From positions 1 to 44,429 of the forward strand of contig JAHIMW010000172.1 of NCBI GenBank assembly GCA_018896355.1: DNA of 44,429 bases, given 5' to 3'. The notes below the pieces were generated by a model, which was given only the letters and a program-made list of their open reading frames with translations, had not been told where the DNA came from and did not search any database. Shown here piece after piece: positions 1-44,429 of the stretch; positions within the stretch are counted from its first letter, which is position 1; the number at the start of each line of letters is the position of its first letter. The stretch is from Pseudomonadota bacterium. GTDB taxonomy: Bacteria > Desulfobacterota > Syntrophia > Syntrophales > UBA5619. The position numbers were made by a program, and so were the translations under genes.

Positions 1-145
1 AATTGAATGACATGGGGGAATACATGTACGAGCCTTTGCCACATGAAAACACCGATAAATCAAGCCATTGTTCCAGCTCGGACAGAAGAGGTGCAGTATG
101 ACGTCAACGTCAATGCCAGGAGGTATTCGTGGCCGCAATCTTTCC

Positions 146-174
146 TTGACAGGCATTAACATATTTGTTAAGTG
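146..174 (+). promoter_or_regulatory. Putative sigma70 promoter with an operator-like inverted repeat upstream of the toxin-antitoxin pair
   Basis: TTGACA lies at 146-151 and a -10-like TTAAGT/TAAGTG lies 16-17 nt downstream (168-174). The toxin ATG is at 182. The inverted repeat TTAACA-N4-TGTTAA (156-171) sits between the hexamers, the usual position of antitoxin autorepression sites. Confidence 0.35.
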
Positions 175-181
175 TTGATTC

Positions 182-520
182 ATGACGTGGGCGATCGAAT
201 ACTATAGTGAGAAGGTTCAGCGGGACATCATGGCTTTGCCGAAAGGAATTCAGGGGCGTTATATCCACATGGCGAAGCGAATGACGGAGTATGGCCCCAA
301 CCCGAAAGAGCCGCATACCAAGGCGCTCGGCGACGGCCTCTTTGAGATGAGAATGAAAAGCAAAGAAGGGATTGCCCGTGTGATGTATTGCGCGGTTCTT
401 GGAAGGCGGATCGTGATGCTGCACGGATTCATCAAAAAGTCCCTGCAAACGCCGCCGAACGAACTGGAAACAGCACGCAAGCGCATGAAGGAGGTTGTGA
501 TAAGATATGCTGACGCATGA
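182..520 (+). CDS. Type II toxin, RelE/ParE superfamily (phage Gp49/HigB-like)
   Basis: The 112 aa product (MTWAIEYYSEKVQRDIMALP...GLFEMRMKSKEGIARVMYCAV..RIVMLHGFIKKSLQTPPNELETARKRMKE) has the typical Gp49-like toxin layout. It overlaps a downstream HTH gene by 14 nt, giving the toxin-first HigBA order. Confidence 0.8.
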   Translation: MTWAIEYYSEKVQRDIMALPKGIQGRYIHMAKRMTEYGPNPKEPHTKALGDGLFEMRMKSKEGIARVMYCAVLGRRIVMLHGFIKKSLQTPPNELETARKRMKEVVIRYADA

Positions 521-806
521 TGAAATGATTGAAAAAATGCTTTCCGATCCCGCAGTAAAGGCCGCATACGACGACTTGGAAGATGAATTCGCCCTTTTTG
601 ATGAGGTGCTCAAGGCCCGCAAACGAACTGGGCTCACCCAGGCGGAAATAGCCGCCCGGATGGGAACGAAAGCGCCTGCCGTGGCCCGGCTCGAGTCCGG
701 CGGAGGAAGCAAACGTCATTCCCCGTCCATCGCCACGTTGCGCCGGTATGCCGAAGCGGTAGGGTGCAAGCTTAAAATCGAGCTGGTTCCGATACAGCAC
801 CCATGA
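507..806 (+). CDS. XRE-family helix-turn-helix antitoxin (HigA-like)
   Basis: The 99 aa product contains an HTH segment (RKRTGLTQAEIAARMGTKAPAVARLESGG). It is translationally coupled to the upstream toxin. Confidence 0.8.
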   Translation: MLTHDEMIEKMLSDPAVKAAYDDLEDEFALFDEVLKARKRTGLTQAEIAARMGTKAPAVARLESGGGSKRHSPSIATLRRYAEAVGCKLKIELVPIQHP

Positions 807-829
807 TAGATGAAAACGTGAGGTGGACG

Positions 830-2404
830 ATGAAGGTCAGCAGCGTCGATGAGATGCGGGCGATGGACCGCAGGGCCATCGAGGAGTTGGGGATCCCCGA
901 GGCGATCCTGATGGAGAACGCCGGAAGGGCGGCTTTCGAGATCCTCTCCCGGGAGTGGGGGGTCGCCGGCAGGCGGTATATCCTCTTCTGCGGGGCCGGA
1001 AACAACGGCGGCGACGGGCTGGTCGTGGCGCGACTTATCCTCGCGGGCGGCGGAACCCCCCGCGTCTTCCTCGTTGGAGACAGCTCGCAGTTCCGGGGAG
1101 CGGCAAAGACCAATTTTGCCATCCTTGAGAAGCTTCCTGTGGAGATGTCATCGGTTTCGGATGTTGAAGCCCTCCGGTCGGCGCTCCTCCATGCGGACGG
1201 GATCGTAGACGCCCTTTTCGGGACGGGCCTCGACCGCGACGTCGACGGCCTCTGCCGGGAGGTGATCGAATCGATCAATGCGGCCTGCCTGCCGGTTCTC
1301 AGCATGGACATCCCTTCCGGCGTCCATGGCGATACGGGAGAAATTCTCGGGGTGGCCGTCCGGGCGGACCATACCGTCGCCTTCGGCCTTCCCAAGATCG
1401 GAAATATGCTCTACCCCGGCTGCGGCCTCTGCGGCCGGCTCCATGTCTCGCACATCTCCTTCCCCCCCTCCCTATACGACGATGAAGCGATTCCGGTCGA
1501 GACGAACGGCTTCATCCCGTTGCCGTCCCGCGGACCCGAAGCCCACAAAGGATCCATGGGGGATGTTTTGTTCATCGCCGGCGCCGCCGGCTATTTCGGC
1601 GCCCCTTACTTTTCCGCGATGTCGTTGTTGAAGGCGGGCGGGGGGTATGCCCGGCTGGCCGCCCCCTGGTCGATGACCCCTTTCCTCGCCACGCGGGGGA
1701 GCGAGATCGTTTTTGTCCCCCAGGCGGAAACCACGGAGGGAAGCCTCTCGCTGAAGAACAGAGAAGCCCTTCTTGCGCTGGCCGAACGGGTGGACATGGT
1801 CGTCATCGGCCCGGGCCTCTCGCTTGCGGAGGAGACCCAGCAACTCGTCCGTGAACTGGCGGCCGGCATTGAGAAACCGCTTCTCGTCGACGGCGACGGG
1901 ATCACCGCGCTGGCAGGTCATCCGGAGATCATCCGGGGCCGCCGGGCGCCGACGATCCTGACCCCCCATCCGGGGGAGATGGCGCGACTCACCGGGAAGT
2001 CGGTTATGGAAATCGAAAAAAGTCGGATCCCGATCCTCCGGAAGGTCTGTGCGGATCTGAAGGGGTGGATCGTCCTCAAAGGCGCCCACTCGCTGATCGG
2101 GACGCCGGAGGGGCGGGTCTTCATCAACCTGAGCGGAAATCCGGGGATGGCGACGGCGGGGGCGGGGGATGTCCTCACCGGGACGATCGCCGCGATGTAC
2201 GGCCTCGGCCTCCCGCTTGAGGAGGCGGTGCGCAAAGGGGTGTTCCTCCACGGCCTTGCCGGGGACCTGGCTGCCGCGGACAAGGGGGAGGACGGGATCA
2301 CGGCCCAGGATATCCTCAACTACCTCCCCTACGCGCTGAAACAGGACCGGGAAGGCCTCGACGAGACGCTGGCGGAGCGCTACGAAGGGCCGGCGTTGGT
2401 ATAA
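830..2404 (+). CDS. nnr: Bifunctional NAD(P)H-hydrate repair enzyme (epimerase / ADP-dependent dehydratase)
   Basis: The N-terminal YjeF_N part reads MRAMDRRAIEELGIPEAILMENAG...GAGNNGGDG. The C-terminal carbohydrate-kinase-like part contains GSMGDVLFIAG...GPGL...TPHPGE...GAGDVLTG. I chose the ATG at 830 (SD GAGGTGG upstream) over the ORF-track start at 803 because family similarity begins at MKVSSVDEMRAMD. Confidence 0.9.
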   Translation: MKVSSVDEMRAMDRRAIEELGIPEAILMENAGRAAFEILSREWGVAGRRYILFCGAGNNGGDGLVVARLILAGGGTPRVFLVGDSSQFRGAAKTNFAILEKLPVEMSSVSDVEALRSALLHADGIVDALFGTGLDRDVDGLCREVIESINAACLPVLSMDIPSGVHGDTGEILGVAVRADHTVAFGLPKIGNMLYPGCGLCGRLHVSHISFPPSLYDDEAIPVETNGFIPLPSRGPEAHKGSMGDVLFIAGAAGYFGAPYFSAMSLLKAGGGYARLAAPWSMTPFLATRGSEIVFVPQAETTEGSLSLKNREALLALAERVDMVVIGPGLSLAEETQQLVRELAAGIEKPLLVDGDGITALAGHPEIIRGRRAPTILTPHPGEMARLTGKSVMEIEKSRIPILRKVCADLKGWIVLKGAHSLIGTPEGRVFINLSGNPGMATAGAGDVLTGTIAAMYGLGLPLEEAVRKGVFLHGLAGDLAAADKGEDGITAQDILNYLPYALKQDREGLDETLAERYEGPALV

Positions 2405-2412
2405 GCCCTATC

Positions 2413-3339
2413 CTATTTCCGGAGGCCGCGAAGCCCCTTCGGGATCTCGTCCTTTCCAGTCAGCGTCTGTTTCCCCTGCGGACCGAGGATGACGCAGTTG
2501 GGCGTCGACCGGATCCGATCCTCCTTCAGGTAGTTGCCGAAGATCTTGAAAACCGGCGCCGTGTCATACGGACGGAAGGTTATACCCTTTGTCTTCAGGA
2601 ATGTCTCTAGCGCCTCCTTCTCCATGATCTTCTTCCCCGCCGCTTCGAAGAGCGCCCCTCGGGCGGCGACCGCCTGCGAGAAATCGTTCTTTGCGTTCAG
2701 CGCCGCGAGGAAATAATTGGCGAAGAGAACCGTTCCCGGGTGGACCGGCGTGTCGATGAAGAGAACACGGATCAGGCTCTTCCCGACGAGTTCGCTGATG
2801 AGAGAGATCACCTCCGCCTCCTCGGCCGAGCAAGGCCCGCAGAAGTAGTCCGTATAGAGACGAACCTCAACCGGCCCTTTGCCGAAGGCAGGCAGGACGA
2901 GGTCGGCGGCATAGACGGGTGTTGTCGAGCCGGAGAAAAAAAGCCAGAAGAAGATGAGCCCGGCGGCGGCCGCCAGCGCGGTCAGCGCCTTCCGGTTTCG
3001 CTCGAAATTCACCGCGAAGGCCAGCAGGATCGTAGCCCCGAAAGCGAGGCAGTATGGGCAATAGACGCCGCTGTGCACCTGGTAGCCGATCAGGAAGATC
3101 TCCCCTCCCGCCCCGAAGGCGAGGAGCAGGAGGCAGAGAAAGGGTTTTCGGGACCACGCGAGGAGCAGAACAATGACCATGTAGAAGATCCCGAGGTATT
3201 TGAGGTCGATCCCCAGGATATCGCCTTTCAGATAACTGCACGCGCCCAGGCAGAAGGCGTAGGCAACGGTTATGGCGATACCGGTCAGCGCAAGCAGGAT
3301 AGTCAGGAAACGCCTCTTCCGGGATAGAAAATTCTTCAT
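2413..3339 (-). CDS. Membrane CxxC (VKOR/DsbB-like) domain fused to a DsbA/thioredoxin-like domain
   Basis: The N-terminal half has several predicted TM helices, with CLGAC and a membrane-embedded CPYC. The C-terminal half has a thioredoxin-type CGPC (RLYTDYFCGPCSAEE) and DsbA-like length. Confidence 0.6.
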   Translation of the reverse strand: MKNFLSRKRRFLTILLALTGIAITVAYAFCLGACSYLKGDILGIDLKYLGIFYMVIVLLLAWSRKPFLCLLLLAFGAGGEIFLIGYQVHSGVYCPYCLAFGATILLAFAVNFERNRKALTALAAAAGLIFFWLFFSGSTTPVYAADLVLPAFGKGPVEVRLYTDYFCGPCSAEEAEVISLISELVGKSLIRVLFIDTPVHPGTVLFANYFLAALNAKNDFSQAVAARGALFEAAGKKIMEKEALETFLKTKGITFRPYDTAPVFKIFGNYLKEDRIRSTPNCVILGPQGKQTLTGKDEIPKGLRGLRK

Positions 3340-3436
3340 GAAATTCAGGAACCCTCCTTCACCATTGAGAACGGCGGTTTCTTACCCTTTTCCGCCCGGC
3401 GGGGTCAAGGATTTTCGTGCCGATCTCTGACCGCTG

Positions 3437-4654
3437 TCAGCAACGGAAACACCCGTTCTCATAGATCACGACCCTCTTCCCCGTCGTGAGGTGCGCCGTG
3501 ACCGTTTTGGCCTCCGTGTTCACCAGGTCCCAGTGGAGGGCCGAGTCGTTGAAGCCCAACTTCCGCTTGAGCGTTCCGGTCATCGCGGCGGGATCGCCGG
3601 CGTAGGTGTCTGTGTAGGAGGCCCCGACAGCGATGTGGCAGTTTCCGTTCTCTCCGCCGAAGTTTTCGTCAAAGAGGGTGTCGGCCATGAACCGGTCGAT
3701 CCGCGAGAAGCGCCGGTCGGTCAGCGAAAACTCGCCGATCCGTTTCGCACCCCTGTCCATCGCAAGCTGACGGACGGTGAACGCCTCGCCGGTTTCGGCG
3801 TGGATCTCGACGGCGTTCCCCCGGTGAAAGGTCAGTTTCACCCCCTCGATATAGTTGCCGCTCCGGTAGGAGGGGAGGTTCGCGTAGTAGGTCCCCTCGG
3901 CGCCGCGCCAGTCCGGGGAGACGAAGAGTTCGAAACTGGGGATGTTGTGGCCGGAGACCCCTGCCCAGCGCCGCTGCTCCCCCGGCGTGATCCGGAGGTC
4001 GCAATGGGTGGATTCGATGTGGAAATAGGCCGCCTTCAGCCCTCCCAGCCACTTCTTGATAGCGGTCGCATCGCGTCTGATCTCCTCCCATTTGCCGACC
4101 GGATCTTTACGGTCCAGATAACAGGCCCGGATGATCTGTTTCGCGTAAGCCTCCGGTGTCGTCCGGGCCTGCTCCGCAAGCTCCGCCGTCGGGAGTGTGC
4201 AGATGGTCCAGCCATAAGCCCCCTCCTGCTCGCGCCGCTCGAGGATGTCGCGGAGCGGCTTGCGGGCGACCAAAACCTTGCCGATCCGGGTCGGGTCGAT
4301 CCCTTTAAGATGGGTCAGCAAATCGGGTGCATGGAGATAGATCCGTCCGTGGAGATTTCCGCAGAGTTCCTTCTCGCCCGGGGGCTGGAAAACGAGTTGG
4401 CGTCCGCCGGACTTTCCGAAGAAGGAACGTTCCATGCCGACGGTGAGACCCATCCGCTGAATGGGGTTCATCCCCGCTGCGAGGATCTTTCCGTAGAGGA
4501 TTTCCGCGAGCCGCAGCGCGGCACGATCATACTGGATCAGGATTACGTTTCCCTTCCGGAATCGCCCCCGCCGGGCCGTCTTGAGACCCCAGAGCAGCAC
4601 GTCGGCGTACCGCTCCAGGTATCGTTCATGCAACATATAGGCTGCCGTCGTCAT
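3437..4654 (-). CDS. Aminopeptidase, M29 (AmpS/PepS) family
   Basis: The 405 aa product matches the family in length and sequence pattern (YADVLLWGL...ILIQYD...GNLPSYRSGNYIEG...FDENFGGENGNCHIAVG). Its ATG overlaps the stop of the upstream DsbC-like gene (ATGA at 4651-4654). Confidence 0.75.
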   Translation of the reverse strand: MTTAAYMLHERYLERYADVLLWGLKTARRGRFRKGNVILIQYDRAALRLAEILYGKILAAGMNPIQRMGLTVGMERSFFGKSGGRQLVFQPPGEKELCGNLHGRIYLHAPDLLTHLKGIDPTRIGKVLVARKPLRDILERREQEGAYGWTICTLPTAELAEQARTTPEAYAKQIIRACYLDRKDPVGKWEEIRRDATAIKKWLGGLKAAYFHIESTHCDLRITPGEQRRWAGVSGHNIPSFELFVSPDWRGAEGTYYANLPSYRSGNYIEGVKLTFHRGNAVEIHAETGEAFTVRQLAMDRGAKRIGEFSLTDRRFSRIDRFMADTLFDENFGGENGNCHIAVGASYTDTYAGDPAAMTGTLKRKLGFNDSALHWDLVNTEAKTVTAHLTTGKRVVIYENGCFRC

Positions 4655-5358
4655 TTCTTGCTGCCCAGGATCCTTTCCATCCGCGGGATGTCCGCCCCAT
4701 AAACAACCTGTCCGTCGATCAGGAAGAGAGGCGTTCCCGTGACCCCGACGCTGTCGCCGATCTCCCGGTGGGTTTTCAGGAGATCCTCCACAGCGTCGCT
4801 CTTGCAGGGCGTGAATTTCATATCGTCCAATTTTCCGGCCATCGCTTCTTCATAAGCTTTGCCGCGGTCTTCGGCGCAGAAGATCTGACGGACCTTTGCC
4901 GGGGCGTTCGGGTGGATCGCCAACGGGAAGAAGAAGACATGCCGGGTCACATCGTTTCTCTCCGAGAGGAAGGCGGATGCCTTTCGGCAGTACGTGCAGT
5001 CCGGATCCGTGATCTCGATGACCTGATGGGGGCCGGCGCCGATCCGGAGGGCCTTCTCGAGTGGGACCCCTTTCAAGCCCCGTTCCATGATCTCCAGGAC
5101 GCGCTCTTCCGTCAGGTTCCTTCCCTCCCGCGTGATCATCGGTCCGTAGATGAGGTATTCGGGGCCCGGGGCGTAGTAGAGGACCCGCTTTCCGGAGACC
5201 ACCTCGTAGAGACCGTTTATGCCGGCGGGACGGATGCTGTCCGCACGGAGGTTGGGAAAACTCTTCCGGAGGGACTCTTCCGGTGTCGCCGCCCGGACGG
5301 GAGCGCTGACGACGATCAGCAGCACACAGAGGATGAAGGATTTTTTATAAATATTCAT
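4651..5358 (-). CDS. Periplasmic thiol:disulfide interchange protein, DsbC/DsbG-like
   Basis: It has a signal peptide (MNIYKKSFILCVLLIVVSAPVRA), an N-terminal dimerisation-like region, and a thioredoxin fold with CTYC (ITDPDCTYCRK) and a GTPLFLIDG motif. Confidence 0.7.
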   Translation of the reverse strand: MNIYKKSFILCVLLIVVSAPVRAATPEESLRKSFPNLRADSIRPAGINGLYEVVSGKRVLYYAPGPEYLIYGPMITREGRNLTEERVLEIMERGLKGVPLEKALRIGAGPHQVIEITDPDCTYCRKASAFLSERNDVTRHVFFFPLAIHPNAPAKVRQIFCAEDRGKAYEEAMAGKLDDMKFTPCKSDAVEDLLKTHREIGDSVGVTGTPLFLIDGQVVYGADIPRMERILGSKK

Positions 5359-5406
5359 GGTCTGTTTACCTCTTTCTCCAGTTATTCCGTTACAGACCCT
5401 AAGCGG

Positions 5407-6375
5407 TTACAGCCTTCTTGCAAGGATGTAGTCCGTGATGGTAAGCAGCGCGGTTTTGGCCTCCGAGTCGTCAAAGGGGGAGAGAAATCCCCGTGCCTCA
5501 TCAATGCAGTTTCTGGCCTTCCTCAGGGCATAGTGGATCCCGTCGTAACGATGCATCACGTCCATGATCCCGGCGGTCGCCTCCCCATCCTTTTTCTCGA
5601 TCCCCGTCCGGATGAAGGTCCTCTCTTCCGGTGTGCACTTCTTGATGGTCCGGATGAGCGGGAGCGTCAGCTTCCCCTCTCGGAGATCCTGACCGATCGC
5701 CTTGCCGAATTCTTCCTCCCTGGCGACGTAGTCGAGGGTGTCGTCCGTAATCTGGAAGGCGGTTCCGAGCCTCATGCCGAAGCGGGTCAGCGCCTCGATC
5801 TGCGCGTCCGTTGCATTTCCGAGGATGCCGCCGATGGCGCAGGCCGCGGAAATCAGGATCGCTGTCTTTTTCTCCACAATCAACAGGTATTCCTTTTCGG
5901 TGATGTTGACGTCGCCCGTCTTCATCAACTGAAAGACCTCACCCTCCGACATCGTGTTCGTCGTGGTGGAGATCAGCTTGAGGATGGCCATGCTTCCGTC
6001 GTCGATCATCAGCTTGAAGGATTTGGAGTAGAGGAAATCCCCGACGAGGACACTTGCGGCATTGCCCCAGACGCGGTTTGCGGAAACCTTCCCCCGCCTG
6101 GTCCCCGCATGGTCGACTACGTCGTCGTGGAACAGGGAGGCGGTATGGATGAACTCGATGACCGCCGACAGCGGATAACGGCGCTCCCCCCGGTAGCCGC
6201 AGAGTTCGGCGGTGGCCAGAAGCAGGAGCGGCCGGAAACGCTTGCCGCCGCTGCCGATCAGGTGGTGAATGATTTCCGGGATGAGCCGAACCTCCGAACG
6301 GAGGTATATCTCCATGTGGTCTTCGACCTTTTTCAGATCGTTCCCGAAGTAGTGAAACACCTCCTGTATCTGCAT
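5407..6375 (-). CDS. Long-chain polyprenyl diphosphate synthase (IspB-type; chain length not determinable)
   Basis: The 322 aa product has the first DDxxD motif in LFHDDVVDH...RRG and the second in FQITDDTLDY. Confidence 0.85.
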   Translation of the reverse strand: MQIQEVFHYFGNDLKKVEDHMEIYLRSEVRLIPEIIHHLIGSGGKRFRPLLLLATAELCGYRGERRYPLSAVIEFIHTASLFHDDVVDHAGTRRGKVSANRVWGNAASVLVGDFLYSKSFKLMIDDGSMAILKLISTTTNTMSEGEVFQLMKTGDVNITEKEYLLIVEKKTAILISAACAIGGILGNATDAQIEALTRFGMRLGTAFQITDDTLDYVAREEEFGKAIGQDLREGKLTLPLIRTIKKCTPEERTFIRTGIEKKDGEATAGIMDVMHRYDGIHYALRKARNCIDEARGFLSPFDDSEAKTALLTITDYILARRL

Positions 6376-6551
6376 GACTTTACCCCTCGGTTGCGGAAAT
6401 CACGGCCTAAAGAGAGGCGCGATTTCCAGTACCCTATACAGGCACATATAACGGATGCCCCGAGAAATGTCAAACAGCCGATCGGCATGACCCAGCGAGA
6501 CCTTTGGAAATCGTGATCCCTCCGCGCGCTGGACATTTTCCGACCCTGCAA

Positions 6552-6612
6552 CGGAAAATGGGGACAGCTCCCTATTTTTTCCGGAAAAATAGGGAGCTGT
6601 CCCTAATTTTCC
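6552..6612. repeat. Near-perfect ~60 nt palindrome in a divergent intergenic region
   Basis: The sequence is CGGAAAATgGGGACAGCTCCCTATTTTTTCC / GGAAAAATAGGGAGCTGTCCCtaATTTTCCG. The inner arms (6561-6582 and 6583-6603) are complementary apart from one extra T, and the outer CGGAAAAT/ATTTTCCG also pair. Confidence 0.9.
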
Positions 6613-6732
6613 GCCAGGGTACCCCGAAAAATCTCCAATGCGCGCTTCCGGGATCCGGTTTCCAAGTTGCGCAAAGATCTCCCTGTCTTTACGATGCCGG
6701 ACGGCTCTTTCCGACATGGTTCGCACCCGGCT

Positions 6733-6748
6733 TGGAATGGTGCCCGCA
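6733..6748 (+). promoter_or_regulatory. Candidate sigma54 (-24/-12) promoter
   Basis: TGGAATGGTGCCCGCA has GG and GC at the canonical 12-nt register of TGGCAC-N5-TTGC. It lies ~165 nt upstream of the C_GCAxxG_C_C start and ~130 nt downstream of the palindrome. Several non-core positions deviate from consensus. Confidence 0.25.
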
Positions 6749-6910
6749 AAAATTTGCATTTGACGAAGATGCCGATCCGTATTATGAAATGCGCGAAATG
6801 ATCCGGACTCAGGTCTTTGCTGCGCGGTATTACGGTTATGTTTTATATTGAGAAATTCCCCGGAGGGGTGGCCGGCCCGCGCCGGATCAGCAATCGATCG
6901 GAGGGACATC

Positions 6911-7348
6911 ATGAGTGAAAAGGTTGACGCGGCGGTGGCCTGTTTCCGGGAGGGGTTCAGTTGTTCGCAGGCGATCCTCTCCACCTATGGAGATGATTTC
7001 GGTCTGCCGCGGGAGACGGCCCTCCGGGCGGCCGCAGTGCTTGGGGCGGGGATGGGACGGCTCGGGGAGGTCTGCGGGGCCGTGGCCGGCGCCCTGATCG
7101 TGATCGGTTTGAAGCACGGCCATACGGAGGCGACGGATAAGGAGACGAAAGAAAAGAATTATGCCCTGGTCCGTGACTTTGCCGACCGTTTCCGATCGCG
7201 CAACGGCGCCCTTTGCTGCCGGGAGCTCCTTAGATGCGATCTGGCGACGGCGGAGGGGATGGAGACGGCAAGGCAGAAGGGATTGTTTACCGAACGATGC
7301 CCACGCTTTGTAAGAGATGCCGCCCTGGCCCTCGAGGAAGTCCTGTAG
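6911..7348 (+). CDS. C_GCAxxG_C_C family protein (putative redox-active)
   Basis: The family cysteine pattern is present: VACFREGFSCSQA...GEVCGAVAGA...ALCCRELL...RCPRF. I chose the ATG at 6911 with SD GGAGGGA rather than the ORF-track start at 6848. Confidence 0.8.
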   Translation: MSEKVDAAVACFREGFSCSQAILSTYGDDFGLPRETALRAAAVLGAGMGRLGEVCGAVAGALIVIGLKHGHTEATDKETKEKNYALVRDFADRFRSRNGALCCRELLRCDLATAEGMETARQKGLFTERCPRFVRDAALALEEVL

Positions 7349-7384
7349 GGAACCAAAAGATCGAAAGGAATACGGGGCTGTGCG

Positions 7385-7639
7385 ATGAACGGTACGGCCC
7401 TGGCCATCGTCCTTGTCTCCGCCTTTCTGGAGCCTTATCGGCTGGCCATGGAGCGAAGCGGCTGCCGGCCGGAGGAGTGCCTTGTCGTCGAGGATTCGGA
7501 GCGGGGGGTCCGGGCGGCGATAGCGGCCGGCATCCGCTGCATCGTCGTTCCGAACGAACTGACGCGGGGCGGCGAGTTCGCAGGGGCATGGCGGGTTTTT
7601 AGTTCATGCCGGGAGATACCGGGCGAGATCGAACAACTT
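7385..7639 (+). pseudogene. 5'-truncated HAD-IA hydrolase remnant (C-terminal motifs only)
   Basis: The translation EPYRLAMERSGCRPEECLVVEDSERGVRAAIAAGIRCIVVPNEL is the motif III/IV part of a HAD phosphatase. No DxDxT motif I or cap domain is present. An in-frame stop at 7346-7348 and the preceding gene end at 7348 leave no room for them. The open frame runs on into the antisense of the next gene. Confidence 0.6.
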
Positions 7640-8324
7640 AACGGAAAGAACGGAGTGAAGATTTATGAAGCTCTTCATAACTTTGAATCACATGATCCGG
7701 TTGTGCCGCCAGAATATCTTCTTTTGCATTTTCACCATCCGTAATGATCATTATCCTGATGCCGGCGTTTCTTGCAGCGTTAACGTCATCCAGGCTGTCG
7801 CCAAGCAAAATGCTGCTGTCTTTACATATCCCTAACTTCTCTATTGCAAGATTCAACCCTTCAGGGTTGGGTTTAAGATTCATGACATCATTGCGACCAA
7901 GGACGACATCAAAGTAATCCGCCAGATCGAGTTTTGACAAAGCTTTTGCAAGGGTTTTGCCCCCCACATTGCTTACAAGACCGGTGCGAATCCCTTTAGC
8001 TTTGATCGTATTAAGGAAATCCTTTACACCTGATCGCAGAACCCAACGTGTCAGTGCATCTTCGTCATACCGGTCATATACACGGCAGATCTTCTCCCGT
8101 ACCTGATCAGGCGGTAATCCTATTTCAGTCGCCACCTGTACTGCCTCTGTCATCAGTGTGGAGTATTTTCTGCTGAGAATCAGGTTTTTTGTAAAACCCA
8201 TATCCCAGAGCATTTCCAAGGTTTCTTCAATGGCTTCAGAAAGTTTCCACTGAAAATCGACCAAGGTTCCTTCAAAATCAAAAAGCATTGCCTCAATATT
8301 ATCTAAACGTATTCTGTGTGTCAT
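7638..8324 (-). CDS. HAD-superfamily hydrolase (phosphatase-like), last gene of the aryl-phosphate operon
   Basis: The 228 aa product has motif I as LFDFEGTLVD (D-x-E rather than D-x-D), motif II in GLVSNV, and motifs III/IV in K...GDSLDDVNAARNAG. G+C is visibly lower than in the operon core. Confidence 0.8.
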   Translation of the reverse strand: MTHRIRLDNIEAMLFDFEGTLVDFQWKLSEAIEETLEMLWDMGFTKNLILSRKYSTLMTEAVQVATEIGLPPDQVREKICRVYDRYDEDALTRWVLRSGVKDFLNTIKAKGIRTGLVSNVGGKTLAKALSKLDLADYFDVVLGRNDVMNLKPNPEGLNLAIEKLGICKDSSILLGDSLDDVNAARNAGIRIMIITDGENAKEDILAAQPDHVIQSYEELHKSSLRSFR

Positions 8325-8341
8325 GTCTTGCCATACTTTCT

Positions 8342-8521
8342 TTACACGAGCGATATCGCATCGGATATGTTGAGCTCCAGCATCTTCGTGCTCGCAAGGA
8401 GCCGAACAAGATTCTTATTTACGGCCTCGATATCTCCCCCCAGTTCCTGGAGTTCTTCCGCGGCTTTCCTTATCTCTTTGATCTTGGCATCCATTTTTTG
8501 GATGTTATACCCGGTTGTCAT
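8342..8521 (-). CDS. Small hypothetical protein (59 aa, predicted helical/coiled)
   Basis: This ORF is below the track's reporting size and I read it by hand: ggagaatttaccATG then MTTGYNIQKMDAKIKEIRKAAEELQELGGDIEAVNKNLVRLLASTKMLELNISDAISLV. It has a good SD (GGAGA) and fits exactly between the PaaK-like and HAD genes on the same strand. Confidence 0.45.
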   Translation of the reverse strand: MTTGYNIQKMDAKIKEIRKAAEELQELGGDIEAVNKNLVRLLASTKMLELNISDAISLV

Positions 8522-8549
8522 GGTAAATTCTCCTAATCATACTGACTTG

Positions 8550-9896
8550 CTAATGTTCTCTCAGATCTTTGAACCTCTTCGCCTTCAAGGCGTACCTGGG
8601 CAAGCTTTCGTAGGGATGGATTTCCATTATATAACCGAGATTCGTCTTGACCCGGAGCTGTTCCTTTAAACGCTTGAGAATATCCGGTTCCTTCTTCTCG
8701 AATCCCGGCATGATCTCTATCTTAAGAAGGATTTCATCGATGTCGCCCTTCTTGCTCACCACAACTTCATATTCATTACCGAGCTCCGTAAAACTCCTCA
8801 CCACTTCCTCGATGGCCGTCGGTGCAAGGAGTACGCCCTTGACCTTGGTAATGTCATCGGTCCTGCCGACCACACCGCCGTCGATGCTCCTGAAGGTGCG
8901 GCCGCAATCGCATTCATAGTCGGCCCAGCGGATCACGTCTTTCGAGTCGAAACGGATGCAGGGCTTGGCCATCCGGTCCAGGGCCGTGATAACCATCTTG
9001 CCGTTCTTTCCGGGCGTATCGATGATTTCACCGGTATCGATATCCTCTATCTCGACGAGGAAGAAGGCCTCGTTTACGTGAAGGCCCTTCTGGAAGGTGC
9101 AACTGTAACTCCACGCGCCTATCTCCGTGGCGCCGATGTGGTCATATACCTTCGCCCCCCAGGCATCCTCGATCCTCTTCTTGGTAGTGGGGATGCTGGC
9201 GCCCGGTTCACCGGCACAGGTGATTTTCCGGATGCCGATCGATCGGGGATCAATCCCCATCTTTATCGCCGTGTCGGCCATGCCGAGCACATAAGTCGGG
9301 GTAGCTCCAAAGGAGTTGCACTTGAGTTCCTGCATCTTCATGATCCGCGCCCCCGTGTCCAGCACCCCGCCCGGAACCACCTCGCAGCCGAGCTTCTCCG
9401 CTCCGTAATGACAGGCCCAGAAGGCGACAAAAATGTTGTAACCGAAGGGGATGAACATCCTGTCCGTATCGCGGTAGCCCTGGGCATAAAGTATATAGGC
9501 CCAGCACTCCGCCCACCATTCCCAGTCCTGCCAAGTGTCTGCCTGATACACGGGGGTTCCCGTGGTGCCGCTGGTTTGCCGGAACTCCGTGACCTGACGG
9601 AGCGGAACGGCCAGCATATCGCCATAAGGGAAAGGCGGTCGGTTCTGGACGTCTCTCAACATACCCTTATCGGTCCGGGGGACCTTCCTGATGTCCTCAT
9701 AGGTTTTGATGTCGCCCGGTTCCATGCCGGTATCCCGGTAAAGTTTCCGGTAAAATGGCGAGTTTTCGTAAGCCCAGGTGAAGATCCTTCGGAACTTCTT
9801 CACCTGCAGCTCCCGGAGCTTTTCGCGCGGCATCGTTTCCATGATCGGATTCCAGTAAATGCTTCCATTCTTGGCCATCGCGTTATCTTCATTCAT
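8550..9896 (-). CDS. Phenylacetate-CoA ligase family (PaaK-type) aryl-acid adenylating enzyme
   Basis: The 448 aa product has the PaaK architecture: YWNPIMETMPREKLRELQ...TSGTTGTP...GEPG...DITKVKG. The ATG at 9896 overlaps the ubiX stop (ATGA). An alternative ATG lies at 9878. Confidence 0.85.
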   Translation of the reverse strand: MNEDNAMAKNGSIYWNPIMETMPREKLRELQVKKFRRIFTWAYENSPFYRKLYRDTGMEPGDIKTYEDIRKVPRTDKGMLRDVQNRPPFPYGDMLAVPLRQVTEFRQTSGTTGTPVYQADTWQDWEWWAECWAYILYAQGYRDTDRMFIPFGYNIFVAFWACHYGAEKLGCEVVPGGVLDTGARIMKMQELKCNSFGATPTYVLGMADTAIKMGIDPRSIGIRKITCAGEPGASIPTTKKRIEDAWGAKVYDHIGATEIGAWSYSCTFQKGLHVNEAFFLVEIEDIDTGEIIDTPGKNGKMVITALDRMAKPCIRFDSKDVIRWADYECDCGRTFRSIDGGVVGRTDDITKVKGVLLAPTAIEEVVRSFTELGNEYEVVVSKKGDIDEILLKIEIMPGFEKKEPDILKRLKEQLRVKTNLGYIMEIHPYESLPRYALKAKRFKDLREH

Positions 9897-10480
9897 TCTA
9901 TTTTATACTGTCCTATGTCAGTCCCGGTCCAGCGCTTGAACAGATTATGTTCGATGCCGACCTGATCGAGCGCCTTGCCGATGCTCTGGTGGATAATGTC
10001 AAGGATGGTTTCGGGCTTGTGATAGAAGGCCGGTATCGGCGGCAGGATCACCGCGCCGATGTCGGCGGCTCGTGACATCAGGTCGAGATGTCCCTTGTGA
10101 AAGGGCGTTTCCCGCACCATCAGCACCAGCGTGCGCCGCTCCTTGAGCGTCACGTCGGCGGCGCGCACCACCAGGTTGTAGGTAAACGAATTGGCAATCG
10201 CCGACAGCGTCTTGATGGTGCAGGGTGCGACGATCATGCCGCGGGTGCGGAACGACCCGCTGGCGATGGCGGCGCCGACATCTTTGTTTTGATAGACCAC
10301 GTTCGCCAGCGATCTGACTTCGTCGAGCGAGCAGTCCGTCTCGATCGCGAGGTTCATGCCGGCGGCCTCGCTCAGGATGAGGTGGGTTTCTTGGCCCAGA
10401 CCTTTCAGGACGCGCAGCATTTCCACGCCATAGATCACGCCCGACGCGCCGGTAATCGCCACCACCAATGGCAAACTCAT
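9893..10480 (-). CDS. ubiX: Flavin prenyltransferase UbiX (prFMN synthase)
   Basis: The 195 aa product shows typical UbiX/Pad1 sequence: VVAITGASGVIYG...ILSEAA...IVAPCTIKTLSAIA...VRETPFH. SD AGGAG lies upstream. Confidence 0.9.
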   Translation of the reverse strand: MSLPLVVAITGASGVIYGVEMLRVLKGLGQETHLILSEAAGMNLAIETDCSLDEVRSLANVVYQNKDVGAAIASGSFRTRGMIVAPCTIKTLSAIANSFTYNLVVRAADVTLKERRTLVLMVRETPFHKGHLDLMSRAADIGAVILPPIPAFYHKPETILDIIHQSIGKALDQVGIEHNLFKRWTGTDIGQYKIE

Positions 10481-10532
10481 TTATCTGCTCCTGAAGTTCT
10501 CTGCCGGATTATCGTGAAGCGTCGGCGCTGTT

Positions 10533-11210
10533 TTACAGTATAGACTCCCGCACCTCGGCAGACTCAAGTGCCGGAAAACCCGCCGCCGCAAGCGCGGCAA
10601 CGACCTTGCCGATCTCCCCGGGGTAAAATCGGAGAATCACAGTCCTTTCCGGAAAAACGTCGTCATCCGGTTTCGCGCGCCGTCCAACCGGGTAGATCGC
10701 TTGCACCACGGCGCCAGCCGCCTCGACAACGTCGGCGATCCGGCCCAGCACGCCTGGGCCGAGCTTGAGCGGCGCAAGCGTCACACCGCTGTGCCGCTCC
10801 CAGGCGCCCAGGCAATGAGCGGCAAGCTGAAAAATCTCATTGGCGGAAATGATGCCAACCACCTCTTCTCCATCCATGACGGGGAACTGGGCCACCCCCA
10901 AATCCTGGCCCTTGAGCAGGCAATGTACCATGGTGTCGTCACTCCGCACCGTGGCCGGATTGCGCACCATGACGTCGCGCACCTTGAGGCGATTGACGAA
11001 GAAGTTGAATTCGTCCGCGCTCTGGGTGCGCATGACAAAGTGTCCCATGCGCAACATGTTGGGACGCGTCACCAGCCCGCGCAGCCGCCCGTTATCCACC
11101 ACGGGCAGGACATGCAGATTGTTGTCGGTTAGCAGACGCTTGGCTTCCGAGACCAGCGTATCGCTCGGTATCGTTATCGGATTGGTTTGCATCCAGTTTC
11201 GCACGATCAT
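10533..11210 (-). CDS. CBS-pair protein with ACT-like C-terminus (AcuB/PpsC-like)
   Basis: The 225 aa (~24 kDa) product has two CBS repeats (MIVRNWMQTNPITI...LPVVD; VRDVMVRNPATV...FPVMD) and a C-terminal ACT-like segment. Size and architecture match the 24 kDa stimulatory protein of phenylphosphate synthase. Confidence 0.7.
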   Translation of the reverse strand: MIVRNWMQTNPITIPSDTLVSEAKRLLTDNNLHVLPVVDNGRLRGLVTRPNMLRMGHFVMRTQSADEFNFFVNRLKVRDVMVRNPATVRSDDTMVHCLLKGQDLGVAQFPVMDGEEVVGIISANEIFQLAAHCLGAWERHSGVTLAPLKLGPGVLGRIADVVEAAGAVVQAIYPVGRRAKPDDDVFPERTVILRFYPGEIGKVVAALAAAGFPALESAEVRESIL

Positions 11211-11330
11211 TGCCGATTCTCCTTCATAACGACCCCGCCGGGCCGCCCCGGGAAAGCGGGGCCCACAGGCCGCGGACGCGGTGAGTGGCGATCACTTCCT
11301 TCAATGAGAAGGGGGGGATGGCGGGGCGGG

Positions 11331-11882
11331 TCACAGATACCCGCCGTAGTGTGCCAGCGCCAGCGCGGCAACGGTCATGGCGTTGTTGATTTCGCCGCTG
11401 GCGATGCGTGCCGGAACTTCCTGCGCACCGAGCAACACCACCTCGATGTCCTCGCCCGCGTCGAGTTTCGGCGCGCTCGTCAGCCGCACGTCCCGTGCCA
11501 GGTAAATCCAGGCTCGGTTAGAGAACAGCGCGGGCTGTGGCCGCAGTTGCCCGAGAAATGCCCAAGCGCCGCCGCTGTAGCCGGTTTCCTCCGCCAACTC
11601 GCGCGCTGCACCCTGCTCCGGACTTTCCTCCTCCGCGTTGCCATCGTGCAGTCCGCCCGGCACTTCCAGACTGGCCTCGCGCGAACCGTGCCGATACTGC
11701 CTGACCATCACCAGTTTTTTGTCCTCGGTCAGCGGTACGGCCATCAGCCAGTCTATCATCCGGATCACGTGGAAGTCGCGCTCGCCTCCGGTACGCGGCG
11801 AGCGGGCGCGATCGCGTATCACCTGCAGTAAACCGGCGTCGAACATCGGTTCCGAGGCAATCAGGGGCCAGGGCCGGATCAA
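11331..11882 (-). CDS. NUDIX hydrolase
   Basis: The Nudix box is GGLHDGNAEEESPEQGAARELAEETG. The track start at 11882 is a TTG overlapping the upstream stop (TTGA). An internal ATG (MFDAGLL) at 11846 is an alternative start. Confidence 0.8.
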   Translation of the reverse strand: MIRPWPLIASEPMFDAGLLQVIRDRARSPRTGGERDFHVIRMIDWLMAVPLTEDKKLVMVRQYRHGSREASLEVPGGLHDGNAEEESPEQGAARELAEETGYSGGAWAFLGQLRPQPALFSNRAWIYLARDVRLTSAPKLDAGEDIEVVLLGAQEVPARIASGEINNAMTVAALALAHYGGYL

Positions 11883-13156
11883 TGCGCCGCCTCCATAGGT
11901 GCCGACGGTGTCGTCAGCGGCGCGTGCGCTCCTGCATACAGCCGCATGAATTCATCGACGGCAACCCGGGCAAATTCCGGGGTGTAAAGATGCAGGTCGA
12001 CCTCCTTGACCCGCTCCGGATCGGCGAGCTTTTCCTTCAAGCGCGCAACGAAGGCGGCGTCGGCAACCGGGTCGAAAATGGGCCGCCCTTCCTTGTCGAG
12101 CGACGACCAGCCTTTGAGCGGAATCAGGAAAGACCAGGGGCCCTTGGACCGGTTGAGCCGGTCGGCGATCACGTCGGCGGCCTGACGCAACTCATCGGCG
12201 GTAGTGCGAACCTGGACGCGCAGGGCGTCCTGTACGTACTGGGTTCGATCTCGGGTTTTCTCCAGCATGTCGGGGCGGCCGCCATAGGACAGGATATCGA
12301 GGCCGCAGGGCGCCAGCACCATGGGTATCCCGGTTTCGACGGCCGCCATCAGCCGCTCCGGCCCCGGATCGCGGTTGCCCTTGAAGAGGTTTTCCATGAT
12401 CCCGCCGATGCAAATGTCGACCACGCCGTGGAAAGCGCCGGCACGGATCATCTCTTCCATCGCCTTGTCGCCCTTGCCTTGCGCATGACAGACAATCGGT
12501 GTGAAACCGGCCTCCTCCAGCATGCCGAGCGCGGCCTGCACCGCCATCTCGGCGAAACCGAAGGAAGAGATGGCCACACAGGGTTTGTCGAAAACGAAAT
12601 GGGTGCCCAGGGTCATCTCCACCATGCCGCAGATGGCCCCGACCGCGTTGATGATCTGCGCCTTCAGGAGCGGATTCATTTTCACGATATCGAGCACCGT
12701 GTGGTGCATGGTGATGTCGTGGGTGCCGACATACTTGTCGATGTAAGCCGGGTGCGCCGCCATCGGAGTGGCCATCAGCTTGGGCATGCCGAAAGGCAGC
12801 CGTTTCATGATCGAAGTGGCGACCAGCGTGGATGTGGCGCCGCCGATGCCGATCATGCCCTGGACCCGGCCCTGTTTGACCAGTTCATCGATGATCGCCG
12901 CGGCGCCCCGGATCTGGTTGTTGGTCGCGGCATCCCGGTCGGAGCGGTACTTTTCGCGCACCGCTTCGATCGGCAGCCCGCCGCGCGCCGCCACCGCCTC
13001 GGTGGTGATGTCGCCGGCAAACGGCGGCGGCTCCTCCATGCTGAAATCAAGCAGGATGGCCTCGTGGCCCCGGTCGGCAATCAGTTGCTTGACGAAGACG
13101 ATCTCCTTGCCGCGGGTGTCCAGATTGCAGACGATGACGATGCCTTTCTTGCCCAT
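11879..13156 (-). CDS. UPF0261 (Tm-1 N-terminal-like, putative ATP-binding) family protein
   Basis: MGKKGIVIVCNLDTRGKEIVFVKQLI...GIGGATST...ISSFG is the pattern I recognise as UPF0261. I chose the ATG at 13156 (SD GGAGGAAG) over the track start at 13192. Confidence 0.65.
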   Translation of the reverse strand: MGKKGIVIVCNLDTRGKEIVFVKQLIADRGHEAILLDFSMEEPPPFAGDITTEAVAARGGLPIEAVREKYRSDRDAATNNQIRGAAAIIDELVKQGRVQGMIGIGGATSTLVATSIMKRLPFGMPKLMATPMAAHPAYIDKYVGTHDITMHHTVLDIVKMNPLLKAQIINAVGAICGMVEMTLGTHFVFDKPCVAISSFGFAEMAVQAALGMLEEAGFTPIVCHAQGKGDKAMEEMIRAGAFHGVVDICIGGIMENLFKGNRDPGPERLMAAVETGIPMVLAPCGLDILSYGGRPDMLEKTRDRTQYVQDALRVQVRTTADELRQAADVIADRLNRSKGPWSFLIPLKGWSSLDKEGRPIFDPVADAAFVARLKEKLADPERVKEVDLHLYTPEFARVAVDEFMRLYAGAHAPLTTPSAPMEAAH

Positions 13157-13235
13157 GTGCGGAACTTCCTCCACTCCGCCGCTCGCCAACACAGACGAGC
13201 GGCCGGCGATAGCTTTATATGAAAATGCCCCCTCT

Positions 13236-13280
13236 CCCTGTATCCCTCCCCCTTGAAGGGGGAGGGGAGGGTGGGGGTGA
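13236..13280. repeat. G/C-rich palindromic REP-like element, copy 1 (intercistronic)
   Basis: CCCTCCCCCTT-G-AAGGGGGAGGG (13244-13266) is a perfect hairpin followed by GAGGGTGGGGG. A near-identical unit is at 24830-24875. Confidence 0.85.
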
Positions 13281-13315
13281 TTGATCCTTCGTTGCGACCA
13301 ACCCGGGTATGGGGG

Positions 13316-14824
13316 TTACTTGGCCGACTTCTTGACTTCGGGCCGGGTCAGCCGGCTGATCATGCCGGCCACCGGGCTGGCGCCGGAAAAGCCGTACTCG
13401 TTCCAGCGATCGGAAACTTTTTGCAGCACGGCGCGATCCATGAAAATTTCGTTGGGCTTGTTGGTCCATTCGTAAGGCGTACAGGCATCGAGAATGATGC
13501 GGCTGGTGATGTCGCGCGCCTCGATCGGCAGGCCGGGATCGAGCGGCGTGGAGCGCCCGCGGTCGATGATCTGGGCCGAGCGCTTCGGGTCGAAGCGGGT
13601 AGCCAGCGCCCACCAGACGCGATCCCAGTCGTCGGCATCGATGTCGTGATCGACGACGATCACGCCCTTCACGCCGTAGTGACCGGTGGTGGTGGCGATG
13701 ACGGCATTGCCGACGTGATTGGAGTGCCCGGGATACATCTGCTTGACCGATACCACGACCCAGAACCTGCCGCAAGCTTCGGGCGGGATATACACGCTCT
13801 GGATGCCCGGCACCTTCATGGTCTCAAGGTCATGCCAGAGCGTTGCGGTACGGTTCAAGGACTGGATCATGTGGATGTCGTTAATCGGCTTGCCCACGGT
13901 CGTCGCCCACATCACCGGCTTGTTGCGATGCAGGATGCGCGCGATACGCAGAACCGGCTTGGGATAATCCTTGCCCTTGTTGCCCGAATAGTAGCCGGTG
14001 TATTCGCCGAAGGGCCCCTCTTCCATCAATTCGTTCGGGTCGATCCAGCCTTCGGCGATGATCTCGGCGGTTGCCGGCAAGGTAAGCCCGGTCAGTTCCG
14101 ACTTGAACACCTTGACCGGCTTGCCGCGCAGCGAGCCGGCCACGTCGTATTCATCCACCTGCGCACTGACCAGCGTGGAGCCGGCCAGGAACAGTACCGG
14201 ATCGGTGCCCACCACATACGCGGCGGGCATCAGTTCGCCGCGTTCCTGGTACTTCTTCATGTGCATGTCGCCGTGCTTGCCCTTGATGATCTGCGAGCCC
14301 AGGATGTTCTTGCCCAGCACCTGGGCGCGGTAGGTGCCCAGATTGGTCCAGCCGGAGTCCGGATCCCGGGTTACCAGGAAACCGGAAGTGACGAAAAAGC
14401 GTCCGCCGTCGTCCGGATAAAACCAGGGCGAAGGGAACATCTCGATATCGACGGCTTCGCCCTCGATGATGTTCTCCTTCACCTGCGGATTGTCGACAAA
14501 CTCCGGCTTGACCATCGTCTTGGTGGTGAGTTCCATCCACTTCTTGGACAACTGGCTCATCGACAGCGACGGATCCTGCTCCAGCGCAATGGCCAGCCGC
14601 TTCGAGGTGGTGAAGGCGCTGGTGAATACCGGAATGTCGTAGCCTTTGACGTTCTCGTATAACAGCGCCGGCCCCTTCTTCTCCTCATTGACCTTCGATA
14701 CATGGCAGAGCTCGAATTTCCAGTCCACCTCGGTCTTGATGCGGTGCAATTCGCCGTTGGCCTCGAGAGCGGCGATGTAGCTGCGAAGATCGTCGATGGG
14801 CTTTACTTCCTTAGGTGCATTCAT
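13316..14824 (-). CDS. UbiD-family (prFMN-dependent) (de)carboxylase, phenylphosphate-carboxylase-subunit-like
   Basis: The 502 aa product has the UbiD fold pattern: DLRSYIAALEANGELHRIK...GPALLYENVKGY...GTYR...DHDIDADDW. It sits directly downstream of the ppsAB-like genes. SD AGGAGA. Confidence 0.85.
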   Translation of the reverse strand: MNAPKEVKPIDDLRSYIAALEANGELHRIKTEVDWKFELCHVSKVNEEKKGPALLYENVKGYDIPVFTSAFTTSKRLAIALEQDPSLSMSQLSKKWMELTTKTMVKPEFVDNPQVKENIIEGEAVDIEMFPSPWFYPDDGGRFFVTSGFLVTRDPDSGWTNLGTYRAQVLGKNILGSQIIKGKHGDMHMKKYQERGELMPAAYVVGTDPVLFLAGSTLVSAQVDEYDVAGSLRGKPVKVFKSELTGLTLPATAEIIAEGWIDPNELMEEGPFGEYTGYYSGNKGKDYPKPVLRIARILHRNKPVMWATTVGKPINDIHMIQSLNRTATLWHDLETMKVPGIQSVYIPPEACGRFWVVVSVKQMYPGHSNHVGNAVIATTTGHYGVKGVIVVDHDIDADDWDRVWWALATRFDPKRSAQIIDRGRSTPLDPGLPIEARDITSRIILDACTPYEWTNKPNEIFMDRAVLQKVSDRWNEYGFSGASPVAGMISRLTRPEVKKSAK

Positions 14825-14872
14825 AATGTCTCCTTTCTCCTTAAAAGCGTTAAAAATATGCCTGCCGATGGT

Positions 14873-15997
14873 TCATTTCACTTTCTTGCCCGCCAGCATA
14901 CTGGAGAGGATGTAATCCATGGCCGAGGCGCCGGCATCGGCGACCGGTTCCAGTCGCTTTTCGCTCCATACCGTCTCGGGACGGGCCTGCAGGATGAAAA
15001 TGTTGCCGCCGGCAGGAAGGTCCTTGTCCACCGCCCATTCGATGTCCATCGGGCGCCCGTAATGCTTCTCGATCTGCTTGCCCATCCCGGCCAGTTCGGT
15101 GATCTCGTCGTCGATCAGAGACTGCACTCTCTGCCGCTCGAAAGGCACCTCCACGGCCAGGGATTGCTGGGTCTTCAGATCCACCGTGTAGCACATCTCC
15201 TTTTGGGAGATGGTCCGGTCGATGATGTCCAGCGTCACCTTGTTCACGACGAAGTGATCCGGCGTCACCTCGCCCGAAACCACCGATTCGCCGAAACCGA
15301 AGTTGGAATCGATGACGATCACCGAGCGATCGCCGTTAGCCGGGTGGATGGTGAACATCACCCCGGCCGTATGCGCGTTCGCCATTTTCTGTACCCCGAT
15401 GCTGATCGCCATCCGTTCGTCGTCGAGGCCGCGGTTGGCCCGGTAGGCAATGGCCCGGGCCGTGTAAAGGCTGGAGATGCAGCGGCGCATGTGATGCAGC
15501 ACCTCGTCGATGCCCCGGATCCACAAATAGGTATCCTGCTGACCGGCGAAGCTGGCGCCGGGAAGATCCTCGGCCGTGGCGCTGGAACGCACCGCCACCG
15601 GCGCCGCCGGCATACAGCAGCGCAGCGAGAGCTTGCGATAGCACTCGGCCACCAGGTCCTCGATTTCCGTGGAAAACGGATGCGCCTCAATGCTCGTGCG
15701 GATGGATGCGCTGGTCCGCTCCAACGCGTCCATGTCCGCAGCATCGAGCTTATCGAGCAGGGACTTGATCTCCCGGTTTATCCCCGCCTCGGCCATGAAG
15801 CGGCGGTAACCCTCGGTGGTCAGCGCAAAGCCGGGCGGCACCCGCACCCCGGCGTTGATCAGCTCGCCGAGGGAGGAGCACTTGCCGCCGACCAGGGGAA
15901 CGGAATCCTTCCGGCATTCCTCGAACCAGCAGACCAGCGGAACACCCGCCGGCCCCCTGCCGGCCACCGCACCGCCCATGGCCGCGCTCTCCGTCAT
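14873..15997 (-). CDS. ppsB: Aryl-phosphate (phenylphosphate-type) synthase beta subunit, PEP-synthase N-terminal ATP-grasp-like
   Basis: The 374 aa (~40 kDa) product carries the PPDK_N signature VPLVGGKCSSLGELINAGVRVPPGFALT. Its ATG overlaps the stop of the upstream gene (ATGA at 15994-15997). The substrate cannot be assigned from sequence. Confidence 0.75.
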   Translation of the reverse strand: MTESAAMGGAVAGRGPAGVPLVCWFEECRKDSVPLVGGKCSSLGELINAGVRVPPGFALTTEGYRRFMAEAGINREIKSLLDKLDAADMDALERTSASIRTSIEAHPFSTEIEDLVAECYRKLSLRCCMPAAPVAVRSSATAEDLPGASFAGQQDTYLWIRGIDEVLHHMRRCISSLYTARAIAYRANRGLDDERMAISIGVQKMANAHTAGVMFTIHPANGDRSVIVIDSNFGFGESVVSGEVTPDHFVVNKVTLDIIDRTISQKEMCYTVDLKTQQSLAVEVPFERQRVQSLIDDEITELAGMGKQIEKHYGRPMDIEWAVDKDLPAGGNIFILQARPETVWSEKRLEPVADAGASAMDYILSSMLAGKKVK

Positions 15998-17829
15998 CGC
16001 ACGATGGTGATGACGCCGGAAGATCCATCAACGCGCAGCATCATGCCGCTCTTGATGATCTTGGTCGAAAGACCCGTGCCGACCACCGCCGGCAGGCCGT
16101 ACTCGCGACAGACGATCGCCGCGTGGCTCATAACGCCACCCACATCGGTGACGCAGGCGCTGATCTTGGCGAAAGCCGGCGCCCAGGACGGCGAGGTCGT
16201 CGGAGCCACCAGAATCTCCCCCTCCTGAAGCTGACCCACTTCCGCCACCGTCTTGCAGATCCGCGCGCGGCCCTCGGCGACGCCGGGGCTGCCGGCGAAA
16301 CCTTTGATCTCGGTAATGCTGTCGGGATCCTTGACTTCCTGAACCGCCGACCAGTCCGCCAGCGACTTGTTGGTCACACCCCACAGTACGATGGTGAAGG
16401 GCTCCTGAATCACCTCGGGCGCGGTGCCGATGGCCGGAGGCGCACTCCATTCCTTGAACTTCTGCATCACGCCTTTGCGCCAGGCGATCTCCTTCGGCCA
16501 CACCTTGGTGCCGCGCGGCGTAACGCCGGTTGCCCAGGCGGTGACGACGTCCCACAAACCCTGCTTGATTTCGTCGCGACGCAACAGCCAGATGTCCTCG
16601 ACGTCCTCAATCATGCCGTGCTGTTTCATGATCGCCCCGACTTCGCGCATCTTGTTCCAGAACACCGAGTGGAACCAGTGCTCGACATAGAAGAGATGGT
16701 TCTCGACATATGGGAACACGGTCTTGGCGCAGCCCAGCAATTCGTCAAACTGCTTGCGATCCTCCTCTGTCCCGATCAGGTCGCGATATTCGGCGGTGAT
16801 GCGGTCGCGCTCGGCCCGCACCTTCTCGGTCGGCCGCTCGATCGAAATGTCCTGCTTGATTTTCCCGATATAGGTATTGATGCCGGTGAGCGGCACGTTC
16901 ATCTGGTCGTTCCAACTGCGGTCGTGGTGGAACCAGCCGGTGCCGGTCGACACTTCGAACCACGGATCCTTGGCCTGATCCAGGGCAGCCAGCCACTCCT
17001 GCCCCTTAGGCAGCTTACGCAGTGCTGCCTCGACCACGCTCCATTCCGGGCTGGAGCATACCGTTGCCTCGATGCCCAGCTCGATGGCCTTCTTGGCCAG
17101 CTTTTTCAATTCCTCGTCCGGCTGATACATGATCACGTCGATGCCGGCGATCATCTGGGTGACACGCTGCGTCGGCATGCTGGGGAACTGCTTCTGCATG
17201 AAGTCGAGGAAGAAGACGTAGGCGGCATACCCCAGGTTGAGGAACTCGAAGTGGTACTGCCAGCACTTGAGGCCCAGATTGATCAAGTCATCGTAGTTCT
17301 TGAGCAGGTGGTAGCCCCGAGACTCGCCGACCGCGTCGGTCACCACGCTTATATCCTCCATGTCGGGCAGCTTCGGGATCTTCACCGCCTCGAGTTCGCG
17401 GATGGTGGCTTCCATTTTCACTTTCCACTTGGCTTCGAGTGCGTCCCAGTTCTTGTAGTAGTAGCCGGCACGCTCCATGAAGTGCGGGACGCGGCTGCCG
17501 ATCTCGGCTCCGTCCTTTACCGGCACCGGCGAGATATAGACATAGCCGTTGATGATGCGGTGGTCCACGCCGCGCACCGGCGGCACCATGAAGATCCGGT
17601 TGTTGAACTGGGAGAGGGCGAGATACCAGGCCTCATCCCAAATCGTATCGAAGGGATAGAGCGGCTCCGGATAATGCAGGCCGTCGGCGAACCAGAAGGA
17701 ATCCTTCTCGTACTGGTTGCGCTCGGGATCATCGGTGACGAACTGGTAGTGGTAGGGATACATCCTCTCCCAGCCTTCGGTGCCGGGGATGGTCTTGGCC
17801 TTGATGTCATGCGGATTCGGGAATTTCAT
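15994..17829 (-). CDS. ppsA: Aryl-phosphate (phenylphosphate-type) synthase alpha subunit with C-terminal phospho-histidine swivel domain
   Basis: The ~611 aa (~70 kDa) product has a C-terminal PEP-utilising mobile domain (ILVAPTTSPSWAPAF...TDVGGVMSHAAIVCREYGLPAVVG). I chose the ATG at 17829 (MKFPNPHD..., SD AGGAGGAG). The track start at 17916 adds an Arg-rich non-homologous extension. Confidence 0.8.
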   Translation of the reverse strand: MKFPNPHDIKAKTIPGTEGWERMYPYHYQFVTDDPERNQYEKDSFWFADGLHYPEPLYPFDTIWDEAWYLALSQFNNRIFMVPPVRGVDHRIINGYVYISPVPVKDGAEIGSRVPHFMERAGYYYKNWDALEAKWKVKMEATIRELEAVKIPKLPDMEDISVVTDAVGESRGYHLLKNYDDLINLGLKCWQYHFEFLNLGYAAYVFFLDFMQKQFPSMPTQRVTQMIAGIDVIMYQPDEELKKLAKKAIELGIEATVCSSPEWSVVEAALRKLPKGQEWLAALDQAKDPWFEVSTGTGWFHHDRSWNDQMNVPLTGINTYIGKIKQDISIERPTEKVRAERDRITAEYRDLIGTEEDRKQFDELLGCAKTVFPYVENHLFYVEHWFHSVFWNKMREVGAIMKQHGMIEDVEDIWLLRRDEIKQGLWDVVTAWATGVTPRGTKVWPKEIAWRKGVMQKFKEWSAPPAIGTAPEVIQEPFTIVLWGVTNKSLADWSAVQEVKDPDSITEIKGFAGSPGVAEGRARICKTVAEVGQLQEGEILVAPTTSPSWAPAFAKISACVTDVGGVMSHAAIVCREYGLPAVVGTGLSTKIIKSGMMLRVDGSSGVITIVR

Positions 17830-17955
17830 TTCGTGTCTCCTCCTGATTCGTGGATACGTCATCAATTCGGACGCAGCAAATACTCTCCGTCCCCGGGTTG
17901 TACGAATAACTCCCACGCGTGGTTCGATATGAGATTGCTTTTTTAGGGTGGTGCA

Positions 17956-17984
17956 TTATAGGGGGGCTGTTTTTGCTTGTCAAG
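17956..17984 (-). promoter_or_regulatory. Consensus sigma70 promoter of the aryl-phosphate/UbiD operon
   Basis: The minus strand reads TTGACA-agcaaaaacagcccccc(17 nt)-TATAAT, with -35 at 17984-17979 and -10 at 17961-17956. It lies ~125 nt upstream of the ppsA-like ATG. Confidence 0.6.
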
Positions 17985-18066
17985 AAATATTTAGACAGAA
18001 TTTTTTGGCGATTTTGGGACATTCAAAATCTCCCCATTCCCGCTCCGACTGCCGAGAGTTTTTGAT

Positions 18067-18555
18067 TCAGTCATTACCGGAAAGGATCAACTCTTCCCGC
18101 TTCCCAAATCCTTTTTCATTATCGATAAAGAAGATCCGTTCCGGCGTCAGCTTATAGAAGCTAACCCCGCTTACCTTACTTGCTATGAGTTCACCGAGCT
18201 TTTGTGGCGAAAAGAGAAAATCCTTCACGTCGGGAAATTTCTTTACATAGGCCTGGGCGATGCGTCCGTTCTCCATGATCCCGCCCACGCCCGTTACCCC
18301 GCCTTCAAGTTGGATTCCCTTTATTAAAAGCCAGTTGGAATAATCCTCGTCTATGGTGGCGGATACCCTCGGATTGTGCGCAAGGTGCTCTCCATGCCGC
18401 GTCGAGGGGCTGCTTAAAAAGTAAATTTCAAATCCGGTGTTGACGTAAAATACCGTAGCGGCATGGGGTGCCCCGTCTTTTTGCGTTGCCAGGGAAAGGG
18501 TGTTGTGGATTTCCATGTACGCGATGATGGTTTTTTTCAGAGCTTCTCTTTCCAT
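18067..18555 (-). CDS. Pyridoxamine 5'-phosphate oxidase-like FMN-binding split-barrel protein
   Basis: The 162 aa product (LSLATQKDGAPHAATVFYV...FYFLSSPSTRHGEHLAHNPRVSATI) is typical of the PNPOx-like family. SD GAAGG. G+C is visibly lower than in the neighbouring operon core. Confidence 0.75.
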   Translation of the reverse strand: MEREALKKTIIAYMEIHNTLSLATQKDGAPHAATVFYVNTGFEIYFLSSPSTRHGEHLAHNPRVSATIDEDYSNWLLIKGIQLEGGVTGVGGIMENGRIAQAYVKKFPDVKDFLFSPQKLGELIASKVSGVSFYKLTPERIFFIDNEKGFGKREELILSGND

Positions 18556-18576
18556 GATTTGCCTTCAAGAGGTCGA

Positions 18577-18605
18577 ACTGTAGGGGGGCTGTTTTTGCTT
18601 GTCAA
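18577..18605 (-). promoter_or_regulatory. Second copy of the same promoter core, upstream of the PNPOx-like gene
   Basis: The minus strand reads TTGACA-agcaaaaacagcccccc-TACAGT. The 26 nt at 18581-18606 are identical to 17960-17985. This would give a ~15 nt leader that includes the SD. Confidence 0.45.
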
Positions 18606-18623
18606 GGTATATTTCGGATGGTT

Positions 18624-19601
18624 TTATCTGCCGTCTTTACCGTCTGCCGTGAAGATGTCCCCCGGTTTCAGCCCGGTCTCTGCCGCAAAAGCGACGGCAT
18701 CCTGTTTGCCGGCCTCCGTCCGGACCTTCCCGATGCGGAGTGCTCCGTTGCGGGCGGCGACGATGAAGCCGCCCTCATCCGTTGCCAGGACCTCCCCCGG
18801 TCGGGCATCCGGGCGGACGGTTTCCGCCAGCCGGGTATCGAGGAAACGGACCTTCTTCTCCCGATAAAAGGAGTAGGCCCCCGGCTGAGGATCGCAGCCC
18901 CGGATGAGGTTGTGGACCTCCGTTGCGGGGGTTTCCCAGTCGATCTGGGCTACCTGGTCGTTGCAGAGCGGTTCGTACGTGGCCACGCCTTCGTCCTGGA
19001 CCATCCGGGGCGCCCGCCCCTCCTTGATGAGTTCGACGGACTCCACGATCGCCTCAACGCCGAGCGGAAACAGCCGGTTGAAGTAGAGGGCGCCGGTCGT
19101 ATCCTCCGGCCCGATCGGGATCCGCTTCTGGAGTAAGACCGGGCCCGTGTCGATCCCCGCATCCGCCCAGAAGATCGAGAGCCCCGTCTCCAGGTCGCCC
19201 ATGATCACCGCCCAGTTGATCGCGCTCCCGCCGCGGTGGCGGGGAAGAATCGAAGGATGATAACAGATAGCCCCCTGCGTCGGGATCCTGAAAAAAGAGG
19301 GCGGGATGATGTCGGTGACGAAGGCCATGATCAGCAGGTCGGGGTTCGTGCTCCGGAAAGCCTCGAGCGTCTCCGGGGTTCGGTAGCTCTCCGGCTGAAA
19401 GGCCGGGATTCCACGGCCGTCGGCGGCCGTCTTCAGGGGGTCGGGTTTTCCGCCGGCCTTACCTTGGGGAAGCCATGCGGCGATGATCACTTCTCCCCGA
19501 TCAGACAATGTTTCCAGAATCTTGGCGCCAAAGGCGGCCTGTCCCATGATCGCGATGCGCAGGCTCTCCTGCGGAGCCCCGCTGCCCCTCTCTTTGCCCA
19601 T
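18624..19601 (-). CDS. Formyltransferase-family protein resembling the N-terminal hydrolase domain of 10-formyl-THF dehydrogenase / Fmt
   Basis: ICYHPSILPRHRGGSAINWAVIMGD...GLSIFWADAGIDTGPVLLQK...LIKEGRAPR is followed by an Fmt-like C-terminal domain. I chose the ATG at 19601 (SD GGAGGAGG). The track start at 19727 adds a non-homologous extension. Confidence 0.8.
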   Translation of the reverse strand: MGKERGSGAPQESLRIAIMGQAAFGAKILETLSDRGEVIIAAWLPQGKAGGKPDPLKTAADGRGIPAFQPESYRTPETLEAFRSTNPDLLIMAFVTDIIPPSFFRIPTQGAICYHPSILPRHRGGSAINWAVIMGDLETGLSIFWADAGIDTGPVLLQKRIPIGPEDTTGALYFNRLFPLGVEAIVESVELIKEGRAPRMVQDEGVATYEPLCNDQVAQIDWETPATEVHNLIRGCDPQPGAYSFYREKKVRFLDTRLAETVRPDARPGEVLATDEGGFIVAARNGALRIGKVRTEAGKQDAVAFAAETGLKPGDIFTADGKDGR

Positions 19602-19789
19602 GCTTTTCTTCCTCCTCCGTGTCCATTTAATGGATTTCCCCTCGTTCTGCAACCATTTGTTGGCGAAAAAACGGCTGGACGCCTCTTCTATTGTCTGAAA
19701 ACGGGGTCCGTTGTCGAGGGTGATCATGCTTGGAAACGGGAACCCGTCAGCCGAGTTTCATGGATTACAAAATAGCTACAAAATAGTTC

Positions 19790-19818
19790 TTGACAGGAAT
19801 TTACCTTGTTGATATGAA
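19790..19818 (+). promoter_or_regulatory. Putative sigma70 promoter (extended -10) for fhs
   Basis: TTGACA lies at 19790-19795, followed by a 17 nt spacer ending in TGa, then TATGAA at 19813-18. This would give a ~400 nt leader before the fhs ATG. Confidence 0.35.
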
Positions 19819-20228
19819 TCGACGCTCTGTAGATTTTTAAAAACCCCAATAGATTCGATTGTTTTGATAAGTATGCAAAATGATGGTCATAGAAACTCGA
19901 ATTTTTCCCATCCCTGCGGGAACCGTATGATTCAAGCAGATAGGGAGGCAATGGATATCGATCGCGTTGCCCCCGGCGCCGATAAGCGTTTCTCCATTTT
20001 CCAGAGTGCGGAATCTACCCAGTATTATAAGTTATATTCGGTTGTTGCCCCTGACAGGCTCTTGGGGGTGGAGATATCGTTCCGTAGGATTTCTCCGGCG
20101 GTGTCCTTATCCTGCCGGGCCGCCTGCGGAAAAGGTCATTGAAGGTGCCGGATACGGATCATTGGGTGATTTAGTGTGTTAAGAAAAAGTTTTTTAAACA
20201 ATTTTGAAAGGGAAGGGGGGTAATACTC

Positions 20229-22016
20229 ATGGGTTTCAATATCTCGAAAAAGTATATGAAGGCAGATCCAAGAAAGCTCGCAGATTGGCAGATTGCGGAC
20301 ATAGCGGAAGAAAATATGCCCACCGTCGATCAGTGGCGGGATAAACTTGGCCTTCAAAAGGATGAAATTATCCCTATGGGGAAATTGTGCAAACTCGATT
20401 TCCTCAAGATTATGGAGCGTCTGAAAAAAAGGCCGGACGGAAAGTATATCGAGGTTACAGCGATCACACCAACCCCCCTCGGAGAAGGAAAATCGACGAC
20501 GAGTATGGGTTTGATCGAGGGGCTCGGCAAAAGAGGGCAAAGTGTCGGTGGTTGTCTCCGTCAGCCTTCCGGCGGTCCAACCATGAATGTGAAAGGAACG
20601 GCTGCAGGAGGAGGCAAATCCCTTCTCATCCCCATGACTGAATTCTCGCTTGGTCTCACCGGGGACATTAACGACATTATCAATGCCCATAACCTGGCCA
20701 TGGTCGCTTTAACGTCCAGGATGCAGCACGAACGGAACTATGACGATGCGGAACTGGCGAAACGGAAACTCCGACGGCTCGACATTGATCCGACGAATGT
20801 GGAAATGGGCTGGATCATGGATTTTTGCGCCCAGTCGCTACGAAACATTGTTATCGGCCTCGGCGGCAAGATGGATGGCTTTACGATGCAGTCCAAATTC
20901 GGGATTGCGGTAAGCTCCGAGCTCATGGCCATTCTTTCCATTGTCCGGGACCTCAAGGACCTTCGGGAAAGGTTGGGCAATATTGTCGTCGCCTATGATA
21001 AGAAGGGGAAGCCGGTTACGACCAGCGACCTCGAGGTGGCGGGCGCCATGTGTGCGTGGATGAGAAATACCATCAACCCCACGCTGATGTCCTCCACCGA
21101 GTATCAGCCCTGTTTGGTCCACGCCGGTCCTTTTGCCAACATCGCCGTGGGACAGTCCTCCATCATCGGCGATCGGGTTGGACTGAAGATGTTCGATTAC
21201 CATGTCACCGAGAGCGGCTTTGCCGCGGACATCGGCTTTGAGAAATTCTGGAACGTAAAGAGTCGGTTGAGCGGCCTGACTCCCAATATCTCTATTCTGA
21301 CGACAACGATCAGGGCATCGAAGATGCACGGAGGAGGACCGACGGTCGCTCCCGGACGGCCTCTGCCTCAGGAATACACAAAGGAAAACCTTGCTCTTCT
21401 TGAAAAAGGCCTCTGCAACATGACCCACCTCATCGGTGTGATCCGGAAATCCGGAATCAACCCGGTGGTCTGCATTAATGCGTTCCACACCGACACAAAG
21501 AAAGAAATCGCAATGGTCAGAAAGTATGCCGAGCAGGCAGGCGCACGTGTTGCCCTTTCCGAGCACTGGCTCAAAGGTGGCGATGGCGCCCTTGAGCTTG
21601 CCGATGTCGTCATGGACGCCTGCAAAGATAAAGTCAAACTCAAATTCCTCTACCCGCTGGAATTGCCTCTCAGACAAAGGGTTGATCTCATCGCAAAAGA
21701 GGTATATGGCGCCGACGGCGTTTCCTGGACCCCTGAGGCTGAAGCCAAAGCCAAACGGTTTGAGGCTGATCCTGCAATGAGGGATTTCAATACGATGATG
21801 GTAAAGACCCACCTCAGCCTGTCGGCTGATCCAACTCGCAAGGGAGTCCCCAAAGGTTGGATACTGCCGGTTCGTGACGTCTTGGTCTTTGCCGGTGCGA
21901 AATTCCTCTGCCCGGTGACAGGGACCATCAGTCTGATGCCGGGGACAGGCTCCGATCCCGCCTACAGAAGAATCGACGTGGATGTAGAGACCGGAAAGGT
22001 CAAGGGTTTGTTTTAA
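20229..22016 (+). CDS. fhs: Formate-tetrahydrofolate ligase
   Basis: The 595 aa product has [13 protein letters not shown] (P-loop), the family pattern HAGPFANIA and VATIRALKMHGG-like [12 protein letters not shown]. Confidence 0.95.
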
Positions 22017-22026
22017 CCTGGGTAAA

Positions 22027-22058
22027 GGGGCACGAAATATCGTGCCCCGCTTTTTTTT
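22027..22058 (+). terminator. Rho-independent terminator directly after fhs
   Basis: The hairpin is GGGGCACG-aaatat-CGTGCCCC (22027-22048), followed by GC and then eight T (22051-22058). Confidence 0.8.
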
Positions 22059-22074
22059 GGAACGGCTTTTATTT

Positions 22075-24060
22075 ATGGGGCAACACAAGGTCACGTTTCA
22101 TCCGAGTGACAGACACATATTTGTTGACGAAGGGGAGAATCTCCTCCAGGCGGCTATGGAGGCCGGCATTCACATCAACGCCTCCTGCGGCGGCAATGCG
22201 ACCTGCGGGAAATGCAAGGTTAAAATCGCCGGCGGCGCGGTTGCGTCGCCGATGCACACCGAGCTTTCCGAGGCGGAGTATGCCGACGGTTACCGCCTCG
22301 CCTGCCTCTCGACCGTCACCGGCGACGTCGATGTCGAAATCCCGCTGGAATCGCAGGTTGATAAGTCCGTGCTGGCGCTGAAAGGCGATCGGCTCGCCGC
22401 CCCTTATCTCCTTTCGCCGAAGGATATTTTTCAACTGGTCCAGGGGTGGGACATCGATCCCACCGTATTCAAGCGCTATGTGGAGCTGGCTCCGCCAACC
22501 CTGAACGATAACGTGAGCGACCTGACCCGCCTGACCCATGCGGTACACAAGCAACACGGCATCAATGGAATCTCCAGCGATTTCCGGGTGATCATGAAAT
22601 TAAGCCGGCTTCTCCGAAAGGCCGATTGGAAGGTTACCGTAACGCTGGTGCAGACCCGTAAGGGGTATAAGCTGATCAACGTCGAGCCGGGCGACAACCG
22701 GCACCAGAACTATTCGATCGTGGTCGATATCGGCACAACGACCATTTTCGGACAGATTCTTAATCTGAACGATTGCAAGGTTGCCGCCTGTCCCGACGGC
22801 ACCTGCGACGGCGCGACCCTCTTCGCGCTGGCCGAGGCCTCCGATTACAATCCGCAGATCAGTTACGGGGAAGACGTCATCACCCGGATTGTCTATTCCC
22901 AGAAGCCGGGCGGTCTGAAAAAGATGCAGGAGACGGTTGTCGCCTCGATCAACGGCGTTATCGACGAGCTGCTGAAAATGAGCCGGATCGACCGGTCGCT
23001 GGTCTCCCATCTGGTCGTGGCGGGCAACACCACGATGACCCAACTGCTGTTGGGAATCGATCCCAAATATATTCGTGAGGCGCCCTACGTTCCGACCGCA
23101 AACCTGATACCGCCGGTGCGGGCCGTCCATCTGGGGATCAACGTCGGCGACCATGTTCATGTTTACCTCTTCCCTCTGGTGGCCAGTTATGTGGGCGGCG
23201 ATATTGTGGCAGGCATTCTGGGTTCCGGAATTTTCCAGCGCGAGGCGCTGACCCTCTATATGGATATCGGCACCAACGGGGAGATCGTGATCGGGAACAA
23301 GGATTGGCTGGCCAGCGTCTCCTGTTCCGCCGGTCCGGCGTTCGAGGGGGCGGGCATCAAATTCGGCATGCGGGCGACGCGCGGCGCCATCGAAGAGGTC
23401 AGCATCAACCCCCATACCTGCGAACCGATGATTCTGACCATCGGCCGGGCCAAGCCGATCGGCATCTGCGGGTCGGGATTGATCGACGCGGTGGCGGAGC
23501 TTCTGGAGGCAGGCATCATCGATCAGAAGGGAAAATTCCATCAGAATCTGCCGACAAAAAGGGTCAGAAAAAGGGAAGATGGTTACGAATATGTCCTTGC
23601 CTATCAAAACGAGACGCGCATCCAGGATGACATCGTCCTCACCGAGATCGACATCGAAAATCTGATCCGCACCAAAGGGTCCATCTATGCAGGCTGCAAG
23701 GTGCTGTTGGACAGCGTCGGCCTTGGTTTCAAGGACCTGGAGCAGATTATCATCGCCGGCGGATTCGGCCGTCATCTGGATCTGGAAAAGGCCATTTTCA
23801 TCGGGCTGCTGCCGGAAATCGATGCACGGAAATTCATCTTTGTCGGGAACGGATCGCTCTTAGGCGCTCGACTGCTCTCCTTTTCCAGGGAACTCCTGAA
23901 AGAGACGGAAAGGATCGCGCTGATGATGACCAATCTGGAATTAAGCAACCATGCCGGCTTCATGGATGAATTCATGGCCGCGATGTTTCTGCCGCACACG
24001 GATGCCTCCGCCTTCCCGGGGGTGCAGGAACGGCTGCGCGCCAGAAGGGAGGCGGCCTGA
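22075..24060 (+). CDS. acsV: Corrinoid activation/regeneration protein (RACo/AcsV): 2Fe-2S ferredoxin domain plus ASKHA ATPase domain
   Basis: The N-terminus reads KVTFHPSDRHIFVDEGENLL..INASCGGNATCGKCKV. An ASKHA-type region follows (VVDIGTTT...MDIGTNGE...CGSG). I chose the ATG at 22075 because the track's GTG at 22042 lies inside the terminator hairpin. Confidence 0.85.
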   Translation: MGQHKVTFHPSDRHIFVDEGENLLQAAMEAGIHINASCGGNATCGKCKVKIAGGAVASPMHTELSEAEYADGYRLACLSTVTGDVDVEIPLESQVDKSVLALKGDRLAAPYLLSPKDIFQLVQGWDIDPTVFKRYVELAPPTLNDNVSDLTRLTHAVHKQHGINGISSDFRVIMKLSRLLRKADWKVTVTLVQTRKGYKLINVEPGDNRHQNYSIVVDIGTTTIFGQILNLNDCKVAACPDGTCDGATLFALAEASDYNPQISYGEDVITRIVYSQKPGGLKKMQETVVASINGVIDELLKMSRIDRSLVSHLVVAGNTTMTQLLLGIDPKYIREAPYVPTANLIPPVRAVHLGINVGDHVHVYLFPLVASYVGGDIVAGILGSGIFQREALTLYMDIGTNGEIVIGNKDWLASVSCSAGPAFEGAGIKFGMRATRGAIEEVSINPHTCEPMILTIGRAKPIGICGSGLIDAVAELLEAGIIDQKGKFHQNLPTKRVRKREDGYEYVLAYQNETRIQDDIVLTEIDIENLIRTKGSIYAGCKVLLDSVGLGFKDLEQIIIAGGFGRHLDLEKAIFIGLLPEIDARKFIFVGNGSLLGARLLSFSRELLKETERIALMMTNLELSNHAGFMDEFMAAMFLPHTDASAFPGVQERLRARREAA

Positions 24061-24064
24061 TACG

Positions 24065-24811
24065 ATGAGCTTTACGATTGCCGTTTCCGGAAAAGGGGGC
24101 ACGGGAAAAACAACCTTTGCCGGCATGATCATCCGCTACCTGCTGGAAAAAAACAGGGGTCCCGTTCTGGCCGTCGATGCGGACTCCAATGCGAATCTGA
24201 ATGAAGTTTTGGGGATCGAAGTCAAATCGACGATTGGAGAGATGCGGGAACTGATGCGGGAAGAGGTTCCCACAGGCATGACCAAGGATGTCTGGTTTGA
24301 ATACAAGGTGCAGGAGGCGCTGACGGAGGCCAAAGGGTTCGACCTGCTCGCGATGGGGCGACCGGAGGGGGCTGGCTGTTACTGCGCCGCCAACACTCTC
24401 GCCCGCAAGTATATCGACATGCTTACCGAAAATTATCCGTATATTGTGATTGACAATGAAGCGGGGATGGAGCATTTTAGCCGTCTGACGACGAGGGATG
24501 TGGACCTGCTTTTCGTCCTCTCCGATTCCAGCCGGAGGGGCATCATGACCGCGGCGCGGATTCGCGATCTTGTAAGGGATCTCAAACTGAACATCAAAAA
24601 GGACCTCCTCGTTCTGAATCGTATGGAGGGTTCGCTGCTGCAGGAGACCGCGGAGGAGATCGAAAAAAACCGCCTCGATCTGGCAGGGATTGTCCCTTCC
24701 GACGAGGAGATAAACCGCTTTGACCGCAACGGAACGCCGACCTTCGGGCTGCCCGCTTCGGCTCCGTCCGTGCAGGCGGCATGGCGTATTTTTGAGAAGT
24801 ATATCCCATGA
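24065..24811 (+). CDS. cooC: CODH/ACS nickel-insertion ATPase (CooC/AcsF family)
   Basis: MSFTIAVSGKGGTGKTTFAG (deviant Walker A), the CxC motif in GAGCYCAAN, and the length of 248 aa support the call. Confidence 0.9.
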   Translation: MSFTIAVSGKGGTGKTTFAGMIIRYLLEKNRGPVLAVDADSNANLNEVLGIEVKSTIGEMRELMREEVPTGMTKDVWFEYKVQEALTEAKGFDLLAMGRPEGAGCYCAANTLARKYIDMLTENYPYIVIDNEAGMEHFSRLTTRDVDLLFVLSDSSRRGIMTAARIRDLVRDLKLNIKKDLLVLNRMEGSLLQETAEEIEKNRLDLAGIVPSDEEINRFDRNGTPTFGLPASAPSVQAAWRIFEKYIP

Positions 24812-24829
24812 GGCAATTGTAACAGTCCC

Positions 24830-24875
24830 CATAAATCCCCTCCCCCTTGGCGGGGGAGGGTGAGGGTGGGGGGGA
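24830..24875. repeat. G/C-rich palindromic REP-like element, copy 2 (intercistronic)
   Basis: The hairpin CCCTCCCCC-ttggc-GGGGGAGGG (24838-24860) is followed by TGAGGGTGGGGG. It has the same plus-strand orientation as copy 1. Confidence 0.85.
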
Positions 24876-24954
24876 AGGTTGCCACGGATCATCATATTTT
24901 AGAAGGTAAGGTTTTCGTGACAGCCGAAACGGAAAGGAAAGGAGATCGGGGAAG

Positions 24955-25848
24955 ATGACGGCAAAATTGATCAACGGCAATGAAATCGCGCGGCAGATCC
25001 GGGAAGAGCTGAAGAAGGAGACGGAGCATCTGAAGAGCGGGCACAACGTGGTCCCCGGCCTGGTGACCATTCTGGTGGGTGAGAATCCCGCGTCGCTCAG
25101 TTACGTCACCGCAAAGCAGAAGACCTCCAAAGAACTGGGGTTTTATTCGATTCAGGATAACCAGCCGGAAACCGTTTCGGAGGGGGAGCTGCTCGCGCTG
25201 ATCGAGAAATACAACAAGGATCCCAAAATTCACGGCATTCTCGTGCAGCTTCCGCTGCCCAAGCACATCAATGAGACCAAGGTGCTCCTCGCGATCGACC
25301 CCTGCAAGGATGTGGACGGCTTTCATCCGATCAACGTGGGAAAGCTGATGATCGGCGAGGCGGATTATCTTCCCTGCACACCGGCGGGCATCCAGCAACT
25401 GCTGATCCGAACCGGCGTCGAGACCAGCGGCGCCGAGGTCGTGGTCGTGGGCCGTTCGAACATTGTCGGGAAGCCGATCGCCAATATCCTTCTGCAAAAA
25501 CAAAAAGGGGCCAACGCGACCGTAACCATCTGCCATACCGGTTCCAAAAACATGGAGTTCCACACGAAGAGGGCGGACATCCTGATCGTCGCCGCCGGCA
25601 AACCGAAGGCCATCACCGCCGATATGGTGAAGGAGGGGGCCGTGGTGATCGATGTCGGCGTGAACCGGATCGGGATGACGCCGGAGGGCAAGGCCAAACT
25701 CTGCGGTGACGTCGATTTCGAAAACGTGAAGGAAAAAGCAGGCGCCATTACCCCGGTTCCCGGCGGCGTCGGTCCGATGACGATCACGATGCTGATGATG
25801 AATACCGTAAAAGCCGCGGGAATCGCCGCCGGCGTGAAACATAATTGA
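24955..25848 (+). CDS. folD: Bifunctional 5,10-methylene-THF dehydrogenase / 5,10-methenyl-THF cyclohydrolase
   Basis: Supporting motifs are PGLVTILVGENPAS..YV..K, ILVQLPLP, VVVGRSNIVGKP and PVPGGVGPMT. Confidence 0.95.
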   Translation: MTAKLINGNEIARQIREELKKETEHLKSGHNVVPGLVTILVGENPASLSYVTAKQKTSKELGFYSIQDNQPETVSEGELLALIEKYNKDPKIHGILVQLPLPKHINETKVLLAIDPCKDVDGFHPINVGKLMIGEADYLPCTPAGIQQLLIRTGVETSGAEVVVVGRSNIVGKPIANILLQKQKGANATVTICHTGSKNMEFHTKRADILIVAAGKPKAITADMVKEGAVVIDVGVNRIGMTPEGKAKLCGDVDFENVKEKAGAITPVPGGVGPMTITMLMMNTVKAAGIAAGVKHN

Positions 25849-26146
25849 TTAAAACCATATCATAACAATTCTGCAGAAAGGAAGGGACCGATAATGTCTC
25901 AGCAATTGGAAGAAAAGACCTCTTTTGATGGGTGCAAGATTCAGGTGTTGGCGAGACCTGCGAAGAGGGAAAACCCGAAAAACCGGAGAACTGGCGGGAA
26001 AAATTGAAAACCCGGGAAGATATGATGGCCTATCTCAAAACAGGGGTTCGTTGATCGCAACGCTTTCACTGTCAGGGGTAACTTTCCGGCGCTTGCCGGA
26101 GGCGACCCGTGCAGCGGAGGCGGTCAATTAACAGGAGGAAAAACTC

Positions 26147-27091
26147 ATGCCATTCGCAATACCCAAAACTATCTACACGGGAAAGATCAAGGAAGTCGTA
26201 CTGGGAAGGGGACCCAAGGCGATTACGGTGGGCGGGGAAACCTCTTATCCGTTTCATCTCTTTGAAGGGGAGATGCCCCATCCACCCCGCATCGCACTCG
26301 AAGTGTACGATACGCCGCCCGATAACTGGGCGGAGGCCGCTCTCGAACCCTACCGGGATGTTATCGGTGATCCCGTCGCCTGGGCCAAGAAGGCGGCGGA
26401 GGTGTACGGCGCCGATCTGATCGCGCTGCAACTGATCAGCACGGACCCCAACGGCCTCAATGCCCCGAGCGATCAGGCGACCGAAACGGCGAAGAAGGTC
26501 GCCGCGGCCGTCGAGATTCCGGTGATCGTAAACGGCAGCGGCAGCCCCGACAAGGATGCCGAACTGCTCCGCAAGGTCGCTGAGGCGTGCGATGGAATGA
26601 ACCTCGTCATCAGCCCCGTTGTGGAGGAGAATTACAAGCAGATCGGCGCCGGCGCCATCGCCTACAAACATACCGTCGCCGCCAACAGCCCGATAGACAT
26701 AAACCTGGCCAAGCAGCTCAACATCCTGCTGGGCAACCTCGGGGTGCCGGACAGACAGGTCATCGTTGATCCGACCACCGGCGGGCTCGGCTACGGAATC
26801 GAATATACCTACTCGGTCATGGAGCGCGACCGGATGGCAGCCCTCACGCAGCAGGACGAAAGACTGCAATTTCCCATCATCTGCAATATGGCCAAGGAGG
26901 TCTGGAAGACCAAAGAGGCCAAGGCCAAAACAGAAGATGCCCCCCTCCTCGGGGATGCTGCCCGACGGGGGATTATCATGGAGGCCATGACCGCAACCTT
27001 GCTTCTCCTGGCCGGGGCGGATGTGCTTGTGATGAGACACCCCGAAGCGGTACGGCTGGTGCGAGAGATGATCAAGGATTTTTCCGCGTAA
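26147..27091 (+). CDS. acsD: Corrinoid iron-sulfur protein small subunit (CODH/ACS delta)
   Basis: The 314 aa product has a TIM-barrel-like pattern (VTVGGETSYPFHLFEG...DLIALQ...) and sits in the acs cluster. SD AGGAGG. Confidence 0.85.
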   Translation: MPFAIPKTIYTGKIKEVVLGRGPKAITVGGETSYPFHLFEGEMPHPPRIALEVYDTPPDNWAEAALEPYRDVIGDPVAWAKKAAEVYGADLIALQLISTDPNGLNAPSDQATETAKKVAAAVEIPVIVNGSGSPDKDAELLRKVAEACDGMNLVISPVVEENYKQIGAGAIAYKHTVAANSPIDINLAKQLNILLGNLGVPDRQVIVDPTTGGLGYGIEYTYSVMERDRMAALTQQDERLQFPIICNMAKEVWKTKEAKAKTEDAPLLGDAARRGIIMEAMTATLLLLAGADVLVMRHPEAVRLVREMIKDFSA

Positions 27092-27137
27092 AGAACCCTT
27101 TTCGGCTCGATGCCGGGAAACATAAGGAGGAGCATGA

Positions 27138-29177
27138 ATGTCGGACGAGACAAAAGACAAGATAAAGCTCATGGAGAAGGAAAAGAAACAGATTAAGCCG
27201 GAAGAAAAGTCGGTGGACCCGGCGACCATCAAAATGCTCTACAAGGCCCAGGCCGATGGGGTTGAAACAATATTTGATCGTGCTGAAAACATGAAACCCT
27301 GCCCAATCGGCATCCAGGGAACCTGCTGCAAGCTCTGCTCCCAGGGACCGTGCCGTTTGCCCCTGACCAAGAAGGATATAGAGGGGAAAGATACCCGTCA
27401 GGGGCTCTGTGGCGCCACGCCGGAAACCATTGCGGCCAGGAATTTCGCCCGGATGGTGGCCGCGGGAGCGGCCGCCCATTCCGATCATGGACGCAGCGTG
27501 ACGGAGGTATTCCTGGCGGCGGCCCGTCGCGAGTCCCCGGATTATGACATAGTGGATGAGAAAAAGCTGCGGGCCATCGCCCCTGATTTCGGCGTGGCCA
27601 TCAGCGTCACCGTCGATGACGTGGAAACGCCACGGGGTAAATATGAGATCGCCGTCGAGGTCGGGGAAAAGGCCCTCGGTGAATGGGGTAAGCAGCATGG
27701 TGAGATCTATTACGCCAAGCGCGCCCCGAAGGCGAGGTACGACCTCTGGAAGAAGCTGGATATAATCCCCCGGGGCATCGATCGGGAGATCGTGGAGATC
27801 ATGCACCGGACCCACATGGGGGTCGATCAGGATTACGAGAACATTGTGAAGCAGTGCTTCCGGGCCGCCCTGGCGGATGGCTGGGCCGGTTCCATGATCG
27901 CCACGGATTTGCAGGATGTCCTGTTCGGCACCCCCCATCCGATCCACGGCGAGATTAACCTGGGCGTCCTGAAGGAAGACCATGTGAATATTGTCGTCCA
28001 TGGTCATGAGGCGCTGTTGGCCGAGATGATCGTGGTGGCTTCACGTGATCCTGAAATGGTGAGCTATGCGAAAAGCAAGGGCGCCAAAGGCATCGTCCTG
28101 GCCGGCATGTGCTGCACCGCCAATGAAATTCTGGTTCGTCACGGGATGCCCATTGCCGGGAACTACCTGCAGCAGGAACTGGCCATCGTCACCGGTGTGG
28201 TGGATGCGATGACGGTTGATGTCCAGTGTATCATGGAAAGCCTGGCCAATGTCTGCGCCTGCTACCATACGAAGCTCATCACCACCAATAGCCGCTGCAA
28301 GATTGCCTCCGGTGAAACCATTCATGTGGAGTTCGACGAACATAACGCCCTAACCGATGCCAAAAAGATCGTGAAGATTGCGATTGACAACTTCCCCAAT
28401 CGGAAAGGGGCTGCGATGATCCCCCGCGAGAAGGAGAAGATGGTCGTGGGCTTCAGCTATGAGGCCATCGAGTACAACCTGGGCGGAACCTTCCGCGGCT
28501 CCTATGTTCCCCTGAATGACAACATCATCAATGGCCGGATCCGGGGGATCGCCGCGATTGTGGGTTGTAACAATGCCAGGAGCATGCACGACAATGCCCA
28601 TCTGATCCTGGCCAAGGAACTGCTCAAAAATGACGTGATCATCCTTACCACGGGCTGTGCCGCCATGGCCTTCGGCAAAGCGGGGCTGTTGACGCCCGAG
28701 GCGGCGAAGGTCTATTGTGGCCCCGGCCTTGCCGAGGTGTGCGAGACGGTGGGCATCCCCCCGATCCTTCACATGGGGTCCTGCGTGGATAACAGCCGGA
28801 TGCTCTCGGCGGCCTCCGCGGTAGTGGCGGCGGGGGGGTTGGGCAATGATCCCAGCGACCTGCCTTTGGCGGGTTGCGCCCCCGAATGGATGAGCGAAAA
28901 GGCCGTAGCCATCGGACATTATTTTGAGGGCAGCGGCGTCTATGTCATCTTCGGCGCCGGTCTGCCCGTGGACGGGGCGCCCGTATTCAAGGACTACCTC
29001 TTCAACGGCTTGGAGAAGGTGGTGGGCGGCAAATGGGACGTGGCGGAAGATCCCTACGAAATGGCCCGCCGGATGCTGGCCCACATTGACAAGAAACGCA
29101 AGGCCCTTGGGATCGACAAGGCCCGGGATCGGGTGCTGATGGATATGGCGGATCGGCAGAAGCTGTCTGCAGGGTAA
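27138..29177 (+). CDS. acsA: Anaerobic Ni-Fe-S carbon monoxide dehydrogenase catalytic subunit
   Basis: The 679 aa product has the N-terminal B/D-cluster cysteines (CPIGIQGTCCKLCSQGPCRL), HGH, and C-cluster regions (GMCCTANE, GCNN, GSCVDNSR). Confidence 0.95.
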   Translation: MSDETKDKIKLMEKEKKQIKPEEKSVDPATIKMLYKAQADGVETIFDRAENMKPCPIGIQGTCCKLCSQGPCRLPLTKKDIEGKDTRQGLCGATPETIAARNFARMVAAGAAAHSDHGRSVTEVFLAAARRESPDYDIVDEKKLRAIAPDFGVAISVTVDDVETPRGKYEIAVEVGEKALGEWGKQHGEIYYAKRAPKARYDLWKKLDIIPRGIDREIVEIMHRTHMGVDQDYENIVKQCFRAALADGWAGSMIATDLQDVLFGTPHPIHGEINLGVLKEDHVNIVVHGHEALLAEMIVVASRDPEMVSYAKSKGAKGIVLAGMCCTANEILVRHGMPIAGNYLQQELAIVTGVVDAMTVDVQCIMESLANVCACYHTKLITTNSRCKIASGETIHVEFDEHNALTDAKKIVKIAIDNFPNRKGAAMIPREKEKMVVGFSYEAIEYNLGGTFRGSYVPLNDNIINGRIRGIAAIVGCNNARSMHDNAHLILAKELLKNDVIILTTGCAAMAFGKAGLLTPEAAKVYCGPGLAEVCETVGIPPILHMGSCVDNSRMLSAASAVVAAGGLGNDPSDLPLAGCAPEWMSEKAVAIGHYFEGSGVYVIFGAGLPVDGAPVFKDYLFNGLEKVVGGKWDVAEDPYEMARRMLAHIDKKRKALGIDKARDRVLMDMADRQKLSAG

Positions 29178-29279
29178 ATGAGACGCAGGGCTTACGGTGG
29201 AAGGGCGCGATGTCTCAATCCCTTAAGACTTAAGTCCTAAACCATAAGCCATAACTTAAACAAGAAGGGAGGATGCTGC

Positions 29280-31493
29280 ATGTCCAAATTAGTTGCCTTT
29301 GCTGCAATTCAGGGCGCATATAATATCGTTTCCAAGGCCGAGGGTAAATTGAAGAAGACCCTGGAAAAATACGGACCTGAACAGAAACTGGAATTTCCCA
29401 ATACCGCCTATTACCTGCCCATTATCTATTCGATTCTGGGCATCCCGGTTAAGACCCTGGCCGATGCCAAGAAACCCATGGAAATCTGCCGGGGTCTGCT
29501 CCCGTCCCATATAAAGAATGTTTATCACTTGCCCTACCTGGGCCCCTTGCTGGATGCCGGCATGGCGGCCATCCTGGCCGAGGAGATAGTGGAGGCCATT
29601 CGCTATATCGAGGATCCCGGTTTTTACCTCACGAGCGAAGAGATCGACGAGGCCTCCGGGAAGATCTGGCTGGGCGCTGCCGAGGACGTGATCTTCCGGA
29701 AGAGGGGGATTGAATTTGTGGATGGCTCCGCCCCGGGCTTTGCCGCCATTGTGGGTGCGGCCCCTGATCCCGAGACGGCAAAGAAGATTGCCGAGGAATA
29801 TCAGAAAAAGAACCTCTATGTATTCATGGCAGGCAACCAGAATGGCACCACCTTCTCGGAGCAGCTCCTCGAAGCAGGGGTGCAGATCGGCTGGAATACA
29901 CGTCTGGTCCCCTTCGGACCGGATATCTCCGCCGCCGTCTTCGCCCTGGGTTTTGCCAACCGGGCCGCCATGGCCTTTGGCGGGGTGCAGCCAGGCGACG
30001 CCAAGAAGATGCTTCTTTACAACAAGGATCGGATATTTGCCTTTGTCAACGCCCTGGGTGATGTAGGCGCCGAGTGGGCAGCCAACGCAGCGGGCTGTGT
30101 GAACTGGGGCTTCCCCACCATCGCCGATACGGATATTCCGGAAATCCTGCCCACGGGCGTGTGTACCTATGAACATGTGGTGGCCAATGTCCCTCACGAC
30201 CAGATGGTCCAGCGGTCCGTTGAGATAAGGGGCCTGAAGGTTACGGTGGCGGATGTCCCGGTGCCGGTCGCCTATGGACCGGCCTTTGAGGGTGAACGGG
30301 TCCGTGGTGAGGATATCTATCTGGAGTCCGGCGGTGGTCGGACCGAGGCCGTTGAGTGGGTCACCACCAAGAACATCAACGAAGTCGAAGACGGCAAGGT
30401 AGAGGTTATCGGTCCCGATCTGGATCAACTCACCCCGCCGGCCCAGCTTCCCCTGGCCATTGTGGCGGAGGTGGCGGGCCGGAAGATGCAGGAGGATTTC
30501 GAGCCGATCCTGGAACGTCAGATCCACCATCTCATTAACTATGCCCAGGGGCTGATGCACATCGGCCAGCGGGACATCGCCTGGGTGAGGATAAGCAAGG
30601 CTGCGGTGGATAAGGGACTCCGTCTGTCCGATATTGGCCGGATCCTTCATGCCAAGTTCCACCAGGATTTTGGTGCCATCTTCGACAAGGTGCAGGTAAA
30701 GATCTATACGGAAAAGAAAAAGGTGAGCGAGCTGCTAACCAAGGCCCGGGCAGTTTACGCCAAGCGGGATGCGCGGATCGAGGGGATGACCGACGAGACC
30801 ACCGATACCTTCTACTCCTGTACCCTCTGCCAGTCCTTTGCCCCCAGCCACGTCTGCGTTATCAGTCCCGAGCGGACGGGGCTCTGCGGCGCCTACAACT
30901 GGATGGACTGCAAGGCCGCCTTCGAGATCAACCCGACCGGTCCCAACCAGCCCATTCCCAAGGGCGACATGCTGGATCCGAAACTCGGGCAGTGGAAGGG
31001 CACCAATGACTTTGTGCTGAATGCGTCCCGTCAGAAGATCGCCCAGGTCAGCCTCTACAGCATGATGGTCGATCCAATGACCACCTGCGGCTGCTGCGAA
31101 TGCATCGCTGCCGTACTGCCCATGTGCAACGGTATCATGACTGTGGGACGGGATTACACGGGGATGACCCCCTGCGGCATGAAGTTTACGACGCTGGCCG
31201 GTTCCGCGGGCGGCGGCGCGGTGACGCCGGGATTCCTGGGTCACAGCAAATACAATATCACGCAGAGAAAGTGGCTTTCGGGCGACGGCGGGCTGTTGCG
31301 TCTGGTCTGGCTGCCCAAGATGCTCAAAGACGAGCTCCGGGAGCGGCTGCATAAGCGTTGCGAAGAGATAGGGATCCCCGACTTTATCGATAGGATCGCC
31401 GACGAAACCATCGGGTTGACGGAAGACGAAATACTGCCGTTCCTGGAGGAAAAGAAGCATCCGGCGCTGACGATGGAATCGATCCTGGAATAA
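29280..31493 (+). CDS. acsB: Acetyl-CoA synthase (CO-methylating; CODH/ACS alpha)
   Basis: The 737 aa product carries the A-cluster motifs (CTLCQSFAPSHVCVISPERTGLCGA ... CGCCE). Confidence 0.95.
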   Translation: MSKLVAFAAIQGAYNIVSKAEGKLKKTLEKYGPEQKLEFPNTAYYLPIIYSILGIPVKTLADAKKPMEICRGLLPSHIKNVYHLPYLGPLLDAGMAAILAEEIVEAIRYIEDPGFYLTSEEIDEASGKIWLGAAEDVIFRKRGIEFVDGSAPGFAAIVGAAPDPETAKKIAEEYQKKNLYVFMAGNQNGTTFSEQLLEAGVQIGWNTRLVPFGPDISAAVFALGFANRAAMAFGGVQPGDAKKMLLYNKDRIFAFVNALGDVGAEWAANAAGCVNWGFPTIADTDIPEILPTGVCTYEHVVANVPHDQMVQRSVEIRGLKVTVADVPVPVAYGPAFEGERVRGEDIYLESGGGRTEAVEWVTTKNINEVEDGKVEVIGPDLDQLTPPAQLPLAIVAEVAGRKMQEDFEPILERQIHHLINYAQGLMHIGQRDIAWVRISKAAVDKGLRLSDIGRILHAKFHQDFGAIFDKVQVKIYTEKKKVSELLTKARAVYAKRDARIEGMTDETTDTFYSCTLCQSFAPSHVCVISPERTGLCGAYNWMDCKAAFEINPTGPNQPIPKGDMLDPKLGQWKGTNDFVLNASRQKIAQVSLYSMMVDPMTTCGCCECIAAVLPMCNGIMTVGRDYTGMTPCGMKFTTLAGSAGGGAVTPGFLGHSKYNITQRKWLSGDGGLLRLVWLPKMLKDELRERLHKRCEEIGIPDFIDRIADETIGLTEDEILPFLEEKKHPALTMESILE

Positions 31494-31544
31494 GGGGATA
31501 ACAGTTTATATCAATTGATGATTGAGGAGAAAGGAGAGTAGCTC

Positions 31545-32891
31545 ATGGCTCTTACAGGAATCCAGATATTCAAGTTGCTTCCGAAAACAAACTGCGGGGA
31601 GTGCGGCGTTCCCACCTGCCTTGCTTTCGCCATGAATCTGGCGGCGGCGAAGGCCGAACTGGCTTCATGCCCATACATATCGGAAGAATCCAAGACCCTG
31701 CTGTCGGAGGCGTCCGCGCCGCCGATTCGGCCCGTCGTCATCGGGAGCGGGGAGAATGTGGTCAAAATCGGCGGTGAGACTGTTCTGTTCCGCCATGAGA
31801 AAACCTTTGTAAACAAACCAGGTGTGGCGCTCCTGATCAGCGATACGATGCCCGCCGACGAGGTGGACGAGCGGATCAAGCGGTTTAATCTTTTGAAATA
31901 CGAATGGATCGGTCTTGTGCTGCGCGCGGAGCTGATCGCCGTCAGGAATGAATCCGGCGATACGGGCAAGTTTGAAGCGCTCGTGAAAAAGATCATGGAC
32001 GGCAGCGACGCCGCGCTGATCCTGATGAGCGAGAGCGCGGATGCCTTGAAGGCGGCCCTCCAGGTGTCCGCCCAGCGTGTCCCGCTGATTTACGCGGCGA
32101 CCGATGGAAACACGGATGCGATGGTGGCGCTTGCCAAGGAGTACAAATGCCCGCTTGTCGCCAAGGCCGCGAACCTCGATGAGCTGACCGCGCTGACCGA
32201 CAAGATCGGCGCTGCCGGCATCAAGGATATCGTTCTGGACGGTGGCGCCCGGACGGTACGGGGCGCCTTCGAAGAGCAGGTGTTCGTCCGCCGGGCCGCC
32301 CTCATTCAGAAGAATCGTTCGCTGGGATTTTCGACAATCGCCTTTCCCTGCGAAATGACAAAAGACCCGATGAAGGAGGCTTTGATCGCCGCCACGCTTA
32401 TTGCCAAGTATGCCGGGATCATCGTGCTCTCCGACTTCCAGGGGGAAAGCCTCTTCCCGCTTTTGGTTGCGAGGCTCAACATCTACACCGACCCGCAACG
32501 GCCGATGATGATGCAGCAGGGAATCTATCCGATCGGAAATCCGAACGAGGATTCGCCGGTGCTCATTACGACCAATTTTGCGCTGACCTACTTCATCGTC
32601 TCCGGTGAAATCGAGGCCAGCCGCGTACCCAGTTGGCTCATGGTGATGGATACGGAAGGGCTTTCCGTGCTGACCGCCTGGGCCGCCGGAAAGTTCGTCG
32701 GGGACGCCATCGGTCAGTTTGTGAAAAAATCCGGCATCACCGAAAAGGTCAAGCAAAGGAAGATCGTGATTCCGGGATTTGTGGCTGCCGTAAGTGGGGA
32801 TCTTGAAGAGGAGCTTGGGCCCGAATGGGAAGTCAGGATCGGACCCAGAGAAGCCGCCCACCTGGCGCCCTTCTTGAAACAGGGCGTTTGA
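31545..32891 (+). CDS. acsC: Corrinoid iron-sulfur protein large subunit (CODH/ACS gamma)
   Basis: The N-terminal 4Fe-4S motif is LPKTNCGECGVPTCLAFAMNLA. The product is 448 aa. Confidence 0.95.
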   Translation: MALTGIQIFKLLPKTNCGECGVPTCLAFAMNLAAAKAELASCPYISEESKTLLSEASAPPIRPVVIGSGENVVKIGGETVLFRHEKTFVNKPGVALLISDTMPADEVDERIKRFNLLKYEWIGLVLRAELIAVRNESGDTGKFEALVKKIMDGSDAALILMSESADALKAALQVSAQRVPLIYAATDGNTDAMVALAKEYKCPLVAKAANLDELTALTDKIGAAGIKDIVLDGGARTVRGAFEEQVFVRRAALIQKNRSLGFSTIAFPCEMTKDPMKEALIAATLIAKYAGIIVLSDFQGESLFPLLVARLNIYTDPQRPMMMQQGIYPIGNPNEDSPVLITTNFALTYFIVSGEIEASRVPSWLMVMDTEGLSVLTAWAAGKFVGDAIGQFVKKSGITEKVKQRKIVIPGFVAAVSGDLEEELGPEWEVRIGPREAAHLAPFLKQGV

Positions 32892-32945
32892 GAAAACCGG
32901 GATCGGATTTCAGGCTCTTCAACTATAGAACAGGAGGTGTGATTA

Positions 32946-33848
32946 ATGATTCGCATTGGTGAAAACCTCAACGTGATGGTCAAGAAGATAGGCGTGGCCA
33001 TGATGGAAAGAAACCCCAAACCGATCCAGGATCTGGCAATGGCGGAAGCGAAAGCCGGGGTGGATTATATCGATATCAACCTGGGGCCGGCGCGTAAAGA
33101 GGGGGGCGCGTTGATGGCATGGGTCGTACAAACGGTCCAGGAAGTGGTCGATACACCCCTATATCTCGATACGATCAATATCGAGGCCATCGAGGCGGGT
33201 CTCAAGGTGTATCAAAACAAGAAAGGCAAGGCGGTCATCAATTCCATTATGGCCAGGCCCGAAAGCATGGAATCGAAATTCCCCCTTGCCCAGAAATACA
33301 ATGCAGGCCTCGTCGCCCTGCTCTGGGGACCTGCCGGTCTTCCCAGAGATGCAAGCGAAAGGGGCGTGCTGGCCGCCGAGTTGATGCAGAAGGCTACAGA
33401 GTTCGGCATTCCGAACGAGGACGTCTGGATTGATCCCATCGTCACACCGGTCACCAGCCCGCAGAGCCAGGTGCAGGTCCCGAGCTGCGTGGAGTTCATG
33501 ATGATGTTTCAGGACTTCCAGGAGATGGCCCCGGGGCTGAAGTCGACATGCGGTCTTTCCAATGTGTCCAACGGCGCCCCGGAACATCTGCGGCCTATTC
33601 TCAATCAGACCTATATGATGATGCTTGAACGTTACGGCATGGTCGGCGCCATCGTTGACGCCTTCGACGAAGAACTGAAGGCTTTTGCAGCCGGGAACAG
33701 GCCTGATCTCAGGGATCTGGTTTTCCGTACGATGGACGGCGAGGATGTCGACCCGGGCACACTGACCAAAGAGCAGGTCAATTACATAAAAACGACCAAG
33801 GTGCTGATGGGAAATATCCTCTACTCCGATTCCTGGCTGGAGCTCTAA
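32946..33848 (+). CDS. acsE: Methyl-THF:corrinoid/iron-sulfur protein methyltransferase (pterin-binding domain)
   Basis: The call rests on MIRIGENLNV..., GVDYIDINLGPA, the length of 300 aa and its terminal position in the acs cluster. Confidence 0.9.
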   Translation: MIRIGENLNVMVKKIGVAMMERNPKPIQDLAMAEAKAGVDYIDINLGPARKEGGALMAWVVQTVQEVVDTPLYLDTINIEAIEAGLKVYQNKKGKAVINSIMARPESMESKFPLAQKYNAGLVALLWGPAGLPRDASERGVLAAELMQKATEFGIPNEDVWIDPIVTPVTSPQSQVQVPSCVEFMMMFQDFQEMAPGLKSTCGLSNVSNGAPEHLRPILNQTYMMMLERYGMVGAIVDAFDEELKAFAAGNRPDLRDLVFRTMDGEDVDPGTLTKEQVNYIKTTKVLMGNILYSDSWLEL

Positions 33849-33912
33849 CGCGCCGCCGGCGAGGGTTCGCATCAGGGCCGAGTAGAAAAACGAATAACGG
33901 ACTTCCCCCAAA

Positions 33913-33945
33913 ACCCGCTCCCGGTGGCTGGAGCGGGTTGGTGCC
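33913..33945 (+). terminator. Possible terminator hairpin after acsE (weak T-tract)
   Basis: ACCCGCTCC-cggtggct-GGAGCGGGT is followed by TGGTG. A second candidate at 34030-34056 (ACAGaCCG-tgtc-CGGCTGT then GTTTTTT) has a better T-tract. Confidence 0.4.
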
Positions 33946-34388
33946 GCATCATACGATCTTGCCTTAGAAAAACTCAGACAGGCCGAACTGACGGATGTCA
34001 GTCTGAAGAGCGGCACCGCCCATGCCGGTACAGACCGTGTCCGGCTGTGTTTTTTCGGCAGGATTACCTCGTCGACCGGCATGCGTTAAGAAACGGTGAC
34101 GGTGTCGACCATCGGCTTCAGGGTCAAGTCATCCTTCATCTGAACACAACCGGCGCCGATCCCCGAAAGGTTACTCATCCTCCTTTTTGGTTCATCCGGG
34201 TGATGGGTACTTTTGTGAAAAAGGAAGAGACCAAAGCCCGATAGCAAGCAACCTCACTTTCACCTACAATGGGTGAGGATACGCTCTCTCTATGATCTGA
34301 AGATTTCCGTTCGAAATCGAGTATAACTGCGTGGATCAGTCGCAGCTTATATGGGAGTATGTCTACCCGAACGATAATGGATGATTAC

Positions 34389-34844
34389 TCACGGTTTGAC
34401 AACAATGACTGGACATTTTGAGCCTTTGACAACTTTGTCTGCAACGCTTCCAATCAGATGCTTGAGAATGCCGGTCTTCCCATGAGATGCGATAACAATC
34501 AAATCAATCTTTTTGGCCTTCTGTTCACTTAGGATAACCTCTTGAGGCACACCCTCCCTGACGACAATAGATATTTCTACACCCCTTTCCTTGGCAATTT
34601 GGTCTGCTTCCTTTTTCAACTTATCTTTGGCGCCCTTGATACTTTGCTCTTCGAGTTGCTTGACGAGTTGAATATCGAGGCAATAGTCGGCCATGCACCG
34701 CTGAACGTGCTCAGTAATAACATGGAGCAGATAGATCTTCGCCTTGTACTGTGTTGCGATATCCACCGCTTTGTCCAGTGCCACATCAGAATACTTTGAA
34801 AAATCTGTTGGGACCAAGATATTTTTCGGTGCGAACATAATCAA
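34389..34844 (-). CDS. Universal stress protein (UspA family)
   Basis: NILVPTDFS..S..AL..A, LLHV and ASHGKTG...GSVADKVV....PVIVV are the canonical Usp pattern. Confidence 0.85.
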   Translation of the reverse strand: MIMFAPKNILVPTDFSKYSDVALDKAVDIATQYKAKIYLLHVITEHVQRCMADYCLDIQLVKQLEEQSIKGAKDKLKKEADQIAKERGVEISIVVREGVPQEVILSEQKAKKIDLIVIASHGKTGILKHLIGSVADKVVKGSKCPVIVVKP

Positions 34845-34939
34845 CCCTCCTTTATTTATTTGGTATAATTATACATCTATTTTTTACTTTTTCAAAGCTT
34901 CATTTAACACGGCAAAACCTGAGAGTTGGCCGGGTGACA

Positions 34940-37795
34940 TTAGACCTCTTTTTGTGAGGGCTCCGTCTTGACTATGTCGCCGCGTTCCCTAACCATCATG
35001 GTTCTCTTGTGCCGGATGTAGATCTTGACGAGTTCCATTGCGATCGCCGAGGCAAAGAAGAACGGCAGCATGAAAAACCAGTCATCCGGCGTCAGGGTGA
35101 CCGTGTAAAAGAAGGGTTGCAGGAACGGAACGTAAACGACGGTCAACACAAGGAGGAACGAAACGACCGTTGCGCCGACCATCCAGCGGCTTGAAAAAAC
35201 ACCGATCTTGAAAACGCTCAGGTACTCGGAGCGGGCGGTGAAGGCCCTCACGAGCTCCGATACGCTCAAAGTCACAAAGGCCATGGTTTGGGCGGCCTCG
35301 ATTTGACCGGGATAACGGCCCATCCCCAGATAGAACACAAGAAGGATGGCTATGGCGTCCACAACCGCTACCACGGATATACCGATCTTCATATCCGTAT
35401 TGACCAGCGGTTCCGCCGGCGGTCTGGGCGGTTGTCTCATGGTGTCGGGTTCGCCTTTTTCCATTCCGAGGGCCAGGGCAGGGGCGCCATCGGAAATGAG
35501 GTTCAACCACAACAGGTGAATGGGCCTGAGCGGAATGGGCAGCCCCATCAGCATGGCGCAAAAAACGATCAGGATTTCACCGACGTTGCAGGCCAGCAGA
35601 AAGTAAACGAACTTTCGGATGTTGGAGTAGATGATCCGGCCCTGCTCGACGGCGGAGACGATGCTTGCGAAGTTGTCGTCCGTCAGGACAATGTCCGCCG
35701 CCGCCTTGGAGACGTCCGTTCCGGTGATGCCCATGGCGATGCCGATGTTCGCCCGTTTAAGAGCCGGCGCGTCGTTCACGCCGTCGCCGGTCATCGCCAC
35801 GATGTGGCCGCGCGCCTTGAGGGCGTCGACGATCCTTGTCTTGTGCGCCGGGGAGACACGACAGCAGACATCCAGTCTGTCCGCCTCGGCGGTTAGTCGC
35901 TCGTCGTTTATCTGGTCGAGTTCGGTTCCGGTCAGGACCAGACCGCCTGGCGTCCGCAGACCGATCTCCCGCGCCACGGCTTCGGCCGTCTCCCGGTAGT
36001 CGCCGGTCACCATGATGGTCTTCAAACCGGCCCCTCGCGCCACCCTCATTGCTGCAATCACCTCGGGCCGCGGCGGATCGATCATGCCGAGCAGGCCGAT
36101 GAACGTAAGATCCTTTTCAACCTGATCCGGGTCGGCGTTTTCGGGAACGGCATCCAGGGGGCGGTACGCCACGGCAAGCACCCGGAGGGCGTTGCCGGCC
36201 ATTTCTCGGTTCCGTTCGAGAATCTCCTGCCGCTTCTCTTCCGTCAGCGAAACGGCTTGCCCGTCTTGAAGAACCCGGCTGCAGAGATCCAGAACGAAGT
36301 CCGGCGCCCCCTTGACGAAGGCAACTACGGGCGGATAAGAGAATCCCGCCGGTGTACCCGTCCGGGCGACGGTTGGGTCATACCGGTGGATCGTGGTCAT
36401 CCGTTTCCTGTCCGAGTCAAAGGGGATCTCCGCCACCCTCGGCAGAACCTTTGCGATATCCGCGCGTCGAACGCCTGCCTTTGCCGCGGCTACAACCAGG
36501 GCGCCTTCCGTTGGATCGCCGGTGATTCTCCATGAGGTCTCTTTTCCCCCTTCCACGAGATCGGCGTCATTACACAGCAGGCCGCCCCGGAGGAGCGCGG
36601 CGACATCGGCATCCCCCTGGGGGTCGAAACCCTGTCCGTCCCGCGTGAACAGTCCGGTCGGGGCATACTCCTTCCCCGTCACTTGGAATCCCCTTCCGCC
36701 GGTCCAGCCCTGCAGGACGGTCATCTGGTTCTGTGTCAGGGTTCCCGTTTTGTCGGTGCAGATCACTGTGGTGCTACCGAGCGTCTCAACGGCAGCTAAC
36801 TTGCGGATCAGCGCGTGGCGCTTGATCATCTGCTGCATCCCGATGGCGAGACAGATGGTCACGATCGCAGGCAGTCCCTCCGGGACGGCGGCGATGGCGA
36901 GACTGATGGCGATCATGAACAAACCGATGATGACCTTCTGCTCGGCTAAAAGGTAGTGGATGAAACCGTCCTGAAAGGCAGTCGTGAGATTCGTATCTCT
37001 AATAAGGCCGTAGATGAAGACGAATCCGCAGATGGCAAGGCATGCGGTCCCGAGCACCTTCCCCAGGTGGGCCAATTTCTGCTGGAGGGGAGTATCCTCT
37101 TCCACGTAAGACTGGATCATCTCGGCAATGAGGCCGATCTGCGTCTCCATTCCCGTTCCCGTCACGACCCCCCTGCCGCGCCCGTAGGTGATCAGGGTGC
37201 TCATGAAGACGGTATTCTTCCGGTCTCCCAGGGGGACCTCCTTGTCCAACACGACCTTTGCGCTCTTCTCGACCGGCAGCGACTCCCCCGTCAGAGAGGC
37301 TTCTTCAACCTTGAGATTGATGCTCTCCACGAGGCGCATGTCGGCGGGGACGTAATTGCCGGCTTCCAAAAGGACGATATCACCGACCACCAGCTTCCGG
37401 CCGGGAATCGATGTCTGACGCCCGTCACGGACGACTTGGGCGTGAGGGGCGGCCATCTTCTTGAGGCCCGCGATCGCCTGTTCGGCCTTCGATTCCTGAA
37501 TCACCCCCAAGACGGCATTGAGAACGATGATGACCGTGATGGCGATTGCGTCGATGTATTCGCCGAGAAGAACCGTCACGACCGCTGCGACGATCAGGAT
37601 GATTACGAGGAAGTTGTTGAATTGGTCCAGGAGCAGCGCGAAAAATCCGGGCCGCGGTCGCTCCCTGAGCTCGTTGGGTCCGTACTTCCGGAGGCGAACC
37701 CGCGCCTCGACCTCACTCAGTCCCATGGCGAGGTCCGTATGAAGCCCGCGGACCACCTCATCAATCGACTTTTCGTGGCTTCCCGTTTCCATCAT
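34940..37795 (-). CDS. Cation-transporting P-type ATPase, P2 (Ca2+-ATPase-like)
   Basis: The 951 aa product has TGES, CTDKTGTLTQNQM (phosphorylation site), MVTGD, TGDGVNDAPALK and ~10 TM segments. Confidence 0.9.
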   Translation of the reverse strand: MMETGSHEKSIDEVVRGLHTDLAMGLSEVEARVRLRKYGPNELRERPRPGFFALLLDQFNNFLVIILIVAAVVTVLLGEYIDAIAITVIIVLNAVLGVIQESKAEQAIAGLKKMAAPHAQVVRDGRQTSIPGRKLVVGDIVLLEAGNYVPADMRLVESINLKVEEASLTGESLPVEKSAKVVLDKEVPLGDRKNTVFMSTLITYGRGRGVVTGTGMETQIGLIAEMIQSYVEEDTPLQQKLAHLGKVLGTACLAICGFVFIYGLIRDTNLTTAFQDGFIHYLLAEQKVIIGLFMIAISLAIAAVPEGLPAIVTICLAIGMQQMIKRHALIRKLAAVETLGSTTVICTDKTGTLTQNQMTVLQGWTGGRGFQVTGKEYAPTGLFTRDGQGFDPQGDADVAALLRGGLLCNDADLVEGGKETSWRITGDPTEGALVVAAAKAGVRRADIAKVLPRVAEIPFDSDRKRMTTIHRYDPTVARTGTPAGFSYPPVVAFVKGAPDFVLDLCSRVLQDGQAVSLTEEKRQEILERNREMAGNALRVLAVAYRPLDAVPENADPDQVEKDLTFIGLLGMIDPPRPEVIAAMRVARGAGLKTIMVTGDYRETAEAVAREIGLRTPGGLVLTGTELDQINDERLTAEADRLDVCCRVSPAHKTRIVDALKARGHIVAMTGDGVNDAPALKRANIGIAMGITGTDVSKAAADIVLTDDNFASIVSAVEQGRIIYSNIRKFVYFLLACNVGEILIVFCAMLMGLPIPLRPIHLLWLNLISDGAPALALGMEKGEPDTMRQPPRPPAEPLVNTDMKIGISVVAVVDAIAILLVFYLGMGRYPGQIEAAQTMAFVTLSVSELVRAFTARSEYLSVFKIGVFSSRWMVGATVVSFLLVLTVVYVPFLQPFFYTVTLTPDDWFFMLPFFFASAIAMELVKIYIRHKRTMMVRERGDIVKTEPSQKEV

Positions 37796-38008
37796 TCCAG
37801 GTCTCCAGGTTATTCGTCAGCTGTTTTTCATCGATCCAATAGATGAAGCCAATCCCTTCTCCTTCAATCCGATGAGGGTCTTGCGGCCGGCATGACGAAA
37901 TATTGGAACAAGCCGGCGGACCAGCGGATGGTCATGGCCGAATGCAAACGGAATATACCATCCGTTGTGGAGAATGACAATTCATGATCAGTCCACAAAA
38001 AGGGTTTT

Positions 38009-38956
38009 TCAGATGAAGGAGGCGACCACCTTACTGATGAAAAAAGCATAGAAGATCAGAAACAGCATTCCCTCCGAAGAAGAGATCTTTTTGTCTTGAG
38101 TCAGGAGGTAGAACAGGACGGAGGCGACGACGAACACCGGTAAGGAAAAGCCGATCAGGTATTCGGGAACCTGAATAGTGCCGAATCCCGACACGGCTCC
38201 GGGAATCACCAGTGCGTTGAAGACGCAGGAACCCAGAATGTTGCCGACGGCGATCGCCGGTTTCCTCTGCCGGATGGCCGTGACGCTGACCGCCAGTTCC
38301 GGAAGGGTCGTTCCCAGCGATAAAACCGTCAGCGAGATGAGTGAAGGGGGAACCACAAGATGCTGCGCAATCGCTATAATGCTATCAACTGTATGGTCGG
38401 CCCCGATATAAATGCCGACGCCGGACGCCAGCAGGATCAGCAGCGCTTTGAACGGGAAAGAAGTTTTGATCGGCGAGTTCGTCCCATTCGTTTCAACGAG
38501 GGGTTGTTGGCCGCTCCTGAGCAGGAAGTGGCTGTAGATGGCATAGGTCGCAAGCAGGAAGAGGCCCTCGGAAAACGCAATTTCACCATCCATCATGATC
38601 AGGCCGAGCAAAAGTGACGATCCGATCAGAAAATTGAGGTCTACCATGATGTAACCGCCACCCATCTCGATACCCTTCCGGGACAGCACGGCGATCAGGC
38701 CAAGAATCAGAAAGATGTTGGAGATGTTGGCACCCAGCACATTTCCCGAGACGATCTCCGAGTTTCCGGCAAGGCCCGCCAGAACGCCCGCCACCAGTTC
38801 GGGCAGCGAGGTGCCGATGCCCACGATGAACACTCCGATCACAAAGGACGACATGCCGAAATAAAGGCCCAGCCTTTCAGCTGCCTTCGTCAAGAATCGT
38901 GCGGAGACAAGCAGAACCACTAAGCTGATGATGAAAATCAAGGAGGAAACGAGCAT
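38009..38956 (-). CDS. Ca2+/Na+ antiporter (CaCA / YrbG family)
   Basis: There are two alpha-repeat motifs, GTSLPELVAGV and GTTLPELAVSV. The 315 aa product is polytopic. Confidence 0.85.
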   Translation of the reverse strand: MLVSSLIFIISLVVLLVSARFLTKAAERLGLYFGMSSFVIGVFIVGIGTSLPELVAGVLAGLAGNSEIVSGNVLGANISNIFLILGLIAVLSRKGIEMGGGYIMVDLNFLIGSSLLLGLIMMDGEIAFSEGLFLLATYAIYSHFLLRSGQQPLVETNGTNSPIKTSFPFKALLILLASGVGIYIGADHTVDSIIAIAQHLVVPPSLISLTVLSLGTTLPELAVSVTAIRQRKPAIAVGNILGSCVFNALVIPGAVSGFGTIQVPEYLIGFSLPVFVVASVLFYLLTQDKKISSSEGMLFLIFYAFFISKVVASFI

Positions 38957-40452
38957 GGCGCCCCAAAAAAATTTCCGAATGCTGTCATGGCGCGCGAAGC
39001 CATCTATTGGATGAGGTCGGATAGAAATACGGCGCGTGCATGTTTAGGACAACGCCTCCCACTGTTTCCGCCGTTTCCAGCTTCGCGGCGAAAAAGATAC
39101 TATACCATGCATCTCTTTCCCGCAAGCCCCCTCTCATCCAGCCGTCAACATCCGCATCTTACATATCACAATGATGGAAGAACAGAGCTTTATTGATTAT
39201 CGATTGAAGTCCAGTAATTTGATCAAGGTTGGCTATTTATTGACTTCAGGAAGCTATACGTAACATAATCTGAATTTCTTACTGATGTTGGTATGTTACA
39301 CTGTGTTTACAATAGCCATAAATTCCTGTATCCGTCAAGTTGTTTTTAGATAGCACCTTTGCCATTGCAAATAAAAAATCCTTGGTTCCAGTTATAGGGA
39401 AATAGACACAATATATTGTGCGCCGTGCAAAGGCGCTGTTTTCCAGCGGGTGCGAAACCCGCCCGGCAACTTTCGCTCCGGCCGGTAGCAACCAGAGCAG
39501 ACGTGGAGGTAACGAAGCGGCTGAAGCCTTTGGTGTAGAGGGTTCTGTAAGGGACTTGGCGAGCATGCAGGCCGTAATGTGAGTGAACGCTGAGCAGGCC
39601 CCGAAAATGTTAATGCGGAAGCCGACCCGGCGATATTACGGGGAAGGCTGTCATTTGTTGGTGAAGCGAGCGAAAAGCGCAACCAACAGTTCCGCCGGGG
39701 TATTGGCGACGGCATGCATGAAAGAGGAAAGCAGACGCAACACGGGAAGCCCCATCACGAGGCCGAGCGTGAGACCAACCGGACGCCCGTGAGGGACAGG
39801 CCAGGCGTGATGGGGTGGCGGAGAGGCCCGTAGTGTGCGCTGGGCAGCGCACTGATCAGGAGGGTTAAAGTCCCTCTGGCACCCGGATGAGGGGTGCTAT
39901 ATCCAAAGGCGGGGGTAACGCCTCGCTGGCCGGGGATTGCGAATAAGGAGAACCCTAAACGGGCACAAGGCCGGAAACGGAGGAGACAGCCAAGGGGATT
40001 CCTAAGTTTGCATTCTGTCGCAAGACAACCGGAGGACAGGGTGTCCACCGTGAGGTGGAATCTGAAGGGTTTGAGGAGAAATACCGGGCCGTAATCGACG
40101 GGGGCCACCCCGAGGATGAACCGGTCGGCCAAAGGTGGGGCAAGGTCGAGCCTGCACTATGGAGGCGAAGGCGTTCTCATCCACCCACCGTACCAAGGTG
40201 TTTGCGGGCGGCACGGTATGGAAGATCAGTGCGTGACCCCAGGAGAACTCACATGGTTTCCGGGTGGCACTGGGATAAGGGACCCTATAAGCGAGAGCGA
40301 AGTGGGAAACGATGCCATGTGAGTGGTCGGACAACCGAATAGTACCTGAAGCACGGTGAAAGCCGTGTGACCGAGGAATCGGCAGACGAGTGAACTGGGG
40401 AAGGCGGTTGACAAGGGTGGTTGGTGCGAAACGAAAAGCGAGATAAGTAAGG

Positions 40453-41769
40453 ATGATGACGAGGATAAGTTCCGTCAGTGAAAAACCCATAAGTGATCAT
40501 TCGAGGAGACTCGCGGACTGGATCAACCCGACCGGTGGAAGGAAGGTCCACTCATTAGTGGACAAGGTTTACAAGATGAAGAACTTGGAGTTGGCTTGGC
40601 AGAAGGTACGTCAGAACCGAGGAGTTGGGGGAATAGATGGTCAGAGCATTGAGGAGTTTGAGGGGAATCTTGTTGAGAACCTCGAACGACTCCATAATGA
40701 GCTCAAGGCTGACACATATCACCCGCAGCCAGTTCGGCAGAAGATGATTCCGAAGCCTGGGCAGCCGGGGAAGTTACGTCCTCTGGGGATACCCACGGTG
40801 TATGGACGGGTATGCCAGCAGGCGTTACTAAACCGGTTGGAGCCGATCTTCGATCCGGTATTCGATGAAGCCAACTTCGGGTATCGGAAGGGGAGATCAA
40901 CGAAGGATGCGATGCGTAAAATCTGGAAGGAGGTGCAAGAGGGTCGTGAATGGATTTTGGACGCTGATCTAAAAGATTTTTTCGGGTCAGTGGATCATGA
41001 AAAACTCATGACTCTGGTGAACCAGTGTGTATCAGACGGGCGAGTGCTCAGGCTTATAAAGAGCATACTCAAGGCTGGATGTTATGCAGAGGGGAAAACG
41101 CTTCCAACAGAGCAGGGGACACCGCAGGGTGGAGTAATATCACCTCTGCTGAGCAATATTCTTTTAACTCCATTTGACTGTGAGATGAGGAAGAAGGGAT
41201 ACAGATTGACAAGATATGCTGATGATTGGTTGGTGACCTGCAAGAGCCGGTCGGAGGCAATATCAGCCTTAGCCACGGCGAGACGGATACTGGAGAAACT
41301 TGGAGTTACCCTTCATACCGAGAAGACGCGCATCGTACATGTGCGCCAGGGGTTTGAATTTCTCGGTTACAAGATCAAGCGAGGGAGCCAGAAACTTAGA
41401 TTGGCACCCGAAAAGATTCGTAGCGGAGTGGTGCAGGGTGATCTGTATGTTTATCCTCGCAATAAATCAATCAGGCACTTCACAGAGCAGATACGAAAGC
41501 GAACGCGGCGTAAGGCCCCGGTAGGGACAAAGGAACTGATTGAGGATATCAATCCAGTCATACGCGGATGGGGGAATTATTACTGTAAGGCCCATGTCCG
41601 CAAGCTCTTCAACCGTTTGGACGGATGGATTGTACGGCGGATATGGTCGCACAGACGTAAACGCTGGCGAAATACAGGATGGAAGGAACTTCCTGAAACA
41701 ATCCTATATGGAGAAATGGGTCTTGTGAATCTTATATCACTGGTACCGTCTATAACACCTGCCAGATAG
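40453..41769 (+). CDS. Group II intron reverse transcriptase/maturase (no endonuclease domain evident)
   Basis: RT blocks are present (GVGGIDG, LRPLGIPTVYGRVCQQA, FGYRKGRS, DADLKDFFGSVDH, GTPQGGVISPLLSN, YADDWLV), along with a maturase X-like segment (INPVIRGWGNYY). Confidence 0.9.
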   Translation: MMTRISSVSEKPISDHSRRLADWINPTGGRKVHSLVDKVYKMKNLELAWQKVRQNRGVGGIDGQSIEEFEGNLVENLERLHNELKADTYHPQPVRQKMIPKPGQPGKLRPLGIPTVYGRVCQQALLNRLEPIFDPVFDEANFGYRKGRSTKDAMRKIWKEVQEGREWILDADLKDFFGSVDHEKLMTLVNQCVSDGRVLRLIKSILKAGCYAEGKTLPTEQGTPQGGVISPLLSNILLTPFDCEMRKKGYRLTRYADDWLVTCKSRSEAISALATARRILEKLGVTLHTEKTRIVHVRQGFEFLGYKIKRGSQKLRLAPEKIRSGVVQGDLYVYPRNKSIRHFTEQIRKRTRRKAPVGTKELIEDINPVIRGWGNYYCKAHVRKLFNRLDGWIVRRIWSHRRKRWRNTGWKELPETILYGEMGLVNLISLVPSITPAR

Positions 41770-41782
41770 GCAGCCTTTGTGA

Positions 41783-41815
41783 AAGCGGAGTGCGGGAAAA
41801 CCGCACGCTCCGTTT
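41783..41815 (+). ncRNA. Group II intron domain V (inner intron)
   Basis: In AAGCGGAGUGCGG-GAAAA-CCGCA(CG)CUCCGUUU, the AGC triad is at 41784-86. The 2-nt bulge on the 3' strand and the ~14 bp helix are canonical. Confidence 0.75.
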
Positions 41816-41880
41816 GAGCGGCGGACGGAGGCTAGCCCCTCGGGGCGCCTCCTCCGACCCGACACCGTTGAATTCGGGTA

Positions 41881-43272
41881 ATGCCGAAGGAGGGAAGGGG
41901 CCTTGGTTCAAGACCAACGCAACAAGTGGGAAAGGACAGGAGATTGGGAAACCTGAAAACTCCGGAAAGTGTTCAGAAACTGCGGACGGCGTTACATGCC
42001 AAAGCGAAGGAAGAACCCGATTTTCGCTTTTACCTCCTATACGACAAGGTATATCGACGGGACGTACTCGAATACGCCTATCGAAGCTGCAAAGCCAACA
42101 AGGGAGCAGCCGGGGTAGATGGAGTGTGTTTTGAAGACATCGAATCGTATGGAGAAGAACGTTGGATCGGGGAACTGGCGGAACGGCTGAAGAAGAAAGA
42201 CTACCGACCGGAAGCGGTCAAGCGGGTCTGGATACCAAAGCCGAACGGCAAACTGCGCCCCTTGGGAATACCGACGATCACCGATCGTGTCGTGCAAACG
42301 GCCCTCTTGATCGTGCTGGAACCCATTTTTGAAGCCGACCTGCAACCGGAGCAATATGCTTATCGGCCAGATCGGGGAGCGCAGGACGCGGTAAAAGCGG
42401 TCCATCGTTTACTCACCACCGGACACCAGCACATTATTGATGCGGACCTGTCAGGTTATTTCGACAGCATCCCGCACGCCGAATTGATGAAGAGCGTCGC
42501 CCGTCGGATCGTTGATCGGCACGTTCTGCACCTCATCAAGCAATGGCTGGAAATGCCGGTCGAAGAAGACGATGGACACGGCCACCGGAAGCGGACAACC
42601 GTCAACCGGGATACCGGACGCGGAACGCCCCAAGGCGCGCCTATCTCACCGCTGCTGTCGAATCTGTACATGCGGCGGTTCATACTGGGATGGAAGCTAC
42701 TGGGGCATGAGCGTCGCTGGTCGGCGCAAATCGTCAATTACGCGGACGATTTTGTCATCTGCTGCAAAGGCCTAGCCGACAAGGCAATTGAAGCAATGCG
42801 GCGCATGATGGAGCGGCTAAAGCTGACGATTAACGACGACAAGACAAACTTGTGTCGGATACCGCAAGAGCGGTTTGATTTCTTGGGTTACACCTTCGGA
42901 CGATGCTACAGCAAAGAGACCGGACGCGTCTATATCGGCACCCGGCCATCTATGAAGAGCATCAAGCGGATGGTGGACAGCATTCCCGAGGAAACAAACC
43001 AGTGCCGAACCATAGTGGAGGCCGAAGCTGTCGTGGGTAGGCTAAACCGGAAACTGACCGGCTGGGCGAATTACTTTTGCCTGGGGCCAGTCAGTCCGGC
43101 GTATCGGGCCATCAACACCCACGTTACGCAACGGCTCCGTCGGTGGTTGTGTAAGAAGCATAAAGTTCGTGGCAAGGGATGGTCACGCTATCCCGATCAG
43201 TACCTGCATGAGCAATTGGGGCTGATTTACTTGCCGAAGAGGACGCGCAACCTTCCGTGGGCAAAAGCATGA
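41881..43272 (+). CDS. Group II intron reverse transcriptase/maturase (second, distinct lineage)
   Basis: RT blocks are present (GAAGVDG, LRPLGIPTITDRVVQTA, YAYRPDRGA, DADLSGYFDSIPH, GTPQGAPISPLLSN, YADDFVI), with an X domain (LTGWANYF). An in-frame TGA at 41869-71 stops the ORF extending across the inner-intron junction. Confidence 0.9.
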   Translation: MPKEGRGLGSRPTQQVGKDRRLGNLKTPESVQKLRTALHAKAKEEPDFRFYLLYDKVYRRDVLEYAYRSCKANKGAAGVDGVCFEDIESYGEERWIGELAERLKKKDYRPEAVKRVWIPKPNGKLRPLGIPTITDRVVQTALLIVLEPIFEADLQPEQYAYRPDRGAQDAVKAVHRLLTTGHQHIIDADLSGYFDSIPHAELMKSVARRIVDRHVLHLIKQWLEMPVEEDDGHGHRKRTTVNRDTGRGTPQGAPISPLLSNLYMRRFILGWKLLGHERRWSAQIVNYADDFVICCKGLADKAIEAMRRMMERLKLTINDDKTNLCRIPQERFDFLGYTFGRCYSKETGRVYIGTRPSMKSIKRMVDSIPEETNQCRTIVEAEAVVGRLNRKLTGWANYFCLGPVSPAYRAINTHVTQRLRRWLCKKHKVRGKGWSRYPDQYLHEQLGLIYLPKRTRNLPWAKA

Positions 43273-43284
43273 AGTCTTGTCCGA

Positions 43285-43317
43285 GAGCCGGATGCGGGAA
43301 ATCCGCCTGTCCGGTTC
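43285..43317 (+). ncRNA. Group II intron domain V (outer intron)
   Basis: In GAGCCGGAUGCGG-GAAAU-CCGC(CU)GUCCGGUUC, the AGC triad is at 43286-88 and the 2-nt bulge is at 43307-08. Confidence 0.85.
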
Positions 43318-43870
43318 GATGAGCGGGATGTGGAAACGGAGCATGGTTGGGATACTGAGGCACCGGCAACTGAAAGGGCCGGAAACAGATAGGCCCTACC
43401 TAACCCACCGCGCCACATCTCGACTCTACAATATTATTATTATCATTAGTTGCAAAGGCTCCGGAGCAATGTAATCCGACAAACAGACAAACGCCGTTTT
43501 CATCTCCTCGGCCAACCCAAAGGGCGCGTGTTCATCAAAAAACAACTGTTCATATTGTTAACACATCATGCAACCTTAATTACCTGATTTTTATAGATTT
43601 AAATGAATACTATACATTCCCGAGGAGGAAGTGTAAATATATATAACACTTCTTGCACGGCAGTCCGTTTGCCGGGAAACCTCCATAATCTTTCACTTGC
43701 ATGTAAACGACTACTTATATTGAATATATTTCAGTACGGTTGAAAATGATCCCAACTTCTCTGCTTTGGCATGGTTATTGGAGTTATAAAAAGCAAAGAG
43801 TGATGCCGAAAGTGGCGGGGGTTGGTTTGGTAGTGTTGATGGGAATTTCGATTCAGAGAGAGAGGAGGAA

Positions 43871-44080
43871 ATGGTTATGTTACTCACACTTTTAATTGTT
43901 GTCATTATGTTAGGGCTGGTGATGCCGCTGTTTTGGATTGTCGGAACGATTGGATCCATCACCTATGTTGGCCTAAACGGAATGGGTGTAGCCTTCAAAG
44001 AGCGAACCGTTGCCCTGAATCCCCATCTGGGCTTCACCATGGCCGATGGTGGTGAACCTGTGGATGAAGAGAAAAAATAG
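43871..44080 (+). CDS. Small hypothetical membrane protein
   Basis: The 69 aa product has an N-terminal hydrophobic stretch consistent with two TM helices (LLTLLIVVIMLGLVMPLFWIVGTIGSITYVGL) and an acidic tail. GAGGAGG lies upstream, and either ATG (43871 or 43877) could be the start. Confidence 0.4.
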   Translation: MVMLLTLLIVVIMLGLVMPLFWIVGTIGSITYVGLNGMGVAFKERTVALNPHLGFTMADGGEPVDEEKK

Positions 44081-44180
44081 TCAGCAGCGGTTAAGTAGGT
44101 CAGCATGACCGAAACGTTGCAGGGATCCCCAGAGCGGATTACATTGAAACGGATCAATCAATAAGAAGGAGGCAATAGAA

Positions 44181-44429
44181 ATGGAAGGCTTCATCTATTC
44201 AGATATCTTTGCGACAAAGGGGGTTGAATATCTGCTGGTCATCAGCGTTCTGCTGCTCTTCATTCCCTTCTGGAGGATGGTGAGCAGGCCTGCAAAGGCA
44301 ATTTATCAGGCAACCGAAAGCATTATTCCGGCGATCAGTGAATGGTTTCATCTTCCGGAGGCAAAACTGTATTACCATCAGGGACATAGTTGGGCCATGC
44401 CGGAGAGCGGCAATGTGGTCAAGGTGGGA
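44181..44429 (+). CDS. Glycine-cleavage-H-like (lipoyl/biotinyl-type) protein with N-terminal TM anchor, 3'-partial
   Basis: A strong SD (AAGGAGG) lies 7 nt upstream of the ATG. The translation is MEGFIYSDIFATKGVEYLLVISVLLLFIPFW...LYYHQGHSWAMPESGNVVKVG. The last part resembles the GcvH N-terminal consensus (Y..EH.W......V.VG). The frame runs off the window end. Confidence 0.5.
   Translation, partial: MEGFIYSDIFATKGVEYLLVISVLLLFIPFWRMVSRPAKAIYQATESIIPAISEWFHLPEAKLYYHQGHSWAMPESGNVVKVG

Follow-up and report, generated by a model that had tools for sequence, protein, structure and literature searches.

A bacterial twintron confirmed by sequence comparison: one mobile group II intron set precisely within another in intergenic DNA

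The window (the whole stretch of DNA analysed, 44,429 nucleotides) contains a GC-rich element at 39418-43429 on the plus strand, embedded in an AT-rich intergenic stretch of about 0.9 kb. The flanks of this intergenic region are a Na/Ca-exchanger gene on the minus strand and, on the plus strand, a small ORF and a GcvH-like gene. GC content is about 0.35-0.42 upstream, switches to about 0.6 at 39418 and drops again past 43429. Within the element lie two different reverse transcriptase (RT)/maturase ORFs, each followed by a domain V and a domain VI, and the motif GTGCG occurs at both 39418 and 39835. The first-pass annotation had read these features as two nested group II introns, and its account of the ORFs, the 5′ ends, domains V and VI, the composition switch and the intergenic setting holds up throughout. 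A promoter and terminator scan of the upstream DNA yielded consensus-level matches only, none exceeding those in shuffled sequences. The source is a metagenome-assembled contig. Of 8,977 positions compared with the public record, 22 differ in the window; no differences fall in the inner intron and 12 fall in the outer ORF.

The outer intron is present as two pieces. Its 5′ piece (39418-39834) begins with GUGCG and aligns over positions 1-417 to uninterrupted introns at more than 40 loci. The domain I region at 39444-39582 matches the Rfam family group-II-D1D4-4 with 99.8 bits, and a consensus fold of the 5′ region, computed with RNAalifold from 18 homologues, contains 68 pairs with compensatory changes and places a domain III-like helix set at 39746-39819. 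Immediately downstream lies the 5′ strand of a split stem (39820-39829), whose partner is found at 41898-41909, beyond the inner intron; the paired alignment columns are 445-454 with 496-507, and compensatory changes occur at columns 449/501 and 453/497. This consensus fold, which covers the 5′ region by itself, would assign the split stem-loop to the 5′ part of domain IV. The 417-nt piece, initially taken as domains I-III, is more precisely modelled as domains I-III together with the 15 nt that open the following stem-loop.

The outer intron also displays the recognition elements of a mobile intron. A hairpin at 39626-39642 exposes the loop GAUAU (39632-39636), the outer EBS1, which pairs with the IBS1 sequence AUAUU formed by the last 5 nt of the 5′ exon (39413-39417). 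Of 18 family members, at least 12 have an equivalent loop that fits the 5′ exon of the same copy, and the sequences differ among copies. This fit to the local exon and the covariation in other copies mark the outer intron as a bona fide insertion in its own right.

The 3′ piece of the outer intron (41864-43429) comprises the rest of the split stem-loop, the IEP2 ORF and domains V and VI. It aligns over positions 1-1566 to uninterrupted homologues, beginning one base past the end of the 5′ piece. A hairpin at 41873-41888 (columns 470-474 with 482-486, again with compensatory changes) has the loop GUAAUG, which contains the first in-frame AUG of IEP2 at 41881; in some family members the loop reads GUAACG or GUAAUU, so it is not invariably a start codon. 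From this AUG, IEP2 is an RT/maturase of 463 aa (41881-43272), encoded by an intact ORF, with Pfam RVT_1 and GIIM domains and a score of 357 bits against TIGR04416 (group_II_RT_mat; cut-off 300); for IEP2 and for the inner protein IEP1 alike, the Pfam matches too exceed their curated cut-offs. GenBank instead starts the protein at a TTG at 41944, giving 442 aa. IEP2 is 93% identical to the protein of L001, a related copy of the outer intron that lacks the insert.

Domain V of the outer intron (43285-43317; RF00029, 39.8 bits) folds with a 2-nt bulge, and domain VI (43321-43426) has a bulged A at 43423, 7 nt before the 3′ end at 43429, with a fold z score of -4.4 relative to shuffles. Domain VI is unusually long, with about 75 nt inserted within the hairpin. 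The Rfam match to both domains (43283-43404, 39.8 bits) is marginally under the 40-bit gathering score. Its 3′ end at 43404, considered as the end of the intron, was rejected: it has a low posterior probability, the copies are homologous to 43429, and domain VI folds better there. Homology with independent copies extends to 43429 and the flanks diverge beyond it, in agreement with the 3′ end proposed earlier; the ends GUGCG (39418) and ...CUCUAC (43429) are thus the limits of homology among these copies.

The inner intron (39835-41863) is complete, with boundaries taken from flank contiguity in empty homologues, and its relatives align to it end-to-end over positions 1-2029 at many loci. It begins with GUGCG at 39835 and finishes with ...CCCGAC at 41863. 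A domain I segment carrying the EBS1 hairpin (40044-40232) gives a weak match to Rfam D1D4-3 (29.3 bits, short of the 32-bit gathering score; E = 0.0036), and an equivalent segment is kept in relatives. The intact ORF at 40453-41769 encodes IEP1, an RT/maturase of 438 aa (RVT_1, E = 1e-43; GIIM, E = 7e-20) that scores 391 bits against TIGR04416 (cut-off 300). Domain V (41783-41815) is supported by an RF00029 match of 38.3 bits and by its predicted fold, and domain VI (41819-41861; fold z = -4.0 versus shuffles) has a bulged A at 41857, 7 nt before the 3′ end. As for the outer intron, the Rfam match to the two domains (41781-41863, 38.3 bits) lies marginally below the 40-bit gathering score. 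A hit to the TPP riboswitch model that straddles the intron junction (41831-41912) scored 21.9 bits, where 54.3 is the gathering score, and was treated as chance.

Several comparisons bear on the relationship of the two introns. IEP1 and IEP2 are 32% identical. By Rfam 5′-domain family, the outer intron is assigned to D1D4-4 and the inner, weakly, to D1D4-3. The nearest inner relative resides in an unrelated host intron, in agreement with the earlier suggestion that the insert is of a different lineage. The best PDB match of both proteins is the GsI-IIC RT, a match that does not discriminate between intron classes, and plasmid matches to the proteins are annotated merely as ltrA, with no class claimed. 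An endonuclease domain was not detected in IEP1 or IEP2 among the Pfam and TIGR profile matches.

Evidence for nesting comes from removing the inner intron in silico. Joining 39834 to 41864 leaves a sequence of 1,983 nt that aligns as a single block to uninterrupted introns from dozens of genomes; the inner intron measures 2,029 nt, and both lengths agree with the first estimates of about 1.98 kb and 2.03 kb. The best uninterrupted match, L001, shares 94.5% identity across 1,983 nt; dozens of further genomes align at 70-85% identity. In L001 the outer 5′ piece aligns to 3311-3728 and the 3′ piece from 3729, such that the L001 junction 3728/3729 corresponds to 39834/41864 in the window. Removal of the inner intron therefore restores a continuous outer intron, and its joined length is typical of the family (1,981-1,993 nt). 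The junction is unambiguous, as the bases at the four boundaries permit no sliding; the insertion is exact, with 0 bases gained and 0 lost. The empty target, GGGGTGGCGGAGAGGCCCGTAGT directly followed across the junction by ACCGNTGAAG, is kept in 52 distinct copies. The first-pass annotation had proposed that 39418-39834 belongs to an outer intron resuming at 41864, a reading at risk if homologues of the second intron carried a different 5′ region elsewhere. The two pieces are contiguous in uninterrupted homologues, and therefore the second intron's homologues carry exactly this 5′ region, the equivalent of 39418-39834. Taken together, these alignments confirm the prediction of a bacterial twintron at 39418-43429, a complete mobile group II intron set precisely within another and interrupting it exactly. 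The two adjacent maturase genes of the public record accordingly belong to a single composite mobile element of 4 kb whose ends are defined, and gene or RNA predictions within 39418-43429 are to be read as parts of it.

The insertion site is a conserved stem-loop immediately 3′ of domain III and upstream of the host maturase ORF, 17 nt upstream of the first AUG of IEP2 and 80 nt upstream of the GenBank start. The inner EBS1, the hairpin-loop sequence ACUAUG (40156-40161), pairs with the IBS1 CGUAGU (39829-39834), which is outer-intron sequence. This pairing holds in 54 of 58 relatives and is accompanied by covariation: 29 distinct IBS1/EBS1 combinations were found among 62 loci, and a C in EBS1 is always accompanied by G at exon position -5 (6/6; Fisher p = 0.006 for the pattern of C:G versus U:A/G). 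The retargeted relatives L130 and L100 also retain pairing. For EBS2/IBS2, a pairing to be expected in introns of IIA/IIB type, two covariation scans across relatives found no consistently complementary segment, only EBS1. A perfect 8-bp match between GCCACCCC (40104-40111) and GGGGUGGC (39812-39819) was considered as EBS2/IBS2 and rejected, as it is lost in relatives.

Nearly all relatives of the inner intron share the flanks ...GTCRGA-N6-7-CRTAGT on the 5′ side and A(C/G)YG... on the 3′ side, and the A at 41864 corresponds to the A found in nearly all of these 3′ flanks. The short conserved target may point to recognition of structure rather than of a long sequence. The conserved upstream motif may be recognized by protein, by DNA structure or not at all; its conservation may simply reflect a need of the host intron.

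A survey of metagenomic relatives indicates that this insertion site is habitual. Host-intron evidence came from an Rfam 5′ domain just upstream and from a second domain V or RT ORF downstream (Rfam, tblastn). By this independent evidence, about 50 of 80 relatives lie at the equivalent spot in a host intron, a tally compiled by hand from several tool outputs that includes about 20 loci too short to judge; only 3 of the 80 have adequate flanks yet no host-intron evidence. The hosts belong to four Rfam 5′-domain families (D1D4-2, -3, -4 and -6). On plasmids of isolates with finished genomes, all three relatives examined are nested (Paraburkholderia hospita, Cupriavidus necator N-1 and Bradyrhizobium barranii). 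Verrucomicrobium sp. 3C also displays the nest, and an empty copy, L045, is 98.8% identical. An upstream homology gap at L037 was considered as a missing host 5′ piece; the cause proved to be an N gap in the scaffold where the inner intron begins.

These counts at one spot, in hosts from four families, make the inner lineage appear to home into introns, and it seems specialized for one conserved spot in other group II introns. Judged from the loci surveyed, the nest is the usual habitat of this lineage and no oddity of the present locus. The two introns also have histories of their own. Nearest to the inner intron is L079, with 96.8% identity; its host is an unrelated intron that encodes a maturase 39% identical to IEP2, and L123 (87%) is likewise within an unrelated host intron. 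The nearest outer relatives, L001 (94.5%) and L002-L005 (about 84%), are empty. This comparison clearly indicates that inner and outer elements move separately over short evolutionary times.

The locus is thus very probably the product of two mobile elements: an outer intron in intergenic DNA and an unrelated autonomous inner intron, of a lineage that targets other introns, that retrohomed into the outer intron's DNA copy. In this scheme the outer intron would have inserted into intergenic DNA at a site fitting its own EBS1, and the inner intron would then have entered the outer intron's DNA copy by retrohoming, with either order of insertion allowed at this locus. The inner EBS1 ACUAUG would have located its target by pairing with CGUAGU in the outer stem-loop. 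The usual target of this widespread lineage would be a conserved element of other group II introns from at least four ribozyme families, and those introns would therefore serve as both its homing sites and its vehicles. Splicing, splicing order and present-day mobility are matters that we infer from sequence. The whole 4 kb would be transcribed from upstream, the inner intron would be spliced out with the help of IEP1, rejoining the split stem, and the outer intron would be spliced next, with IEP2. Because IEP1 and IEP2 have no endonuclease domain, cDNA priming would rely on replication forks, an established route for introns of this kind (reviewed in PMC4424553).

A second possibility is that the twintron arrived already nested, the outer intron and the unspliced inner intron moving into the intergenic site as one 4-kb composite, in which case the inner intron would never have inserted at this locus. 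For the Thermosynechococcus twintrons, composite mobility figures among the two routes that have been discussed, and the fit of the outer EBS1 to the local exon, which indicates that the outer intron inserted by its own rules, is silent on prior occupancy by the inner intron. Nor is the order of events settled by the differences from the public contig, absent from the inner intron and numbering 12 in the outer ORF. Pre-nested arrival is nevertheless unlikely, given that the closest outer relatives are empty and the closest inner relatives live in unrelated hosts, although the last step at this locus could still have been composite.

Misassembly is far less probable. Reads of separate intron copies might have been mis-joined, since the contig comes from a metagenome-assembled genome and introns are repeats that assemble badly; in one related scaffold the inner 5′ end coincides exactly with an N gap, and the differences from the public record are concentrated in the outer ORF. 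However, the identical architecture and exact junction recur in dozens of independent assemblies and in closed plasmids of cultured strains, and in a chimera the junction would not conform to EBS1/IBS1 pairing, nor would a conserved stem reappear upon removal of the insert. Three neighboring pieces without nesting (a decayed 5′ fragment, an intact intron and a 5′-truncated third intron) would recall the truncations and rearrangements at some related loci, such as L119, L122 and L159, but this hardly credible reading is refuted by uninterrupted homologues in many genomes, full-length at 1,981-1,993 nt, in which the outer pieces abut to the base, and by a junction bearing an IBS1 that fits the inner EBS1.

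The proposed retrohoming of the inner intron into the outer intron's DNA copy would be a further case of a known phenomenon, as intron-into-intron homing has already been described in Thermosynechococcus and Methanosarcina. Bacterial twintrons have been described as rare (PMC4649490), and in one curated test set twintrons and other multi-intron candidates together account for 21 of 513 sequences (4%). The initial remark that few lineages are known to carry nested introns was overstated, given that several bacterial twintrons are known and that many more are present in the data analysed here.

One close parallel is Thermosynechococcus elongatus, where TeI3 lies in TeI4 at a conserved domain IV site near the maturase start and where inner and outer introns can move separately, as here (PMC2882425). 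Mohr, Ghanem and Lambowitz (2010) view these introns as having adapted to exploit a second mobile intron as their homing site (PMC2882425). Those inner introns are ORF-less, belong to the same family as the outer intron, are mobilized by the outer protein and are confined to one genome (PMC2882425). In contrast, the present inner intron has its own intact 438-aa maturase, 32% identical to the outer one, and its lineage extends across phyla in hosts of four ribozyme families. The Thermosynechococcus site falls between the first two ATGs (PMC2882425), whereas the site here is upstream of the ORF.

The nested introns of Methanosarcina acetivorans (Dai and Zimmerly 2003, as described in the review PMC4424553) likewise reflect repeated site-specific homing of introns into introns, and the review notes that this supplies a perpetual homing site amid non-coding sequence. 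These introns are archaeal and, according to the same review, nested up to five levels deep, and by the paper's title and the review's account homing is into related intron ORFs, whereas the target here is a stem-loop upstream of the ORF.

Two other systems can be compared. The Trichodesmium erythraeum twintron (Pfreundt and Hess 2015, PMC4649490) totals about 5.4 kb compared with 4.0 kb here, its inner intron lies in domain I of a host intron that interrupts a protein-coding gene rather than after domain III of an intergenic one, and its sequential splicing was shown in vivo, whereas the present case is known from DNA alone. The plastid twintrons of Euglena (Copertino and Hallick; PMC4424553) are also introns within introns, and removal of the inner one is often required before the outer can fold. 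They are, however, group II/III introns of organelles, mostly degenerate and ORF-less, that reside in essential genes, and not autonomous retroelements (PMC4424553).

The survey thus reveals one intron lineage with dozens of nests at a single conserved site, in four host ribozyme families and with closed genomes included. It is conceivable, at somewhat less than even confidence, that this lineage is cosmopolitan and autonomous and lives almost only within group II introns, as a retroelement hyperparasite that rides on its hosts through many phyla and habitats and recognizes a conserved stem-loop, between domain III and the maturase ORF, common to at least four ribozyme families. No description of such a lineage-wide habit was found in the literature searched, the incomplete coverage of which makes this weak evidence of absence; if the habit is undescribed, the single-genome Thermosynechococcus and Methanosarcina cases would be generalized to a distinct lifestyle. 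Such elements would be missed systematically wherever a pipeline discards loci that have two maturases (PMC4028801, PMC8919778). The lineage opens tractable questions: how a target is recognized with little beyond a 6-bp pairing, whether host maturase expression is under the control of the inner intron, and how non-coding DNA grows through nested retroelements. Relatives of the inner intron are carried by the culturable strains Cupriavidus necator N-1 and Paraburkholderia hospita.

The outer group II intron (39418-43429, encoding the maturase IEP2) contains a second, complete group II intron (39835-41863, encoding IEP1), as evidenced by comparison with uninterrupted homologues. A scan of one genome per species for IEP2 relatives gave 77 loci. 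When the outer pieces are joined in silico (39418-39834 plus 41864 onward), they align to these loci as a single unbroken block, which rules out a decayed fragment lying beside intact elements. The best match, in a Smithellaceae MAG (L001), is 94.5% over 1,983 nt; matches to Accumulibacter, Syntrophales, Methylobacter and many others are 70-85%. Homology ends at 39418 and 43429, beyond which flanks vary between copies, and the two pieces abut in L001 (5' piece to 3728, 3' piece from 3729). This sets the outer intron at 39418-43429 and the insert at exactly 39835-41863, with boundary bases that leave the junction only one possible position. The nest had been proposed from sequence alone in the first-pass annotation and is borne out by the contiguity of the joined pieces in these homologues. 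The two GTGCG 5' ends (39418, outer; 39835, inner), two RT/maturase ORFs and two domain V/VI sets that it described are present at the coordinates claimed. It had also named the 5' region of the second intron for comparison, and homologues have the outer 5' piece joined directly to the 3' piece. The nest is exact, with complete parts for both introns.

The GC-rich block 39418-43429 has a GC content of 0.53-0.61, and its AT-rich flanks have 0.42 and 0.39. IEP1 (40453-41769, forward strand, 438 aa) and IEP2 (41881-43272, forward strand, 463 aa) each contain Pfam RVT_1 and GIIM domains and exceed the cut-off of the NCBIfam equivalog for group II intron RT/maturase, and they are 32% identical. A domain search of both proteins found no endonuclease domain. 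Rfam detects a strong 5' domain of family group-II-D1D4-4 in the outer intron (39444-39582, 99.8 bits) and a weak D1D4-3 match in the inner intron (40044-40232). The domain V/VI matches score 38.3 bits (inner, 41781-41863) and 39.8 bits (outer, 43283-43404) against a gathering score of 40. In both 3' segments the predicted fold has a domain V hairpin and, 3' of it, a domain VI in which one A is bulged (A41857 in the inner and A43423 in the outer intron), each 7 nt from the intron end; z-scores of these folds are about -4 versus shuffles. Domain VI of the outer family (43321-43426 in the window) measures ~105 nt, including a structured insert of ~75 nt in its hairpin, and because of this insert Rfam wrongly puts the outer 3' end at 43404. 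A sigma-70-like promoter match (TTGACT, 18-nt spacer, CATAAT; 10/12 positions) lies at 39240-39269 on the forward strand, ~150 nt upstream of the outer intron. It is a consensus match only, and the number of promoter-like matches is not above that in shuffles.

Folding 18 diverse 5' regions of the outer family to a consensus yields 133 pairs, of which 68 show compensatory changes. In window coordinates, a domain III-like helix set (39746-39819) is followed 3' by a stem (39820-39829/41898-41909) that encloses both the insertion point and a small hairpin (41873-41877/41884-41888); the inner intron therefore splits a stem-loop. The insertion point is 17 nt upstream of the first in-frame AUG of IEP2, which lies in the hairpin loop GUAAUG, and 80 nt upstream of the TTG start in the public gene call. 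Since the equivalent loop is GUAACG or GUAAUU in some family members, this AUG is not a conserved start. On the modeled fold, the split stem-loop is more aptly viewed as a conserved structural RNA element, probably at the 5' boundary of domain IV.

Recurrent use of this site is seen among relatives of the inner intron. A metagenome scan with IEP1 recovered 80 loci (68-97% protein identity), and nearly all share with the window the flanks ...GTCRGA-N6-7-CRTAGT before and A(C/G)YG...GGAG.GAAGG after the intron. At eight loci (L093, L098, L117, L126, L132, L141, L148 and L157), outer-like DNA adjoins the inner intron at the identical point. An occupied copy in Verrucomicrobium sp. 3C (L037) has this arrangement too, and that genome additionally carries the empty copy (L045), 98.8% identical. 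Where blastn detects no outer-like DNA, Rfam places a host-intron 5' domain of one of four families directly upstream, with examples for each: D1D4-6 (L127, L110 and L152), D1D4-4 (L099, L140), D1D4-3 (L105, L109, L133) or D1D4-2 (L115, L142). Many IEP1 loci have a second domain V downstream, and in 32 of 62 downstream flanks tblastn finds a plus-strand RT ORF (26-65% identical to IEP2) that starts 18-270 nt past the 3' end of the inner intron; most misses were short flanks. By a hand tally, an enclosing intron is independently supported at about 50 of the 80 loci; three with adequate flanks lack such support (L100, L130, L145), six are ambiguous and the others are too short for a call. On closed plasmids of the cultured strains Paraburkholderia hospita, Cupriavidus necator N-1 and Bradyrhizobium barranii, more distant relatives (62-66% protein identity) are nested likewise, which argues against an assembly artifact. 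Among the 77 loci recovered with IEP2 (55-93% protein identity), the inner lineage occupies only one, and the empty target is highly conserved. Taken together, these loci indicate that the inner intron is a member of a lineage that targets other introns.

Several loci have more elaborate arrangements. L160, on C. necator N-1 plasmid pBB2, is a three-level nest (938-5760) in which an IS110-family transposase gene (2105-3241, reverse strand) lies inside an inner-lineage intron (1299-4898), the host of which is a D1D4-6-type intron whose maturase is degraded. Extra group II 5'-domain matches soon after the inner 3' end in L091 (2422-2590 and 3258-3386), L092 (2416-2536) and L141 (4132-4273) suggest arrays of more than two introns, as in Methanosarcina. 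The host domain V lies only 125-315 nt past the inner intron in L094 (2467-2542), L115 (2716-2791) and L086 (2056-2151), a spacing that points to host introns that lack an ORF or whose maturase has been lost. A 5S rRNA match in L086 (2122-2238; 42.3 bits against a gathering score of 38) overlaps the host domain V/VI match.

Intron-in-intron nesting as such is already known. Euglena plastids provide familiar examples of twintrons, several others are known from bacteria and archaea, and Methanosarcina introns have homed repeatedly into other introns (PMC4424553). In Thermosynechococcus elongatus, the closest parallel, ORF-less introns have inserted into domain IV of related introns, where they separate the first and second ATG of the maturase ORF (PMC2882425). 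A Trichodesmium twintron combines two unrelated ORF-bearing introns, with insertion in domain I and proven sequential splicing (PMC4649490). The observation and interpretation of the nest are confirmed, and its added value is the evidence placing the inner intron in an intron-targeting lineage. Three features set the present nest apart: the inner intron is autonomous and not related to the intron that hosts it, its insertion point is upstream of the ORF, and its lineage spans phyla and host ribozyme families. No description of such lineage-wide breadth of targeting was found in the literature searched, whose coverage was incomplete; the breadth is possibly new rather than new, and the chance that the lineage-wide habit has not been described before is put at slightly below even.

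Both introns carry an EBS1, the loop that pairs with IBS1 in the 5' exon, that matches its target. The inner EBS1 is a hairpin loop, ACUAUG (40156-40161), complementary to CGUAGU (39829-39834), and the pairing is kept in 54 of 58 relatives. EBS1 has C at its fifth position only where the exon has G at -5 (6/6; Fisher p = 0.006; 62 loci). Two copies at unusual sites have both sides altered with pairing kept, L100 and L130, the latter with ACUAUC facing GAUAGU. The 3' flank starts with A in nearly all inner-lineage copies, and two scans for a consistently complementary segment across relatives found no inner EBS2. In the outer intron, EBS1 is the loop GAUAU (39632-39636), whose pairing partner is AUAUU (39413-39417); among other outer-family copies, the loop at this position changes in step with the 5' exon.

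Other copies vary in target or loop. In L119 (1788-3813) the EBS1 loop is changed to CGUAUG, pairing at 6/7 positions with a 5' flank that ends in CAUCCG and is not intron-like; the 3' flank is still host-intron-like, and either retargeting or rearrangement could account for this locus. In some empty outer-family targets (L006, L007, L016, L017, L030, L031, L042, L044, L055, L067, L071), GTATG, GTACG or GTATT replaces GTAGT as the last bases before the insertion point, which would weaken pairing with the inner-lineage EBS1; these could be resistant alleles. The outer family itself has a loose 5'-exon motif, approximately TAGCCCNNATTTNNN, just before the intron in many independent copies, and several MAGs (Spirochaetia, Paracoccaceae) hold 5-8 copies at different sites, which suggests relaxed target choice.

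From what is established for group II introns (PMC4424553, PMC2882425), insertion may have proceeded by reverse splicing into DNA and then reverse transcription, likely primed at replication forks because neither IEP has an endonuclease domain. The twintron would be transcribed from upstream, and removal of the inner intron would restore the split stem, allowing the outer intron to splice. Splicing of the outer intron might also take place with the insert present, because domain IV tolerates large inserts. IEP2 might be translated from unspliced RNA, since its start is downstream of the insert.

The nearest inner relative (L079) matches at 96.8% over 2,029 nt and has a host maturase 39% identical to IEP2; the second nearest (L123, 87%) has a host of the D1D4-3 type. 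The closest outer relatives are empty. Because nearest relatives are unmatched in host and occupancy, the two introns move separately. The outer intron may, with lower probability, already have carried the insert when it last moved into its intergenic site. Compared with L078 (GenBank JAKLQI010000116.1), which has the same IEP1, window positions 35453-44429 have 22 differences in 8,977 bases: none in the inner intron and 12 in the outer maturase ORF, 7 of those within 43209-43237. A strain variant could account for these differences, as could exchange or mis-assembly between copies of the outer intron.
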